DNA from: Ignavibacteriota bacterium | Lineage (GTDB): Bacteria; Bacteroidota; Ignavibacteria; Palsa-1295 | Direction: 5' to 3' | Assembly: GCA_963787835.1 (NCBI GenBank) | Contig: CAWBEI010000002.1 | Span: 1,632,001 to 1,696,000, forward strand | Length of the DNA stretch: 64,000 nucleotides | Shown here: piece after piece, positions 1 through 64,000 of the stretch | Layout of the letters: every line of letters begins with the position of its first letter | How positions within the stretch are numbered: position 1 is the stretch's first letter | Position numbers and translations under genes: made by a program | Notes under the pieces: generated by a model | Databases searched by the model: none | What the model saw: only the letters and a program-made list of their open reading frames with translations | What the model was told of the DNA's origin: nothing

Positions 1-1
1 T

Positions 2-757
2 TTCCCCGGATATCGAAGTGTTGCCCCTGATACGCTTACACACAGTAATGCATTGAGCCTCATTTCATACTTACGAAGTGGAGGCAAACTTTATGCTGAG
101 AGCGGCTCCTTCCTAAGCAATAATTCATCAACCGATTCTCTTTCAGCCGACACTTTGTGGCATTATTTGGGGGTGGAATTAGAACTGTATCAGCAGACTG
201 AGGTTTGGTTCGACAGTGTATATGGAGTTGATTCAGAATTTACTCGTGGGATCGAAGTTTCGTGGGTTCACTCGGATCCGCTTCAATTTGATTCGCCTGA
301 TGTGTATGAAGCTGGAGGTAGCGTAATTCCGGTTCTCTATGTGTATGAAGGCAATGATGGTATTAGCGATGCGATTGGTTGGATTCCTTCCGACACCTCC
401 ACTCATGCCGTGCTTTACCATCCAGCCGGGGAAGGTTACAATCTATTTTTCACTCGCGTCCTTTGCGATTACTTTGGCCTGTGCGTGGATGCGGTGAAGG
501 AGACACCTCCAGCAATACCAACAGTCACGCTGCGAGTTGTGAATGATGGCTTTAGTACCAGTTGTATTATATCTGTTGATGAGACTGGCACCCTCGATAT
601 AGCGAATGCGCTTGGCATTACGGTATTTCACGCTTCGGTCAATTCAGGCACGAGCCAAATTGAATTGCCGGAGACGCTTCGGAATGGCGTTTATTTCGTG
701 CGGCTGCAAACGGGGCATGGCGGACAAGTGCAGCCGTTTGCGTTCGTTGCGAAATGA
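2..757 (+). CDS. Secreted protein with T9SS type A C-terminal sorting domain, 5' truncated by the window edge
   Basis: Frame is open from position 2. The C-terminus 'LDIANALGITV...LRNGVYFVRLQT...FAFVAK' fits a T9SS CTD pattern. Confidence 0.7.
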   Translation, partial: FPGYRSVAPDTLTHSNALSLISYLRSGGKLYAESGSFLSNNSSTDSLSADTLWHYLGVELELYQQTEVWFDSVYGVDSEFTRGIEVSWVHSDPLQFDSPDVYEAGGSVIPVLYVYEGNDGISDAIGWIPSDTSTHAVLYHPAGEGYNLFFTRVLCDYFGLCVDAVKETPPAIPTVTLRVVNDGFSTSCIISVDETGTLDIANALGITVFHASVNSGTSQIELPETLRNGVYFVRLQTGHGGQVQPFAFVAK

Positions 758-787
758 TTCACCGCACTCCCTGCGTTTGAATCCTCG

Positions 788-1678
788 ATGAGATCTTTTT
801 CGATTCCGTTCGCAATTTTGCTGTTTGCCGCGATTGGCATGTCCGGCTGCAAGGACGTTGGTTTCCGCGAGATCGATGTTTCGGCAAAGAGCCGTGCTTC
901 GGTGCAGACGGCGCGGGATGTCATGGCGCAAATTCAGCAGGGGTTGCATTATTTCTACGAGTCGAAGCACCGTTATCCGGAAACGACGGAAGCGTATCTG
1001 TACGACTCCATTCGCAATTACATTCCCAATCAGATCGACCCGATCGACCTCTATCGCAACGATAACGGCAAGGGATATTTTATTGCGGTCGGTGCGCGTT
1101 CGGAGAAGATTGTTTATCGCTACCCTCCGACGATCGGGATTGGCGATTACACGCTCTACTGGGTTGGCCAGAACGGCGTAGATGAAGAAGGCGAGGGCGA
1201 TGACGTCGATGCGTGGCAGCCATCGGACACGGCCCGTCATTTCGAACGCCAGCGCCGTTTCGATCTGCAGAATGATGGCGTTGCCGATCAAATGCACCTC
1301 ATTCGTACCGGTCCGGATATCGATCGCGATTCGGTAGTATTCGAGATCACGCGGCATGATTCGCTGAAATATCGTGAGGAATGGCCGCTTTCCGAATATT
1401 TCAAAGACCGTCCTGAACTTAACAGCGATGAACGAAAACGACTCATCCGCTCGGAACTCGATCGCTTTTTCACCCCGGGCGCTTTTACACACACCGATTC
1501 CCTGACCTATCGTGCGTGGCCGCATTGGGGCGAAGTGCAGCCTGACTCGCCGGAGATGACGGAACTCGTTCGTTCGGGCGAAACCATGTTCAATTTCTAT
1601 GAAGGCGCTCGTGGCTCGAAGGGAATTGCATGGCTGCCTTCGGATAAGAAATTTGTAGTAGTATGGAATATTAAGTAA
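788..1678 (+). CDS. Lipoprotein with a GspG/pseudopilin-like middle segment and a C-terminal domain paralogous to 1705..2367
   Basis: Lipobox 'IGMSGC'. 'YTLYWVGQNGVDEEGEGDDV' resembles the T2SS GspG C-terminal motif. Confidence 0.7.
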   Translation: MRSFSIPFAILLFAAIGMSGCKDVGFREIDVSAKSRASVQTARDVMAQIQQGLHYFYESKHRYPETTEAYLYDSIRNYIPNQIDPIDLYRNDNGKGYFIAVGARSEKIVYRYPPTIGIGDYTLYWVGQNGVDEEGEGDDVDAWQPSDTARHFERQRRFDLQNDGVADQMHLIRTGPDIDRDSVVFEITRHDSLKYREEWPLSEYFKDRPELNSDERKRLIRSELDRFFTPGAFTHTDSLTYRAWPHWGEVQPDSPEMTELVRSGETMFNFYEGARGSKGIAWLPSDKKFVVVWNIK

Positions 1679-1774
1679 GAAGTAAGAGGTAATAAGTAAG
1701 AGGTATGAAGCATGAAAAATTTGGGATCGGTTGTATAATTTTCCTCTCTTACTTCTTACTTCTTACTTCTTACT
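1674..1774. repeat. Inverted heptamer arrays (AGTAAGA)n / (TCTTACT)4
   Basis: AGTAAGA-type units at 1674-1703. Four perfect TCTTACT units at 1747-1774. Confidence 0.85.
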
Positions 1775-2367
1775 TCTCACCCTCCATGCGTGCGCAGCAG
1801 AGATCTGCCACCGATTCGCTTCGCGCACCCGCTCACTATATTGATTCCCTCCTCAAGCTCGATTCCATAGACCGAGCATTACAGCTTGCAGAAGAACGCC
1901 GCTTTCAGCGAACAAAACAACTCGCGACGCAGCGTGTACTCGATCTTACCGGCGATAGCATTCCAGAAGTATTGCGTCTGGAAGGATATGTGAAAGGGAA
2001 GGTGGACGATACAAGGCTGACCTTCACCATTAAATCAAAGGGTAAGACGCTGTTCGAGGATTCCTGGCTTGCAGGCGGTTATTTCGATACCGCCGATCAT
2101 TTGCCGGACAGTATCAAACTAAAGCGATTGCGAACCATCGTGACCGTCTTTTTCGCGAATGAAAATTTTGAAGTGGTGGATTCGAATGAATTCGATACGA
2201 TCTTGAAGCAAGTTGCAGAAGCCGATGTGCATCCGCATTCTTTCGAAGCATCCGAGATCTTTCGTGAGCCTCGTGTGATGTATAGCGTGTATCATAGCCG
2301 CGATTATTGGTACGGCCTGGTTTGGGATCCGAAGAACAATAAGTTTGTGAAGGCATGGAGGAATTAA
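1705..2367 (+). CDS. Secreted hypothetical protein
   Basis: 220-aa ORF with a signal peptide ending 'MRA-QQ'. Paralogous to the C-terminal half of the upstream lipoprotein. Confidence 0.7.
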   Translation: MKHEKFGIGCIIFLSYFLLLTSYFSPSMRAQQRSATDSLRAPAHYIDSLLKLDSIDRALQLAEERRFQRTKQLATQRVLDLTGDSIPEVLRLEGYVKGKVDDTRLTFTIKSKGKTLFEDSWLAGGYFDTADHLPDSIKLKRLRTIVTVFFANENFEVVDSNEFDTILKQVAEADVHPHSFEASEIFREPRVMYSVYHSRDYWYGLVWDPKNNKFVKAWRN

Positions 2368-2369
2368 AT

Positions 2370-3086
2370 ATGAACGCTCGTAGGGACGTGCTGCGCACGT
2401 CCTCTTCGTCTGTCCCACGGCTGAAGGGGAAGGACGTGCACGGCACGTCCCTACGACTACGGCGTTTTCCTCGCACATTCTTTCGCCAAACCAGCACCCT
2501 TGTTGCGAAGGAAATTCTTGGCGCGTACTTGCATCGTGTATTGGATGGCGAAGAACTCATTGGTAAGATCGTCGAGACAGAAGCCTATTGCGTGGGTGAT
2601 GAGGCATGTCACGCCTTTCGTGGTACGACCCCGCGTAATGCGGTAATGTTCGGGGAGGGAGGGTTTTCCTATGTTTATTTCACCTATGGAATGCACCATT
2701 GCTTTAATATCACGGCGAACGAAGAAGGTGTTGCCGAGGCTGTTCTTGTTCGGGCCATCAAGCCGGTGAAAGGCATCGAAACGATGAGGGTATTGCGCTC
2801 CAAGGCAATTCGGGATCGGGATCTTACGAATGGACCGGGTAAGCTATGTCAGGCAATGTCGCTTTCACGAACGGAGAACGGAATCGACTTGGTCGAAAGT
2901 GACGAACTCTTTCTTACTCGTGGGGAGAGCCACACTCCGGCGAATCTTATAGGAGTTTCCACCCGTATAGGCATCAATGTCGCTCAGGATCGACTTTGGA
3001 GATATTATATAACAGGGAATGAATATGTTTCACGCACCAAGCCGTCTGTATCGGGTACCGTGGCTGGCCCTCGTCGTCGTAAGTAG
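2370..3086 (+). CDS. mpg: DNA-3-methyladenine glycosylase (AAG/Mpg family)
   Basis: Motifs 'GKIVETEAY', 'YVYFTYGMHHCFN', 'AVLVRA', 'LTNGPGKLCQA', 'RIGI'. GGAGG precedes ATG 2370. Confidence 0.93.
   Translation: MNARRDVLRTSSSSVPRLKGKDVHGTSLRLRRFPRTFFRQTSTLVAKEILGAYLHRVLDGEELIGKIVETEAYCVGDEACHAFRGTTPRNAVMFGEGGFSYVYFTYGMHHCFNITANEEGVAEAVLVRAIKPVKGIETMRVLRSKAIRDRDLTNGPGKLCQAMSLSRTENGIDLVESDELFLTRGESHTPANLIGVSTRIGINVAQDRLWRYYITGNEYVSRTKPSVSGTVAGPRRRK
2378..2456. repeat. REPIN-like doublet (two inverted GTAG-type REP hairpins)
   Basis: TCGTAGGGACGTGC...GCACGTCCCTACGA inverted arms. Each REP has its own GGACGTGC/GCACGTCC hairpin. Confidence 0.8.
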
Positions 3087-4197
3087 CTTGTGTATCACAT
3101 CATGCGGAAAGGGACAGAACGTGCCGAACGCATCGCCGACGATGCTGGATAAATTCCCGCCCGAGCGGGCTGCGCTTGCGAAAGAGATCGAAGATGTCGG
3201 CGGTCAGCACATTCACATGCCGCCGCTTCCGCAGGCGTATTCAGCGGATCGGTATCTCGGCGTTACTCCCGAATTTCTTCGTGATTCGCTGAAGGGAAAA
3301 GTTGTTCTTATCGACATTTGGGATTACACCTGTATCAACTGTATTCAAACGCTTCCTTATATCAAAGCATGGAACGACCGCTATAAGGACAAAGGCCTGG
3401 TGATCATCGGCGTTCATTCTCCGGAATTTGATTTTGAGAAAGATCCCAAGAACCTGGATAGTGCCGTGAAAGAATTCGGGCTCGATTATCCGGTCATTGC
3501 CGACAATGATTATGAGATATGGAACTCTCTTTCGAACCAGTACTGGCCGGCGAAATATTTGTTCGACAAAAATGGGATTCTTCGCGCCGAGCACTTTGGC
3601 GAAGGGGATTATGAATCGTTCGAGGCATTCCTGCAACAGATCCTCCTGGAACGCGATAGCTCGATCGATCTGCCCCTGCCGCTTGCACCCGTCCGGGAAA
3701 CCGATAAGCCGGGATCGGTCTGTTACCGCGCCACGCCGGAAACCTACGTAGGCTTTGCCCGAAATCATCTTGGCAATAGTATGAATGATACGGACATGAT
3801 TTCGCATGAGTATCATCTTCCACACATGATGAATAAGGATCTACTGTATCTCGATGGGAAATGGACTGTCAACAGAGAATATGCTCAGCCCAGCGGGAAA
3901 TCGGATGCAAGCCTTGTTTTCGATTATCAGGCAAAAGAAGCGAACCTTGTCATTCATCCGTTGGCGGAAAGTGGGTTCAAGGTGATGGTCACACAGGATG
4001 GTAAGCCGGTTCCGAAAGCGGACCGAGGCGCGGACATTCAAGAAGCGGACGGGAAGACATTCATTAAGGTACAAAATGCACGGATGTACCGTATCACGAA
4101 TAATCAGGGCTTCGGACGGCACACACTAAAGTTGACGGCCACGACACCAAGCTTCGGCGCATACGCCTTTACATTTACGACGGCCTGCAAGCATTGA
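3019..4197 (+). CDS. DipZ-like thioredoxin/redoxin lipoprotein
   Basis: Lipobox 'CITSC'; 'IWDYTCINC'; 'GVHSPEFDFEK'; 'NQYWPAKYL'; 'TPETYVG'; C-terminal 'AYAFTF'. Confidence 0.85.
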   Translation: MNMFHAPSRLYRVPWLALVVVSSLCITSCGKGQNVPNASPTMLDKFPPERAALAKEIEDVGGQHIHMPPLPQAYSADRYLGVTPEFLRDSLKGKVVLIDIWDYTCINCIQTLPYIKAWNDRYKDKGLVIIGVHSPEFDFEKDPKNLDSAVKEFGLDYPVIADNDYEIWNSLSNQYWPAKYLFDKNGILRAEHFGEGDYESFEAFLQQILLERDSSIDLPLPLAPVRETDKPGSVCYRATPETYVGFARNHLGNSMNDTDMISHEYHLPHMMNKDLLYLDGKWTVNREYAQPSGKSDASLVFDYQAKEANLVIHPLAESGFKVMVTQDGKPVPKADRGADIQEADGKTFIKVQNARMYRITNNQGFGRHTLKLTATTPSFGAYAFTFTTACKH

Positions 4198-4482
4198 TCG
4201 CATTCGGCGATTTCCCCGAAACGCTTTTACTGTCCTATTGTTATACACCGCAAGGTTTCGGAAAGTCCGAAACCCTGAATGCTGCATTCAGCGCCCCACG
4301 CATCGTCGACGATGCCATCGCCCCCGATGCACATTGGTAACGATGCCGGACGCTTCGTCGCCGATGTCCTCCCATCAAACACGATGTTCACATGGTATTT
4401 GATGGATGCATCGCCCCTTGGTCGCTGAGTGTTGTTCTTCATAGATGTACCACGCATCGCCCATGATGCTTGATCGCAATCG

Positions 4483-6402
4483 ATGCCACAACTGACGCTT
4501 CTGAAACGCATCCCCCGATGGGTGGCACGCATCGCCTACGATGCGTTTTGGCCTGACTTCGACCCCATTCAGATTTTCTCCAAATCCTTTATCCGGGCGC
4601 TGGTGTTCCTCGCGATCGCCTGTACGCTCGCGCAGCCGATCTATGCCCAATCCGGCGCAGCAGATACGAGCGCCAATAAGGTGCTGAATGCCGCAAAGGA
4701 TGATATTCGTCTCGAAAATCTCACCGATCTTAATTCGACGGGCGACGATGCGACCATGTTCGTTTCCCCTGCCGATGGCTCCATCTATTTTACAAGTTCA
4801 CGATCGGGCAAGCAAATTCTTTATGTTGCAAAGCGCGTCCCTGGTGCTGACCCTAAAGATCGCTCGACTCATTGGGGTACACCGGAGGTTTTCACCGAGC
4901 TTCCGGGTATGCAGAACATCAGCTCGCTTTCCATTGCGGGGGATGGTGTTACTGCCGTGGTCGGAATGTGTAACCGCCCGGATGCGATCTTGCAGTCCTG
5001 TGATATTTATCAAGGGCAGATTATAGGTGGCAAGCTGGATAATCTTACTCCATTAGGCGCACCTATTAATTCTGAATGGTGGGATGCCCAGCCCTGCATC
5101 AGTCAGGATGGTCAATTGCTGTTCTTTGCGAGTGATCGTAAAGGCGGTCATGGCGGTGTCGATATCTATATGTGCTCCAAATCTGTCGATGGCAAATGGG
5201 GTCCGCCGGTTAATCTGAGCTTTAATACGGGTGGTAACGAGCTTTCGCCTTTTATTGCGAGCGACAATCAAACGCTGTATTTCGCCGCAGACCATCTTCC
5301 GGGCGGTATGGGCGGATACGATATTTATGTCACGCACCGCCAGGGTGAAAACGAATGGACGGAGCCCAAAAATCTCGGGCCGGCAGTGAACTCGAAGAAT
5401 AACGATCTTTTCTTTTATGTGCCGCAGAATGAGAATGCCGTCTATTTTTCAAGTGACCGTCCTGGGGGGTTAGGCGGATACGATCTGTATCGCCTGTACG
5501 TTCAACCCGCTCCTCCGAAGCCAAAATATGTGACGCTTACCGGCCGCATCCTCGATGCCGAAACGAATCAGCCCATCACATCCAAGCCAGAAATTTCGAT
5601 CTCCTTCTCGGATAGTAAGCAACCCCTTGCAAACGATGCAACGGGAGCAGCGTACAGCGTGAAAGTTCTGGCCGGAAGCCTTGTGCATGTCAGCGCTGGT
5701 GCAGAAAACTATGTTTCCAATGCCCTCGAGATCCAGGCGCCACCGACGGATGTGCCGCCGCTCCTCTCTCAGGATATTATGCTTACTCCCTCTCATGCGA
5801 GGGTATATGGACATGTGACGAATTCTTATAAGAACACACCGCTTCAAGCGACCGTAACGCTGGAACAATTAGCCGGTGGTGTACCGCCGGTTTCTGTCGA
5901 GACCGATCCGGCCACCGGAGCTTTTTCTTTCAATGTCAATCCGCTCATTTCTTACCGGATCAGCACGACAGTAAAGGATTTCGAACCGTTCGAAGACAAG
6001 ATCGATGTTCCGAGCGCTCGTGAAAAACTTATTTCCATTCAAAAGGAGATCCGGCTCACCCCTGTGGCAACACAAAACGTTGTAATCTATTTCGATGTCG
6101 ATCATTCCGACATTAAGCCGGAAGAATTAGCGAAATTTCCTGAATTTATCCGACAGGTGAAGGAAAACCCAAGCGTTCGATTCGAGATCAATGGCCATAC
6201 GGATTCAACCGGCTCCGTCGCGTATAATCAGGCTCTATCGGAGCGACGTGCGAAATCGGTGGAAGACTATTTGCTCAATCAGCAAGTGCCGCGGGAGCAG
6301 ATCGCTGTGGTGCAGGGATTTGGTAAGTCGCACCAGCTCGACCCGAACGATTTAGCGAAGAACCGACGCGTCGAAGTACGAATTGTGGGAAGGAAGGACT
6401 AA
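4483..6402 (+). CDS. OmpA-family protein with PD40 beta-propeller repeats and carboxypeptidase-regulatory-like domains (PorE-like, no TPR seen)
   Basis: Repeated 'LFFASDRKGGHGGVDIY'-type PD40 motifs. C-terminal 'GHTDSTGS..YNQALSERRA...NRRVE'. Start uncertain. Confidence 0.88.
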   Translation: MPQLTLLKRIPRWVARIAYDAFWPDFDPIQIFSKSFIRALVFLAIACTLAQPIYAQSGAADTSANKVLNAAKDDIRLENLTDLNSTGDDATMFVSPADGSIYFTSSRSGKQILYVAKRVPGADPKDRSTHWGTPEVFTELPGMQNISSLSIAGDGVTAVVGMCNRPDAILQSCDIYQGQIIGGKLDNLTPLGAPINSEWWDAQPCISQDGQLLFFASDRKGGHGGVDIYMCSKSVDGKWGPPVNLSFNTGGNELSPFIASDNQTLYFAADHLPGGMGGYDIYVTHRQGENEWTEPKNLGPAVNSKNNDLFFYVPQNENAVYFSSDRPGGLGGYDLYRLYVQPAPPKPKYVTLTGRILDAETNQPITSKPEISISFSDSKQPLANDATGAAYSVKVLAGSLVHVSAGAENYVSNALEIQAPPTDVPPLLSQDIMLTPSHARVYGHVTNSYKNTPLQATVTLEQLAGGVPPVSVETDPATGAFSFNVNPLISYRISTTVKDFEPFEDKIDVPSAREKLISIQKEIRLTPVATQNVVIYFDVDHSDIKPEELAKFPEFIRQVKENPSVRFEINGHTDSTGSVAYNQALSERRAKSVEDYLLNQQVPREQIAVVQGFGKSHQLDPNDLAKNRRVEVRIVGRKD

Positions 6403-6407
6403 CACCC

Positions 6408-7295
6408 ATGACCGAACTACACGCCATTAAAAGTTACGAAGATATGAAGATGGATCGTCGGCGAGGATTTGAAATTATAAAGCGGTTTTCCGCCCTCGCA
6501 CTCGTGTGGGGTTTCGCAATGCTGTGTTTGCCTATGGGAACCGCTCATGCTCAGCTCCTGAGCCGAGGCGATCTGTTCGGACCCGGAGCGCCGCCGCCGC
6601 TTGCCGGTATCGAGATCGGCTTTGGCCAACATTCTGAAATGGGAGCGCTCGACTGCGACTGCGGTTCCCAATTTACCGGTGGTACCGGCACGGGATTGCT
6701 TGGGTCACTCTTCTTCGAACTACCGCTTGACTATCAATGGGCAATCGGGATCAAAGCCGGGATCGACTTCAAGAATTTTTCCACTACAACCCCCTTGAAC
6801 GATGTGGTTGCTGTTCAAGTCCCAAACGTCAGCACACCGGACACCGCTGTGCTGCCGGTGACCCGAACGGCGAATGTCAAAACAACCTATCTTGACTTTG
6901 CGCCATACGTTCAGTATCAATTTTTTAGAATGGGCCCATTCGTGCAAATGGGACTTGGGTTCGGATTTCTGGCATCGAACAGCCTTACGCAGAATCGGGA
7001 ACTTGCGGAGGGTGCTTCGATCCCTGCGCAGAACGGCCATGCCGCCATTACGAACCTGACCTTTACGAATGGAACTCTTACGGAAGTAATTCAAGGTGGC
7101 GCCACAACGGTGAATTCGCTCCGGCTGGGGATTTTACTTTCAGCCGGATATAACATTCAGGTTTCCGAGCGTTCTATATTCGCGCCATTGATCACGTACG
7201 ATTTTCCGCTCACGGTGGCTGGTAATACCGGTGGCGCAAACTGGAGGATCGGCTCTTTGTATGCTTCGGCTCTTCTTAAATTTCAACTGAATTAA
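6408..7295 (+). CDS. Outer-membrane beta-barrel-like protein
   Basis: Signal peptide ending 'AHA-Q'. Alternating amphipathic strands. Ends 'SALLKFQLN'. Confidence 0.65.
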   Translation: MTELHAIKSYEDMKMDRRRGFEIIKRFSALALVWGFAMLCLPMGTAHAQLLSRGDLFGPGAPPPLAGIEIGFGQHSEMGALDCDCGSQFTGGTGTGLLGSLFFELPLDYQWAIGIKAGIDFKNFSTTTPLNDVVAVQVPNVSTPDTAVLPVTRTANVKTTYLDFAPYVQYQFFRMGPFVQMGLGFGFLASNSLTQNRELAEGASIPAQNGHAAITNLTFTNGTLTEVIQGGATTVNSLRLGILLSAGYNIQVSERSIFAPLITYDFPLTVAGNTGGANWRIGSLYASALLKFQLN

Positions 7296-10200
7296 TGGCA
7301 TTCTCTCAACGAATGAGCACTCTCGGTCGCTGGTTGCGAGCGCCATGGGCGTGGCTTGCCCTGCTCCTGCTTTTGTGCTCTGTTCCTTTGAAAGCGCAGT
7401 CCTCGCTGACAACAAGTAATGCGTTCGTCATGGCGGACGTGTCAACTGATGGTGAGGGTTTGGTTCGGTATTTTTATGCGAATGGCCAGGGTATCAGCTT
7501 TCTCGCTGCGCGGACATCCTATCTCACCGTGCTCGTGGATACGACCTACTATACCAATAACCCGAACCTTGTTGCCACTGCCTCTCCGAAGTATCCGGTC
7601 ATGCTGCAGGGCGGCAGCACGAAGAAGATCCAGGATACGATCGAGACCGTTTGGCAGCCTAACGGAGCGACCGGTTTTGATATTGTTCAGGATATTTATC
7701 CGGTCGCGTTTCCTATTATGCAATGTGGTCAGATCGTGTTCAAGTTCAAAATTCGCAATCACGAGAGCTCAACGATCTTTGCGCAAGCGCAATATATGAT
7801 CGAACGTATGCCTCACGGAAAATGTAAATACCTCCAATGATAACGCGCCTATCACCACGCGTTATGGCTATCTCTCAACCGCCTGGACTTCCTTCCCGGG
7901 TCCCGCGGGCTCTATTCCTCCGTACTACATTGGATCGTTAGCGACCTTGACCAGCGGAAGTTTCCCAACGCTTCTTTCGATGGGTTTCAATAACGACTCA
8001 CTCGCACCCGAGCCGATGGGACTGATGCAGCCCACTCTTTTTTCGTTCGTTGATTGGAGGGAAGTTGTTACCGATTGGACGTGGAGCGGGCCAGCAGTGG
8101 GAATCCAATACCCTATGATTGGAGACGAGGCGTTGATCCTTCAATGGGGCGCGAGCAACGTGGATGCTAATGATACTGTAGAACTTGGCTGCGATAGCTA
8201 TGGCATGCCTGGTTGTACACCGATCTGCCTTAGTAATTCTGTTGATGCAATGATCATCCACCCGGATCACATCATTTGGGATCCGAATACCGGCCCATCC
8301 GGCTCGTATATCCCAAATCACTTCCCCGTTGAAGGGGTTGTTTGGAATCAATTGGCTCAGACCGCAAACAATGTTACCGGTTTGCAATCGATCACGAATG
8401 ATGCCACGGGCGCAGCCGATGGCCCTGTCAAGATCGTTTCTCCGTTGCCCGTCACCAATAATGGATATTCTCAATCCCATGTGATGGCGGCCACGCTTAA
8501 TGGTGGGTTCTCAACTTCTGTTTCGTGGGAGGATACCGTACTCGCGGGTATTCTTACCAACTGCTCTACCGACTCTCTCTATGATCTTGCGCTTGGCATT
8601 ACGGCAGGCGGCGTTGGCGGAACGAATTGCCTGAACGGAACTTATTATTGTCCGATCGAGGTGGATTGCCAGTCGAAGGATGTTAATCCGCCACGACATT
8701 CCCCCCATGTGGTGGTGGGAAATCTGAACTCCTGCAATAATCCAAAGGAGTACAGCGATTCGGTTTTCGATAACCGTTCTACCGATCTGGGCTTGCAAAG
8801 CATTACCTGGACCGTTACTCCGAATGCGAATGCTGTTAAAGTAGTGGTCGGTGCTATCACGCCTTGCACCAATGCGGAAGTTCCTATTACTGTTACCCAG
8901 CTCGACACCCTTCACGCTCCATGTGTGAATTTTACTTTTACGGACTGTGCCGGCAATGTGAGCACCGATCAGATATGCTTTGAAGCATGTCTGCCTCCGG
9001 GCCCTCTCGATACGCTTTCGCCTCGTATTAGGCTCTTGAATCGCTACGATCAGAATATTAACATTCCCTCGGATTCTGCAAATGATGTCTGTGAATATCA
9101 ATGCAGCCAATGGGTTGTTACGGATTCTGTCATCAATGGGCGCCAGCAGGATGAAGGTCTTAAGTCGATCAGTGTTGTATCGGAGACGAATATGTCGTTC
9201 AATCTTCCGAATCCGGTTACGCCTGGAGTGAAGGAAGATACGTTCAGTGTCTGTGTGATGGATTCTTTGTTTGATGGCTCGATCATTATTGGCGCGAGCG
9301 ATATCACTGGGATCAATGCGGAAACGTTCGATACGATTACGTATTGCACGGTGGTTGATACCACACCTCCTGCAGTGGTTGTTTCTACCCCGCTCGCGAA
9401 CGATTGGTTAGTCACCGTTAGCGAAACGCACCCCTGGGATCGCGGCATCGACTCGGTCTTGTTGACCTTTGTCAGTAACTGCGCACCTCAACCAAATCCG
9501 GGCGTGATAAAGCTCTTCCAACTCAATCCGACGACATGGCTTATCCTTCCCGCCGATACGTGTGCGGATACGATCAACTTCAATGTTGAGATCACCGATA
9601 CCTTCCAAAGCGCTTCCTTCTCGATCGAATCCTGGGATTGCGTTGGGAATCATACCATTCCCCATAATATCAATATTACCAAGAAGAGCGATACCTACTG
9701 CCCAACCGATTCGATCATTCACATTGGTTCTGATGAAATAGAAGTCATCTTTTCGGACGTCCATCCAGGCATTACGTACGACGAGGGACTCGACTCGATC
9801 TGGTTCTACAATGTTCACAATATTACCATGTTGTATAAGGGAATTCAGACTGCACCCCATTCCATTCATGAGCCGCTGACCGGTATGACTACTCCGAAAT
9901 TCCCCCTGCGGGACACGGTGTACTTCTTCGTAACGGACACCACCATCCATGACACCCAGCCTGCAGAAGTATGTTGGGACGCCGTCGATGGATCGACGGT
10001 CAATAGTGGAGGAACCGGAAACCCACTCTGCGCAAATCCGGTATGTTGGAGTTATACACTGGTACAGGATACCACCCCTCCCATCGTCAAGGTTGGCTAT
10101 GAGCCATGCGATTCTCTCACCATCAACGTTACCGATACCCGCACCAATGACCGCGGTATCTATCGTGTATGGGATACGCTGACCGAAAATATCCAGCCCT

Positions 10201-11207
10201 TCTCCGAAATAGATTCCGGGGCCGCATCGCTGGCATTTAATCTCCCCATTACCGACCGCACAAAGTCCGCGAGCGGGAAGTTAGTTGCTAACGACGTTTG
10301 GGGGCATCAGTCAAGCGATCCCAGCACACAGGCGCAGCATACCGATACGGTCGGCATCGATGTCTATCGCCAGGATATGGCCATGATCGCCAGCGGGATC
10401 GTCAAGACCACCTCCAGCGTGACGTTTAACGTTCCCGTCTATCTCGATTCCACGGACGCGTTCCCGCTCAGCCAAAAGAATATCACGCAGTTCCAATTCA
10501 GCTTCCACATTACTTCATCGTCGGCGATGAATGGAAGCAATTTCCTCAAGTTTGTGGGCACGGCCAATGCACCGGCCATGCCCGCCGGATGGACCATCAC
10601 CCCGGCCCCGGGAACGGCTCCCGGCGCCGGACCTGATTACACCATTACCGGAACGAGCGCTGCGCCGCTCGGGAACCTCGACGCCCATGACACCATGCTC
10701 TATCTCGTCTTCTCCGGAAGCGAAACGCCCGATGTCGAGGAGGCGCAGATCGTCGTCGATCAGGATGCCTGTGGCGATGAACTCTCCTACAATGCCGGTA
10801 CACCAACCACCCTCGCAACGCCGAACTACAGCGTAACCCTCCCCGCGCCTGCCGGGCTGCTCACCGGCGGTACCATCCTCTTCATGGATTCCTGTGCTAC
10901 CATCGTCGGAAATAACCCGCACCCGACCATCCTGTCGCTCGCACCCGCCATTCCCAATCCGTTCTCCGGTTCTACCGTCGTGCAGTACACGGTTCCAAAC
11001 CAACTGCCCGCATCGCCGACGATGCTTGTACGACTGGAACTCTATAACGCGTTGGGACAAAAGATCAAGACCCTCGCCAACGAAACCGATAACCAGGGCA
11101 CCTATCAGGTTGTCATGGATGGCAGCACCCTCCAGGCTGGTACCTACTTCCTCCGGCTGCAAGCTGATGGCCAGGTTTGTTCACAAACCCTTATTCTCAA
11201 GCATTGA
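7295..11207 (+). pseudogene. Large Cys-rich T9SS cargo protein (~1303 aa) with cohesin-like domain, split by an apparent +1 frameshift near 7803 (ORFs 7295..7840 and 7947..11207)
   Basis: The first ORF has the signal peptide and the second has the CTD 'PNPFSGST...LYNALGQ...GTYFLRL'. The second frame is open from 7800. Removing one A at 7803/7804 gives a continuous 'QYMIDVCLTENVNTSNDNAP'. May be a sequencing error. Confidence 0.75.
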
Positions 11208-11291
11208 GTACCGAGTAATGAGGTGTTAGAGCCGCACCGCATCATGGGTGATGCGTGCATCGCCGAAAGCATCCGCATCGCTGCTCGGTAC

Positions 11292-13082
11292 TCACCTTCG
11301 TTTTCCCGCAATGATAACGCCCGTCTCTTGTTTCAAGGATTGAGCGGGACTTTGGGAAGTAATTTGTACCAGTACACTATAAAGACCTGGCGGAAGGATT
11401 TGCCCATTATCTCGCTTCCCATCGAACGTCAGTGCAGATGCTCCAAGAACCGGAGTAGCATTCGCCAACGTGCGAACTATTCGTCCGTGTGCATCATAGA
11501 TACGCACTTGCATGGTCCATGAGGCGCTGGTACCCGTTTGTACGGTGAGAGTGCTGACGTCCTCGAAGCCATCGCCATCTGGCGAGAATGGATTCGGAGA
11601 AAAGCTTGCGTTGAAAACGGTTCCAATTGACGGTGTCACGATGGTGTCAGAGGTATTGACGGAGTTTTTAGCAAGGGGTGTTGCGCTATCGAGCGAGGCT
11701 TGCCAATTCTGAGGATCGTTGCTTTCCCCGCGGGGATCTTTGCGTTCTAAAGAAATTCCAACGAAGCTCTTTTTTAATAGGCTCTGCTGCCAGGTTTTAT
11801 AATAGTGCACTGAGTCGATCGAGGATGAATCGCGATTGTGCAAAACAACAAAGCACGAATCATTACCCAGATCGAGCGAGGAAGTTCCAAGTTGCGTGAT
11901 GCCGGTTCGGCCAGTAAGTGCAGGATAGGTTGTGTAAATGGAGTCATTAGCAGTAACAATACCGAACGAATCCGGGGCGATCATGAGTAATGGAACAGTA
12001 TGCGAATATTCACCGGGTTTTGATTCGCCCGTGATGAGCCGAGTAGAATCCAGTGAGATCCATTTGTCAGAAAGATTATAGACTTCAAACCATTCACAAC
12101 TACTCACTAACGGATCGAACATGATCTCGTTGATGACAACGCTATCCATTGGGATAGGCACCATGACGGTGCTTCGTAATGTATCATTTGCAGGATTCAC
12201 ATCTAAAGAATCCTGAATGTAAAGCGTGACCGGGAATAAGCCATAAAAATTATCAGGGAGCGGGATAGATACAACCAGCGAATGATTGCTCGGTAGATCG
12301 ATCGTCAGCTCTTGAAGCATTGGTGCAAATGTGCCAATTTGCATGATCAGCGAAGTATGCGTAACCGTATCCAGCCCCACATTTGCAATGGTAACTGAAA
12401 GAGAAGTATTCGAGGTGAAGGCACTCGTGAGCGCCAGATCGTAAGCTCGTTTCCGTACGGAATTTGGGCGTAGGATGGTCGAGCCGCTCGGATCTTTGCA
12501 CGCACTCCAGTTCGTTGAATCATATCCAAGGACGTAGGGATCTATTCGCTCGATGGAAATGCCATCCGATTTGATCCATTTCCCACTATACCATGCGCTG
12601 TCAATAAGATTTCCAAGAGGATCATGCAGCGAGATCGTGGAGCCGGTATTGTTCAGGTCCGGTAGGCTGAGGCGGATAATTCGCTCGATGTCCACATCAC
12701 GGATGGCAGCAAGTTCGGTATCATTACTCGAAAGGACGACTAGCGAATCGGGAGGGATGGTGGTATTCGTGTTGGGTACCATAACGGGGGTGTGACCCTT
12801 AACGGTGAGTACCCATCCGGCAATATTAATGGTGTCGGGGGTAGTATTCAGCAGCTCGATCCACTCCGGTTCTGGGCTTACCGGCGCGAACATGATCTCA
12901 TTAATGACGACACTCGAAACCGCTCCAAGGCTCTTCGTTTGTGCAGAAGCTATTTCCGGTATAAGGAATACAATGATAAGGATGAAAGCGAATTTTGGAG
13001 TCATGATGTAAGGGACTTTAAGACCGTCTGGTGGTCTTGAGAAGATTATTTCTCTACAAAGTTCGTGATTATTTTTCGCCAA
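11292..13082 (-). CDS. Lamin-tail-domain protein (two LTDs) with FlgD-Ig / gliding-motility-type C-terminal domain
   Basis: Two 'VVINEIMF.P....EW.E' and 'GISLER.DP...NW' units. C-terminal 'FSPNPFSPDGDG...IYDAHG...DGKRDNGQILPPGLY'. The true start is probably the later Met (MTPKFAF). Confidence 0.85.
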   Translation of the reverse strand: MAKNNHELCREIIFSRPPDGLKVPYIMTPKFAFILIIVFLIPEIASAQTKSLGAVSSVVINEIMFAPVSPEPEWIELLNTTPDTINIAGWVLTVKGHTPVMVPNTNTTIPPDSLVVLSSNDTELAAIRDVDIERIIRLSLPDLNNTGSTISLHDPLGNLIDSAWYSGKWIKSDGISIERIDPYVLGYDSTNWSACKDPSGSTILRPNSVRKRAYDLALTSAFTSNTSLSVTIANVGLDTVTHTSLIMQIGTFAPMLQELTIDLPSNHSLVVSIPLPDNFYGLFPVTLYIQDSLDVNPANDTLRSTVMVPIPMDSVVINEIMFDPLVSSCEWFEVYNLSDKWISLDSTRLITGESKPGEYSHTVPLLMIAPDSFGIVTANDSIYTTYPALTGRTGITQLGTSSLDLGNDSCFVVLHNRDSSSIDSVHYYKTWQQSLLKKSFVGISLERKDPRGESNDPQNWQASLDSATPLAKNSVNTSDTIVTPSIGTVFNASFSPNPFSPDGDGFEDVSTLTVQTGTSASWTMQVRIYDAHGRIVRTLANATPVLGASALTFDGKRDNGQILPPGLYSVLVQITSQSPAQSLKQETGVIIAGKRR

Positions 13083-13240
13083 ACGGTGAAAAAGCCGATT
13101 TTAAAGTCTTTCGACAACGCCGCATCATGGGTGAGGCGCGCATGGTCCGCATCATGGTTGATGCTGCATCGCCCACGATGCTCACGATGCACAACGAGCC
13201 GGTAGGAACGGAGGCTGTTGCGGCGTGTTAAGAGCATACA

Positions 13241-14701
13241 ATGCCAGAAATAGAACTTGAAATAGCGCCACCTTCATCGCCCACAGCATCGTCGGCGATG
13301 CGGATGAAAGCCCGGTTACATCAGCCAAAGCAAGCATCGCCCACGATGCGCGTATCTATTGTGACGTTGGGATGCGAGAAGAACACGGTGGATTCGGAGG
13401 TGATCGGCGGGATGCTCTCGCGTCGGAATATAGCGCTCGCCAGTTCGCCAGAGGAGGCGGATACGGTAATCATCAATACGTGCGGGTTTATCGATCACGC
13501 AAAAAAGGAATCGATCTCTACGATCTTGGAGGCGATCGAACTGAAGAAACAAGGCGTGATCGGTACGCTGTATGTAGCGGGCTGTCTTTCGGAACGTTAC
13601 CGCTCGGAACTTCAAGCGGAGATGCCCGAGGTCGATCGTTTTTTCGGTACGCAGGATTTTGAAGAAATCTTGCATGAAGTCATTCCGGAAAGCATCGCCG
13701 AGGATGCTGGATCTTTCGATTTAAAGTATCATTTGCTTGATGAGCGATTAGTATCGGACCATAGACATTTTGCTTATTTAAAAATATCCGAAGGGTGCGA
13801 CCATCCGTGCTCGTTCTGCGCGATCCCGATCATGCGTGGGGGACATCGTTCCCGTGCGATAGATGAGCTGGAGTTCGAAACGATGATGCTTGGCAGTAAT
13901 GGCGCGAAGGAGATCGTGCTGATCGCGCAGGACTCGACGAATTACGGACTTGACTTGTACGGTGAGCGATCCATAGCGAAATTAGTTACACGTTTGGCGC
14001 GCATTCCGAGCATCGCATGGATCCGTTTGATGTATGCATATCCAGCTCAGTTCCCGTTCGATCTGCTGGATGTGATGGGCAATGAGGAGAAAGTGGTGCC
14101 GTATCTGGACATTCCGGTGCAGCATGCCTCGACGGCGGTGCTGAAATCGATGCGGCGTGGCATCACGCGCCGCGCAACGGAGGAACTAATTGCCACTATT
14201 CGAGAGCGGGTTCCAGGCATTGCGCTACGGACGACGCTTATCACCGGCTACCCCGCGGAAGGCGATCGGGAATTTGAGGAACTCGAAGAATTTGTCGAGC
14301 AGATGCAGTTTGACCGGCTCGGTGTTTTTACGTACAGTCAGGAGGATGGGACGACGGCGCACCCGCTCGGCGATCCCATTCCACAGGCTGAAAAGTTTGC
14401 CCGCCAAGCCAGACTATATGATATCCAGGCGGAAGTTTCGCGTTCGAAGAATCTCGCAAAAATTGGATCGGTCGAGAAGGTGCTGATCGAACGCATGGAA
14501 GTTGAAGACGGCAGAGAGTATTACTACGGCCGCACATCATCGCACGCGCCGGAAGTGGATGGGGAAATCCGTGTAACAGTTCCGGATACAATGGGCGATA
14601 GCACGAATACCCTGCTTGGCAGTTTTGTTCACGCGCGCATTATGGGCATCGGTGAAGAAGATGGATCCAGCGATTTCGAGCTTCAAGCGGAATTAGTTTG
14701 A
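13241..14701 (+). CDS. rimO: Ribosomal protein S12 methylthiotransferase RimO
   Basis: 'TLGCEKNTVDSE', 'INTCGFI', 'AGCLSERY', radical-SAM 'EGCDHPCSFCAIP', and TRAM-region 'APEVDG'. Confidence 0.95.
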   Translation: MPEIELEIAPPSSPTASSAMRMKARLHQPKQASPTMRVSIVTLGCEKNTVDSEVIGGMLSRRNIALASSPEEADTVIINTCGFIDHAKKESISTILEAIELKKQGVIGTLYVAGCLSERYRSELQAEMPEVDRFFGTQDFEEILHEVIPESIAEDAGSFDLKYHLLDERLVSDHRHFAYLKISEGCDHPCSFCAIPIMRGGHRSRAIDELEFETMMLGSNGAKEIVLIAQDSTNYGLDLYGERSIAKLVTRLARIPSIAWIRLMYAYPAQFPFDLLDVMGNEEKVVPYLDIPVQHASTAVLKSMRRGITRRATEELIATIRERVPGIALRTTLITGYPAEGDREFEELEEFVEQMQFDRLGVFTYSQEDGTTAHPLGDPIPQAEKFARQARLYDIQAEVSRSKNLAKIGSVEKVLIERMEVEDGREYYYGRTSSHAPEVDGEIRVTVPDTMGDSTNTLLGSFVHARIMGIGEEDGSSDFELQAELV

Positions 14702-14704
14702 CCG

Positions 14705-16240
14705 ATGATGAAAGGCCTTTTTTGCTTTTCGCTCTGCAGTCTTGCATTCATCCTCTGTGATGGGAGTACGTTTGTGAAGGCCCAGCGCAGGATGCCTTCA
14801 GAAGCACGCAGGCATGAGATCGAGGCGAAAGGTCCACGCGCGATGTTTGATCTGGTCGCATTTAAAGGTTCCAACTCCGATAGCACCCGAATGGATCTTT
14901 ATGTCGCACTTCCATATTCGTCCCTTGATTTTTCCTATGCCATCGATAAATATGTTGCCGATTACGCGGTTGGTGTTGTTGTAATCAACAAAGAACGAGA
15001 GCTTCTCAACCGATACGAACCCTATAATGTGCTTGAAACGACGACCGATCATCAAGCCCGTCTTCAGCGTGGCAGGGGACAAGCGGATGCCGAACAGATC
15101 TCATTCATGATGAGTCCTGGTGAGGACTATGAGTTGCGCCTTAGCGTCCGCGATCTCACCTCGCGGCGTGAGTTCGACACCATCGTTCTGTTCCATGTTA
15201 AGAATTTTTCTGGCGCCGCGCCCGGAATGAGCGATCTCCTGCTTTACCGAGAGAGAAGAGGGATGCGTATCGTTCCGTCTATTGGGCCGGATGTTTCGAG
15301 CATCATTGAGGATGCGGGCGAAGCACACATCGCCGACGATGCCCGCATCGCCGACGATGCTAATGCTGGTCTATTCGCTGAGCTATACAATCTTCCCGCT
15401 GATTCCACACTCGGGATAGTTACAGAAATCATTCAAAATAGATCCGAGGAGAACCCCGGTCAGCCAATAGTAGCAAGTCATACCACCTCCATTCTTCGAA
15501 CCTCACATTCTGGCGGTTCCGGATTTACAGCATCGCCCACGATGCTTGCTCCGGCTTCAGTCTCCGAGACTCCATTATTTGTCCCTCTTGAATTTAGTGA
15601 GTTGTGGATGGGCCGTTATACTATCCACACATTCATTCTTCCTTCCGTGAAAGATACAAATTTGACTGATCCATCCTCGTTGCAAAAAGAGGCGCTGACG
15701 TATGCCACACGCAGCATCCGTGTTCGCATCGCAAGAGGAATTCCATTCGCGGAGGCTGATCTCGATCAAGCGATCGATCAATTACATATCATAGCAAGCG
15801 GTGCTGAATGGGACTCACTCTCGAATGCGAAGACTACCAAGGACAAGCGGCAAGCGATCATGGAATTCTGGAATCGCAAAACTTCTGAAGCCGATCGCGT
15901 GTCGATCTTACATTCCACCAATAATCAAGGCCCCTCAAACCGTCCGATGGACGTCTTCTATGCAAGAGTGGATTATGCAAATACACATTTTGGGAATGAA
16001 CATACGTTATCATCGAGATCACAACAGGGATGGAAAACCGACCGTGGTCGCGTCTATATTGCTCTGGGCCCACCAGACTTTATCGATAGCCATCCCGATG
16101 AGACACTACAAAAGCCGTATGAAATATGGCAGTACTCTTCGCTCAATGTTCGATATACGTTTGTCGACGAATATATGCTCGGCGAGTACTACCTGAGGGG
16201 TGCTGCTCCTCCGCAAGGTACATTCATTTGGGACAAATAA
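14705..16240 (+). CDS. GWxTD domain-containing protein
   Basis: 'RVDYANTHF...GWKTDRGRVYIALGPPD...YEIWQY'. N-terminal signal peptide. Confidence 0.88.
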   Translation: MMKGLFCFSLCSLAFILCDGSTFVKAQRRMPSEARRHEIEAKGPRAMFDLVAFKGSNSDSTRMDLYVALPYSSLDFSYAIDKYVADYAVGVVVINKERELLNRYEPYNVLETTTDHQARLQRGRGQADAEQISFMMSPGEDYELRLSVRDLTSRREFDTIVLFHVKNFSGAAPGMSDLLLYRERRGMRIVPSIGPDVSSIIEDAGEAHIADDARIADDANAGLFAELYNLPADSTLGIVTEIIQNRSEENPGQPIVASHTTSILRTSHSGGSGFTASPTMLAPASVSETPLFVPLEFSELWMGRYTIHTFILPSVKDTNLTDPSSLQKEALTYATRSIRVRIARGIPFAEADLDQAIDQLHIIASGAEWDSLSNAKTTKDKRQAIMEFWNRKTSEADRVSILHSTNNQGPSNRPMDVFYARVDYANTHFGNEHTLSSRSQQGWKTDRGRVYIALGPPDFIDSHPDETLQKPYEIWQYSSLNVRYTFVDEYMLGEYYLRGAAPPQGTFIWDK

Positions 16241-16245
16241 ATAGT

Positions 16246-17409
16246 ATGCGTGGAAAAATATTAGTTGCAGCACTTCCTATTCCAGGAATATGGAATGCAA
16301 CGGACGCCGCTTCTCAACTTGCTCGGATGATCCGAACGGAGGATCGGTCGCTGACAAGTTCTGATATTATTCAGCTTCCGGTCGTCGATGGAGGGTCGGG
16401 AACGATAGACTTTCTCGTTTCTCATACGCTTGGATCGTTCCTGGAAGTCGAGGCCTGTGGTGCTTTAGGGGTAGATCTGGTTGTGCCGATCGGATTTGCA
16501 GGGGAAGATGGAAAACTTGCTGTGATCGAAATATCGCGAGTATCCGGCGTTTCTCATCTTGGGGATTCCGGTACCACTGCCGGAATTGGCGAGCTGATTC
16601 AGGATGCGTTGGATGAAGGCGCGTTTTCTGTCATTCTTGGCCATGAAGAACCAATTGCATGCGATGCCGGGCTTGGGGCTGCTGCTGCCCTCGGTGTTCG
16701 TTTCTTCGATGATGCCGGTCGTGAGATCAATTTCGCGCGTCCCGGAACGAATGTTTCTACAATAGATCTCATTTCTAATATAGCGAAGGTAGATGCATCC
16801 GCCAGAAGCTTTTCGCTGCTGAGTTCGAGGATCTTTATTGCTCGCGCCTCGAATGTTGAACCATCGGGCGCTACGCTCGAAGATAAAGATCATCTGCACG
16901 CAGCGCTTGAAAAACTTGCGGACATCATTCATCGTGACATCGGGATTCGTCCTTCCACTACACGATTGAGCCCCAGCGCGGTGGAATTTGGACTTGTGGC
17001 ATTTCTTGGGGCCGAAGTTCGCGAGGGAGCATCACTGATTTTCGAAGCATCGAACATTGCAGAGAGTCTATTGCGCGGCGAGTTCTCGGAATTGATCGTT
17101 TTGATGCCATCCCTTGCCGCGATGGAGAGCCTTTCCATTGCCCCAATGCTCGCGCTGGCACGCGAAAAAGTGAAGCACCGCGCTATTCTTGTGAATGGTG
17201 GAAATGCGATCTCCTCAGAGGTTCCCGAACCGGTATTCTTTCTTCAGGATGTTACGTTGTTCCAGCCACCGGCCCATGAAACATCGGGTCTTGAAGCGAA
17301 ACGAAGGGATAGTACTATGCGTCTCGAAAAGATCATTCCATCCGTGTTGGAAGGGCTCCGGAAAAAGGCTACGTCGAAATCAACAGTGCCCAAAGGAAGC
17401 CGTGTATAA
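16246..17409 (+). CDS. Glycerate kinase (GarK/GlxK) family protein, divergent
   Basis: 'PVVDGGSGT', 'AVIEISRVSG', 'TTAGIGELIQDAL', 'DAGLGAAAALGVRF'. ATG 16246 follows the upstream stop. Confidence 0.75.
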   Translation: MRGKILVAALPIPGIWNATDAASQLARMIRTEDRSLTSSDIIQLPVVDGGSGTIDFLVSHTLGSFLEVEACGALGVDLVVPIGFAGEDGKLAVIEISRVSGVSHLGDSGTTAGIGELIQDALDEGAFSVILGHEEPIACDAGLGAAAALGVRFFDDAGREINFARPGTNVSTIDLISNIAKVDASARSFSLLSSRIFIARASNVEPSGATLEDKDHLHAALEKLADIIHRDIGIRPSTTRLSPSAVEFGLVAFLGAEVREGASLIFEASNIAESLLRGEFSELIVLMPSLAAMESLSIAPMLALAREKVKHRAILVNGGNAISSEVPEPVFFLQDVTLFQPPAHETSGLEAKRRDSTMRLEKIIPSVLEGLRKKATSKSTVPKGSRV

Positions 17410-18094
17410 GGCAATTCTGCTTTTCGTTGTGTTTGCCGTAGTGCCGAGCGGCGTTATCACGGCACAAACTTTTAGAGGTGACGCTTCAAATTTAGCTCTT
17501 GCAGATCGTGAAGCGCGCAACACCATTCCGTTGCCTTTCTCACTGTTAGTTCCCAAAGGCATTCGTCTGGGGTATGATATGAGAGCTTATATTGCAAGTC
17601 CGGAATTTGGAGTCTTCGATTCCATCGCATCCTCGGAAGAGACCTTTGACGAGATCTATTTCGAGGCGCTTGCTATGGCGCATGGGGATCTGCCGGATGC
17701 CTTGCTTGCAGCTTCCTTCGGCTCGTTCGAGCATCAGTTCATTCCGTTGACATTATTTGGAGCGGAGATCGATCTGCCGCTCACCAATGAGGATGTTGCC
17801 CGCTTCCGGCTACGAGTTTCGCATCTTCCAGGGCACCTCTATCGCATTCCGGAAGGGGATAAAGACAAGATCCAGCATTTCTACGCAAGCGCCTGGCTGA
17901 AGTCCATCTTTGGCATGGACTGGCTGGTACACCTTGCCGGTGAAGCCGTCGAAGAAGGAGAAACTTTATTTGTGATCGGCGATTCGCGAGACCCGCGTGA
18001 CGTTCATGCTAATGCCGATGGCGTCCGGTTCGAATTGCAAGCCGAACGACATCACGATGCACTTCCTTCCAAAAGCCTTACGCCGAATCCTTGA
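17402..18094 (+). CDS. Secreted hypothetical protein
   Basis: GTG 17402 overlaps the upstream stop and gives a signal peptide 'MYKAILLFVVFAVV'. Contains 'DKIQHFYASA'. Confidence 0.65.
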   Translation: MYKAILLFVVFAVVPSGVITAQTFRGDASNLALADREARNTIPLPFSLLVPKGIRLGYDMRAYIASPEFGVFDSIASSEETFDEIYFEALAMAHGDLPDALLAASFGSFEHQFIPLTLFGAEIDLPLTNEDVARFRLRVSHLPGHLYRIPEGDKDKIQHFYASAWLKSIFGMDWLVHLAGEAVEEGETLFVIGDSRDPRDVHANADGVRFELQAERHHDALPSKSLTPNP

Positions 18095-18098
18095 TCTG

Positions 18099-18128
18099 AG
18101 CAGGAAGGCTAAGGGAATCCTTCCTGCG
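18099..18128. terminator. Hairpin between convergent genes
   Basis: GCAGGAAGG / CCTTCCTGC inverted repeat. Confidence 0.55.
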
Positions 18129-18132
18129 CTCG

Positions 18133-20268
18133 TTATCGCTTGACGCGGTAGTCTTCGATGGTCGCATGTTCCTTCTGGTTCTCGACCCAATCGGTGAGTA
18201 GCCGCTGTTCCTTTTCACGCATCAGTTCTTTGACGATGGTCGGTTTTGCGGCAGCAAAATCTTTCTGTGTAGGAATATTTCTTCCCATGAGTTTTGCAAC
18301 ATAGTACCCGTGTTCCCCTTTGAGCGGCGGACTGATCGTGCCGGGCTGTGCGCTGTATGCCCAATTATTGATGACATACTCTGAGGTTGGAAGCCCGTTC
18401 ACGGATTCAGCCGGTCCCATGAGAACGCTAATAGGGGCGAGCGAGGGATCATTCAACGCCGTGGCGGCTGTGGCCAGATCGCCGGTAGTCGCCACAGCGG
18501 CAGCAACCTGCTGAGCGCGAGGCGCGAGCGCAGCCACTGTTTTGCGAAGCGCAAGATCCTGTACGATCTGCTGTTTCACCTCTGCGAGGGGCTTCGGTCC
18601 TTCCGGAATAATATCGGTAAGTTGCGCAACGACGATGGCTCCTGCTTTTAATAAGCGCATCGGCTGTGAAACGTCTCCTTTGGAGGCGCTGAACATCCAA
18701 TCCACAAAAATATGGCTGCTGAAAATAGGTGGTCCTTTTCTGCCGACGGCTGGGGCATCGGTAATGGCATGAAGTCCGGAGGAGGTCGCAGCGGCGTCAA
18801 AGCCATCTTTCTCTGCCTTTTCGCGGAAGATATTAGCCATTTGCGATTCGAGATCGAGCGTTTGATGGCTTGGCTTTACCACCAACGGTACGCCGACGAT
18901 TCCCCACGCTTTTCGAGTTCGCTCTAATACCTGAAGCACATCATACCCTCTCGGATTTTCTACCGGGCCTATAACATCCCCCGGATTAGAAGCAGCAATA
19001 GGTGCGCGAAAGGTAACGGGGAGCATTGCGGTATCCAGCCATCCCATGTCTCCGCCATTGGTGGCATTACGTGCATCGGAAGAACGCGTTCTTGCCATCT
19101 CCGCGAAATTTGCGCCGGCTTTGATCTGCTGGAAGATCTGTTCGGCAACGGCGCGGGCGCTATCCTGTTGCTGCTGCGTTGGGGTAACGACGGTCTGAGG
19201 ATATCCCACCTGGATATGCCGAATGTGATACATAATGTGGGTTGCAGTATCGAGCACTTCGATGACTCGGAACGCGGTGATCTTTCCATCGATCTTTGCG
19301 ATTAAGTTATCACCGGCTTTCGCAGAGAGGAGGGTGGTGTCACTCCCCATTTTGTTCACTGTAACGGCATGACGGGGCATGTACGGGGCATCGCTGTAAT
19401 CCGCGGTCAGTTGCTTGGCAACCGTGTCGATATCGGAAAGAGGCGTTTCGGCGAGTCGCGCTTTGAGCGTGTTAGCAGTCTCCATCACGAGTGCGGTATC
19501 TCGCCCATTTGGCGCAAGTGGAAACCGAACGAACTTGAACTTTCGCTGCTCCGGCTGCTTGTAAAGCCAGGAATGTGAATCGTAATAAGCTTGGATCTCC
19601 TGCTCGGACACCTGAGAGATCGATTGCGGGGTGGGCTGTGGTGCCGGAATTTTGATGACCTGAACGATGGCCTTGGCGCTGTCCGTCATGTAGCGGATGA
19701 ATGCTTCGGTATCGGTCACACGAACGGTCGCGGCCATGGCCTGTTGCCATTTCATTTGGCGAAGCTGATCTCGGGCACTTGCTTCCATGAGCCGAACCCC
19801 GGAATCGTTACGCGGATCTCTCAGGGCTTTGATATAGTCATCCTGATGGAACCTGCCGGTAGAATCGGTGAAACGCTGTTTAATGTCGGCAGGAGGGCTG
19901 TTAAATAGCATATCCCGCACCTCATCATTCGTGACGGTGATGCCCATCTTTTCAATGCTCTGGGACTCGATGGCCTCTGAAACGGCTTCATCCCAGGCAT
20001 TCTGGGAAGCATCATCTTCATCGGCCTCTGAGAGATTCTCTATTTTGTTCTTCGCCTTCATTTGAGCTACAACGGACTCATAGATCTTATTATAATCCTG
20101 TTGCGTGATTGCACGGCCATTGACCGTACCTAAGGTGCCAGTTTCGCCTTTGGGTGAAAAAATGGTCCCTTGACCGCCCCATTGGAAGATAATCATGAGC
20201 AGGAAGATGCCGGCGAGCACGGCGAACACCACCGGCATCGAATCGCGCATCTTGGTCATTACTGGCAT
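18133..20268 (-). CDS. PpiD/SurA-like membrane-anchored peptidyl-prolyl isomerase
   Basis: N-terminal TM helix, SurA_N-like region, and rotamase motif 'HIRHIQV...FAEMARTRSSD...GGDMGW'. Confidence 0.88.
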   Translation of the reverse strand: MPVMTKMRDSMPVVFAVLAGIFLLMIIFQWGGQGTIFSPKGETGTLGTVNGRAITQQDYNKIYESVVAQMKAKNKIENLSEADEDDASQNAWDEAVSEAIESQSIEKMGITVTNDEVRDMLFNSPPADIKQRFTDSTGRFHQDDYIKALRDPRNDSGVRLMEASARDQLRQMKWQQAMAATVRVTDTEAFIRYMTDSAKAIVQVIKIPAPQPTPQSISQVSEQEIQAYYDSHSWLYKQPEQRKFKFVRFPLAPNGRDTALVMETANTLKARLAETPLSDIDTVAKQLTADYSDAPYMPRHAVTVNKMGSDTTLLSAKAGDNLIAKIDGKITAFRVIEVLDTATHIMYHIRHIQVGYPQTVVTPTQQQQDSARAVAEQIFQQIKAGANFAEMARTRSSDARNATNGGDMGWLDTAMLPVTFRAPIAASNPGDVIGPVENPRGYDVLQVLERTRKAWGIVGVPLVVKPSHQTLDLESQMANIFREKAEKDGFDAAATSSGLHAITDAPAVGRKGPPIFSSHIFVDWMFSASKGDVSQPMRLLKAGAIVVAQLTDIIPEGPKPLAEVKQQIVQDLALRKTVAALAPRAQQVAAAVATTGDLATAATALNDPSLAPISVLMGPAESVNGLPTSEYVINNWAYSAQPGTISPPLKGEHGYYVAKLMGRNIPTQKDFAAAKPTIVKELMREKEQRLLTDWVENQKEHATIEDYRVKR

Positions 20269-20401
20269 AGAATCAAACTTTCTGTCGAATGTGAGTTAAA
20301 AATAAGACCTTTGGAGGCCTAAACGGTATATTGTAAACGAGAGCGAACAACAGCAACCACCCGCGAAAAAGTGCGCCTATCCATAGGATAATTGAGGAAT
20401 T

Positions 20402-21055
20402 CTATCGGGGGTCGATCGTGTCGTGTTGCTGGGAATGAGCCGGCGTTTCCAGCAAGTCCATAGTGCACAGCGGTTCCAGCAATCCGATCAACTGCCTGCA
20501 TTTTGCTTCGAATTCCTCCTGACTTCCCGAATTTTCGAGGTAAAAATCCGCTTCGGCATGTGCTTCAGGGCCATAATCCTGCTCAGCAAGGCGGGCCTCT
20601 GCCTGCGATCGCGTCAGGCGGCCTTCCTGAATTACCCGCTGTATCGATGCTTCCTCCGGCGATTCGATAAGCACGATATAATCGAATATCTCCTGAAATC
20701 GCGTCTTCAAAATAAGCGCCGATTCCACCGCGACCGGCCGGGGACTCTCGGCCAGAAAGATCTTCTCCACTTCCCTCGTAACTGCGGGATGAACCACGGA
20801 TTCCACCTTCGCAAGCAGCGATTTATCATGAAAAATTTGCGAGGCCACAAACGCTCGATCTAATTTTCCATCGAAATAAGTCTTTTGACCCAGAATACCA
20901 ATTAGCTGTTCGCGAACCGTGCCATCCCGCTCCATCAGCTCGCGGGCGAGATCATCCGAATGGATAATTTGGAATCCATGCTCCGCCATTAGCCGCAGCA
21001 GCACCGATTTCCCGCTGCCAAGCTTTCCTGTTATGCCGATTCGAACTGAGCGCAT
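20402..21055 (-). CDS. coaE: Dephospho-CoA kinase
   Basis: 'IGITGKLGSGKS', 'DRAFVASQIF', 'VHPAV'. Confidence 0.93.
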   Translation of the reverse strand: MRSVRIGITGKLGSGKSVLLRLMAEHGFQIIHSDDLARELMERDGTVREQLIGILGQKTYFDGKLDRAFVASQIFHDKSLLAKVESVVHPAVTREVEKIFLAESPRPVAVESALILKTRFQEIFDYIVLIESPEEASIQRVIQEGRLTRSQAEARLAEQDYGPEAHAEADFYLENSGSQEEFEAKCRQLIGLLEPLCTMDLLETPAHSQQHDTIDPR

Positions 21056-21500
21056 ACCAACTCAACAAACGCGCAGACGCTTATGTGCTTTTCGATATGG
21101 CGATTCCAAGCCGTTTTCGGCAACTGAACCCCCAATTTTTTTTACATATTCATTTAATGAACTTATGCAAATTCAATACAATTTTTCATGAATGTTGAAA
21201 TAGACATCTACGAGTTCCGCAAAAATCAAAATTTCGTATGTTTCAAAATTATACACCTGTCCCAAAATCGTACATTGCGAATTTAATATTTTTTCATTAA
21301 ATTTCAAAATAGTGTTGAAACATAGAATGTATTGCTTTTCTTCATGTTTGCATAAGGCATTTTGTCGATGAAAATTCAGCAGGATGCATACCGTCCCAGA
21401 ATAGTTCTCGTGTCTCGATACTGGAATTTTTCTGGAATAAAAAAAGGGACAAGCAACTGTCATTGCTCGTCCCCGATTACTCTAAACAATCACGCTCAGT

Positions 21501-21573
21501 AACTGGATTCGTGACGTTTTCGAGTGACAGTCTAATCCGTCGCGAATCCAGTTTAGTTTCAACTAAACTGGAT
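21501..21573 (+). promoter_or_regulatory. Two mutually exclusive 5'-leader hairpins
   Basis: Stem A is 21501-21516 / 21538-21553. Stem B is 21546-21558 / 21561-21573 (perfect). They share ATCCAGTT. ATG is at 21576. Confidence 0.55.
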
Positions 21574-21575
21574 CT

Positions 21576-24332
21576 ATGAAAAACCATAAATACAAACACT
21601 TCGCAGCGGCTGCGATGACGCTGCTTCTCTTCGCGGGGATGGTGCATGCGCAACAGGCGCAGACCGTTTCTGCTCCCCGGACGCTCTCCTATCAGGGCGT
21701 TCTTTCTTCCAACGGCGCTGGCGGAAACATTTCTGCCGGAACCCGGTTATTAACAGTAACACTCTATGGGGATGCCAATGGTACCGTTAAACTCTGGCAA
21801 GGCGCTATGAATACACCGGTCGATGCGAACGGCGTGTTCAACGTCATGCTTGGCACGGCAGATAATCCTCTGCCGCCACCCGCCTCGATGGATCGAGCAA
21901 TTTGGCTCGGAGTTTCCATCGATAATGCGCCGGAACTGCGGCCACTTTCGGAGGTCACGGCTTCGGTGTATGCGATCAACGTCGCCGATAGTTCTATAAC
22001 GACTAGCAAAATCGTTGCCGGCGCAATTACTAGTGATAAGCTAGCTTCTGGATCCGTTACTTCCGATAAGCTGAACATGGACTATATTTCATCCATCACC
22101 GTAAACGGTGAACAGGTTACTTCGAAAGGGGCGAATCTTGACATCGAAGGCGGTCCGGGAATCATGGTCTCATTCGTGCGTGATTCAAACGAGTTAATAT
22201 TAACCAGCACTACTAACACTGGCCAGCCTGCGCCTATTGAGAATGGTACTGTGAATTGGGGTGAGACCGGGAACTATCAAATAGCGGTGCCAACGGAATT
22301 TCTTGGGACGACTGATACCAGTTCCGCCATGGAAATCCATCTTGAAGATGCCTCGAAAGGAGCAACGACAACCGATATTCAGAGGGTGGTTCATCTGCAA
22401 TATGAGGCTGCATCGCCTAATATCACCATGGGTTATGGTTCCGGTTCACTTACAGGAAACATTATCGGGAACGCCTCCGGCGGAAGCACTGTCAGTGGCT
22501 CAACAATCTCTGGCGGCGGACTTTCTGGTAAAATAAACTCCATTAATGGGAACTACTCGACTATTGGCGGCGGCGATACCAACGTTATAAACAGTAATCA
22601 CTCTTTTATCGGAGGCGGAGAATACAATCGTATTGATTCCATGCCTGTTTACTCATTCATTGGTGGTGGAGATAGCAATCACATAGGCCCTGGCCCAATC
22701 AGTTATTCTGTCGTTGGAGGTGGTCAATATAATACCATCACCAACATTGTGGGAACAAACCCATGGACTGAAGGAACAGAATGGCATGTGCTCTGTGGAG
22801 GGCGAAAAAATGCGATCATTACCGACATCAATGCGACCATGAATCCTCCGGGTGATACGGAGCAATATTTCATGGGTGCCGAAATGCTTGGTGGCGGAGA
22901 AAGCGATACGTTAGACGGACCCTGGGGATTTATTGGAGGAGGTAAAAATAACATTATCGCCAATGAGGTTCCACCTCTAGATGATGACGCAGGCGATCAA
23001 ATGACGTATGATGTTATATCGGGTGGTCAGCAGAACAGTATCGATACTCTATCTTCACAATCGTTCATCGGAGGAGGTTTTCGCAACCACATAGCAGGAC
23101 AAGGTTTGTACCCTGGCGGAACTGGTGGAAATTTTAATGATTCGGCATGGGCCAATTTGGATGTCATTGCTGGCGGCAGCCAAAACCGCATCCGTTCTGC
23201 CAATGAAGCCGCGATCACAGGTGGCTATACGAACCTGATCGACACCGGTGCCAATTATTCCTTCATTGGAGGAGGTTATAAGAACATTATTCAAGGGCCA
23301 CTATCTGTAATTGGGGGAGGCGAGAGAAATTACATCTACAACATCAATGCCGATCACAACGTCATTGGTGGTGGATTAAACAATATCGAACAAAATCCGA
23401 GCTATGGCGTGATTGCTGGAGGAGCCTACAATCTGCTGGATACGGCAGCATGGGGAAGTGGAATCCTGTCAGGAGACTATGACACGATTTATACGCAACT
23501 CGGTGCCATCGGAGGCGGACGCTACAACTCCGAGGACAATATCAATGATTACGGCGCCGGTATTGCATCTGGCGAGAGAAATCACACGAATGCGAATCTC
23601 GCGTTCATCGGTGGTGGCCAGTATAATCAGGCTTTTTCTGACTTTTCTACGGTCGGTGGAGGGCAGGATAACATCATCACTTCCAGTTCCGACCACGCAT
23701 CCGTCCCCGGTGGTGATAGCCTGATTGCCAATAGCTACGCCCAAACGGTCGTCGGATATAATAATCTGGAGACAAGCACGGCGGTCACTAAAGCACAAGC
23801 TGTGGCTGGTGTTGCTGGCAGCACGCTTGACAGACCGCTCTTCATTGTTGGCAACGGGAAAACTGCGAGCACTGGAAATCGTGCGAATGCCTTCGAGGTG
23901 TCTTACGATGGACACTCAGTTGTGCATGACGTTCTGGGCGACATCTCCAGTGCGAGGGTACCAGTTGTAGGAGGCGAATATAAGGATAATGTAATTGTTG
24001 CGTGGGCCGATGTAGCCGCAAACGCTACTATCAATCATAGCTTTGGAGTTGCAACTGTTGTTGAGGAGCCGTTCCCAAACACTAATGTTTACGTGGTAAC
24101 ATTGAATATTGTTGACCCCGAAACAGGCGCTGCGGTGATACTTAATGATGCATCAATCGTTGCTACACCGCAAGGCACGGGAGGAATTGGCGATGCGGAC
24201 GGTTGTATTACGCTTAATTGCTCTGAGATTGGAAATCCCGTCGCAGGAACCAATGAGTTCATCGTACGTACCTACTTGAGTTGCGCCGCCAATCCGGAGC
24301 CATTCTTCTTTCAGGTCGTAGGCCGTCATTAA
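21576..24332 (+). CDS. Secreted fibre/adhesin-like protein with many (S/F)IGGG-x-x-N repeats
   Basis: Signal peptide; 'LSYQGVL' N-terminal domain; 'ITTSKI/VTSDKL' repeats; more than 20 GG-x-x-N repeats suggesting a beta-solenoid. Confidence 0.75.
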   Translation: MKNHKYKHFAAAAMTLLLFAGMVHAQQAQTVSAPRTLSYQGVLSSNGAGGNISAGTRLLTVTLYGDANGTVKLWQGAMNTPVDANGVFNVMLGTADNPLPPPASMDRAIWLGVSIDNAPELRPLSEVTASVYAINVADSSITTSKIVAGAITSDKLASGSVTSDKLNMDYISSITVNGEQVTSKGANLDIEGGPGIMVSFVRDSNELILTSTTNTGQPAPIENGTVNWGETGNYQIAVPTEFLGTTDTSSAMEIHLEDASKGATTTDIQRVVHLQYEAASPNITMGYGSGSLTGNIIGNASGGSTVSGSTISGGGLSGKINSINGNYSTIGGGDTNVINSNHSFIGGGEYNRIDSMPVYSFIGGGDSNHIGPGPISYSVVGGGQYNTITNIVGTNPWTEGTEWHVLCGGRKNAIITDINATMNPPGDTEQYFMGAEMLGGGESDTLDGPWGFIGGGKNNIIANEVPPLDDDAGDQMTYDVISGGQQNSIDTLSSQSFIGGGFRNHIAGQGLYPGGTGGNFNDSAWANLDVIAGGSQNRIRSANEAAITGGYTNLIDTGANYSFIGGGYKNIIQGPLSVIGGGERNYIYNINADHNVIGGGLNNIEQNPSYGVIAGGAYNLLDTAAWGSGILSGDYDTIYTQLGAIGGGRYNSEDNINDYGAGIASGERNHTNANLAFIGGGQYNQAFSDFSTVGGGQDNIITSSSDHASVPGGDSLIANSYAQTVVGYNNLETSTAVTKAQAVAGVAGSTLDRPLFIVGNGKTASTGNRANAFEVSYDGHSVVHDVLGDISSARVPVVGGEYKDNVIVAWADVAANATINHSFGVATVVEEPFPNTNVYVVTLNIVDPETGAAVILNDASIVATPQGTGGIGDADGCITLNCSEIGNPVAGTNEFIVRTYLSCAANPEPFFFQVVGRH

Positions 24333-24356
24333 TACTTACTAATAACAATCACCGAT

Positions 24357-26237
24357 TTGCTGAAAAGAGAGTTCAACCAGTCGAATACCAGACCTACCAA
24401 AGTGGGTCTGGTATTCCTGTTTTTTAAGTTGTTTTCTTTGGTCTTCTTAACCTTTGTTCTGGAATATTCTTCCCCATGCCAGGCGCAATGGAAACAACTC
24501 TTGAATCTCGGAGAATTTGGTGGAACTTTATCTTTCAGTTGTATTTATTTTATCGATCTTCCTGGGCCGCCCAGAATTGGTTTTCTTGGTACAAACTTGC
24601 AACTTTATGGCGATTCTCTGGCAAGTTTAATATATAAAACAACCGATGGAGGTATGAGTTGGCATATTGTTAATATTGATTTCGCTTGCAATGACGTTAA
24701 CGATATTACATTCAAAGATTCCTTGATAGGATGGGTTGCGACTGGCGAAGGCGGCTGCTATAAAACTACAGATGGCGGCGAAACATGGTTCAATGTTACT
24801 ATTCCCCCTCCCGGCTACGGAAGTGGCATAGCAACTGGTGTATACTACGATCAAGGATCAGGTGGTCTTTTTCTTTCAACATTCGCAAGTGATGCACCAG
24901 TCTATTATGGACAAGATGAATTATCCTGGGATGAAGGAGCGACATGGCAGCCATTTGCCTACGTTGGAAACGAAGAATCGGGGGGGTTTGCATTTTCCAG
25001 TGGTGACACTGGACTAATGGCTTGGAATGATCTTTATCCCGCCTCGTGGTGGAGGACTACGGATGGTGGACAATCTTGGACCACACTTTCAATTGACTCC
25101 ATGTGCTGGCAACCACTCGCAATTCCTGAAACCCAAACATATTTTGCAAACACTCCATATGGCACGATCCTTCGCACAGATGACGCCGGTGTCACCTGGG
25201 ATTCAATTTACTCCTTTCCACCACAATATAGTCTCAATAGTGGTGAGTATATTTATGAACCGAACGGTAGTATATCAAGCGGTTGTATTCGCGGTACATT
25301 AGACAGTCTTTACGTGATGGTTTGTTCAGGTTGCTACCTTTCCACAGATCAAGGCTTATCGTGGAAATCCCTTTGCAGCCCGCCAATACTCAGGGAGCCA
25401 GTTCAGAGATTTTATGTAAAAAGCAACAGAATTTACATTATTGCAAATGAAGATACGACCGGAAATTCCACGCCTTCTCTTTGGATGTTGGATATGGATT
25501 CTCTCAATACGGTCGTATTAAGTTCGTCCGTGCAGTTGGGTAATGGGTTAAAGCAGGAAACCATTTATTCGGGGGATACGGTACAGGTGTATTATCTTTC
25601 TGATTCAGGGCTTGGTTCTGAGATTGGGAGCGATTCTATTTCCATTAGCATTTCATTCGATACGAATTCACTTTCACTCGTGCATTTCGAACTGGATTCC
25701 GGTTGGAGCATTAAAGATTCTTCCTACTCAAACGGAACGTATCATTTGCTGCTTGTCTCTTCGGATTCTTTGGGATTAGATAGTTCCGCCGTGATTCTTC
25801 GCGCGGATTTTGCATCGTATCTATCATCCACGCCCCAAAGCAAGGTATATCTGGATAGCGTGCATTTCTATGGTCGTCGCCTGAACTGCGATTGCGCAGT
25901 AGCTTCGGTCACCGGCGCTGATTCCGTCGAAATAGATTTCCAGGGTTGCGGTGATTCGCTTCTTCTTGCGGCGATGAGTGGCAAGCCGCTGTTCACGATC
26001 GAGAGCATTCAGCCGAATCCGGCAGCGAACCTCTTGCAGGTCAATTTTTCCAATCCTACTTCAGCGGCAATTTCTTATCAAATCATCGACGCTCTCGGCC
26101 AAACACGCCTGAATGGTATGACGTTAGGCGCTGCCTTATCGCTGGATGTATCCTCGCTGCCGGCAGGAATCTATTTCATTCGCGCTATAAGCGAGAACGG
26201 TTACTCCGTTTCCAGTAAACTGGCGATTGTGCGATAG
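24357..26237 (+). CDS. T9SS cargo with BNR/Asp-box (YCF48-like) repeats and cohesin-like region
   Basis: Repeated 'KTTDGG..W'. CTD 'IQPNPA...IIDALGQ...LPAGIYFIR'. Start uncertain. Confidence 0.8.
   Translation: MLKREFNQSNTRPTKVGLVFLFFKLFSLVFLTFVLEYSSPCQAQWKQLLNLGEFGGTLSFSCIYFIDLPGPPRIGFLGTNLQLYGDSLASLIYKTTDGGMSWHIVNIDFACNDVNDITFKDSLIGWVATGEGGCYKTTDGGETWFNVTIPPPGYGSGIATGVYYDQGSGGLFLSTFASDAPVYYGQDELSWDEGATWQPFAYVGNEESGGFAFSSGDTGLMAWNDLYPASWWRTTDGGQSWTTLSIDSMCWQPLAIPETQTYFANTPYGTILRTDDAGVTWDSIYSFPPQYSLNSGEYIYEPNGSISSGCIRGTLDSLYVMVCSGCYLSTDQGLSWKSLCSPPILREPVQRFYVKSNRIYIIANEDTTGNSTPSLWMLDMDSLNTVVLSSSVQLGNGLKQETIYSGDTVQVYYLSDSGLGSEIGSDSISISISFDTNSLSLVHFELDSGWSIKDSSYSNGTYHLLLVSSDSLGLDSSAVILRADFASYLSSTPQSKVYLDSVHFYGRRLNCDCAVASVTGADSVEIDFQGCGDSLLLAAMSGKPLFTIESIQPNPAANLLQVNFSNPTSAAISYQIIDALGQTRLNGMTLGAALSLDVSSLPAGIYFIRAISENGYSVSSKLAIVR
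24383..24426 (+). terminator. Intrinsic terminator
   Basis: GAATACCAGACCTAC / GTGGGTCTGGTATTC stem followed by a T-tract. Confidence 0.65.
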
Positions 26238-26267
26238 GGCAGGAAGCGAATTGCCTCTTCCAGCGTT

Positions 26268-27881
26268 GTGTGTGGCGTGGAGGGTGTTCGCCCATATATC
26301 GTTGTCCTTGCCGTCGTCAGCGCCGTGATGCTGGTGGCTACGCTGTTCTATCCGTTCGGGTACGATCAGGCGGTGTTTAGCGTGGGCGGGGAGATGGTGC
26401 TGAAGGGCGCCGTCCCATACCGCGATTTTCTCGATACGAAACAGCCGCTCATCTTTTATATCTATGCGGTTGCGTTAGGGTTGTTCGGTCGGCATGAGTG
26501 GTCGATTCATCTTTTAGATATATGCTATCAGTTTGGCGCGGCATTTTACTTCTTCAGGATCTTGCGGCGGGAGCTTTCTTTTGAGACGTCGCTGCTTTCG
26601 GCATCGCTGATGCTTATGCTGTATGCCGGTTCCGGCTTTTGGATGACGTGCGAAGCCGAAAGCTTTGCGATCCTTCCCTCGCTGCTGCTTGTCGATGTTA
26701 CCCTGCGTACAGTCACCTCGAAGCGGCTCGCGAAAGACCGGTTTGCCTTTCAGTATGGATTGCTTGCAGGCGTGGCCGTCGTGTGGTTATTCGTGTTGAA
26801 GATCACGCTGGTCTTAGGTGGATTTGCCGCGATGGTATTCGTGCTTTCACGTCCGGGCATAAGTTCCAAGATGAAATGGAGAGCTTCCATTGCGCCGACA
26901 ACCTCCTCCCTGGCGCTGGGACTATTCTCCATATTTGCGCTGTGGTGGTTGGATGCGCTTGAACCATTCCTGCAATCGCTGGACTGGCTGCGCCATTACA
27001 GCTCGATCGGGGGTGGGGCTTCGATTTTCGAACTCGTCTTTCTTACGTTCCCGGAACGATTAGCGTATTCTACTTCCATCTCGCTGCTTGTATTTGCGGT
27101 GCTTGGCATCGTTCTCTGCGTCAAAAAGAAACAAGGAGACCAACGGCGGCCACTGTTAACCTTGTTATTGATGACGGGTATCATCCAACTCTTCGGTGTG
27201 CTGCTGGAGCGAAAAATAGAATTCCCATATCAATTTACACGGGCGCTCTGGGCATTTACCCCGTTCATGGCGCTGGGGCTGGAATCCTGCATCCGCTGGC
27301 TGCAGAAGCTTCGTAAACTGGGCGGGGCCGTTCGCATGGGGATCATAGCGGTATGTGTTGTGGCTATTCTATTACTTTCGCCGCTTCCGAGATTATTTAC
27401 ACAAACGATACCGTGGGCAACATTCGCCATATCCGGGAACGATGCGGACGCAGAAGTTCAGCGTCGCATTCCCGACTATTTTGCGGAGGAACAACACCAA
27501 GTGGCAGATTACTTAAGACCAAGTATGTCCAATAACGATCAATGTTTCTTTTGGGGGAATGATGTTGCGATTTATTTTTTCTCGAACACCCTTCCGCGAA
27601 CGATCTGCCTGACAGCCACGCCGTTTCGCAGCAGTTCCACGCCTCAACAATGGAAAACAAAACTGATTCAGCAGCTAACGGACACGCCGCCGAAATATTT
27701 TATTGTCGAGTTCGGTGACCCGCGTCCCTATATTACAGGAAGTCCGCTGGATTCGTATCAAGCACTGTTTGCATGGCCAAGACTTGAATCGTTCCTGACA
27801 TCAGATTACACACCGGACACTACGATCGGGCATTTTCATATTTTCTGTCAGGACCAAGATTTGGGGCGATTCAAAGATTAA
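26268..27881 (+). CDS. GT-C fold (ArnT/PMT-like) membrane glycosyltransferase
   Basis: 'YDQAVF...G.VPYRDFLDTKQPLIFYIY' plus many TM helices. Confidence 0.8.
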   Translation: MCGVEGVRPYIVVLAVVSAVMLVATLFYPFGYDQAVFSVGGEMVLKGAVPYRDFLDTKQPLIFYIYAVALGLFGRHEWSIHLLDICYQFGAAFYFFRILRRELSFETSLLSASLMLMLYAGSGFWMTCEAESFAILPSLLLVDVTLRTVTSKRLAKDRFAFQYGLLAGVAVVWLFVLKITLVLGGFAAMVFVLSRPGISSKMKWRASIAPTTSSLALGLFSIFALWWLDALEPFLQSLDWLRHYSSIGGGASIFELVFLTFPERLAYSTSISLLVFAVLGIVLCVKKKQGDQRRPLLTLLLMTGIIQLFGVLLERKIEFPYQFTRALWAFTPFMALGLESCIRWLQKLRKLGGAVRMGIIAVCVVAILLLSPLPRLFTQTIPWATFAISGNDADAEVQRRIPDYFAEEQHQVADYLRPSMSNNDQCFFWGNDVAIYFFSNTLPRTICLTATPFRSSSTPQQWKTKLIQQLTDTPPKYFIVEFGDPRPYITGSPLDSYQALFAWPRLESFLTSDYTPDTTIGHFHIFCQDQDLGRFKD

Positions 27882-27909
27882 GTAGATGGGGAAATCCTAT
27901 TCTATTGCA

Positions 27910-27963
27910 CAATCCTGAAAATCGATCCGCGTGATCGCCTCAAAATCCGAGTAATCCAGGTTC
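27910..27963 (-). repeat. GAACC-GGATT 9-nt-periodic intergenic repeat
   Basis: Reverse complement reads GAACCTGGATTACTCGGATT. Related copies at 37154-37178 (-) and 58826-58880 (+). Confidence 0.55.
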
Positions 27964-27968
27964 TTTCC

Positions 27969-28748
27969 CTATAGATGTGGCTTGCCTTCGAGTGGGTTGC
28001 TCCACAGATTTTGAGAGGGAGCGGTCTCGAACGCGGCTTCGGCTTCTACTTCGCGCCAGATAAGCTGGCATGGGAATCTATTCTCGTTCAGTGCCCGGCA
28101 CAGGACAATGGAATCGATCGCAGGATCGAGCGATTGGATCCGTTTAAGTTCCGGATAGCCACGGACGCCATGTAGTGCCGTGATGCGAATGTTGGCCGAT
28201 CGTGCAAGCCCGGCAACATGCTGAAGCCGATCCCAGTCGATCGTACCGGATTCGAGCGTGTCGCTCGGGGAAATATCGATGGCCACACGATCGATGCCAC
28301 TGGCGCGGTAGAGTGGAAGATGCGATTCGAAATCGAAGAGGAGGTCGACGGTGGGAATGATCTTTCGAGACGTGAACTGGTTGCAATACACGAGGAAGAC
28401 ACTGGCCGGGGTATCCTCTGGTAGAAAAACGCGCTGCACTCCGGCATCAAAGATCTGTTCAAACTCAGAGCTTCTCGGCGGTAACTCCGAGAGCGAAACC
28501 CCGAACGGAATATCGACGGCATCGCGCATTCTGCTGATTAGGTCGAGGCTGCTTTCATCCCACGGATCGCGGTCCAGAAATTGAAGATGAAGCATTTTCG
28601 CATTCTCTTTGCGAAACAGCCGCGCGCGATCTACCGGATCCTGCGTATAGATCTCTCGATCGGCGCGATGAAGCTCGTGCGCGAGCGGAGCGATCTGCGC
28701 GCCGCACACGCCATGCACGATGGGAATGGAGGGAATAATTAGCACCAT
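27969..28748 (-). CDS. HisA/HisF-like TIM-barrel protein, degenerate
   Basis: 'LIIPSIPIVHGVC', 'DPVDRARLF...AKMLHL', 'IDISPSDT', 'LCRALNENRF' follow the HisA layout without its catalytic motifs. Confidence 0.7.
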   Translation of the reverse strand: MVLIIPSIPIVHGVCGAQIAPLAHELHRADREIYTQDPVDRARLFRKENAKMLHLQFLDRDPWDESSLDLISRMRDAVDIPFGVSLSELPPRSSEFEQIFDAGVQRVFLPEDTPASVFLVYCNQFTSRKIIPTVDLLFDFESHLPLYRASGIDRVAIDISPSDTLESGTIDWDRLQHVAGLARSANIRITALHGVRGYPELKRIQSLDPAIDSIVLCRALNENRFPCQLIWREVEAEAAFETAPSQNLWSNPLEGKPHL

Positions 28749-28832
28749 GACAGCAAAGGCTCCTTAAAAGGCTCGCCGTAACGCTGGTGAAGTATTGAAA
28801 GAATCCCTCTGCGAAATTTCTCGCATGGGAGC

Positions 28833-28858
28833 CACGCGGGACGCATGCGTCCCGCGTG
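28833..28858. repeat. Perfect 26-bp palindrome just downstream of the 28869 stop
   Basis: CACGCGGGACGCATGCGTCCCGCGTG. Confidence 0.8.
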
Positions 28859-28868
28859 AAATCGCACA

Positions 28869-30779
28869 CTATCGAAGGATCGTCATGGCTTCGCGAACCA
28901 CTCCGAGATCCGATTCAAGATTGAGGTAATACACCCCATCGGGCAGATGGGAACCATCAAAGGTGAAATCGTGCTCGCCGGCTCCAGCCGTGCCATCATA
29001 CAGGCTTGCAACGCGCTGACCGGTGATGTTCGTAACAAACAACGCCGCATGTGCCGATGAGGCGAGCGTAAAGGAAACCTTCGTGGTTGTGCTGAAGGGG
29101 TTGGGATAATTGTCCGTAAGTGACACCCCTTCGCTCACACTCGAAATGCGCTGAACAGATGCAAGCGGGCTCCCAGAAAGGATCGCAGAATACACACGAA
29201 TTTTACCTGTGTTATCGCGTCCGTCCGACCAAACAGGAATAACATTATAGGGTGTGGTAAGGACTTGTGTGTATTCACCGATTCCGAAGTTCCCGTTCTG
29301 TAGGAACACATCGTTAAAGTCCATGGGTTGGCTGGCTACCGGCTCGTTTGTCCAGGTCTGCCCTTGGTCGGACGATTGCCCAATATAATAGCGGCCGATC
29401 TCATTATTGATATCTTCGCGACGGTCATACCAGGTTAGCGAAATGATGCCTTTCCCATTCACAGCGATGCTCGGGTAAAAATGGTCGGTATAGCCGAATA
29501 AGGTATCGAGATCGTTATTAATGATCATCGGCTGGCTCCAGTTTGCGCCATTATCCACCGATCGGCTGAAGTAAATTTCCGTTCCCATTTGGCTGTCCAC
29601 TTCAACTCCCAGCGCATTCCACACCTCGTAGAGATATCCGGTGCCTGCGGTATCGATCGAGAGGTGCGGGTCGGGATAATTCCCTGGCGCGCGAACACCG
29701 AATATCACATCGCCATTGGCGATCGCGTCTGCAGACTTTCCGGGAATGTCTGCATCGGCGATCTTTACCTCTGGGCCAAAATGTGCTCCGCCGTCGGAGG
29801 AATAAACGGTATAAATTCCGTAATCGGAGTCATTATACGACCCCATGAACGTCACATGCAATCCTCCTTTTTTATCGACCCCCAAATCGGAGAATTGCAC
29901 CACCATAAATTTATCGGAAGACGCTTTTACGGGCGGCAGCATGGAGTCTACACCGGCCGGCTTACGCGAGACGAGGATGTTGCTGGATGTCGTTCCAAGA
30001 TACGTCCACGCGGCATAGAGCGAATTACGATATTGGGAGTTCGATCTGTCACAGGCCATCCATTGCTTGTCGTTAAATCCGGTAGTCGAGTCGAGATGTT
30101 CCGCCGTTACTGTGAACGTAACGGTATCGATGAAATAGGCGATGGTCTCGATGCCTTTGCCTATGTAGCCGGTAGTAGGACGGGTCCAGGTTTGTCCGCC
30201 GTTGGTGGAGGAAGCCCAGTACGTTCCGCTATAATCGGATTCGATCGTCCAGCCTGCGGAGTCCGTGGGTTGACCGACGTTATAGGTGTCGATCCAGGAA
30301 ACATAAACCGTTCCATTCGCGTCATAAGCAAAGACGGGATCGCCGCCCCCATCTACCGCGGCACCTGATTCGTAGGGCAGAGGCTGATATGTACTCTTTT
30401 TCCAGACACTGCCGAAGTTCGTGGTGTAGTAGATCGGCAACGTCATTCCATCGTAAAGATGAATGGGGCAGACTACGATGTTCGTTGTGTCTGTGGGGTT
30501 GATCGCAGCATGAACTTCGGATTCCGGTTCGCTTGTACCGGCGGTGCTGATCGGTTTATCTCCAACCGAGAGCGGAAGTTCAAAATCCTGGCTCTCCGAT
30601 CCAATGCTTTTCATGGCGGGAGAGCCCACCTCTACATGGCGCTTTTCGGCGTAGGCGTCCATGATCTGTTTGAGATGGAAGGCGCGGAGTTCCTCTGCGC
30701 TTTTCGAGGTGGTTTGGCTTCGCAACGTGCCGAAGCTGATAAGAAGTAAGCACGAAAGCAGTGTAATGTATTTCAACAT
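28869..30779 (-). CDS. T9SS cargo, sialidase-like/BNR beta-propeller
   Basis: 'STNGGQTW', 'SSDGGAHF', 'SVDNGANW', 'DKQWM', 'GEY'. CTD 'NYPNPF...LPDGVYYL'. Confidence 0.82.
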   Translation of the reverse strand: MLKYITLLSCLLLISFGTLRSQTTSKSAEELRAFHLKQIMDAYAEKRHVEVGSPAMKSIGSESQDFELPLSVGDKPISTAGTSEPESEVHAAINPTDTTNIVVCPIHLYDGMTLPIYYTTNFGSVWKKSTYQPLPYESGAAVDGGGDPVFAYDANGTVYVSWIDTYNVGQPTDSAGWTIESDYSGTYWASSTNGGQTWTRPTTGYIGKGIETIAYFIDTVTFTVTAEHLDSTTGFNDKQWMACDRSNSQYRNSLYAAWTYLGTTSSNILVSRKPAGVDSMLPPVKASSDKFMVVQFSDLGVDKKGGLHVTFMGSYNDSDYGIYTVYSSDGGAHFGPEVKIADADIPGKSADAIANGDVIFGVRAPGNYPDPHLSIDTAGTGYLYEVWNALGVEVDSQMGTEIYFSRSVDNGANWSQPMIINNDLDTLFGYTDHFYPSIAVNGKGIISLTWYDRREDINNEIGRYYIGQSSDQGQTWTNEPVASQPMDFNDVFLQNGNFGIGEYTQVLTTPYNVIPVWSDGRDNTGKIRVYSAILSGSPLASVQRISSVSEGVSLTDNYPNPFSTTTKVSFTLASSAHAALFVTNITGQRVASLYDGTAGAGEHDFTFDGSHLPDGVYYLNLESDLGVVREAMTILR

Positions 30780-30828
30780 AGCGAGTCCGATCTAAGCACT
30801 AATACAAGCGTTGGGGTCATCCGGATCA

Positions 30829-32391
30829 TCATGGTTTTGTCATCCGGTGTTTCATAAGAAGAATCTCATCTATCATACCCGAAGAATCGTAATAAAGTTC
30901 ATCCTTTTTGGCAAGGATGGCAATGTCCTCGATGAAAGGTTTATCATCGGCGATGTAGGTGAAATGCTCATCCCGTAAATAACCGGCAAGCCGGCCTTGC
31001 TGATGTGCCAGAAGCGCATCCGTATTCACCTTTCCATCGAGATTGATGATGTTCGGAGCAATGAAGCTCGCAATGCCAGATTGCAGCATGGCGATCTTTT
31101 CCCCGGGGTGCTGTTTGGCCCAAATACCCATCTCATAGAAACCCGCAGGCTTCTCGTCGGAAAAATAATAAAGAACGGTGTATCCCCGGATGGTGAAGAC
31201 AAGGCCAAGTATCGCAATACCAATGAGAACCGGGCGAACGATTCTTCTCTCCCATAGCACCGATGCCAAAGCAGCAAGTATTAGGGACCAAAGGATTCGC
31301 GCCGGCTGAAGATACCGTGCAATAAAATGCGGCGCCTTAAAAAGGACGGTATAGTACAGAATGAGCGCAATCGAAAAGAGGAGAAACGGGAGCAAGCCGT
31401 TCAATCGGAACGATGAGCGTATGGTGCTGACGATCGTTGTTCGATACCAGATGAATGCGATCGCGAAAATGAGTAGTATCGTCCACAGCACGAGCGCGGT
31501 AAGACCGATACTTCCCGGCAGATAAAAGATCAACATCAGAATATCTGAAATTGCTTTTATAGCCTGGTGAATGTTCCCCCATGGAGGGAGTGGCCAGCTA
31601 TTTTCGGCCTGCCCGCTGGTTGGCATCAGGCTGCCAAAATAGATCACATTAAAGATCCACCATGGGGCACTTACTAACATTGCAACACACCCTGTGATCA
31701 TAGCAGGCCTCCAGCGCTTTTGCCAAAGAAGCGTCAGAACGATAATTGCGACCAGGATGGCCGCATCGATCCGGGCGAGCACCGCAAGGCCAAGCACAAT
31801 GCCAAATACGACCCATCGTGTAGTGGGAATTATGTGCTTGCTTGCTTCATCCCTACCGATCTTCACGTACATCGTAATTGCTGCTATAAGAATGAGCGAG
31901 TACAATCCCGTCTCAAGCCCATTCGTCATTTGCCCGATGATCTCAAAAGTGAAGGTCCAGATCGCGGCTGCGATGATCGGGGCAGTGATGCCATTCTTTT
32001 GAGGGATACGTTCCAAAGCTCTCATGAGCAGAGCGACAGCCCATACCGTCAACATAGCGATTACGCCATTCAAGATAAAGGTCCAGCGAACGGCAAGCCA
32101 AGCGTTCCCATGACCGATCATGGGAGACCCGGTCAGCCAGAAGATCGGTGTATAGAAGAGAAGAATGAGCGGCTGGAAGCCATTTGTAAGATGGATTCCA
32201 TCGACCGATGGGCCGTGACCTGCAGCAACATTTCTCGCGATCGAAAAGAGATAGTACGCGTCATCGCCATAGGGAGGGCCGGCGAGCGCTCGTTCCGGCC
32301 GGAACGCCAGAGGGACACGGAGCGCGAAGGCAACGCACGAAAGAACCGCAACGGTATATTTTTCCTTCCGGCTAAGCAATGAATTGCACAT
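30829..32391 (-). CDS. GT-C-like polytopic membrane glycosyltransferase
   Basis: 'DDAYYLFSIARN...G.GPS.DG...TNGFQPL', 'NGLETGL', 'LARID'. Confidence 0.78.
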   Translation of the reverse strand: MCNSLLSRKEKYTVAVLSCVAFALRVPLAFRPERALAGPPYGDDAYYLFSIARNVAAGHGPSVDGIHLTNGFQPLILLFYTPIFWLTGSPMIGHGNAWLAVRWTFILNGVIAMLTVWAVALLMRALERIPQKNGITAPIIAAAIWTFTFEIIGQMTNGLETGLYSLILIAAITMYVKIGRDEASKHIIPTTRWVVFGIVLGLAVLARIDAAILVAIIVLTLLWQKRWRPAMITGCVAMLVSAPWWIFNVIYFGSLMPTSGQAENSWPLPPWGNIHQAIKAISDILMLIFYLPGSIGLTALVLWTILLIFAIAFIWYRTTIVSTIRSSFRLNGLLPFLLFSIALILYYTVLFKAPHFIARYLQPARILWSLILAALASVLWERRIVRPVLIGIAILGLVFTIRGYTVLYYFSDEKPAGFYEMGIWAKQHPGEKIAMLQSGIASFIAPNIINLDGKVNTDALLAHQQGRLAGYLRDEHFTYIADDKPFIEDIAILAKKDELYYDSSGMIDEILLMKHRMTKP

Positions 32392-32463
32392 GGATGGGAT
32401 TTAACGCAAAAGCGGGATAATCATTCGAGTGGAACCGCATTTTTGGTGGATTGTTCAGATTTC

Positions 32464-33990
32464 ATGCGAAGTGTTCTTGGAATTATTATAGTTACGCTGC
32501 TTTCGATGCAAGGTACTGCGAATGGGCAGTTTCACGAAGAGCCTATCTCTACGAATGTGCCACATGAAACCATTCCTCTCGATAGCCTCATTCACTATCC
32601 GGAGGCAGCCTTACATGATCGAATTGAGGGCAAGGTGGAGCTACAGGCTACGGTGGAAAGGGACGGCTCTGTCAGCGAAGTCACGATCGAACATTCTTCA
32701 GACCCCATTTTCAACGCGGAGGCGATTCGTGTGGTAATCGTTTCCCATTTTGAATATCCCCTTTCGGAGGAATCGCCACGGGTTTCCTTCCTGATCGGTC
32801 GAACCATCACTTTCGATCTGAATAATAAGCGGAGCCTTATCACTACTTCGCGTTACTCTACCGAATGCCGTTTTTTGGTAGTGGATAGATGGACGAAGGC
32901 GCGTGGGTTGATCTGCGAAGACAGCGAATTTCAAAACCATGCTATGTTCAATCCCGTCGATTTTTACCCGCATGAGACCGTTCCGCTCGATAGCTCTATT
33001 CACTACCCGGAAGAAGCCGTGAAGAATCGAATCGAGGGTTCCGTAGATGTAGCGGCGGTGATACGTTCGGATGGTTCTGTTAGTGGAGTCAAGATAGAAA
33101 GGTCCTCGAACCCTGTTTTCAACACGGAAGCAATTAGGGTAATGATAACAACCAAGTTCGAGCACGACCCGAAGAACAAGTCGGCTCTTGTTTCCATGCT
33201 GATCGGGCGAACGATAACGTTCGATCTTAATAATAAGCGCAGCATTCTGACGCTGTCGCACGTTGAAGATGAATACAGCATGTTGGTCCTGGACGGATGG
33301 TCAAAGAAGAAGGGCCTAATTTATGATGACAGCAAGGTTCGATACATTTCCGATGCGAATCCCAGTGATTTTGAATCTCATGAGATCATCCCTCTCGATA
33401 GCCTAATTAGGTATCCGAAAAAAGCAAGAAAAAAGCGAATAGAAGGGGATGTGATAGTTCAAGCGCTCGTTGACAAGGATGATGGTTCTGTTAGTAAAGT
33501 CGAAATTTTTAAGTCTGATGATTCACTACTAAATGAAGAAGCAATTCGAGTAATAAAGGCAGCAATTTTCAGCCCATCATCAGGGAATGGGTGGGAGTTG
33601 AGAACTTTACATTTTCGGTTGAAAGCTAATCCGAATGCCTACAAGACGGCATCCCCCATAAAATACGAGGACGGATATAGCCAATTTGCTGCTGGCGGAG
33701 GTGAGCCAAACGAGCTTATCCCACTCGAAAAACTAATTCACTACCCCGAAGTAGCTCGAAAAAATGGGATCGAAGGGAAGGTGACACTTCAAATGCTCAT
33801 TAATAAGGACGGTTCTGTGGGTAAGGTCGAGCTTCTTAAAACAACAGATTCCGTTTTCAATGAAGAGGCAATTCGTGCAATGAAATCGGCGCACTTCACC
33901 CCGGCGATGCAGAATGGTACCCCGCTAAAAATTTGGATTACACGCACGATCAATTTTAGGTTAAAGGATATACCAAAGCCCCAAGAATAA
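32464..33990 (+). CDS. Secreted protein with four tandem TonB C-terminal domains
   Basis: Four 'YPE.A....IEG.V.....I..DGSV..V.I..S....FN.EAIR' units. Signal peptide from ATG 32464. Confidence 0.88.
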   Translation: MRSVLGIIIVTLLSMQGTANGQFHEEPISTNVPHETIPLDSLIHYPEAALHDRIEGKVELQATVERDGSVSEVTIEHSSDPIFNAEAIRVVIVSHFEYPLSEESPRVSFLIGRTITFDLNNKRSLITTSRYSTECRFLVVDRWTKARGLICEDSEFQNHAMFNPVDFYPHETVPLDSSIHYPEEAVKNRIEGSVDVAAVIRSDGSVSGVKIERSSNPVFNTEAIRVMITTKFEHDPKNKSALVSMLIGRTITFDLNNKRSILTLSHVEDEYSMLVLDGWSKKKGLIYDDSKVRYISDANPSDFESHEIIPLDSLIRYPKKARKKRIEGDVIVQALVDKDDGSVSKVEIFKSDDSLLNEEAIRVIKAAIFSPSSGNGWELRTLHFRLKANPNAYKTASPIKYEDGYSQFAAGGGEPNELIPLEKLIHYPEVARKNGIEGKVTLQMLINKDGSVGKVELLKTTDSVFNEEAIRAMKSAHFTPAMQNGTPLKIWITRTINFRLKDIPKPQE

Positions 33991-34129
33991 ATCCTAAGGA
34001 AAGCTACCCGATAGGAAATCAATTATAATGAAATCGAGAATCTTTGCGATTCAGAGATCATATTTCCCTGAAATTTTTTCCAAATACCCGGAACTCCTTG
34101 GCGCGTGATGTGATTTATTAGTATAGCTT

Positions 34130-34580
34130 GGGGGATTGCGGGTCAAAATTGCTAATGACGACCGCACCGATTCCTAAAGTCCGTTCGATCGGGTACGTAT
34201 AAAGCGATTATAGAGCGCGGCCAGCATAGTGGCGCTCAGAGTGGGGACCGGCACAGGCAACACTCCCAGACGAACACTCACCATCGGTAACCAGAGTCTT
34301 TTACTCTCAAAGTAACGATCAAGAACTCAAGGTAGCGATTAAGAGGATTGTGGATAAGCCCGTATGATCGATCATAACATGCTTGCCTGAAATCAGCAAG
34401 CTCTTGAAACTCGGATCGACAGTTAGCTCGGGAGGTCGAGATTCATTGCGGGATCTCCTCTACTCCTGCTTCGTAAAAATTTACTTCATCGTCACCGGAT
34501 GGTTAGCCTTAGAGAAACCCTCGAAGGTCATTCGGATTCGACACGAAAGAAACCGATAGGTGGCTTTCGGATTCCCTTTT
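34130..34580 (+). ncRNA. Putative large structured non-coding RNA of unknown class (~450 nt)
   Basis: No ORF in the track; about 10 local hairpins; long-range pairings; promoter-like TTGGCG (34098) and TATAGC (34122) upstream. Folded by eye only. Confidence 0.55.
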
Positions 34581-34644
34581 AAGAACCGTTCACATCCACC
34601 CCAATGGATTCAAACGATAGAACAATCGAACATAATATCACACC

Positions 34645-36684
34645 ATGATCACAATTATTGGCGGAGGCTTTTCCGGCCTTTCCGCAGCCTATTTTCTTCA
34701 CCGCGCCGGCAAAGAGGTTACCCTCCTCGAATGGTCCCGCAGTCTCGGCGGCCGTGCCTCCACTCGTAATGTCGGTTACCGGACGATGGATTCCGGCGCC
34801 CAGAGGATCGATCTTTCCCCGCTGGCATCCAATCAACTTGAAACGAATGCCCGAGCATTACTTCGCGCCGTGGCGATCGAGCGCGGCGTGCTTCAACACG
34901 CATTGCCATTTCCACCACCGGTGTTCCGGTTCGATGGTCGCTCCATCCAGACGGCACATGAGGTAGAAGTGCCGAACTGGTCCTATCTCGAAGGCGGCAT
35001 GAAAGTGCTTGCCGATGCTCTTGTCAAAGATGTTCCGGTGCGCACCCATACGCGCATCAGCGATATTGTTATTGAAAAGGATAAGTATCAGCTTCGCAAT
35101 CAGCGCGGCGAGATGACGCCCTCCGACGGAGTGGTGATCGCACTGCCTGCGCCCTATGCGCTGGCGATGCTGCTTCCACATGCCGAAAAGAATAAGAAGA
35201 TCAAGCGAATCACCGATCTTTTTAACGATGTGAATTACGAGCCGATGATCGGCGCAATGTTCGGCACGACGCGCATCGATTTTCGTGAGCCATTCACTTC
35301 TCTTTTCACGGATGATGTGACCGCTCCGATCTTCTGGCTTTCGCAGGAAAGCCGCCGGCGTCCGCTTGGCGTTCGCCAGGATGAAATGGCGTTCGTGCTC
35401 CAGCTTGGCGCGGAGATCAGCCGCGATTACGTACTGAAATCGGATAAGGAAACCTTCATTGCCGTCGAGCGGGTGTTCGAAGAAGTGCTCGATGTCGCGC
35501 TTCCGGATATTGTGTATGGAGAGATCCAGCGGTGGCCGGCTGCATTCCTTTCGTCATCGCCGTTTACGGTCGATACGATCAAAGAGGGCGAGTTCAAGGT
35601 GCCGCTTTATCTTGCCGGCGATTATATTGCCGGACAAAGTTCCATGGCATCCGCATTCTGGAGCGGCAAGCAGATCGCCGACCGTTTAGCGGGCGTCGAT
35701 ACCTTCCAGTTCATCGAGAATCCAGCGCGCGAGCAAGCGCGGCTCAATGAGGAGGACTGGAAAGCCGTCGTTCCGCCGATGCGGCTTCCGCGCAAATCCG
35801 TGCGGCCCATTCGCAAGCATGCCGATAAGAAGTACGATGCCGAAAAGGGCAAGCGGGTATTCGTCCCTCGCGAGAAAAGGGAGAAAAAGAAATTCGAAGG
35901 CCGACCGTACGGCTCACGTCCCCAGGGGCGTTCGCAAGGCCAGCGGAGGGGCGGCCCACCCCGGCGCGGTCCGGGAGGGCCACCACGTCAGGGCGGATGG
36001 CAGCAAGGCCCGCGCCAGCAATCGAGCAGGCCGCGTCAGGGTGGTCAGGGAGGCTACGCGCCACGCGGTCCGCGACAATATGGTGGAGGCGGACAGCGAG
36101 AAGGCGGTTATGCGCCACGCGGCCCACGACAATATGGAGACCAGGGCCCACGCCAGTATGGTGAACAGGGACAAGGTCGCAGTTATGGTCAGCGCTCCGG
36201 CGGAGGCGGTCAAGGTTATGCGCCACGCGCTCCACGTCCGGCAGGACAAGATCGTCAGTGGGGTGGTGGCGGAGGTCAGGGACGCTCTTATGGTCAAGGC
36301 CAAGGCCAGCCACGGCAATATGGGCAAGGTGGTGGCCAAGGCCGTTCCTACGGTCAGGGCGGAGGACAGGGCCGCTCGTATGGCCAGGGGCAAGGCGGCG
36401 GATATAATCAGGGTCGCCCACAACGTCCGCGCCCGCAGGGAGAACGATCGAATTACAACGGCGGCGGATACCGTCAGCCTCGCGATAACGGTGCGCCTTC
36501 GCAAGGCCCGCGCCAATATGGCAGTCGCGGCGGTGGACAGCAGAGCGTGTATTCCACCAACGTTCGCCCACAACCACGCGGAGATCGCGGCGGCTATGAT
36601 CAGCAGCCCCGCACCAGCGGCTTCGAACCACCCATGCCGCGCCGTCCGCGCCGCCCGGAGGATGATTCGATCGGGAACCGATAG
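34645..36684 (+). CDS. Renalase-like FAD-dependent oxidoreductase fused to a long G/Q/R/Y/P low-complexity tail
   Basis: 'ITIIGGGFSGLSAA', 'LGGRASTR', 'DSGAQ', 'QRWP', 'LAGDY...AFWSG' in the first ~350 aa. Repeats GYAPRGPRQYG and GQGRSYGQ in the tail. Confidence 0.88.
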   Translation: MITIIGGGFSGLSAAYFLHRAGKEVTLLEWSRSLGGRASTRNVGYRTMDSGAQRIDLSPLASNQLETNARALLRAVAIERGVLQHALPFPPPVFRFDGRSIQTAHEVEVPNWSYLEGGMKVLADALVKDVPVRTHTRISDIVIEKDKYQLRNQRGEMTPSDGVVIALPAPYALAMLLPHAEKNKKIKRITDLFNDVNYEPMIGAMFGTTRIDFREPFTSLFTDDVTAPIFWLSQESRRRPLGVRQDEMAFVLQLGAEISRDYVLKSDKETFIAVERVFEEVLDVALPDIVYGEIQRWPAAFLSSSPFTVDTIKEGEFKVPLYLAGDYIAGQSSMASAFWSGKQIADRLAGVDTFQFIENPAREQARLNEEDWKAVVPPMRLPRKSVRPIRKHADKKYDAEKGKRVFVPREKREKKKFEGRPYGSRPQGRSQGQRRGGPPRRGPGGPPRQGGWQQGPRQQSSRPRQGGQGGYAPRGPRQYGGGGQREGGYAPRGPRQYGDQGPRQYGEQGQGRSYGQRSGGGGQGYAPRAPRPAGQDRQWGGGGGQGRSYGQGQGQPRQYGQGGGQGRSYGQGGGQGRSYGQGQGGGYNQGRPQRPRPQGERSNYNGGGYRQPRDNGAPSQGPRQYGSRGGGQQSVYSTNVRPQPRGDRGGYDQQPRTSGFEPPMPRRPRRPEDDSIGNR

Positions 36685-36700
36685 TAATTCGGAATTCGTG

Positions 36701-36728
36701 TGTACACCGGGTTAAAACCCGGTGTACA
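36701..36728. terminator. 13-bp inverted repeat after the oxidoreductase stop
   Basis: TGTACACCGGGTT-AA-AACCCGGTGTACA. Confidence 0.65.
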
Positions 36729-36754
36729 TCTTGGGATCTGTGCAGAGGTAGCGA

Positions 36755-36976
36755 TTAGTGTTTCGCTTTGGCCTGAAGGGCTTTATACGCCTTCAGAAAT
36801 TTGCTAAAGAACTTATGATCCTCCGGCGTTGCATCGCTCGAAATCAAAACGTCAATTTCATCCAGTTTTTTGTAGTCGGGGATTGTATTATTTGCTTGTC
36901 TGGATTTTCCCGTTATCAAAAATTCCCGAAAAATCTTCCGTTCTTCCGAATTCCAGGAATCATCGAGCACGTCCAT
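36755..36976 (-). CDS. Small hypothetical protein or gene remnant
   Basis: 73-aa AT-rich ORF with protein-like composition; no motif recognised. Confidence 0.4.
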   Translation of the reverse strand: MDVLDDSWNSEERKIFREFLITGKSRQANNTIPDYKKLDEIDVLISSDATPEDHKFFSKFLKAYKALQAKAKH

Positions 36977-37005
36977 ATCATTTTCGTCAACGTTCTTTGA
37001 ATTCG

Positions 37006-37105
37006 GTCATCCCCATTAGAACATTTGAATATCGGAGAAGCTTCCAGAGATCCTTCGACTTCGCAAAACTCCGCTATCGCTTCGTTTTGCTCCGCTCAGG
37101 ATGAC
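37006..37105. repeat. Degenerate GTCATCC...GGATGAC palindromic element
   Basis: Right arm GAGATCCTTCGACT...CGCTCAGGATGAC. Left arm reduced to GTCATCC. Confidence 0.6.
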
Positions 37106-37182
37106 AGGTTGAGATAACTTTCGCATTCCAATTCCCCATCCCATTCATCTCAAGAATCCCATAAATCCCGGTTCAGACAATC

Positions 37183-40167
37183 CTACTCCCGCACCACCAT
37201 GATCTTCCCACTCGCCACGCCGGAGTTCCCGGTTTGGATGGAGTAGAAATACGCACCGGGGGCGACGAGGTTGCCTTGATCGTCGCGGGCATCCCAGGTG
37301 GTCGATTGCGGGCCGCCATCCATGGTGCGGTTCAGCAGGGTGCGGATAAGGGAGCCTTTCACATCGTAAATGCGAAGCTGAACGTTATCCATCGCGGGGA
37401 TCTCAAAATTAAGCGTAACGGCATTCGCAGTGCTATTCAAGATGAACGGATTAGGATACGGCTGATACACATAAAGCTGGTTCGTGCCATAATGCAGTTC
37501 CACCTGATTGCTGTACTTTTGCGCTCCGCTGGCGTCGATCTCATGGATCTGATAGAGATAGGTTCCGGGAGCGGTGGTGTTATCGGCAAAGGTGTAGTTA
37601 TGGGTTCCTGAAGATGCGCCCATGCCGGCAATGCTGCTAAGGCGCGTGAAGCCATCGCCATCGAGGGAACGCTCTATGTAGAACGTGGCGCCATCCGGCT
37701 CATCCTGAACGCTCCAGGCAAGCTCGGTGCCGGAACTGGATTTGGTCGCAGTGAGCGTTGAGGATTCCACGGCATTGACCCCAAAATCGTATTCCCAGAT
37801 CCCGCGGCCACTCGAAGCAACGCGTAACAACAAGCCATTCGGAGCGACCTGCACATCGCGGCAGGGGAACAGGCCGGAACCAAAGAACTCCCAATGCTGG
37901 CCGGCATCGGTGGTTTGGTACATCCCAAAATCGGTAGCGGCATACCAGGTCGAAAGCGGATTGGTCGAGTCGACCGCGACGCATAGAACGTTACAGGAGG
38001 TGGTGGAATCCGCGCCGGGAATGGCTGCGCCTGCTACACCGGACACGTTCGTCCAGGAGTGGCCGCTGTCTTCGGACATCATCACCTTCGATTTCGATCC
38101 CTCCAGACTGACGAGCACAAATTTTGTATCGTGCCAGTTGGTACAGATCGAGGTAACGGTTCCCGGGTTGGTGCGCGAAACGAAACTGGAACCAAAATTG
38201 GTGGAAAGCTCGAAGGAACTGCTGCCGCCGGCCACATAGATCATGTTGGCATTCCAGGAGGGAAGTCCTATGGCGCTGATATAATACACTCCATCATAGG
38301 TCTGCCCGAAGACCGGAGGAAGTTTTTTCCAGGTTGTGGCGCCATCGGTGGTCTGCCACAGGTGCTGACGTCCGACATAGAGAATGCTTGATGCGCCGAT
38401 GGATCCATTGGCCACGGGGGACATTCTGAATGGACAGTCCCAGCTCGCGCCATCATTCACACCTTCGGCGGAATCGGCTGTTGGCTGCCAATTGGGAGAC
38501 GAGACAGAATTCGTTATACTGATCTGACCTTCGGGGCCTTCACCATACACGCGGTTGGAGTTTGTGGGGTTAACGATCGCCGTGAGCGCATCGCCAAATC
38601 CTTCATACGTTGAGGCTTGCCCTGTCACCATTCTCCACAGCCCCTGATCCTGCGCACCAGCCCAGGTTGCTTTAAGGTTGTTCCGGTCAAAGGCGACGTG
38701 ATAGAAGCGGCTGGTGATCATGTTGGTGGAGTGAACGATCCACCCGCCGCCATTTCCCACCGTTGTGGAACCTGCTGCATAGTTGACATACAGCCCACCA
38801 TCATCACCATCATAGACAATGTTGGAGTTGAGCGGGTTGATAGCAAACGAGTGATGGTCGGAGTGTGGGTATCCACCGGTACCGAACTGGTGTCCGTCGT
38901 TATAATCGCCGTACGCTACCCAGTTTCCACCGCTTTTTTCGTAGGCATTCACGCCTGCCGTGTAGATCGTGTCATCGTTAATGGAATTTGGCGAAACGCC
39001 AAGATACAGATCGTACCATCCCTGCGGACCGAACTGGGTACCGGGAAGTGAGAACAGCCCCCCCGGAATCGAGTTATCCATGCTCCAGGTAGTACCGGCA
39101 TCGGTGCTGATATAGAGGGAATCCTGATCGTATCCATTCGAATTTGTTACAAGTGCGAAGACCTTGTTTGGAGCGTTCGTGGGAATTGCCAAAGCACCAC
39201 GCCCGATCGAGCCACCGAAGATCTTTACTGCAGTTGAGCTTTTTGTCCAGGATGAACCATCGTTCGTGGATTTATAGATACCGCCCGTGCATAAGAGAAA
39301 GAATACTCCCGGGCTTCCCGGCACCGATACGATATCCCACGTTTCACCGCTCGAGAATACGGAGTTCCACGTATTACCATAATCCGTCGAACGAAAGACG
39401 TTCCCCTGATCGTAGGACGAAGCAAGTACGATATTATGATTTGCTGGATCGACGACAATCTTGACAAAACTCGTCGCGGAGCCGACATTCAACTTTTGAA
39501 ATGAGGTGCCCCCATCCATGGAGCGGTATAGCCCGCTGCCTCCATAATTGACGATCGCGATATTGCAGTAACCGGTTCCTACATACATGGTGTCCGGCGA
39601 AACGGGGTCGATCGCTAATCCAGAGATATTAAGGTTTGGAAGATTATTGTCCGTGAGTTCATTCCATGTGGCTCCGGTATCGATGGATTCCCATACGCCG
39701 CCTCCGAAACCGGCGGCATACATGATGTTCGCATGTTGCGGATTGAACAAGATCTCCGTCGTGATCCCGGCAGATGGGGTGTTGACCGTTGCGCTGCCAA
39801 GAAGGCCGATATTCTGCCAGGTGCCTTGCACGGATTGCGTAGAAAACTTCCCGACCGAACTCCTCTCGCTCGTGCGGAGCATACTCTGTTGCGCCTGCTG
39901 ATAGGTCCAGAGGTAGGCATCCTGATCGATCGTGCCGGAGGGACCGGCTTGTCTCGAGAAATCGTAAAAATCGCGGGCGAAGGGCGCCGAGCGGCGAATG
40001 CTTTCCGGCAATTGATTGATCGCGTGGTACGCGCCCGAATCTGAACTTGCTACGATGGGATCGCGCAGGGTTTCGCTTTCTATCTCCTGCGCGCGAAGCA
40101 CAGGCGTGAGCATGGCAAGCACTACTACAACAATGACGGGAAAGAAGATGGATGTACTATGACGCAT
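37183..40167 (-). CDS. T9SS cargo with VPS10/BNR repeat beta-propellers and FlgD-Ig C-terminus
   Basis: Many 'S.D.G.TW' Asp-boxes; 'QGWYD'; 'HSDHH'; 'GAQDQG'; 'PYPNPF...WDARDDQGNLVAPGAYFY'. Confidence 0.85.
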   Translation of the reverse strand: MRHSTSIFFPVIVVVVLAMLTPVLRAQEIESETLRDPIVASSDSGAYHAINQLPESIRRSAPFARDFYDFSRQAGPSGTIDQDAYLWTYQQAQQSMLRTSERSSVGKFSTQSVQGTWQNIGLLGSATVNTPSAGITTEILFNPQHANIMYAAGFGGGVWESIDTGATWNELTDNNLPNLNISGLAIDPVSPDTMYVGTGYCNIAIVNYGGSGLYRSMDGGTSFQKLNVGSATSFVKIVVDPANHNIVLASSYDQGNVFRSTDYGNTWNSVFSSGETWDIVSVPGSPGVFFLLCTGGIYKSTNDGSSWTKSSTAVKIFGGSIGRGALAIPTNAPNKVFALVTNSNGYDQDSLYISTDAGTTWSMDNSIPGGLFSLPGTQFGPQGWYDLYLGVSPNSINDDTIYTAGVNAYEKSGGNWVAYGDYNDGHQFGTGGYPHSDHHSFAINPLNSNIVYDGDDGGLYVNYAAGSTTVGNGGGWIVHSTNMITSRFYHVAFDRNNLKATWAGAQDQGLWRMVTGQASTYEGFGDALTAIVNPTNSNRVYGEGPEGQISITNSVSSPNWQPTADSAEGVNDGASWDCPFRMSPVANGSIGASSILYVGRQHLWQTTDGATTWKKLPPVFGQTYDGVYYISAIGLPSWNANMIYVAGGSSSFELSTNFGSSFVSRTNPGTVTSICTNWHDTKFVLVSLEGSKSKVMMSEDSGHSWTNVSGVAGAAIPGADSTTSCNVLCVAVDSTNPLSTWYAATDFGMYQTTDAGQHWEFFGSGLFPCRDVQVAPNGLLLRVASSGRGIWEYDFGVNAVESSTLTATKSSSGTELAWSVQDEPDGATFYIERSLDGDGFTRLSSIAGMGASSGTHNYTFADNTTAPGTYLYQIHEIDASGAQKYSNQVELHYGTNQLYVYQPYPNPFILNSTANAVTLNFEIPAMDNVQLRIYDVKGSLIRTLLNRTMDGGPQSTTWDARDDQGNLVAPGAYFYSIQTGNSGVASGKIMVVRE

Positions 40168-40272
40168 GGATGGGAAATTTGGATGATTATTAGAAAATAT
40201 TTAAACAAGAAAATTTCACAACCGTTGCAAAACATCCAAGTCTCTGTAATAGCAACCCAGCATTGTCGGCGC

Positions 40273-40833
40273 CTATTGCTTTTTCATGACAACCCAAACC
40301 TGGCCGGCACGAATTTCATCGGCCTTGACGGTATCTTCGCCGATGTGGCGCGGGACGACATGCCTATCCTTTGGCCTGAGCAGCTCCGGCAGGTAGATCT
40401 CTTTCAGGACGGTATCGATCTTGCCCTTGGTTTCCGTGATAAGTTGATAGCGAATCTTTTGAATGGTATCGTTTCCAAAATTTTCGTAGAAGACGGTCAT
40501 GAACGGTTTTCCGTTAATGTATTCTTTATCAACGGTGACCTCGACTCCGGGAGATTTTTCCCATCGCTCTTCGGGGGATGAACATCCGGCGAGCATGGCG
40601 GCTCCGAGGAAGAAGAAGCATCCGATGGGGATGAAGGAACATCCACCGGAAATAAGCGTAACAGCAACCCCAATAGATCTTTTCATGGTAATGTTTAGGA
40701 AAGCAGTGTTTGTCTGAAAGAAAACTCGAAGAACAGACCTCAAATATACGAAAAAATAGGAGGGATGCCGCTGCGACCGAAATAGCCCCATGGACATTTC
40801 TGACGAAATCTTAGTCAATCGAGTGATATTCAT
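40273..40833 (-). CDS. Hypothetical lipoprotein (true start probably internal)
   Basis: Lipobox 'MLAGC' followed by a ~100-aa beta-rich domain. Confidence 0.6.
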   Translation of the reverse strand: MNITRLTKISSEMSMGLFRSQRHPSYFFVYLRSVLRVFFQTNTAFLNITMKRSIGVAVTLISGGCSFIPIGCFFFLGAAMLAGCSSPEERWEKSPGVEVTVDKEYINGKPFMTVFYENFGNDTIQKIRYQLITETKGKIDTVLKEIYLPELLRPKDRHVVPRHIGEDTVKADEIRAGQVWVVMKKQ

Positions 40834-40944
40834 AAAAAGAATTGGAATCTTTTGCTAAGAACATGGATTTGTACGTGCCATCTTTAGAACGGTAAAGACT
40901 CCCGTTTTTTTAATCACTTGTTTTTTTAGAGAAAATTAGAAACT

Positions 40945-41472
40945 ATGACTAAATTCCTTCAACGATCCGCCATCACTGCGGTTATGGCGTTCGCAATGTT
41001 TACCCAATCTGCTCAAGCCCAGGCGCTGAAGATCGCCGTCGTCGATATCCAGACCGTCGTTACGGCGATGCCTGAATATATGAGTGCGACTTCAAAAGTC
41101 GAAGCACAGACCAAGGCATATCAGGACACCCTCGAGACCATGCGTACCAAGTACCAGGCAACGATGGATTCCTACGCCAAACTCGGAACAACGGCTTCCG
41201 ATGACATGAAAAAGAAGGAACAGGAAGAGCTTCAGGGTCTCCAAGATAACTTCACCAAGTTCCAAAATACGAAATTTGGCACGGGTGGCGAGCTCGACCA
41301 AATGAAGGCCAACCTTATGAAGCCCATCACCGATAAGCTTCAGAATACTCTTGATGCATACCGCAAGAAGGAGCACCTTTCGATCATCATCCCTAAGGCG
41401 TCTTTGGTTTCTTTTGACACGGAATACGACCAGACCTCCAAATTCCAGGATTTTCTCAAGGCCCAGCCGTAA
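40945..41472 (+). CDS. skp: OmpH/Skp periplasmic chaperone
   Basis: Signal peptide; 'KIAVVDIQTVVTAMPE'; coiled coil; 'LMKPITDK'. Confidence 0.85.
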   Translation: MTKFLQRSAITAVMAFAMFTQSAQAQALKIAVVDIQTVVTAMPEYMSATSKVEAQTKAYQDTLETMRTKYQATMDSYAKLGTTASDDMKKKEQEELQGLQDNFTKFQNTKFGTGGELDQMKANLMKPITDKLQNTLDAYRKKEHLSIIIPKASLVSFDTEYDQTSKFQDFLKAQP

Positions 41473-41526
41473 TTAATTTTCGGGTAGTTCAAAGGCTAAC
41501 CGCTTTTGCCCGTTCGGGACTTTTTG

Positions 41527-41566
41527 AACGCGGCCACTTTTTAGAGGTGGCCGCGTTTTCCTTTTT
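41527..41566 (+). terminator. Intrinsic terminator
   Basis: AACGCGGCCACTT / AGGTGGCCGCGTT stem plus T-tract. Confidence 0.75.
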
Positions 41567-41613
41567 GAAACCTTTCTCCTGCCGGATGGTAGAATGAGCG
41601 AATATCATAGAAT

Positions 41614-42435
41614 TTGACCATGACTACACGAACTGCTACCCGAATTTCCGTCATTTTTCTTAGCCTCATTGCGTTCGCATCGATTACCCACGCCCAGCCG
41701 GCGACGCGCGTCGGTTATATCGACGCTGAAAAGCTTCTCAAGCGCATGCCGGAGGTCAAGGATGCCAATGCCCGCCTCGATCAGCTTACTTCAAGCTGGA
41801 CCAAAGAGGCTACCGACCTGCAGGCGGACATCGACCGCAAGCAAGCCGAATACGACCGCCGCAAGCTTATCATGACGGATGCCGAGCGCAACACCGCAGA
41901 TCTGGAGCTTACCAACCTCCACAAGAAACACGACGATTTTCTCCACTCGAAGTTCGACCAAAATGGCGGCGACCTGTTTGCGCAGGAGGCTGTGCTCATG
42001 AGGCCGGCCTACGATAAGCTTTCCGCAGCGATCAAGGAAGTTGCCGCCGATGGAAACTACGATTATGTGTTCGACCGCAGCTCGAAAGATGTGATCCTGC
42101 TCTACACCAACTCGAAGTTCGATCTCACGCTGCCGGTTGCAAGGAAGCTTGGTATCGAGTCGGAGCTATTGAGTACACCGCTTGTCAACAATGGGCCAAA
42201 AACGGGGACACCGCCAAAGGGGCAACCAACGCTTCCGGGGCAGAACCAGCCGGGTACTCAAAACTCTGGCTTTGGAAATCAAAATCCTGGAATTGGTACT
42301 CAAAATCCTGGGAACGGCAGCTTCGTACCCGGTCAGCCTGGAACTAATACTGGAGGGAGTAATCCGAATGGCAACAATCCGAACGGGAATAATCCTAATC
42401 CGCCCAACCCACCGATCCCAGGAAGCGGCCATTAA
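41614..42435 (+). CDS. skp: OmpH/Skp chaperone with P/G/N/Q-rich C-terminal tail
   Basis: 'RVGYIDAEKLLKRMPE', 'YDYVFDRS', 'KFDLT'; tail of NPG/NPN repeats. Confidence 0.87.
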   Translation: MTMTTRTATRISVIFLSLIAFASITHAQPATRVGYIDAEKLLKRMPEVKDANARLDQLTSSWTKEATDLQADIDRKQAEYDRRKLIMTDAERNTADLELTNLHKKHDDFLHSKFDQNGGDLFAQEAVLMRPAYDKLSAAIKEVAADGNYDYVFDRSSKDVILLYTNSKFDLTLPVARKLGIESELLSTPLVNNGPKTGTPPKGQPTLPGQNQPGTQNSGFGNQNPGIGTQNPGNGSFVPGQPGTNTGGSNPNGNNPNGNNPNPPNPPIPGSGH

Positions 42436-42528
42436 GCCAGCGCATTGATTTCATCCTCTACCAGTAGCAAGTATTAGATGCAGAAATCGAATTAGGTATT
42501 GCTAACGGATGTTACCTCGGAAATCTAT

Positions 42529-43350
42529 ATGACCGATAAACAATCAAGTGTGCCACCACCGAATTCGATGGGAGAGAGCCGTGCCGTTCCGCCACGGAAT
42601 GCCACTGGTTTGGAACTGCTTGGAGGACTGTGGCTTTTCTCGATGCGGTTTCTCCGAACGCTGGGACGTCCGCCGTATGAATTCAAGGAGATCGTTCGCC
42701 AGCTGTATGCCACAGGGTTCCGGTCGCTTTCGTTGGTGACGGTGGTTGGGGTGGTGATCGGGGCGGTGCTTACGATGCAAAGCCGCCCGACGATGATAAA
42801 ATTCGGAGCGGAAGCATTCATTCCCACCATGGTGGCGATCAGCGTGATGCGGGAACTGTCTCCGGTGCTCATCTCTGTGATCCTTGCGGGCCGTGTGGGA
42901 GCCGGGATCGGAGCCGAGTTAGGCTCGATGCGCGCCAGTGAACAGATCGATGCCATGGATGTCGCCGCGCTCGATCCCTATAAATTGCTCGTGTTCACCA
43001 GGGTGGTCGCGTGTATGATCGCACTACCGATCCTGACCATCTATGCGGATTTCCTTGCGTTGATCGGTTCCTGGATCATCGAGAACGTCGAGGCCGGTAT
43101 GACGATGAGCCGGTATATCACTCGCGTGGTCCAGGGTGTCGAGTTCTCCGATTACTTGCCGGGGATTGCCAAAACGATCTTTTTCGGATTTACGATCGGC
43201 ATTGTCGGTTGTTATGAAGGTTACCACTCGACCGGCGGTACCGAAGGCGTTGGAAGATCGGCAACGGATGCCGCCGTTACCAGCTCGCTGCTTATTATCT
43301 TGCTCGATGTTCTGTTCGTCAAGATCACCTTTATGATCTGGCCTAGTTGA
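42529..43350 (+). CDS. mlaE: MlaE-family ABC permease
   Basis: 'RELSPVL..VILAGRVGAGIGAELGSMRASEQIDAM', 'EGVGRSAT'. Confidence 0.92.
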   Translation: MTDKQSSVPPPNSMGESRAVPPRNATGLELLGGLWLFSMRFLRTLGRPPYEFKEIVRQLYATGFRSLSLVTVVGVVIGAVLTMQSRPTMIKFGAEAFIPTMVAISVMRELSPVLISVILAGRVGAGIGAELGSMRASEQIDAMDVAALDPYKLLVFTRVVACMIALPILTIYADFLALIGSWIIENVEAGMTMSRYITRVVQGVEFSDYLPGIAKTIFFGFTIGIVGCYEGYHSTGGTEGVGRSATDAAVTSSLLIILLDVLFVKITFMIWPS

Positions 43351-43356
43351 TCCTTT

Positions 43357-44229
43357 ATGCGCTTTCACTCTTTAAAAAAGATACCCAAGATCGAGCGCAG
43401 CGCTCCTGACGACGCTCCGGTGTTGCGCGTCGAGAATGTAAGCATTGCGTTCGATCATCCCGTGCTGCGTGGTGTTTCGATCGACGTGCATCGGGGCGAG
43501 ACGGTTGCCGTGATGGGAAAGAGCGGGACTGGAAAGAGCGTTTTGCTCAAGCTCATTGTTGGGCTTATCCATCCGGATTCCGGTAAGATCTTTTATCACG
43601 ATAAAGACGTGACTGACCTGAAAGAAACTGCGTTGATGGCCTTTCGATCCGACGTCGGGTTCGTATTTCAAGGCGCAGCGCTCTTTGACTCGATGACGGT
43701 GGGCGAGAATCTCGATCTTTTTCTGATCAAGCATACCGATATGGAGCCGGACGAACGCGAACAAAAGATCATGGAAACACTCGAATTGGTCGACTTGCGA
43801 GATGCCGTCGATAAAATGCCATCGGAACTATCCGGCGGCATGAAAAAACGGGCTGGCCTGGCGCGCTCTATTGTCATCGAGCCAGGACTGATGCTCTATG
43901 ACGAACCAACGACCGGGCTTGACCCGCTCACCGCCGCATCGATCGCTGAAGAAATTTTGACATTACAACAACGCTTGGGCATTGCATCTATTGTCGTCAC
44001 GCACGATCTTCCAACGGCCTTTACCGTTGCCGACCGCGCGGTAGTACTGAACGAGGGGCTTGTCGTGTTTGCGGGAACGCTTCCGGAACTGGCGTCCTCC
44101 AGCGACCCGTTCCTTCATGAATATCTGGGAGCTTCGCGGCTGGATAGAACTCGCCACGATCAGATCCTGCAACGGGTATCGACCGAGGTGGAACAGACTG
44201 CTGCGCCACGCATAAACGCCATTGCTTAA
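43357..44229 (+). CDS. mlaF: MlaF-family ABC ATPase
   Basis: Walker A 'GKSGTGKS'; 'FQGAALFDSMTV'; 'LSGGMKKR'; 'YDEPTTGLDP'. Confidence 0.93.
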   Translation: MRFHSLKKIPKIERSAPDDAPVLRVENVSIAFDHPVLRGVSIDVHRGETVAVMGKSGTGKSVLLKLIVGLIHPDSGKIFYHDKDVTDLKETALMAFRSDVGFVFQGAALFDSMTVGENLDLFLIKHTDMEPDEREQKIMETLELVDLRDAVDKMPSELSGGMKKRAGLARSIVIEPGLMLYDEPTTGLDPLTAASIAEEILTLQQRLGIASIVVTHDLPTAFTVADRAVVLNEGLVVFAGTLPELASSSDPFLHEYLGASRLDRTRHDQILQRVSTEVEQTAAPRINAIA

Positions 44230-44259
44230 CGATCTTTACGAATAACTCATAACACGCGA

Positions 44260-45243
44260 ATGAAACGCAAAGCTATTCCGCTTTTTCGAATTGGTATGTT
44301 CGTGCTGGCCGCGTTCATTGTGCTGATCGTCTGCATTTTCTATTTGGGAAATAAAGAGAAGATGTTCTCTTCCACCTCTCTGGTGATCGCACACTTCCAG
44401 ACGGTGAGCAATCTGCAGCGCGGCGCGGAGATTGATATGGCGGGAATTAATGTCGGCAGCGTGCAGGATATTCGGCTTCCAAGCAACTCCCGCGACTCCG
44501 TCGTAGTAACGATGAAGGTTATCACCGATGCGCTCAAGCTCATTCATACCGATTCCAGGGCGCTGATTACTACACAAGGGCTTATTGGCGATAAGGTTGT
44601 TTTTATCACGATGGGCGGGGATAGTGCGCCACCGATCGAACCGGGTGGTCTGTTGCGCGGGCAGGCGCCGCAGGATTTCACCAAGATCTACGATACACTC
44701 ACCGCGACGGTGGTGCAATTAGATTCCGTTGCCATTGCGGCGACGAATCTGGTGCGCCTGATGGCCTCCGGCAATGGAACCATTGGCAAGCTCGTCAACG
44801 ATAGTTCCTTGTATCTGAATGCGAACCAGATGGTCGTGAGTGCGCGGAACGTGATGGATACCGCGCGCATGGCGGTGGGGCATATTTCCGGCAGTGTCGA
44901 TAAACTTTCCGGCGAGATCGATTCTATTACCGGAAGGATCAACCGCGGGGAAGGCTCGATCGGGAAGTTCCTGACGAAAGATGAGATCTATGACAATGCC
45001 AAGAAGGCAACCGATAACATTGTGGCTTCGAGCTACACGCTGAACGATGCGCTGGCCAAGCTTGCGCTTGGTTCCGGACGCTTTGCCGAAGTGATGGAAG
45101 GATTGAAGCACAATTTCCTCGTCAAAGGATATTTCGAAGATCGCGGGTATTGGGACGCGCCGGAATTCGAGCTGACGATCGACCGCAAGATCGATTCCCT
45201 GAATAAGCTACGCCAACAGATCGAAAACCAACAGAGCCGATAG
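44260..45243 (+). CDS. mlaD: MlaD/MCE family protein
   Basis: N-terminal TM helix; 'AGINVGSV'; 'QGLIGDK'; 'GTIGKLVND'. Confidence 0.9.
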   Translation: MKRKAIPLFRIGMFVLAAFIVLIVCIFYLGNKEKMFSSTSLVIAHFQTVSNLQRGAEIDMAGINVGSVQDIRLPSNSRDSVVVTMKVITDALKLIHTDSRALITTQGLIGDKVVFITMGGDSAPPIEPGGLLRGQAPQDFTKIYDTLTATVVQLDSVAIAATNLVRLMASGNGTIGKLVNDSSLYLNANQMVVSARNVMDTARMAVGHISGSVDKLSGEIDSITGRINRGEGSIGKFLTKDEIYDNAKKATDNIVASSYTLNDALAKLALGSGRFAEVMEGLKHNFLVKGYFEDRGYWDAPEFELTIDRKIDSLNKLRQQIENQQSR

Positions 45244-45285
45244 CGTTTCCCTGGGATAGGTTCCCGTGTAACTCTCAACGGGCTA

Positions 45286-46062
45286 TCACGGCAGCGCGCC
45301 AATTTCGAGGCCGGCGCTCCATCCGGAAGTTCCGCCGTTGCCAATTTCCGTCCAGCCGGAAAGAGAGAGACCGATCCACGATGCAATTTTCCAAACCATG
45401 TGAATCGAGAGTGGGACTGTGACGCTCACTTCCGACTCGACTGTGGCGTTATACTGATAATACGTCTCGGAACTCGGAATGGGAATAAATAAGAATAAGA
45501 AATAGCCTGGCTGCGTGATCTGGTAGCAATTGCTATAATGTACGTAATTCCTTGACACTGCTGCTACACCAATGGATGGAGTGACCACAACCGAGTTATT
45601 GAAAATTCTTATAATTCTTCCAGCGGTTAACGAATATTCGTCGATCCCGTCCAGGCTGGTTGGGAATGGGGCTATGGGTGAACTGGTAGGCCCTCCGGAT
45701 GAAACCCACAATAAGCCGCCTTCAAGTGAAGAAGTAGGCCTTCCCTGCCCACCATACGAGCGGTAGTCCCCCTGAAGTACCCACTCGCCGAAACCGATAT
45801 CGAAGCCAAGATCGGTCTGAAATTTCGGCGTCGAGGCAGTACCAAATTCGCTTCGAACTCCCAGAAAGAATTTTTCTGGTTGTGTTCCATCGAGCGGTAA
45901 GCCAAGATTTACGGCTGTGTCAGCAGTGTACTGAAGTTGAAAAACAACGGATGTATCTGATAGAAATGGCCCGCTTGGTGCCGTTGATTGCGCTCTCAGG
46001 GCTTGGTTTTGGAGGGAAATGGCTCCCAAAACCGCAAATAGAATTGATGCTGAAGTTTTCAT
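45286..46062 (-). CDS. Secreted / outer-membrane hypothetical protein
   Basis: ATG 46062 gives a signal peptide 'MKTSASILFAVLG...LRA-Q'. Amphipathic beta strands follow. Confidence 0.65.
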   Translation of the reverse strand: MKTSASILFAVLGAISLQNQALRAQSTAPSGPFLSDTSVVFQLQYTADTAVNLGLPLDGTQPEKFFLGVRSEFGTASTPKFQTDLGFDIGFGEWVLQGDYRSYGGQGRPTSSLEGGLLWVSSGGPTSSPIAPFPTSLDGIDEYSLTAGRIIRIFNNSVVVTPSIGVAAVSRNYVHYSNCYQITQPGYFLFLFIPIPSSETYYQYNATVESEVSVTVPLSIHMVWKIASWIGLSLSGWTEIGNGGTSGWSAGLEIGALP

Positions 46063-46128
46063 GACGTGTTTCACAAAAAGAATAGATCGATTTCGCGATA
46101 CAAAAATGGCGAATGGCAAGACACGAGT

Positions 46129-46167
46129 TGTCACCAACTCTTCTGAAAAATGTCAAAAAAATGTCAC
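46129..46167. promoter_or_regulatory. Putative OmpR/PhoB-type tandem binding site
   Basis: TGTCA at 46129, 46151 and 46162 (22- and 11-bp spacing). Confidence 0.5.
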
Positions 46168-46223
46168 GTCTCTGCAGAGAGACCGTAGAGGAAATTCAAT
46201 TCGGCAGGCTCAATCAGGCCACC

Positions 46224-46904
46224 CTACTTCACAAACTTATATCCACTGGTATGCACCGTCAAAAGGTGCTTTGGATTTGATGAATTATCCTCGATCTTTT
46301 TTCGAATGGAGAGAATATAGTTATCGACGGTGCGAGTCGTGGGGAAGACATCGTAGCCCCACACCTCGTTGAGGAGCTTGTCGCGGTCGAGCACGTGTCC
46401 TTCATGCTCGAAAAACAATTTCATGATCTGAAATTCTTTTGCGGAGAATTTAAGAGGGTTTTTATTCTTAAAAGCTTCTTGTTTCTTGAAATCAAAATGA
46501 AGATCGCCAAAGGAAGCTTCTTCGATTCCTTTTTTCAATTCCTGCGTTCGTCGCAGCAGCGCTTTGACGCGCGCTTTGAGTTCCCTCATACTGAACGGCT
46601 TGGTCATGTAATCGTCGGCGCCGACCTCCAAGCCGAGCACTTTGTCGATCTCATCCGATTTGCTGGTTAACATCATCACCAGTGTATTGATATCGGCTTT
46701 GCGGAGTTCGCCGCAAATTTCCAAGCCATCTTTTCCGGGAAGCATGATGTCGAGCAAGATAAGATCGATGGATGGACTCTTGGCTTGCTTGAATCCTTCA
46801 ATGCCATCGGATGCCGTAAAGACCTCGTAATTATCTTCCGTGAGTCCGGCTTCCAGTGCGAGCCGAATGGCGGGGTCATCTTCAACCACTAATATTCTTT
46901 TCAT
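46224..46904 (-). CDS. OmpR/PhoB-family response regulator
   Basis: 'ILVVEDD', 'LLDIMLPG', 'GADDYMTKPF', 'RTVDNYI..IRKKIE'. Confidence 0.95.
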   Translation of the reverse strand: MKRILVVEDDPAIRLALEAGLTEDNYEVFTASDGIEGFKQAKSPSIDLILLDIMLPGKDGLEICGELRKADINTLVMMLTSKSDEIDKVLGLEVGADDYMTKPFSMRELKARVKALLRRTQELKKGIEEASFGDLHFDFKKQEAFKNKNPLKFSAKEFQIMKLFFEHEGHVLDRDKLLNEVWGYDVFPTTRTVDNYILSIRKKIEDNSSNPKHLLTVHTSGYKFVK

Positions 46905-49341
46905 ACTGCAATCAATGGAAAGTATAATGCAAAAATACTACCGTTTCCAACTTCGCTCGTCACTTCGACTTTTCCGTGATGCGCCTCCATGGTATGTTTT
47001 ACCAGCGAAAGCCCAATGCCCGCGCCGCCTGCCGCTTTCATTGTGGGATCGTTAATGCGGTAAAACGATTCAAAAATATGTTCCATTTCGTTAGGCGCAA
47101 TGCCATAGCCTTCATCCTGGACAGATAGAATCCCAAAATCGTTCTCCGATTTTGTTCGGATAGTGATGTGTTTCCTGTCCGGCGGTGAATATTTCATCGC
47201 ATTCGAGATCAGATTTGTGACCGCATCGAAAATAGCGTCATGATCGGCCTCGATCAATAGCGGGGCCGTCGAAAGGACCGCTTGTAACTCGAATCCATGG
47301 GAGGCGATCTGGTAGTTCAGCGAACGAAGAACGTCCCTTGCGATCTCATTCATGTTCCATGTTTTAAATGTATAATCCTTCGTGCCTTTTTCGATCTTCG
47401 CGAAGTCAAGAACATTCGTGATGAGCCGCGCAAGCCGATCGGATTCCCCCTCGATGATGGACAAATATTCGATGGTTTTTTGTCGTGGGAGATCTTCGTG
47501 ATCTTTCATCAGTTCCGCAAAAAGCCGAATAGAAGTGAGCGGCGTTTTAAGATCGTGCGAAACGCTGGAAACAAAGTACGATTTCAATTGGCTGAGTTCG
47601 GCCAGCCGCTCGGATTCTGCATGTTCAAGCACAAGCGCGTATTCCACATTGAGCCGTTCCAGTGCCAGCCCTGTTTGCGCGCTTATGGAACTAAGTAAAG
47701 AAATATCCTCGACGACAAAGCGCGTGCCGGAAAGTTTTTCACCCAGCACGAGAAAGCCCAGAATCTTTCGATTGGAGGAAAGCATTGGCAGGATCAACAC
47801 CATGCCCCAACGCGTAAATACTTCGCGGTCGGCGAGCTCGTATTCGATTCCCGGTTCGATCGCATCTTCCAGCGCAACAGGCAGTTCAAGCCCGGTCTTT
47901 AGATCGCTTGTTTTGAGGTGAACATGGCGGCGCTCCAGAAGATCGAAATTTCGGTGGGCAAGAAGTCGTAACCGATCGGATGGATCTTCCACGATAAAAA
48001 ACCCTATCTTGGCGATTGGGATAAGTGTGCCAATATTTTCGACGACCAGATCGGCAAGTCCTTGCTTGGTATTTATGAACTTTAATTTTTCGACAATGCT
48101 GCGCTGTGCCTCGTGAAAATTATAGGAAACTCGGAAGAATTTCTTATCGATATATTTTTGGGTTCTCCTTCGTAATGGATCGAAAAGCAACGCAATAAAT
48201 ACCGCGCCAATAATATTTGGCAGAGTCGAGGGAAGGCCCATGGCAAGGACCAATTGCGTAAAAAGTGCTACAATGCCGAGATAGACAACGAGAAGAACCG
48301 TGATCACAAACGTATAGACGGTGCTGCGCTGTAAGAATAGATCGATGTCGAATACTTTGAACCGGATAATGGCAATTGCAAAGCTCAGGGGGGCGACCGC
48401 CGAAAGAAGAATGGCAAATTGCTCATCCAAATTCTTTCCGATCAGCAGCTTCGGGATCGTATTGAGAACTAAATAGGCACTTGCGCCGAACACGACTCCA
48501 AAAAATATCCAACGGAGCTTGCGGCGTTCAAACTCGGAGGTAGTCGTACGGTACGCATGCAGCAAAATCGCAAATCCCACGATAAACAGTGCAGCAAAAA
48601 AAATAAGCGTTGTGTAATTGGCTGCGCCATACGCTCCATAACGATCCAGACGCACCGATGGATAGGCCGCATGAAGAAATGTGATCGAAGACCAAACCGT
48701 AATGATGGCAGCAATGAAATAGGCCGGAATAAGAAATGTTTTCTTATAACGGAATCGATCCTTTGGGAAGATAAGCGTGAAATGCAGAAAGAGCACCGGT
48801 ACGACGACGTAAGAGATAAGAAAAACTATTTCAAGGACGTATCCTAAGCCGTAGGGAGCAACAGTAAATCTGCCAGTCGTTACCACGATCAATGCAGCGA
48901 TAGCAACCGCTAAGTGATGAAAGACGTGGGCAGCCGTATCACGCTTTTGCAAGAGGATTACGGCAATTCCCGTCAAAAAGAATATCAGTGCAGCAAGAGA
49001 CTCGATAATAATCTTGGATGCAGGGTAATCCGTTATTAAAGCGATGGGAACGGTAATCGCATGTCCCTCTCGCTGTATCAACGTCGGGATCGTTTCACCG
49101 ATCGCCGCTTGATCGCAAAGGAACTCGATCTCATCCGCTGAAGACACCCGCTGGCCGGCGACCTCGATGACCGTATCACCGGATTTTAAAAGCGGGGTGT
49201 TGGCAGAGCTAATGACCAGTGCTTGCCCTTTTGCTTCCGTGCTTGCGGGAAATCCTGCTTTCTCGGACAGCCGATAGACTCCGAGCCGCACAGCGCGAGG
49301 ACGAGAATATCGATAACGAGAATAAGGGACGTTTGGCGCAT
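46901..49341 (-). CDS. Membrane sensor histidine kinase (PDZ-like, multi-TM, GAF-like, HisKA, HATPase) with an apparent 1-nt frameshift near 49286
   Basis: 'SHDLKTPL', 'NLISNAMKY', 'DEGYGI', 'GAGIGL'. The N-terminal TM helix is encoded in another frame from ATG 49341. Confidence 0.85.
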
Positions 49342-49697
49342 CTATTCGGGAAGCATCAAATACGATAGTCGTGAAGACGTTGGGGTGGTTGGGGTCTTTT
49401 CTACTCAATCACATACCGTATCAATTCATTCCCGTGCCGAGGAAGTCAGGTTTTATCTTTTTCAGAAGCGGTAACGGCTTTACAAACAACAGTAATACAC
49501 CAAACTTGAAACCTGCGACTGTTCCATCGCAAGATCGATTCCCTGAACAAGCTCCGCCAACAGATCGAAAACCAACAGAACGCGAAAACGCCGCATTAAT
49601 GATGAAATGAAAGTCATTAAAGTTCGAATTCGGTAACTTTCGAGTTGGGCAAGTGTTATTGTTATTGTAATTGTAACTTTTTCTTTGGAGATGAAGT

Positions 49698-50153
49698 ATG
49701 AAACGGCTTCTTACATTATTCATTTTTTTGATCGCCGGGTGTAGCGGGCCCACGAGTAATTCAAGTAACCCACCGCCGCCGGGGTGGGTTGCCAATATTC
49801 AACCAGGGAAATTCGCAGGGATTTGGAAGCTGGGCACGGTCGTCGATAGTTGTACGGCCAACGTGACGGAAGCCGATTCAATTCTCAGAGCTTCGGTCAG
49901 TAATCGGCGAACCGGGGAAGCCTTAACCCTTACTGGCGGATTAACGGTGTCTACGGCCAGTTCGGATATACGGCCTTATTTTCATGGCTTTGTTGTGACC
50001 GACAGCAGCAGTTTTTATGGTGACACTGATTTGGCACCAAGAGATCCTTTTGAGATAGACGCTATTTGTACTTTTTCCTATAATACAGATACTTTATTTT
50101 ATTCCACGAAACGTGGGACTGATTCATTATTCATAACTTGTATCCGTTCATAA
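49698..50153 (+). CDS. Hypothetical lipoprotein
   Basis: 'MKRLLTLFIFLIAGC' lipobox. Confidence 0.75.
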   Translation: MKRLLTLFIFLIAGCSGPTSNSSNPPPPGWVANIQPGKFAGIWKLGTVVDSCTANVTEADSILRASVSNRRTGEALTLTGGLTVSTASSDIRPYFHGFVVTDSSSFYGDTDLAPRDPFEIDAICTFSYNTDTLFYSTKRGTDSLFITCIRS

Positions 50154-50349
50154 AGCGCGTAGGTCGAGCGTCCTCGCTCGACACAAAGGGAACTGTGCCT
50201 ATTCGTAAACAATTCACATGTTCCAATCTTTATGAAATGGTTTTTGCCACAAACTATTGCAGTGCGCGCCCTTCGTGCACATGGTGAAGTAACAGCACAA
50301 AGTAGTTCCACTGCGCAGTGTCGAGCGAGGACGCTCGACCTACGCGCTT
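50153..50349. repeat. REPIN/MITE-like element with perfect 32-bp terminal inverted repeats
   Basis: AAGCGCGTAGGTCGAGCGTCCTCGCTCGACAC at 50153-50184 and its reverse complement at 50318-50349. GTAG followed by an internal hairpin. Confidence 0.85.
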
Positions 50350-50691
50350 GTACCGTTATCTGATGAGCCTTACTATTCCGTAAGTCCCCAAAATAATTTT
50401 ATTTTTTCGTTTTACTTGCATTCGGCTTGTGGGTGTCGTATATTAGGTGGTGAGATGATGGGCACCTGTATCAATTTTCAATTAAGAATGGAGAGTTAAG
50501 AATAGGGTGCTCAGTGGCTCATTGAAAATGGAAGCGGTATGTTTCATTATGAACGAGTTCTTTAGGAAGTGGCATTATGAATACCTGTTGGAACAAATGT
50601 GCGAAATTGGCTCAAATTCGAGGGTGGCGCAGGGACCATCGGGAACTCAGCAAGAAAAAGAAATGGCACCTATTTCCTGAAGAAAGGATAG

Positions 50692-50763
50692 TGACCCCTA
50701 CGGGATTCGAACCCGTTCAGCCACCGTGAAAGGGTGGTGACCTAACCATTAGTCGAAGGGGCC
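50692..50763 (-). tRNA. tRNA-Glu (TTC)
   Basis: Acceptor GGCCCCT/AGGGGTC; anticodon arm CCACC-CTTTCAC-GGTGG; T-loop GTTCGAATC. CCA not encoded. Confidence 0.95.
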
Positions 50764-50931
50764 TAATTTTCAATGAAGAATTAACAATTACGAATTAAGA
50801 ATGCTCAAATCGAAATTGCGGGGAGTAAAGCCGGAGAGGCGTTCTATTGTTCCTCTTTGCATCGATTCTTGTAATAATATCAAAAACGAAGCGTTCAGGT
50901 TCAACGTTAAGCTCGTCTTAATCATCACCAG

Positions 50932-51732
50932 ATGCCAGATCAGTTATATCTTGTCAATGCGTTCTCATCTAAGCCCTTCGAAGGGAATGTGACCGGAGTT
51001 TTTGTGCTGGAAAAGCCTCGCGAGATGGAGTGGATGGTTAAAATCTCCCGTTGCCTGAATCTGGTGGAAGCAGGGTTTCTCGTAGCAAAAAGCCCGAGCC
51101 GTTTCGATATGCGATGTATTGCGGGGTCTATCGAAGTTGATCTTGGCACCTCTTCTGCCCTTGCTTCAGCTCATGTGCTTTTCAGTCACCGGTTTGCCGA
51201 TTCACGGAGATCCATAGCACTTTCTGCCCATGCGGGCCCGATTTCTTCGATCATGGGCGGAACGCAGATCGAGGTGAATTTTCCAGCTCTATCCATTCAA
51301 GAGATCGAGCCTCCCGAGCAAATTTTGCAGGCCATCGATCCGGCACCTCAATTCGTTGGGAGACGAGGGGATAATTATATCATACAAGTTAGCTCGGAAT
51401 CGAAGCTTAAGAAAGTGCAACCGGATTTCAAATTGGTCGATACACTCGGAATTCATGGACTAATTATTACTTCTAAAGCGGCTGCTGGACGTGATTATGA
51501 CTTTGCGTTGCGAGCGATGCAACTTCAGCCTCGCTATGGTCTGGATGCTCCAGTTGCCAGTTGGGCCTATGCTGCGCTCGGACCATTCTGGATCGGGCGG
51601 CTTGGAAAAACAAGGTTAAGAGGATTCCGGCATGCTTCGAGATCGATACCTGTCAAATTAGAGGTCGATGGGGACAGGGTGAAAATGTTCGGTGAAGCGA
51701 TCACGATCTTTCACGGAGAATTGAGCATCTAA
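50932..51732 (+). CDS. PhzF-family protein, degenerate
   Basis: 'YLVNAFSSKPFEGN', 'NLVEAGF', 'EVDLGTSSALASAHVL', 'VQPDF', 'YDFALR'. Confidence 0.8.
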   Translation: MPDQLYLVNAFSSKPFEGNVTGVFVLEKPREMEWMVKISRCLNLVEAGFLVAKSPSRFDMRCIAGSIEVDLGTSSALASAHVLFSHRFADSRRSIALSAHAGPISSIMGGTQIEVNFPALSIQEIEPPEQILQAIDPAPQFVGRRGDNYIIQVSSESKLKKVQPDFKLVDTLGIHGLIITSKAAAGRDYDFALRAMQLQPRYGLDAPVASWAYAALGPFWIGRLGKTRLRGFRHASRSIPVKLEVDGDRVKMFGEAITIFHGELSI

Positions 51733-51734
51733 TT

Positions 51735-52616
51735 CTACCGTGAAAGGAAAGCGAGATGTCCTTTTCCCTCGAAAAAAATCTTTGCTTTTTCTGCGACATC
51801 CGGATCCTCAAATAATCCGTAAATTGACGATCCTGAACCGCTCATGAGTGCAAAGCTCGCCCCATGGGAATAAAGGGAATGTTTAATTTCTGCGAGCTGA
51901 GGAAATCGTCGAAAGATCTCCGGTTCAAAATCATTACGAAGCTGATCTTTCCACCGATGAAATAATGGCGGATGAGCAAAGAATTTTTGATAGTCAAGAC
52001 TGACGGTACTCTCGCTGGGAGTAACCGAGGCATATGCCTCACGAGTGGATATCTGAATGTTGGGATCGAATATAACAAGTATGGATGCGTGGAGACCTAC
52101 ATCCAACGGTACCAGTTTCTCCCCAATGCCGCTGGCCTGGGCAGCGGCTGCTCCCGTAAAAAAGAACGGAACATCTGCACCAAGACGAGCCGCCAGCGTC
52201 AAAAGGGTTCCATTATCTAATGCGGAAGAGAGATTCGTGCTGTTAGCGGTATCGTTTGAAGAAGCATGCCAATCTCTAAGGATCTGCAGCATTGTCGCTG
52301 CATCGCTGGAACCGCCTCCGAGGCCTGCCCCAATAGGAATGTTTTTTTCGAGATGGACGTGGAGCTCGGGCAGCGGTTCCTTTGTTAGCGAGGCAAATGC
52401 TTCTGCGGCGCGAAACATAAGATTCCTATGGTTGGTGGGAAGGGACGGTTCGGAACACGTTAGCTGAAAAAAGCCGGAGTGTGTGACGGTGATCACATCA
52501 TGCGGTTCCGCAATGCGGCAAAAAAGAGTATTGATCTCGTGATAGCCATCGGGACGTTTATACAGGACTTCCAGGCCGAGGTTGATCTTTGCAGGGGCAA
52601 CGTAGGTTTCGAGCAC
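51735..52616 (-). CDS. ispE: 4-(cytidine 5'-diphospho)-2-C-methyl-D-erythritol kinase
   Basis: 'APAKINLGL', 'KNIPIGAGLGGGSSDAA', 'LGADVPFF', 'NDFE', 'MSGSGS'. Confidence 0.96.
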   Translation of the reverse strand: MLETYVAPAKINLGLEVLYKRPDGYHEINTLFCRIAEPHDVITVTHSGFFQLTCSEPSLPTNHRNLMFRAAEAFASLTKEPLPELHVHLEKNIPIGAGLGGGSSDAATMLQILRDWHASSNDTANSTNLSSALDNGTLLTLAARLGADVPFFFTGAAAAQASGIGEKLVPLDVGLHASILVIFDPNIQISTREAYASVTPSESTVSLDYQKFFAHPPLFHRWKDQLRNDFEPEIFRRFPQLAEIKHSLYSHGASFALMSGSGSSIYGLFEDPDVAEKAKIFFEGKGHLAFLSR

Positions 52617-52635
52617 GATCTGTTCTATCTATCCT

Positions 52636-53724
52636 TCATTCGATGATCCCTCCTCCAACAAGATCATTACCTTCGTACAAGGCAACGGACTGTCCCGGAG
52701 TTATTGCGCGTCGCGTTTCATCGAATCGGACGTGAATGCGGTTTCCCGGAAGCGGCGTGACGAATGCCTCTGCACCCTCGTCCTTATATCTTATTTTCGC
52801 TCGTACGTGAAGGCCAACCTTCGGCAGGGCATCATATTTAATAAGGTTCACGCTGTTGGCCGTGAGTTCCGAAGCCAGAAGATCATCATCGTCGCCAAGT
52901 AAGACTTGGTTGTTAACAACATCCAGCCCGGTGACATACAGCGGAGCAGGGTGGGATGGAATGCTAAGTCCCAACCCTTTACGCTGGCCGATCGTATAGA
53001 ATGGAACTCCATCATGATGGCCTACGCTCTCGCCGGCAAGGACGAAATCCCCGATGCGCGCGAATTCGCCGATGTTATCTACCGTTTCGCGGAGGAACCG
53101 GCGGTAATCGTTGTCGGTGACGAAGCAAATTTCGTAGCTTTCGTGCTTATGCTCGAGACCCAGCCCAAATGTCTGCGCCATTTGGCGTACTTCTAGCTTG
53201 GTGTAATGCTGGAGCGGAAACATTGTGCGCTTGAGGTGTTCCTGCCGCACAGACCAAAGAGCATAGGTCTGGTCCTTGTCGGAATCCGCAGCGCGAGATA
53301 GAACCATACGTCCATCTTGATCGCGAAGCTTTGCGTAATGTCCTGTAGCGATGAACTCACACCCCAAGGCATCGGCCTTGCGGAGCATCGCGGCCCATTT
53401 TATTTCGCGGTTGCATCGCACACAGGGATTTGGTGTCTGTCCTGCTAAGTAGGTATCGGTAAAGTACCCAATCACTTCCCGGCCGAATTCCTCTGTCATA
53501 TCCGTGACGTAATGAGGAAATCCGAGCTTCGCAGCGACCCGTCGGGCATCGTTAATGCCGTCCAGCGAGCAGCAGGAGGTATCATGAGCCTTATTCCCAC
53601 CGACATCCTCATACTTATAGGTCTTGATGGTCATCCCGATCACGTCGTGCCCTTCCTCAACGAGCAGCGCCGCTGCTACGGAGGAATCAAGCCCGCCGGA
53701 CATACCTAATAAGACCTTTGCCAT
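52636..53724 (-). CDS. mnmA: tRNA 2-thiouridine(34) synthase
   Basis: 'MSGGLDSS', 'TPNPCVRCN', 'ATGHYA', 'KDQTY', 'YTIGQRKGL', 'TPGQ'. Confidence 0.96.
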   Translation of the reverse strand: MAKVLLGMSGGLDSSVAAALLVEEGHDVIGMTIKTYKYEDVGGNKAHDTSCCSLDGINDARRVAAKLGFPHYVTDMTEEFGREVIGYFTDTYLAGQTPNPCVRCNREIKWAAMLRKADALGCEFIATGHYAKLRDQDGRMVLSRAADSDKDQTYALWSVRQEHLKRTMFPLQHYTKLEVRQMAQTFGLGLEHKHESYEICFVTDNDYRRFLRETVDNIGEFARIGDFVLAGESVGHHDGVPFYTIGQRKGLGLSIPSHPAPLYVTGLDVVNNQVLLGDDDDLLASELTANSVNLIKYDALPKVGLHVRAKIRYKDEGAEAFVTPLPGNRIHVRFDETRRAITPGQSVALYEGNDLVGGGIIE

Positions 53725-53832
53725 ATGGTCGGCACAACAGGGAGGCGGATGAAGGGGTTCAAAATGCCTGAGCGGGAACAGATCTGAAGAAATCCATCTT
53801 AATTATAAAAGAAATTCTCAGGAGTAGTGTGT

Positions 53833-55341
53833 ATGCGCATTGTTTTTACCACGTTAATCGTAGTTCTTGCTGCACCTTTGGGGTATGCTCAGTCAATCGG
53901 ACTTGTTCCAAGCAATCTTGTTGTGCCCACGCAATTCCAACGTTTTTACGATACGGTTCACACCGTTAACTTGCCGCCGGGATTTACGGCTACCGTATTT
54001 TACACTGGCACATTAAATGCTCCTCGATTTATGGACTTTTCGCCAGCGGGCTCGTTGTGCGTTGCTGACGAAGGGCTTAACGCGGTGATCGCCCTTATCG
54101 ATAGCGACTTAGATGGGGTTGTGGACACTGCCATCACGGTCGCAACCGGCACTGACAATGCACATAGTATCGCATTTCATGATGGAGGTTTGTTCGCAGC
54201 GAGTCCAAACCATGTCTGGCGATACGGTAACCCTCTATCCTCGGGTGTCTATACAACCAGTCAATTATTTATTGATACAATAGATTCCGCTCCGCAAGGT
54301 GCGGATAATCATACTTCCCGGACGCTCCTCTTTGATGATCCCAGCAACTCGTTGTATGTCAGTGTTGGTTCGCCGTGCGACGCCTGTCGTGAGACCGATA
54401 CTACGCGTGGCGCAATTTGGCGATTCAACATGGATGGCACTGGCCGCCAGACCTTTGCAACGGGGCTACGAAATGCAGTAGGGCTTACAATGGATAGTTC
54501 TCATACGCTATGGGCAACCGTTGCAGAGCGCAACAACCAGGGAGAATATGTGCCAGGAGACCTCGTTACGGCTGTCGATAGTGGTAGATGGTATGGGTGG
54601 CCTTTGGCCTTTGGCGATCATCAATGGGATAATTTTTCGATCGATTCAGAATATAGCGCGATGCTGCCTATTACGCACGCCGATACAGCCCAGGTTCAGA
54701 ACATGCGTGTTCCTGATGCAACCGTAGATGCCCATTCTACGCCATTAGGAATAGTGTACTACGATGATACTACTCTGCCGCCTCTTTATGATAAATCATT
54801 TTTTGTTGCAGTACATGGATCTTCCCCCGGCCCGGACGGACGAATTGTTGCGAATGGCTCAAAGATCGTGCTTGTCACAAAAATGAATGGAGTGTGGAAT
54901 GCCACCGATTTTTGTACAGGGTTCCTTACCGATTCAATTAATTACATCCGTTGGGCCAGGCCGCGCGGCATCATTATGGATCATAAAGGAAATATTTATT
55001 TTTCGTCTGATTATTCGACTACGCACGCTCCTGCTGCAATATTTCGAATCAGTTATGACGTCAAGAACGCCGTGAAATCTGCTACCAATGATTCCCTATC
55101 TGTTGATGTTTCGCAAAATGGAGACTATATAGAGCTTCGGATCGAAAACGCTTCGGGTTTAAATCCCTTCTTCTTCCTTTACGATGATCTTGGACGCAAA
55201 CAACCGATAAACCTTACCCCTGTAGAAGCATCACCATCAGAGCGAAGCTATCAGGTCGATATTGGTTCCTTAAAACGAGGCATCTATTTTCTTGTCATAG
55301 AAACTGCTCAGGGAGAGGTTGTTCGAAAACTGTTGCATTAA
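53833..55341 (+). CDS. PQQ-dependent sugar/sorbosone dehydrogenase-like protein with T9SS CTD
   Basis: 'LPPGF', 'LYVSVGSPC', 'ATGLRNAVG', 'YGWP', 'AHSTPLG', 'RPRG'. C-terminal 'LYDDLGR...RGIYFL'. Confidence 0.85.
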   Translation: MRIVFTTLIVVLAAPLGYAQSIGLVPSNLVVPTQFQRFYDTVHTVNLPPGFTATVFYTGTLNAPRFMDFSPAGSLCVADEGLNAVIALIDSDLDGVVDTAITVATGTDNAHSIAFHDGGLFAASPNHVWRYGNPLSSGVYTTSQLFIDTIDSAPQGADNHTSRTLLFDDPSNSLYVSVGSPCDACRETDTTRGAIWRFNMDGTGRQTFATGLRNAVGLTMDSSHTLWATVAERNNQGEYVPGDLVTAVDSGRWYGWPLAFGDHQWDNFSIDSEYSAMLPITHADTAQVQNMRVPDATVDAHSTPLGIVYYDDTTLPPLYDKSFFVAVHGSSPGPDGRIVANGSKIVLVTKMNGVWNATDFCTGFLTDSINYIRWARPRGIIMDHKGNIYFSSDYSTTHAPAAIFRISYDVKNAVKSATNDSLSVDVSQNGDYIELRIENASGLNPFFFLYDDLGRKQPINLTPVEASPSERSYQVDIGSLKRGIYFLVIETAQGEVVRKLLH

Positions 55342-55357
55342 ATCAAGGAGCAGAGTG

Positions 55358-55441
55358 TGCCCGAGACCGGACTCGAACCGGTACGTCCTTGCGAACGGCA
55401 GATTTTGAGTCTGCTGCGGCTACCAATTACGCCACTCGGGC
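55358..55441 (-). tRNA. tRNA-Leu (CAA)
   Basis: Acceptor GCCCGAG/CTCGGGC; anticodon arm GCAGA-CTCAAAA-TCTGC; long variable arm; GTTCGAGTC. Confidence 0.95.
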
Positions 55442-55447
55442 TTTTGC

Positions 55448-55532
55448 AGTACCGAGTGATGCGTAACGAGTACCGAGTGGGGAAGAAACCTATTCTTCTC
55501 TACTCGGTACTCGTTACGCATCACTCGGTACT
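55448..55532. repeat. Perfect 31-bp inverted repeat built from GAGTACC-type heptamers
   Basis: Arms at 55448-55478 and 55502-55532. Related arms at 11205-11216 and 11283-11294. Confidence 0.85.
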
Positions 55533-56008
55533 CATTTACCGATCGATACCACCTTCAGTTCCAACAATCCAGCCGGAACTTTAACATGTACTTCTTCACC
55601 AACTTTTTTATTCATCAGCGCACGGCCAATGGGTGAAGAGACCGAGATCTTCCCACCTTCGAAATCTGCTTCTTCAGCAGAAACCAGCTGATACACGCTA
55701 TCTTTATTTGTTCTGTTATTTTTGACCGTCACGCGGGTCATGATGCCAACCTTATCCGTTTGGATATTCGTCTCGTCGATAACGGCAGAGCGCGCCAGCA
55801 CATCCTCCATTTTGCGGATGCGAAGTTCCAGAAGGCCCTGTTCCTCGCGAGCGGCATCGTATTCGGCGTTCTCCGAAAGGTCGCCCTGCGCGCGTGCCTC
55901 GGCGATGCGCGCCGCAATATCCCGGCGACCATGAAACCGAAGGTTCTTGACTTCCTCTTCTAATTCCGTCAGACGCTGCCGCGTCATGTATATCTTTTCC
56001 TGATCCAT
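55532..56008 (-). CDS. greA: Transcription elongation factor GreA
   Basis: 'ARAQGDLSENAEYDAARE', 'ISVSSPIGRAL', 'VPAG'. Confidence 0.96.
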   Translation of the reverse strand: MDQEKIYMTRQRLTELEEEVKNLRFHGRRDIAARIAEARAQGDLSENAEYDAAREEQGLLELRIRKMEDVLARSAVIDETNIQTDKVGIMTRVTVKNNRTNKDSVYQLVSAEEADFEGGKISVSSPIGRALMNKKVGEEVHVKVPAGLLELKVVSIGK

Positions 56009-56057
56009 TTTGTGTCGCATGGTCTCGGGCGACCCCGCCCGACTTACCACATCCCCT

Positions 56058-56106
56058 CAAATAAAAGGAGAAGGCATCCCGAATCGCTTGGATGGGATAC
56101 CTTCTC
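56058..56106 (-). terminator. Leader terminator upstream of greA (possible attenuator)
   Basis: Minus strand: GAGAAGGTATCCC / GGGATGCCTTCTC stem followed by CTTTTATTT. Confidence 0.6.
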
Positions 56107-56474
56107 GGTAGAATATTCTCTGATTGTTTCCTTCAAAGCGCATTTTTGCCTTAATCTGTTCCCCGAAGATTTTTGATCGCACTTATTGCAGAATTTCCAG
56201 ATCAAAATAAGTAATTGGCTATGGGAAAAGAGGCGAATTCAACAATTCAAATTGTCATGATTTTTTTTCTGTTGTTTTCAACATTATCATTCGGTAACCT
56301 GAAATCATTATGTTTGTGGTCGTGCTTGTTTTTGTATAACATTTTCACGGCAAGTTTTCGTATTTCATATAACTTCATTTCGGACATTTCGTATTTCGGC
56401 TTTCGCCGCGAGAAATCTTTTTTCAATCAATGAAACTTTCGCTCGATTCCCGCCACTTAAGCTAAACGGTTGTC

Positions 56475-57242
56475 ATGTCCGAAGTTTTTGATTCTCATTT
56501 TTCAAGTTCGATGCAACAGAAGATTGAACTTTCCGTCATTATTCCCTCGCTGAACGAAGCGAGGAATATTGCCAAGGTTGTCAGCCAGTTTCATGCGCTC
56601 GATGGCGTATGCGCTTACGAGGTCATCATCGGAGATGGTGGCAGCACCGACGCTACCTGCGAGATCGCTGAATCTCTCGGTGCTCGGGTCGTGCACGATA
56701 CCCACGAGCCGAAGACCGTTGCGAGCGGCCGTAACGCCGGCGCCGCCATAGCCCGAGGAAGCATCTATATGTTCTGCGATGCCGATACCGCGCTTTCCGA
56801 TGTCAAAGGCATTTTGCGTGCTTCCCGCCAGATCTTCCAGGACCCGAACGTCGTCGCAGCGATACCGCGCATGGAAGTATTTCCAGAAGAGAAACTCTTG
56901 AAGGACGAACTCTTCCATTCGGTCTTCAACAGTCTGATCAGGATGAGCTTCCTCGTCAACATGCCGCTCTCCCGTGGCCAGTGCCAGATCATCCGCGCCG
57001 ACGCCTTCCGGAAAGTCGGTGGATACAATTCCGATCAGGTGCATGCCGACGATAACACCATCTTCCAGGATCTTTCGAAGATCGGGAAGCTCCGGTTCCT
57101 GAACGATTTCATTGTTTATGAATCGCCCCGGCGCTATCGCAAATATGGGTACATGAAGCTTTCCATGATCGGAGTTGGAAGCATACTCGCCCAGTCCATC
57201 TTAAAGCGCAATGTGCTCGAAAAGTGGGAGCGGGTGGATTGA
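56475..57242 (+). CDS. Glycosyltransferase family 2
   Basis: 'SVIIPSLNE', 'DGGSTD', 'RNAGA', 'FCDAD', 'SPRR'. Confidence 0.9.
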   Translation: MSEVFDSHFSSSMQQKIELSVIIPSLNEARNIAKVVSQFHALDGVCAYEVIIGDGGSTDATCEIAESLGARVVHDTHEPKTVASGRNAGAAIARGSIYMFCDADTALSDVKGILRASRQIFQDPNVVAAIPRMEVFPEEKLLKDELFHSVFNSLIRMSFLVNMPLSRGQCQIIRADAFRKVGGYNSDQVHADDNTIFQDLSKIGKLRFLNDFIVYESPRRYRKYGYMKLSMIGVGSILAQSILKRNVLEKWERVD

Positions 57243-57264
57243 CAGGACTGCATTAGTTCACATT

Positions 57265-57828
57265 GTGACGGAACAGCAAAAGAACCTGACGATCATTTTC
57301 AGCATTCTCGCGATCCTCATTGGGGTTGTGCTGGCGGTCGTTGCGGAATTAACCAAACATCCTTCGGTTACGCCGACAGGTTATGCTGATACAGGAATGG
57401 AGTCGTACACCCCACCAGCGCCTGCCCAGCCGATGATGCCAGCTCGTCCACAGCATTTCGTAATGACAAAAGCCATGGATTCCGCGCTTGCGGCTTACGG
57501 GCCGCAATGGGAACGGATAAGAAAGACGCCGAGGGCAGGACTTGGTCTTAGCTACACATGGACCGCGCGGGTACTCTCGGTTGTTGGAGAGCGCGTGCTT
57601 TTAGGCTGGCCCGGTCACCTGATTGCATACGATATGGAAGTTGAAGTTCCACCTCCAGCGGGGATGTCCGCCGAAGAATTGCTCCAGTATAACGGAATGG
57701 TTTCTCGCGGACTTCCCGATGTCTATAAAGATGACATCGTGTCCTTCACCGGATCGTTCGATAAAGTTACCTCGGATGGCTCGCTCGAATTCGATCCTAA
57801 AACTCTCATCAATTATGGACATCCGTAG
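57265..57828 (+). CDS. Membrane-anchored hypothetical protein
   Basis: N-terminal TM helix, Pro-rich linker, and a possible OB-fold-like C-terminus. Confidence 0.6.
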   Translation: MTEQQKNLTIIFSILAILIGVVLAVVAELTKHPSVTPTGYADTGMESYTPPAPAQPMMPARPQHFVMTKAMDSALAAYGPQWERIRKTPRAGLGLSYTWTARVLSVVGERVLLGWPGHLIAYDMEVEVPPPAGMSAEELLQYNGMVSRGLPDVYKDDIVSFTGSFDKVTSDGSLEFDPKTLINYGHP

Positions 57829-57961
57829 CAAGAAAGTGAATCCACTCAGCATTCTCAATATCATGCCAAATCCTTTAGAAATCCAATAGCTCTAAGCCTG
57901 CAAACCCTCTCCCCCAAACCCCTGTTATGCGTGCTCTTAAAACGAAGGGGCATTCCATACC

Positions 57962-58819
57962 GTGGGCTTTTATCCTCAATCGAATCGTTGGCAGTGCGGG
58001 CCGTTTGCGCTTAAGCACGCGCTGGCTATTGTGGGCCGGTTCGTGGATGAGGAGTCGCTAACGAAGGCTGCGCGTACCACCAAAGAGGGTACGGACGAGA
58101 AAATGCTTCGCCGCGCCGCCGAGCGCTTCGATTGCCGCCTGTTGGAAGTCCGCCGTATTACGGAGGCCTCCGCGTTCAATGCGCTTACTACGGCGCTCTC
58201 GCTCGGACGCGCCTGCATGATCTGCATCAATCAGTGGGGGCATTGGGTCACCATCGTCGGCTTCGATGCGAAAAGCGAGCGTTTCGTCGTGATCGATAGC
58301 GAAAAGAACCCCGTCGTTCGTATTCCGGCCTGGAGCGAGCTAAAGCGCCGGTGGGTCTATAACGAGTACGATCGCGATGGCAAATTAAAACAATATTACG
58401 ACTTGTACGTCTTGCGTCCGAGGTTTCGGGTGCAATCGAAAGCGAATTTTTCGATCCAGCGCGCTCAATTTCTGCGCCGTGCCGGAAATGTGCAGTTCAT
58501 TAAGCATTTCGATGAATATGTAAGCGATCTGCTGAACATCGCGCGGCCCTCGCCAGCCAGGGATGGCAGCGCGGTGATCTCGATGGCGGAATTCTTGCGG
58601 CGTCATCGAAAGATGCTGCTGGAAACCGTCCGCTACTGGCACGAGCAGACGACCGAAGCGCAGCTTCGCCGCGTGCTCGCAAATATGCAGTTCGTAGCTG
58701 AAACGTATGGCCTCGTAATCCGTCAAGAGGACGAAAAGCGGACCATCGCCAGCTTCGCCGCGTTGCTTATGACATGGGCAACGACGCATGAGCCATTGGA
58801 GGAAGCACTGTATGGATAA
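57962..58819 (+). CDS. Peptidase C39-like cysteine protease domain protein
   Basis: 'QSNRWQCGPFAL', 'GT', 'GHWVTIVG', 'VIDS' (Q/C/H/D order intact). Confidence 0.78.
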   Translation: MGFYPQSNRWQCGPFALKHALAIVGRFVDEESLTKAARTTKEGTDEKMLRRAAERFDCRLLEVRRITEASAFNALTTALSLGRACMICINQWGHWVTIVGFDAKSERFVVIDSEKNPVVRIPAWSELKRRWVYNEYDRDGKLKQYYDLYVLRPRFRVQSKANFSIQRAQFLRRAGNVQFIKHFDEYVSDLLNIARPSPARDGSAVISMAEFLRRHRKMLLETVRYWHEQTTEAQLRRVLANMQFVAETYGLVIRQEDEKRTIASFAALLMTWATTHEPLEEALYG

Positions 58820-58825
58820 GGGAAC

Positions 58826-58880
58826 CTGAACCTGGATTACGCGGATTTAAGCGGATTACGCGGACGATTTTAAGGATTAC
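58826..58880 (+). repeat. CTGAACC-GGATT 9-nt-periodic repeat
   Basis: GGATTACGC GGATTTAAGC GGATTACGC... Confidence 0.65.
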
Positions 58881-58886
58881 GTTCAC

Positions 58887-59012
58887 GTCATTGCGAGAAA
58901 GAATCACGGAGCGAAGCGGAGTGATTCTTGCGAAGCAATCTCACTCTTGAAGTCAAGAGATTGCTTCGTCGAATCGAACTCCCTCCGGTCGTTCAATTCT
59001 CCTCGCAATGAC
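58887..59012. repeat. Palindromic GTCATTGCGAG...CTCGCAATGAC element
   Basis: 11-bp terminal inverted repeats; inner CGAAGCAATCTC / GAGATTGCTTCG stem; two side hairpins. Confidence 0.85.
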
Positions 59013-59035
59013 ATTAGTAGAAATAAATATTGGGA

Positions 59036-59569
59036 ATGAAAATAAGAAGTACAACAGTCCTCGGTATCGTAAAAGATGGCAAAGCGGCGCTTGGCTCCGA
59101 TGGTCAGGTGACGAACGGCGCGACCGTGATGAAATCGAACGCGAAAAAACTTCGCGTGCTCTATAACGGTCAGGTCATCGCCGGATTTGCCGGCTCGACG
59201 AGCGACGCGCTTTCGCTCTACGACCGCTTCAACAGCAAGCTCGAAGAATATCGCGGCAATGTTGCGCGCGCCGTCGTGGAACTCGGCAAAGACTGGCGGA
59301 ACGATAAATATTTACGCCGACTGGAAGCCATGCTTGCCGTCGTAAGCAAAGAAGGCGCATTCTTGCTCTCGGGAACCGGAGATGTGATCGAGCCGGAGAA
59401 CGGTATCGTAGCCATTGGCTCCGGCGGACCCTATGCGCTTGCCGCAGCACGAGCATTTATGAAATCCGATCCGAAGATGCCGGTTAAGGAGATCGTCGAG
59501 CAATCGCTCAAGATCGCCGGCGAAATTTGCATTTATACGAACACACATATTACGATAGAAAGTATTTAG
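59036..59569 (+). CDS. hslV: ATP-dependent protease subunit HslV
   Basis: 'STTVL', 'DGQVT', 'GFAGSTSDA', 'LRRLEAML', 'IGSGGPYA', 'ICIYTN'. Confidence 0.97.
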   Translation: MKIRSTTVLGIVKDGKAALGSDGQVTNGATVMKSNAKKLRVLYNGQVIAGFAGSTSDALSLYDRFNSKLEEYRGNVARAVVELGKDWRNDKYLRRLEAMLAVVSKEGAFLLSGTGDVIEPENGIVAIGSGGPYALAAARAFMKSDPKMPVKEIVEQSLKIAGEICIYTNTHITIESI

Positions 59570-61069
59570 TTGGAAGAAATTACGAAGGTAGAAGGCGCCC
59601 AGCAATCTGGCGAAGTAGAAGTAGAATCGAAGTTTCAGCTTACGCCGCATCAGATCGTTGCGGAGCTTGATAAATATATTATCGGCCAATCGAATGCGAA
59701 GCGTTCGGTAGCGATCGCGCTGCGTAATCGCTGGCGCCGTCAGCAGGTTCCCGAAGTCCTGCGCGAGGAGATCATGCCGAACAACATCATCCTTATCGGT
59801 CCGACAGGAGTGGGCAAAACGGAAATTGCACGAAGATTGGCGCGGCTTGCCGGAGCACCGTTCCTGAAAGTCGAAGCTACGAAATACACCGAAGTAGGCT
59901 ACGTTGGCCGCGATGTGGAATCCATGATCCGTGACCTCACCGAGCTTGCGATCACGATGGTGAAATCCGAGCAGATGGAAGCTGCGGAACCCAAAGCGAA
60001 AGCCAATGCCGAAGAGCGCATTCTCGATATACTCGTGCCGCCAATGGTGCAGGCACCGATGAAGCCTCCGCCGATGATGTTTCCAGGAGTTCCCGTAAGC
60101 TCGACCATTTCGGGAATGCCGCAAACTCAGCCGCGCACACCAACGGACGCGAAAGAACAAGCAGAAGTGAACGAATATACTCGCAACCGTTTCCGCGAAA
60201 AACTTCGCGCAGGAGAGATGGAGGAGAAAGAGATCGAGATCGACATTCAGCAAGCGCCACCCATTGCCTCGATGCAGATCATGGGGCCGCTCGGTGGTGC
60301 GGGGATGGATGAGATCGGCCAGAACATCCAGGATATTCTGGGCGGAATGATGCCCAAAAAGAATAAACGTCGCAAGGTTTCTATTTCCGAAGCACGTGCT
60401 GCGTTCGAGCAGGAAGAAGCCGCAAAGCTTGTCGATATGGATAACGTGGTCCGAGACGCCATCGAGCGCGTCGAGAGCACGGGAATTATCTTTCTCGATG
60501 AGATCGATAAAGTCGCTGGTGGCAAGCGCGAAGGCGGCGGACCGGATGTATCGCGCGAAGGCGTACAGCGCGATCTGTTGCCCATCGTCGAGGGATCGAA
60601 TGTCAGCACGCGCTACGGCATTGTAAAGACGGATCACATCCTTTTCATTGCGTCCGGCGCGTTTCACGTCACGAAACCGAGCGATCTTATTCCCGAATTG
60701 CAAGGCAGGTTCCCAATTCGCGTGGAGCTCGATAGCCTTACGCAGGAGGATTTCGTGAAGATACTTACCATCCCCGAAAACGCACTGCTCAAGCAATATG
60801 CAGCGCTGCTCGCGACCGAAGGGCTCGAAGTTGAATTCACCGATGACGCCATTGCCGCGCTCGCGCGCATTGCATTCGAAGTGAATGAAGCGATAGAAAA
60901 TATCGGTGCGCGCAGACTGCACACCATTCTAACCACGCTGCTCGAGCAAGTGCTCTTCGATGTCCCCGACATCGTGAAAGAGAAGCACCTGCAGGTTACT
61001 GCCAAATTCGTCGAAGACCGCCTCGATAAAGTAGTGCGGAACCGGGATTTGAGTCAGTATATTCTTTAA
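59570..61069 (+). CDS. hslU: ATP-dependent protease ATPase HslU
   Basis: 'ALRNRWRR', 'GPTGVGKTE', 'GYVGRDVE', 'FLDEIDK', 'GVQRDLLP', 'ENIGARRL'. Confidence 0.97.
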
Positions 61070-61086
61070 GAGCGAAAGGATTAACC

Positions 61087-61713
61087 TCATTTATTCTCGA
61101 TTTTCCATAGACTATCAGCTTGCTCATCTGTGAGTGAATGATAGAATTTCTTGAGTGCTTTATCCACGCTGTCGCGTCGGGGCTGATCGAAAATTGTTAG
61201 CTGGCGTTCCCAGTCGCCACCCATCAGGCTATCTCGTCCAGGGAATTTCGCACTATAATTTAATTCACTTTTTCCCCGGTCGTGCGAAGTTCCAACCCAG
61301 CGAATTACATGGGAAGCTCTTTCAACATGTTCCAGTAAAGATGTGAAGCCACAACTAAGGGTTCGGCACATGCTATCCTGCCTAATAGTCATTGAGGGAA
61401 CCGAGACATCGGCAGGATAAAAGCAGTTGCCATCGGCATAGAAAAATCCACCGGCGACAGCCTCTGATATCAATGCATGAACGGTATCAGAACTCATCTG
61501 TCCGTATTCCGTGTCATCAAATAGCGCAGTCGGATGGCCGATGAAAACAATATGACCGTCCTCAAAAATGTTCAGTGTGTAAACAGGACAAGGTATCATG
61601 CAACCCCAATGAACCACTGTGATTACAGGGTCAGGAATGTCCTTCACTTGTCGTGCAGTGTTTAGACCGAGTGAAAGTGTTGCAACCGTAACGAACCAAA
61701 ATGAAATACTCAT
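61087..61713 (-). CDS. Secreted hypothetical protein (DUF6438-like)
   Basis: Signal peptide from ATG 61713. 'GCMIPCPVYTLNIFEDG.IVF.G' resembles the C-x-G-x-CP-x-Y family. Confidence 0.65.
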   Translation of the reverse strand: MSISFWFVTVATLSLGLNTARQVKDIPDPVITVVHWGCMIPCPVYTLNIFEDGHIVFIGHPTALFDDTEYGQMSSDTVHALISEAVAGGFFYADGNCFYPADVSVPSMTIRQDSMCRTLSCGFTSLLEHVERASHVIRWVGTSHDRGKSELNYSAKFPGRDSLMGGDWERQLTIFDQPRRDSVDKALKKFYHSLTDEQADSLWKIENK

Positions 61714-61726
61714 ATCCCCGTAGATC

Positions 61727-62485
61727 TTAGTGCGTCGCCGCCTCCACGATCGCAATAAACGCGCTGGCATCGAGCGATGCGCCGCCGATGAGGCCGCCAT
61801 CGATGTCCGGTTCTGCAAAAAGCGTGCGGGCATTATCCGGCTTCACACTGCCGCCGTAGAGAATTCGCATGTCATCCGCGAGGTTCCCAAATTTCTTTCG
61901 CAACTCTGCGCGAATAAATGCATGTGCCGATCGCGCTTCATCCAGTGTAGCAGTCTTGCCAGTACCGATAGCCCACACCGGTTCATACGCAATAACAAGC
62001 TTTGCCGCATCATACGTTGTCATTCCTACCAAACTCTGATCCATCTGACGGAATAGGACGGATTCTGTTTCTCCTTTCTCTCGCTGTTCTTCAGTTTCGC
62101 CGATACAAACGATGGGAATTAGTTGTGCATCCAGTGCCGCGCGGAGTTTTTTGCTTACGAGATCATCGGTCTCGCCAAAAATAGTTCTTCGCTCGCTGTG
62201 GCCGAGAATAACGTACGTGCATCCCAGATCCGCGAGCATTGCAGGTGAAATCTCACCAGTAAATGCACCGCTCTCTCCGAGATAACAATTCTGCGCGCCG
62301 TATTTCATCGAAGTTTCTTCGAGTGCGTGTTTTGCGATGAGAAGCGTTGTGAATGGGGGACACACAGCTACTTCGTGGGCCTCGCATTTGGTCGTCCACT
62401 CGACGGTAAGCTGAAAGAGGAGCTTCCGCGTATCTTTCAGCGTGCCATTCATCTTCCAATTCCCGACAATAAGTTTTGGGCGCAT
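61727..62485 (-). CDS. tpiA: Triosephosphate isomerase
   Basis: 'GNWKMN', 'GAFTGEIS', 'LGHSERR', 'AYEPVWAIGTG', 'YGGSV', 'GGASL'. Confidence 0.98.
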   Translation of the reverse strand: MRPKLIVGNWKMNGTLKDTRKLLFQLTVEWTTKCEAHEVAVCPPFTTLLIAKHALEETSMKYGAQNCYLGESGAFTGEISPAMLADLGCTYVILGHSERRTIFGETDDLVSKKLRAALDAQLIPIVCIGETEEQREKGETESVLFRQMDQSLVGMTTYDAAKLVIAYEPVWAIGTGKTATLDEARSAHAFIRAELRKKFGNLADDMRILYGGSVKPDNARTLFAEPDIDGGLIGGASLDASAFIAIVEAATH

Positions 62486-62510
62486 GGATCAGTGAGAAAT
62501 AAATGTTGAG

Positions 62511-62984
62511 TTAAAAATTGGATTCTTGGGCAACTAACGAAGAAAGCTTTGAAAGCATTTGTCCCTGACCTGCAGCTAACTCGATTGGATAATTTAGAGA
62601 TGTCCAGAAAAAATCGAAAGCAATTGGTTCCTTGACAGATTTTCCTCCGTTCGTTTCATAATATCTCCATTGCTTTGGTGCAGTCGCATTTAGTTGTACA
62701 TGAAAGACATGCCGCTCCTGAATTTCTTTCCGATATTCGGACATGTCATAATAAAATTCACCAAGTTTAGAGCAGATCGTGAAATCCGTTAGGCCAGTTT
62801 CCTCTATCAATTCTCTCGTAATAGCATCGACCGGGGATTCATCAGCCTCAATGGTGCCAGCGGGAACTTGGATTCCGGCCGAAGGAAAATCCGGTTGTTG
62901 GAATACAAGCAGATGTTCATTGTGCGTCACATAGGCGAGCACTTTTCGAGTGAACTGGTAACCTTCTGGAATATCATGTTCCAT
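62511..62984 (-). CDS. NUDIX hydrolase
   Basis: Nudix box 'PAGTIEADESPVDAITRELIEETG'. Confidence 0.9.
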   Translation of the reverse strand: MEHDIPEGYQFTRKVLAYVTHNEHLLVFQQPDFPSAGIQVPAGTIEADESPVDAITRELIEETGLTDFTICSKLGEFYYDMSEYRKEIQERHVFHVQLNATAPKQWRYYETNGGKSVKEPIAFDFFWTSLNYPIELAAGQGQMLSKLSSLVAQESNF

Positions 62985-63011
62985 GTAATAGTTTCAACAA
63001 AAAACCCCAAA

Positions 63012-63041
63012 TAAAAAAGGCCAGGGTAACCCCCGGCCTTC
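63012..63041 (-). terminator. Intrinsic terminator after rpsG
   Basis: Minus strand: AAGGCCGGGG..CCCTGGCCTT followed by TTTTATTT. Confidence 0.75.
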
Positions 63042-63062
63042 TCTTCAAAAAGAATGAAGAAC

Positions 63063-63533
63063 TTAAAACCGGCTGAAGTGCGCGAATGCCTTGTTGGCTT
63101 CGGCCATGCGGTGAACATCGTCGCGCTTTTTGACGGTTGCGCCTTCCCCGTTACCCGCAGCGATGAGTTCCCCAGCCAAACGTGCCGCCATGGATTTCTC
63201 TCCACGAGCGCGGCTATACTGGATCAGCCAGCGGATGGCAAGCGCCGTGCGGCGATCGGTGCGAACTTCTGTGGGAACCTGATACGTCGCACCGCCAACG
63301 CGGCGCGAGCGAACCTCGACCATGGGCGCTGCATTGTTCATCGCCTTTTTGAAGACTTCAAGTCCAGACTGTCCCGTCTTTTCCTGAATGCTGTCGAGTG
63401 CGTCATACATGATGCGCTGCGCGGTCGATTTCTTCCCGCCGATCATCAGCGAATTGATGAACTGCGATACCAATGTATCGCTGAATTTTGGGTCCGGTGT
63501 ACGCGGACGTACCTCTGCTTTATGCTTTCTCAT
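63063..63533 (-). CDS. rpsG: 30S ribosomal protein S7
   Basis: 'GKKSTA', '[15 protein letters not shown]', '[12 protein letters not shown]'. Confidence 0.98.
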
Positions 63534-63640
63534 TTGAGTGTATTCGGTTGTCGTTTACAAAAGAGTTGATCGGATGTTCGGAATAGTCCTCACTTACCGT
63601 CAACCACCCCTTCGCATTGCTGCGAAGATCCTGATAGTCA

Positions 63641-63664
63641 CCGTGACCTGAAGGTCGCGGCTAC
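63641..63664 (-). repeat. Single GTAG-type REP hairpin right after the rpsL stop
   Basis: Minus strand: GTAG-CCGCGACCT-TC-AGGTCACGG. Confidence 0.6.
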
Positions 63665-63668
63665 AAAA

Positions 63669-64000
63669 TTATTTCGGCTTCTTGGTGCCGTACCGCGAGC
63701 GTCCCTGCTTGCGGTTCTGAACGCCTTGGGTATCGAGTGTACCACGGATGATGTGGTAACGCACGCCGGGAAGGTCCTTCACGCGGCCGCCGCGGATCAT
63801 GACGATCGAGTGCTCCTGCAAATTATGGCCTTCGCCTGGGATGTACGCCGTTACTTCCATGCCGCTCGTAAGCTTCACGCGGGCTACCTTACGGAGCGCG
63901 GAATTCGGCTTTTTCGGCGTGGTCGTATAGACGCGGGTACAAACTCCGCGGCGCTGGGGGCTATTTTTGAGGGCGGGGGATTTAGACTTGTAGGTCAGCT
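63669..64000 (-). CDS. rpsL: 30S ribosomal protein S12, 5' truncated by the window edge
   Basis: Frame open to the edge: '[24 protein letters not shown]...[12 protein letters not shown]...[10 protein letters not shown]'. Confidence 0.98.

Follow-up and report, generated by a model that had tools for sequence, protein, structure and literature searches.

A genus-specific hairpin micro-insertion as the probable source of a palindrome cluster in an Ignavibacteriota genome

Palindrome copies in the window

The window (the whole stretch of DNA analyzed; 64,000 nt) belongs to contig C2 of an Ignavibacteriota genome, G000 (97.9% complete; GCA_963787835.1); relatives are likewise denoted by number. 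Near its start lie genes for a thioredoxin/DipZ-like protein, an OmpA-like protein, a T9SS cargo protein, RimO, and a GWxTD protein, and the 16-bp palindrome GCATCG-N4-CGATGC occurs within and between them. The following copies were examined.

3130-3147, plus strand: type I element (the 16-bp palindrome and 2 further nt), an in-frame 18-bp insertion encoding ASPTML in the thioredoxin/DipZ-like gene (3019-4197)
4300-4330, plus strand: intergenic exact copy (4300-4315) overlapping a one-mismatch copy (4315-4330)
4352-4367, plus strand: decayed intergenic copy with two mismatches
4454-4469, plus strand: one-mismatch copy upstream of the OmpA-like gene
4529-4544, plus strand: exact copy in the OmpA-like gene (4483-6402), in the part for the N-terminal region, with a net gain of 18 bp over G006
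10515-10530, plus strand: candidate variant copy in the T9SS cargo gene with an outer T-A pair for G-C on both sides
11010-11025, plus strand: exact copy within gene 7947-11207, in a loop of the encoded C-terminal T9SS domain
11239-11254, plus strand: intergenic variant copy with the stem GCATCA
13149-13181, plus strand: intergenic tandem pair of 17-bp period (variant, 13149-13164; exact, 13166-13181)
13274-13307, plus strand: pair at the 5' end of rimO that appears nested, with an outer variant copy (13274-13284 and 13303-13307) interrupted by an 18-nt unit (13285-13302)
13334-13349, plus strand: exact copy in the N-terminal extension of RimO
13692-13707, plus strand: one-mismatch copy encoding IAEDA in a RimO linker, at gap columns in 79% of ortholog cells
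15327-15360, plus strand: in the GWxTD gene (14705-16240), a tandem pair of 18-bp period that encodes HIADDA-RIADDA in a variable loop
15530-15547, plus strand: exact copy plus TT in the GWxTD gene, a clean 18-bp in-frame insertion encoding ASPTML (gap in 14/14 orthologs)

The nesting at 13274-13307 is apparent, as read from the letters themselves; no empty allele was seen there.

A sequence-only reading had counted about 18 copies in ~12.4 kb and none in the remaining ~48 kb. We found nine exact copies (0.01 expected from shuffles), 13 when up to one stem mismatch was allowed (0.46 expected), and 16 with at most two mismatches to a fuller consensus, every one inside 3130-15545; with the compensated variant at 13149, the last count approaches 18. 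Positions 15546-64000 held no copy at the exact, one-mismatch, or fuller-consensus stringency. The peptides (ASPTM, IADDA, IAEDA, and SSAM) and the host genes that it named were also confirmed. Clustering exceeded chance, with eight collapsed sites in 13 kb versus a maximum of seven in 20,000 uniform simulations of contig C2. The copies at 3130, 4300-4330, 15327-15360, and 15530 were spanned by short-read contigs (low cover; four soil runs of one study, possibly of the source sample) with no indel reported there, and thus are not assembly errors. Rfam gave no match in window positions 1-22000. The dyads hold inverted copies of Type IIS sites.

Insertion alleles and distribution across the genus

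The whole genome contained 64 exact copies (1.5 expected), of which 55 lay outside the window; the regional confinement that had been described therefore holds within the window and does not hold genome-wide. The excess was limited to a spacing of 4, other spacings between the half-stems giving 0 to 4 copies. All 14 same-genus relatives carried the motif, at 3 to 107 copies each (a 35-fold range), and 26 other genomes had 0 to 8. Two sibling cores, GCATGA-N4-TCATGC and GGATGA-N4-TCATCC, behaved in the same way and were likewise genus specific and volatile; an unrelated locus of G004 held a nine-copy sibling cluster within 8.5 kb, and G010 (100% complete) had only three type I copies and about two of the siblings. 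Among the relatives, G009, G006, G005, G014, G001, and G004 were rich in the motif and G010, G008, G003, and G011 poor. A literature search of mainly open-access papers returned no paper on the motif or the lineage.

The ortholog alignments that had been suggested as a check placed the motifs in indels, usually of 18 bp, in frame, and mostly at species-specific sites. Clean 18-bp gaps were seen in the DipZ, OmpA, RimO, and GWxTD alignments. Across six aligned genes (5 to 15 genomes each), 40 copies occupied 29 positions, 23 of which were unique to one species, and 23/40 copies lay over columns that were at least half gapped, compared with 148/3,494 background residues. A candidate empty homolog was obtained for 72 of the 196 filled sites tested, and the pairs at ≥86% identity (n = 15) differed in size by +15 to +21 bp. 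Intact genes retained inserts of +15 or +18 bp; copies were also present in pseudogenes. The insert at 3130-3147 was missing from G002 and G009 and present with two substitutions in G006, an example of the decay of shared copies, while the G006 empty allele used for the OmpA-like copy was 89% identical. The loop holding the copy at 11010-11025 carried an expanded tandem array in G002, and both G006 and G002 had inserts of their own in the RimO linker loop. A methyltransferase gene that is intact in G000 has four inserts over some 300 bp in G001, and the corresponding part of G002 has two; at two of the positions both species were hit, with different junctions.

Comparison of insertions with empty alleles defined a core composed of a 6-bp stem and a 4-nt loop, usually CCGA or CCCA, plus one or two flanking bases. 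The core reads as one constant and one variable half-site, with the variation at the dyad center. Junctions were imprecise (0- to 5-nt ambiguity), the flanks often prolonged the palindrome, and asymmetric flanks (C before, T after) accompanied 42/64 copies versus 12.5% by chance. Replichore polarity was not detected in G000 (loops, 33 leading versus 20 lagging, p = 0.10; flanks, 20:20), and no orientation switch at dnaA was apparent by eye in G001. Low-cover contigs of the four soil runs showed no present-day empty alleles, and none of the sequencing runs listed as containing the sequence was of RNA.

We consider it very probable that the motif is an inserted micro-element, and likely that it spreads selfishly rather than marking a centromere. 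The species-specific insertions and variable copy number support the second option of the sequence-only reading, a locally spreading micro-repeat. Frame independence, which that reading took as a sign of selection on the DNA, is explained instead by a palindrome that inserts either way round and then passes a filter for in-frame length. The recurrent regional hotspot is only partly accounted for by micro-insertion: the hotspot region contained 32 copies in the 14 relatives (5.3 expected), and the rimO-GWxTD region was enriched 4- to 17-fold in 6/14 relatives, type III replacing type I in G001.

Centromere and chromosome-organizer readings

The SlmA SBS, matS, and RacA ram sites, with which the motif had been compared, are also dyads of about 16 bp inside genes. 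The proposed new centromere or nucleoid-organizing array for a divergent ParB is not supported, given the single parS-type ParB, a canonical parS pair, the 35-fold copy range, and the mostly species-specific insertions. The one ParB of G000 has the parS-type residues R173 and G201, and both were kept in 14/14 aligned genus ParBs (residues mapped by motif; the G008 ParB, unmatched by the pattern, is outside the 14). Altered specificity residues and an absent parS had been raised as checks; the residues were unchanged, and canonical parS was found in 15/15 genus genomes. A divergent ParB or Noc was rejected on these grounds. The roles of residues 173 and 201 in ParB/Noc specificity are taken from PMC7383237.

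Copies did not cluster near the origin as parS does. The canonical parS pair of G000 lies 27 kb from dnaA and about 0.65 Mb from the cluster (C2, 1.635 to 1.648 Mb; dnaA, 1.019 Mb; skew minimum, 0.955 Mb). Relative to origin and terminus, as the sequence-only reading had wished to see it, motif density showed a mild ori-side bias and the recurrent local hotspot, with neither terminus exclusion nor confinement.

It seems to us very unlikely that a chromosome organizer, possibly other than ParB, binds the sites as an array, with new sites laid down by insertion. The 16-bp dyad is of parS/NBS size, type I sites are concentrated on the ori-bearing contig, which makes up 54% of the genome (41/51 collapsed sites; p = 7e-5), siblings favor the dnaA half of the single-contig G001 (36/54; p = 0.02), and the rimO-GWxTD enrichment recurs in the six relatives, even with a different type in G001. 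However, ordinary CGTC REPs are similarly ori biased (27/43 in G001; 39/53 for one G000 family), types II and III are unbiased in G000 (21/38), and contig C6 has two type I copies no more than 55 kb from the skew maximum. The near-depleted complete G010, the decay of shared copies such as that of G006 DipZ, the variation at the dyad center, and the finding of one ParB per genome (parS-type in 14/14 aligned) and of canonical parS in the genus also count against such an array, and no Noc paralog, second ParB-like protein, or MatP was found, MatP having no match in G000. Compared with parS/ParB and Noc/NBS as described in PMC7383237, the 16-mer is alike in its dyad of about 16 bp, location inside genes, and mild ori-side bias, but arises by insertion at lineage-specific sites, varies widely in number, and lacks an altered ParB, a Noc, or a MatP.

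We give as little credence to a combined reading, in which a dedicated enzyme would write the 17-nt hairpin in bursts and the host would co-opt the arrays, making the rimO-GWxTD hotspot a platform for a non-ParB organizer. Under such co-option, different sibling palindromes would have filled the hotspot anew, each time independently, across the genus. For genome scans, the caution is that a dense cluster of 16-bp dyads in genes need not be a centromere.

Routes of spread and known short repeats

As a whole, and with its nuclease route included, a genus-specific 17- to 18-nt hairpin micro-insertion element is the explanation that we moderately favor. On this view, copies of the hairpin have entered many unrelated sites, likely in single-stranded form and through a nuclease borrowed from REP processing (most likely an HUH enzyme of the RAYT type), and imprecise repair has sealed them in. 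Insertion may be favored in transiently single-stranded, hairpin-forming DNA and may proceed in local bursts or short hops, with purifying selection sparing copies in tolerant loops, N-terminal extensions, and spacers; bursts and selection together would produce clusters like that of the window. The nuclease-assisted single-strand route is, in our judgment, somewhat better than an even prospect, and RAYT as the nuclease is a tentative choice that deserves perhaps half of that credence. No mobilizing enzyme could be tied to the element.

A link with REPs is suggested by 25/64 copies lying within 60 bp of another REP signature, versus 1.3% of random positions, an enrichment that is partly circular because the signature list was hand-built from repeats of the same genome. 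Non-REP copies of all three types were also often inside loops of ≥5-bp stems (16/84 versus 2.7%). The same RAYT-flanking REP tip was empty or filled by type I or other hairpin modules across G000, G002, G008, G011, G004, and G003, and in the motif-poor G008 two of the four copies among those listed sit about 100 bp from a RAYT gene. Near RAYT genes, the 16-mer was present only as a module within the tip of another REP; at none of the nine Y1 loci of G000 did the bare 16-mer serve as the locus's own flanking REP. RAYT number did not track copy number (G010, 11 Y1 matches and 3 copies; G014, 2 and 80). The hairpin foot had no GTAG/CGTC tag, the flanks being C before and T(T/G) after. According to PMC8266576, RAYTs cleave single-stranded DNA at C|T and C|A and perform strand transfer. 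Precise HUH strand transfer fits neither the imprecise junctions of the element nor its frequent insertion at C|G.

That the 16-mer is an internal piece of an ordinary REP or REPIN, moved as a passenger, would fit the copies in REP contexts and the RAYT-flanking REPs of three species that carry it. We regard this as most improbable: 39/64 copies and all window copies have no surrounding REP signature, several REP families unrelated to each other contain the 16-mer in some copies and are empty in the others, and the coding inserts are bare 18-mers, in-frame insertions by which the passenger reading is largely refuted. Copies in REP tips may nevertheless have traveled as passengers.

Insertion could also dispense with a dedicated nuclease if a stalled or broken strand switched template to a nearby hairpin copy via 1- to 5-nt microhomology, fold-back synthesis carrying the palindrome into the flanks. 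The imprecise junctions, lengthened palindromes, tandem arrays of 17- to 18-bp period, and local clusters agree with this, as does the lack of a match to Ku, reverse transcriptase, or Cas1 in G000. We nonetheless think it unlikely, since it leaves unaccounted for the spread of just a few fixed 16-mers with a constant core length, the C..T flank asymmetry, and the repeat hits at one target position in two species. Within the genus, Ku was found in 1/15 genomes and reverse transcriptases in 6/15; among six reverse transcriptase loci examined, only that of G002 had nearby copies, which belonged to RAYT-type REPs.

The constant and variable half-sites might instead mark the joined-end footprint of a larger element with a small nuclease gene. 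Such links exist, as a mini GIY-YIG cassette at tRNA-Met (G000, G002, and G006) has a different 16-bp palindrome in the duplicated tRNA; because of that difference, the cassette itself was rejected as the mobilizer. A footprint is improbable, however: half-site pairs within 1.5 kb in G000 were, among those listed, ordinary genes; 20 GIY-YIG loci of relatives included one with a type II copy several hundred bases off and none with type I or III; small GIY-YIG gene number did not track copy number; and the 11 matches in viral contigs were each single. We are doubtful, though less so, of a genuine mobile element of 17 nt that has an enzyme of its own, which would be shorter than the other small mobile repeats known to us.

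The movement of 20-base repeats is an old open question. Small dispersed repeats (SDRs) of cyanobacteria are 21 to 27 nt, self-nesting, and present as in-frame coding copies; SDR1-8 are reportedly those of Nostoc and relatives, and we know of no mobilizer for them. On our best reading, the motif is a 17- to 18-nt genus-specific micro-insertion element whose closest likeness is to SDRs, a similarity of behavior with no claim of family membership. Like them, it is very short (<30 nt), dispersed, non-coding, and apparently mobile, with insertions shown by empty alleles, and it is embedded in other repeats and apparently in itself. It differs in its 16-bp core and 17- to 18-nt unit, near-perfect palindrome, three sibling sequences, local bursts, phylum, and imprecise junctions, those of SDR5 being precise. 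SDR5 inserts into HIP1, according to PMC5861425, PMC4390886, and PMC2884548, and among HIP1-rich cyanobacteria PMC5861425 reports none outside Nostocaceae. For the movement of such repeats, the present genus offers a clean test set: it has sibling 16-mers of three kinds, close species that differ 35-fold in copy number, nearly identical filled and empty alleles in which the junctions can be read, and target positions that were hit twice.

GTAG/CGTC REPs, REPINs, and RAYT/Ssn systems, as described in PMC3733652, PMC3116915, PMC8266576, and PMC11893778, likewise involve short DNA hairpins with copy numbers that vary among lineages, some copies in frame inside genes, and a physical association with REPs and RAYT loci. 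Unlike them, the 16-mer is untagged, shorter than 20 to 40 bp, and a single unit rather than an inverted doublet, and it sits within REP loops and flanks no cognate gene. Rickettsia palindromic elements, as described in PMC3733652, also place palindromic DNA in frame in working genes and add peptide segments, but are longer; here five to seven residues are added and junctions vary. The genus also illustrates a route by which short peptides come to be added to loops within core proteins, DnaA and RimO among them.

Distribution of the palindrome

The 16-bp palindrome GCATCG-N4-CGATGC (type I) forms a dense cluster at window positions 3130 to 15545, where all 9 exact matches in the 64-kb window (0.01 expected) and all 13 matches with at most one mismatch (0.46 expected) are located; a fuller consensus with two mismatches allowed gave 16 window matches. 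The host genes encode a thioredoxin/DipZ-like protein, an OmpA-like protein, a T9SS cargo protein, RimO, and a GWxTD protein, and several copies were covered by short-read contigs without indels. With 8 collapsed sites in 13 kb, the cluster is denser than in any of 20,000 simulations that placed sites uniformly on its contig, C2 (highest count, 7). The density described in the sequence-only reading was borne out; the regional confinement that it proposed holds only inside the window, as 55 of the 64 exact genome copies (1.5 expected) lie elsewhere. Only the 4-nt spacing was enriched in this genome (G000), in which the window corresponds to C2:1632001-1696000.

Type I was found in all 14 same-genus genomes (G001 to G014; 3 to 107 copies each) and at 0 to 8 copies in 26 more distant genomes. 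Two sibling cores (types II and III), GCATGA-N4-TCATGC (29 copies) and GGATGA-N4-TCATCC (19 copies), have the same design and loop types and are also nearly genus-specific. Type proportions vary by species (G001, 17 type I and approximately 79 type II/III copies; G010, approximately 3 and 2). Scanning 30 of the 64 parts of a species collection with a 19-nt version of type I detected 110 loci; of the 80 loci listed, 20 were repeated hits, all of them in four records with Ignavibacteriota or Candidatus Kapaibacterium in the title.

Separately, a 181-amino-acid (aa) open reading frame and a 1,086-aa T9SS gene (window positions 7295 to 11207) are probably a single gene split by what is likely an assembly error, given that one base at 7803 is absent from contigs of two runs. 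Window positions 1657 to 1780 and 55448 to 55536 contain inverted tandem-heptamer repeats as well as a hairpin with 40-bp arms. The end of contig C2 (1.85 to 1.92 Mb) seems to differ from the remainder, being GC rich with many spurious tRNA calls, a possible contamination or island.

Type I copies as insertions

Type I copies are insertions. The cluster region is syntenic across the genus, and codon alignments contain clean 18-bp gaps opposite the copies, including those in DipZ and GWxTD genes. DipZ carries ASPTML in G000 and nothing at that spot in G002 and G009, the latter having a separate insert 13 columns further; the GWxTD insert of G000 is absent from all 14 orthologues. Across six aligned genes, 40 copies occupy 29 positions, 23 of them species-unique. 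Twenty-three of the 40 copies lie over columns at least half gapped (4% of background residues), and most of the others fall in N-terminal extensions that align poorly. For 72 of the 196 filled sites tested, a candidate empty homologue was available; the net gain was +15 to +21 bp in the 15 empty/filled pairs with ≥86% identity and +15 or +18 bp where the orthologous genes are intact. These results uphold the locally spreading micro-repeat that had been offered as a second option.

The gene for a DNA methyltransferase, intact in G000, has four inserts within approximately 300 bp in G001; the corresponding stretch of G002 has two, and several of these inserts are out of frame. Two positions were struck in both species with different junctions, suggesting target preference.

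The unit is asymmetric: in 42 of 64 copies the core is preceded by C and followed by T, compared with 12.5% expected by chance. Tandem arrays have a period of 17 or 18 bp. The core was computed to fold into a stable DNA hairpin. At 13274 to 13307, an 18-nt unit appears, judging from the sequence, to split an older variant copy. On the basis of a hand-built signature list, 25 of the 64 copies lie inside other REPs (short hairpin repeats with a GTAG or CGTC tag), compared with 1.3% of random positions, which would suit a passenger of REPs, an explanation that we regard as highly improbable. REP tips holding copies are empty or have different hairpin modules in other copies of the same REP. Other landing sites include the DnaA N-terminal extension (several species), the tmRNA gene, and rRNA operon spacers.

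Coordinates of individual loci
DNA methyltransferase-restriction fusion, repeatedly broken by inserts and a RAYT element in three species: L145:4860-5220 (G001); L147:7130-8630 (G002); G000:C4:132065-133666 and C5:291900-293060
DnaA extension, long and variable across the genus, with copies in G000, G002, and G006 and decayed copies in G004 and G011: G000:C2:1019277 and 1019313; L219-L231
tmRNA gene, approximately 500 nt, with one copy each of types II and III and one REP hairpin inside it: G000:C3:311840-312339 (L144:341-842)
tRNA-Met/GIY-YIG cassette: G000:C5:66909-67328; L152, L153

At least seven REP families of the GTAG and CGTC types occur across the G000 genome, and their tips hold many interchangeable hairpin modules.

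The centromere proposal

The motif is a real feature; a role as a centromere is not supported. A divergent ParB had been suggested, with altered specificity residues and the absence of canonical parS as points to check. Each genus genome encodes one ParB, and equivalents of R173 and G201, which define parS binding according to PMC7383237, are retained in 14 ParBs aligned by pattern, from motif-rich and motif-poor genomes. parS matches are present in 15 of 15 genus genomes, including a canonical pair in G000 (C2:990,928 and 992,782). The cluster is approximately 0.65 Mb from dnaA (C2:1.019 Mb; GC-skew minimum, 0.955 Mb). On the features compared, the motif does not conform to parS or Noc sites, and a MatP search of G000 found no match.

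An organiser-binding array is very unlikely. In favor of the proposal, 41 of 51 collapsed type I sites fall on the contig that bears ori (P = 7e-5). Types II/III show no such excess (21 of 38), whereas a CGTC REP family is biased alike (39 of 53). In the dnaA half of the single-contig G001 genome, the counts were 36 of 54 (siblings) and 27 of 43 (CGTC REPs). The bias is mild and common to ordinary repeats.

Mechanism and the recurrent hotspot

We favor, with moderate confidence, a reading in which the hairpin would be copied as a single strand with nuclease help, followed by imprecise repair. G000 has approximately ten Y1 (RAYT-type) matches and five small GIY-YIG genes; searches for reverse transcriptase, Ku, and Cas1 in G000 found none. 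RAYTs cleave single-stranded DNA at C|T or C|A and carry out strand joining (PMC8266576), and Ssn nucleases cleave single-stranded DNA close to CGTC-type hairpins (PMC11893778). In three species, type I occupies the tips of REPs that belong to one RAYT type. The first base of the 17-nt tandem unit is A and the last is C, which would be compatible with a C|A cut. Against this route, enzyme numbers do not follow copy numbers across the genus, junctions are imprecise, C|G is the target in many cases, and no replichore polarity was found in G000. Template switching involving no enzyme is a less probable, doubtful explanation. That the 16-mer is the footprint of a larger element is quite unlikely. 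The tRNA-linked GIY-YIG cassette of G000 bears a different palindrome.

In that cassette, conserved in G002 and G006, a mini GIY-YIG gene is flanked by tRNA-Met on one side and by a duplicate tRNA on the other. In the duplicate, a GC-rich palindrome, also of 16 bp, takes the place of the D-loop; this palindrome also fills REP tips elsewhere in G000.

Cyanobacterial small dispersed repeats (SDRs) were reportedly characterized, as to sizes and self-nesting, by Elhai in 2008. Judged by description, the genus motif behaves like SDRs (Elhai 2008, as cited in PMC5861425, PMC4390886, and PMC2884548), although it is shorter and palindromic, with imprecise junctions. It lacks the GTAG/CGTC tag and cognate gene of REPs (PMC3733652). 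The motif is a kind of element already known and still poorly understood, differing from known SDRs; a literature search, limited to main texts, returned nothing on the motif or lineage.

In the syntenic stretch of the 14 relatives, the three types total 32 copies, compared with 5.3 expected from genome counts, the relatives being kin rather than independent and some copies inherited. Enrichment was 4- to 17-fold in six relatives and slight in one; seven had no copy there (0.03 to 0.36 expected each). The G001 stretch carries six copies of type III rather than type I; G004 lacks copies there but has nine of type III within 8.5 kb at another locus. We infer that the hotspot reflects local bursts and tolerant proteins; its recurrence is the chief fact that this reading leaves partly unexplained. 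The nine G004 copies (L238; G004:C21:5400-14000) span an operon whose proteins match those of G000 only weakly.

Follow-up and report, generated by a model that had tools for sequence, protein, structure and literature searches.

The window is a stretch of 64,000 nucleotides from an Ignavibacteriota bacterium, and the region of interest, 34130..34580, lies in the gap (33991-34644) between a TonB-domain gene and a flavin-oxidoreductase gene, both on the same strand. The upstream gene (window 32443-33990) encodes one protein with the TonB C-terminal domain four times over. As for the downstream gene, its product matched the Pfam Amino_oxidase domain (6.8e-22) and renalase (PDB 4zcc, 6e-19), and it ends in a tail rich in Gly, Arg, Gln and Tyr, as do the full-length orthologues that were translated. 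At two active-site positions of renalase, presumably His232 and Arg280, the flavoprotein (window 34645-35700) aligns Gln and Phe, so that it may not be a true renalase; a literature search on renalase catalytic residues returned nothing. In agreement with the initial annotation, which described the region as ORF-free, no ORF of at least 80 aa occurs there until 34579, and the longest sense uORF of the leader is 27 aa. The features of the locus are the following:

34090..34115, + strand: conserved promoter-like element, GGAACTCCT-N13-GATT, with a predicted transcription start near 34122-34126 (~34124)

34122..34644, + strand: predicted 5' leader of ~520 nt, ORF-free and without a terminator-like site, fold z -2.8

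34146..34211, + strand: 5' domain, a UUGCU/AGCGA helix around block B, which is the hairpin GUCCG-UUCGAU-CGGGU

34276..34320, + strand: block C with a GAG/CUC hairpin (the AGAGT/ACTCT stem of the initial annotation), 53-91% identity in five relatives

34277..34281, + strand: the CUCAC box in intact form, with CGGUAA after it; at 34263-34267 there is a drifted copy, CUCCC

34321..34475, + strand: variable middle with species-specific hairpins, 20-43% identity in relatives

34476..34484, + strand: A/U-rich linker AAAAUUUA, 67-89% identity in five relatives

34494..34539, + strand: hairpin E, the best conserved, with a CCGGAUGG/UCAUUCGG outer stem, a UUA bulge and a variable apex

34568..34593, + strand: 3' segment, forming in relatives a small hairpin with a CCCUUUU loop; a degenerate start-proximal box, UUCAC, at 34589-34593

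34645..36684, + strand: downstream gene, a renalase-like flavin oxidoreductase domain with a tail of ~300 aa rich in Gly, Arg, Gln and Tyr

When 60 relatives were searched directly with the DNA of the region, two of them gave short matches, and homologues were therefore gathered by anchoring on the downstream protein; BLASTN found no second copy of the region in its own genome. Orthologues of the flavoprotein gene occurred in 28 of the 35 genomes of the family (family here meaning order), and a metagenome scan added further orthologous loci. Once three near-identical leaders had been left out, 27 non-redundant leaders remained, each of them (27/27) 283-646 nt long. The upstream neighbour differs among the relatives, being a TonB gene, a divergent membrane-protein gene, the end of a ribosomal-protein operon or others (names that we assumed from the translations), so that the region goes with the downstream gene.

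Regarding the start of the transcript, the promoter given in the initial annotation, TTGGCG...TATAGC, was not conserved in relatives, nor did a sigma-70 scan list it; the conserved element is the one at 34090-34115, which we take to be an ECF-sigma-like consensus. Within the genus, GGAACTCC stands 345-678 nt upstream of the ATG in every one of the 13 regions that are complete, with an ATT-like word 13 nt further on; other genera carry AAACT-N16-18-GTT instead. The pattern GGAACT/AAACT-N16-18-(G/A)TT, written after the sequences had been viewed and applied after removal of three exact duplicates, occurred in 30 of 36 regions, at 316-678 nt upstream of the ATG; two of the six regions that lack it are cut contigs. 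In this genome, the only one scanned for terminators, no terminator-like site turned up on the + strand ahead of the ATG. In run X1 (contigs only; it includes a record of 80 kb, so DNA may be present), one contig covers 33707-34542 at a depth of 6.7, like the neighbouring contigs. Elsewhere in the window's own genome (G000), GAAC-N17/18-GTT precedes 6 of 47 tRNA genes, against an expectation of 0.55 and a single case on the reverse strand, and TAnnTTTG only 1 of 47; the ECF-like consensus may be a general promoter in the lineage. Short tandem repeats of 7 nt (AATTCTT and ATACTTC types), often arranged as inverted arrays, lie directly upstream of many tRNA genes of G000.

Conservation of the leader depends on the distance at which it is viewed. 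Of 26 orthologous leaders, 4 align with it, over 22-33%, and the other 22 are unalignable, whereas the control, rnpB of the same genome, was alignable in all four relatives compared (4/4), over 99, 99, 90 and 71% of its length. Within the six-sequence clade, blocks B (34179-95) and E (34494-539) have 79-100% identity in four of the five relatives and 50-71% in the remaining one; the spacers have 4-43%, and the fourfold-degenerate sites of the adjacent gene, compared in three genomes, 49-59%. As a per-block range, block B is 71-100% identical in five relatives against the 49-59% of the fourfold sites. Judged by these identities, blocks B and E are evolving non-neutrally, and conservation above the neutral expectation, seen in these two blocks and in the CUCAC enrichment reported below, is shared with the class of cis-regulatory structured leaders.

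The same clade keeps part of the structure. Hairpin E retains 8, 8, 8, 8 and 6 of its 8 pairs in five relatives and the block B hairpin 5, 4, 5, 5 and 3 of its 5, counts that rest on a MAFFT alignment and are thus lower bounds; the GAG/CUC core pairs of block C are possible in 6/6 clade members, and RNAalifold keeps 28 pairs, mainly those of hairpin E. The ensemble probability of the 5' domain (34146..34211) is low in most sequences. Since the clade helices are nearly invariant, they show little covariation, and what the relatives confirm of the conservation and covariation that the initial annotation had in view is a set of clade-level blocks with a kept hairpin, not a family-wide fold. Two block models, R2 and R3, matched only their four training genomes among 35, once each and at the flavoprotein gene; R3, the model of hairpin E, had one copy in each of them. 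Three weak extra matches to R2 and R3 were rejected as paralogues, all lying within long ORFs. A pattern scan for hairpin E gave 18 matches in the genome contigs, of which 17 fell under open frames of at least 130 aa and did not adjoin the gene, the 18th being a homologue already in the set, and it gave 0 matches in the viral contigs.

As for the variable middle, its stem at 34381-401 carries 6 substitutions in a relative of 94% identity (run X1), where 7 of the 8 pairs are nevertheless kept and two pairs are changed on both sides; the same relative also breaks predicted pairs elsewhere. This segment contains a palindrome that recurs genome-wide, ATGATCGATCAT being counted 22 times over both strands. 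Palindromes of the CATGAnYGRTCATG type (window 34365-34376) were counted 41 times over both genome strands, and they are inserted in leaders and even in rnpB.

All the complementarities listed for 34130..34580 in the initial annotation are present in the sequence, with one stem, TGCGG-GTCA/TGAC-CCGCA, reading exactly TGCGG-GTCA with TGAC-GA-CCGCA; several of these pairings face competing alternatives and do not prevail in the ensemble. The 5'/3' stem (34131-36 with 34571-76) has a P of ~0.65, and the hairpin of the 3' segment competes with it here. The region folds better than its dinucleotide shuffles, if only modestly (z -2.07; 3 of 100 shuffles did equally well); z is -2.8 for the 522-nt leader, and it falls below -2 in only 5 of the 27 leaders. 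The two distant contacts that had been proposed, the long-range pairing of 34279-88 with 34552-62 and a P4-like pairing reminiscent of RNase P, fared poorly in the five relatives, which keep 0, 3, 0, 0 and 0 of 10 pairs and 0, 3, 0, 0 and 0 of 7 pairs, respectively, again as lower bounds.

Across the 27 non-redundant leaders, CUCAC is the most enriched 5-mer: it is present in 26 of them against 9.0 expected, with 58 copies against 11.3, and these counts, like the other leader counts, are inflated by kinship, though most leaders do not align. Its reverse complement has 4 copies against 6.2 expected; CUCAU is two-fold enriched (24 copies, 11.8 expected), and CUCAA, CUCAG, UUCAC and AUCAC show no enrichment in the leaders. 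The genome-wide upstream background of CUCAC is 0.77 per kb without strand bias, and the leaders of RRM genes contain it in 6 of 30 cases against 7.8 expected; the flat background and the unenriched RRM-gene leaders together indicate that the word is specific to the flavoprotein gene. A regulon shared with the RRM genes was rejected on the latter count. The leaders of RRM (PF00076) genes (L077, L119, L124, L131-L133 and others) share conserved U-rich blocks of their own.

Regarding its placement, 17 of 27 leaders, and 14 of the 17 of the genus type, have a CUCAC box 15-70 nt upstream of the ATG, box spacing is highly variable, and CUCAC-N2-4-CGG(U/G) is common to 9 of 27 leaders, 4 of them from another genus. 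The window's own genome has a single intact CUCAC in its leader (34277-81), the start-proximal box being UUCAC. Over all leaders, CUCAC is enclosed in a hairpin in 25 of 56 cases and control words in 64 of 145, hence without preference, and it is slightly more accessible than the controls (p 0.016).

A different, compact motif occurs in genera g2 and g7, in the form of a GCCGGAGG/CCUCUGAGC helix with a bulged A, followed by a hairpin; the bulged-A helix is 99% paired, and its changes are one-sided only. All 10 leaders of this second group place the box, or a variant of it, in a loop of 7-10 nt closed by stems of 3-10 bp whose sequences differ, which points to recognition as RNA. The model of the compact motif matched 9 of 151 genomes of the class, all of them training genomes and once each at the flavoprotein gene, and it had no match in the leader of this window. 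The motif, in single copy and with UCUCAC in its hairpin loop, is found in leaders L044-L055, L062 and L066 (genera g2, g6 and g7), and it is a cleaner experimental target than the leader of this window. It has no match in Rfam, and a resemblance to glycine riboswitches was set aside for want of such support. A literature search on Kapabacteria noncoding RNA, on bacterial CUCAC leaders and on renalase with RNA binding found nothing relevant, and supplementary survey tables could hold the g2/g7 motif.

Taken together, the region is best explained, with a probability of about 0.6 on the sequence evidence, as the long structured 5' leader of the renalase-like gene with its RGG tail, whose CUCAC boxes are predicted to be bound by a protein that would repress translation. 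This reading fits three points: the region travels with the gene, no terminator precedes the ATG, and a CUCAC box adjoins the start codon in relatives; a constant place 5' of one gene family, in the same orientation and with no terminator between, is also what characterizes cis-regulatory structured leaders. The initial annotation had proposed either a new large ncRNA or a complex leader; the leader fits, and a large ornate ncRNA akin to RNase P is unsupported. In the proposed mechanism, transcription would start at about 34124 and run into the ORF; local hairpins would hold the CUCAC boxes apart and partly exposed, and a protein sitting on the start-adjacent box would block ribosome entry, thereby repressing translation. 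The leader evolves fast, and its large size and most of its stems in the window's own genome are probably a lineage-specific elaboration.

As for the protein that would bind the boxes, the motif is confined to a single gene whose protein carries an RNA-binding-like tail, which suggests feedback regulation; the product of that gene is deemed the most likely binder, although we advance it only tentatively and at less than even odds; RGG tails are usually not sequence-specific, which counts against it. The next candidate would be one of the three RRM proteins encoded in the genome. Nova-type KH domains prefer UCAY; among the candidate binders of this genome, no cold-shock domain and no KhpA/B were found. 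The Bacteroides RRM protein RbpB is reported to bind RNA in single-stranded form and to show some preference for sequence (10.1101/2021.04.27.441718). Should the leader reading be true, CUCAY would be an undescribed bacterial RNA recognition word, and the flavoprotein-RGG fusion found across the family would acquire a concrete RNA target.

Other explanations have to be weighed against this leader. The boxes might act at the DNA level, as CTCAC direct repeats for a transcription factor set in a weakly constrained spacer with incidental stems, given that most leaders fold no better than shuffles, that 22 of 26 orthologous leaders are unalignable and that the orientation of CUCAC could be inherited; however, the spacing of the boxes is too variable to sit easily with this idea, differing complementary stems close the loops in all 10 leaders of the compact-motif group, and both the two-sided changes in stem 34381-401 and the persistence of hairpin E speak for RNA, so that we hold it to be rather unlikely. 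Somewhat similar in standing, and improbable in our view, is a discrete RNA of ~450 nt, closed by the 5'/3' helix and cut from the transcript to serve as the dedicated partner of the RGG-tail flavoprotein (cf. Y RNA/Ro60, OLE). The neighbouring protein with its RNA-binding-like tail, the strong block conservation within the clade and a 5'/3' duplex that can be drawn in 6/6 clade members (P ~0.65 here) would suit it; yet cognate 5'/3' duplexes do not outdo non-cognate ones (rank 114 of 720; permutation p 0.68 over 27 leaders), the length varies from 283 to 646 nt, and no fold is shared family-wide, unlike that of rnpB. Equally improbable is the variant in which a processed stable RNA would scaffold the RGG-tail protein via CUCAC, yielding a lineage-specific ribonucleoprotein or condensate whose RNA binding the flavin domain might render sensitive to redox state or NAD(P)H.

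A conformational switch, responding to a metabolite, temperature or a protein and opposing hairpin E to the long-range helices B:E3' and C:E5', would find some backing in the 5/6 clade members where both long-range helices (5-6 bp) are possible and in the two ensembles that favour one of them (P 0.6 each). It is doubtful to the same degree, because the long-range state is less stable by 3-14 kcal/mol in 5/5 sequences tested, is lost in the relative G009 and shows no two-sided change, and because neither an evident expression platform nor a match to a riboswitch model was found. As for a degenerate second RNase P RNA, AAAG-U-CCG can indeed pair with UGGCUUU around a bulged U; that pairing is not conserved, the region had no match to the family at E up to 10, and a canonical rnpB (204 bits) exists elsewhere, which makes this the most improbable of all, with odds close to nil. 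The region gives no evidence for a new ribozyme-scale RNA.

These conclusions can be set beside the known RNA families. Rfam assigned no family to the region: nothing passed the gathering thresholds, and a search relaxed to E up to 10 brought up only two chance snoRNA fragments; 18 orthologous loci gave nothing above a gathering score, and known riboswitch aptamer models matched neither the region nor these loci. Canonical rnpB and ssrA, sought elsewhere in the genome, are both present and lie on another contig: the single match to RNase P RNA is at C3:317721, and tmRNA (RF00023) scores above its cut-off at C3:311840 (87 bits), ARAGORN finding no tmRNA within the window. Bacterial RNase P RNA type A (RF00010) is comparable to the region in size (~450 nt) and through a chance P4-like AAAGUCCG motif; the leader differs in having no conserved P4 partner and no match to the model, at gathering or otherwise. 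OLE, ROOL and GOLLD are likewise of similar size, rich in stems and ORF-free; no match to their models or to other Rfam large ncRNA models was found in the region. All the intramolecular stems of these three RNAs are reported to be supported by covariation (PMC12286853), whereas those of the leader are mostly species-specific, with neither such support nor the family-wide covarying multi-helix fold expected of a stand-alone ornate ncRNA.

Another close likeness is with the protein-bound regulatory leaders of genes for RNA-binding proteins, such as the ribosomal-protein leaders and the Chlorobi-RRM motif (RF01697), although the RF01697 model has no match in the window's own genome, and compared with the leaders in Rfam, none of which it matches, this one is much longer, has a clade-dependent architecture and precedes a gene for a flavoprotein fusion. 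In both cases, a structured 5' element in single copy stands before one gene with an RNA-binding-like product and carries a short recurring recognition word, likely for translational control, which for the present leader is a prediction; its distinctive trait is that the five-letter word is kept while the structure around it is rebuilt clade by clade.
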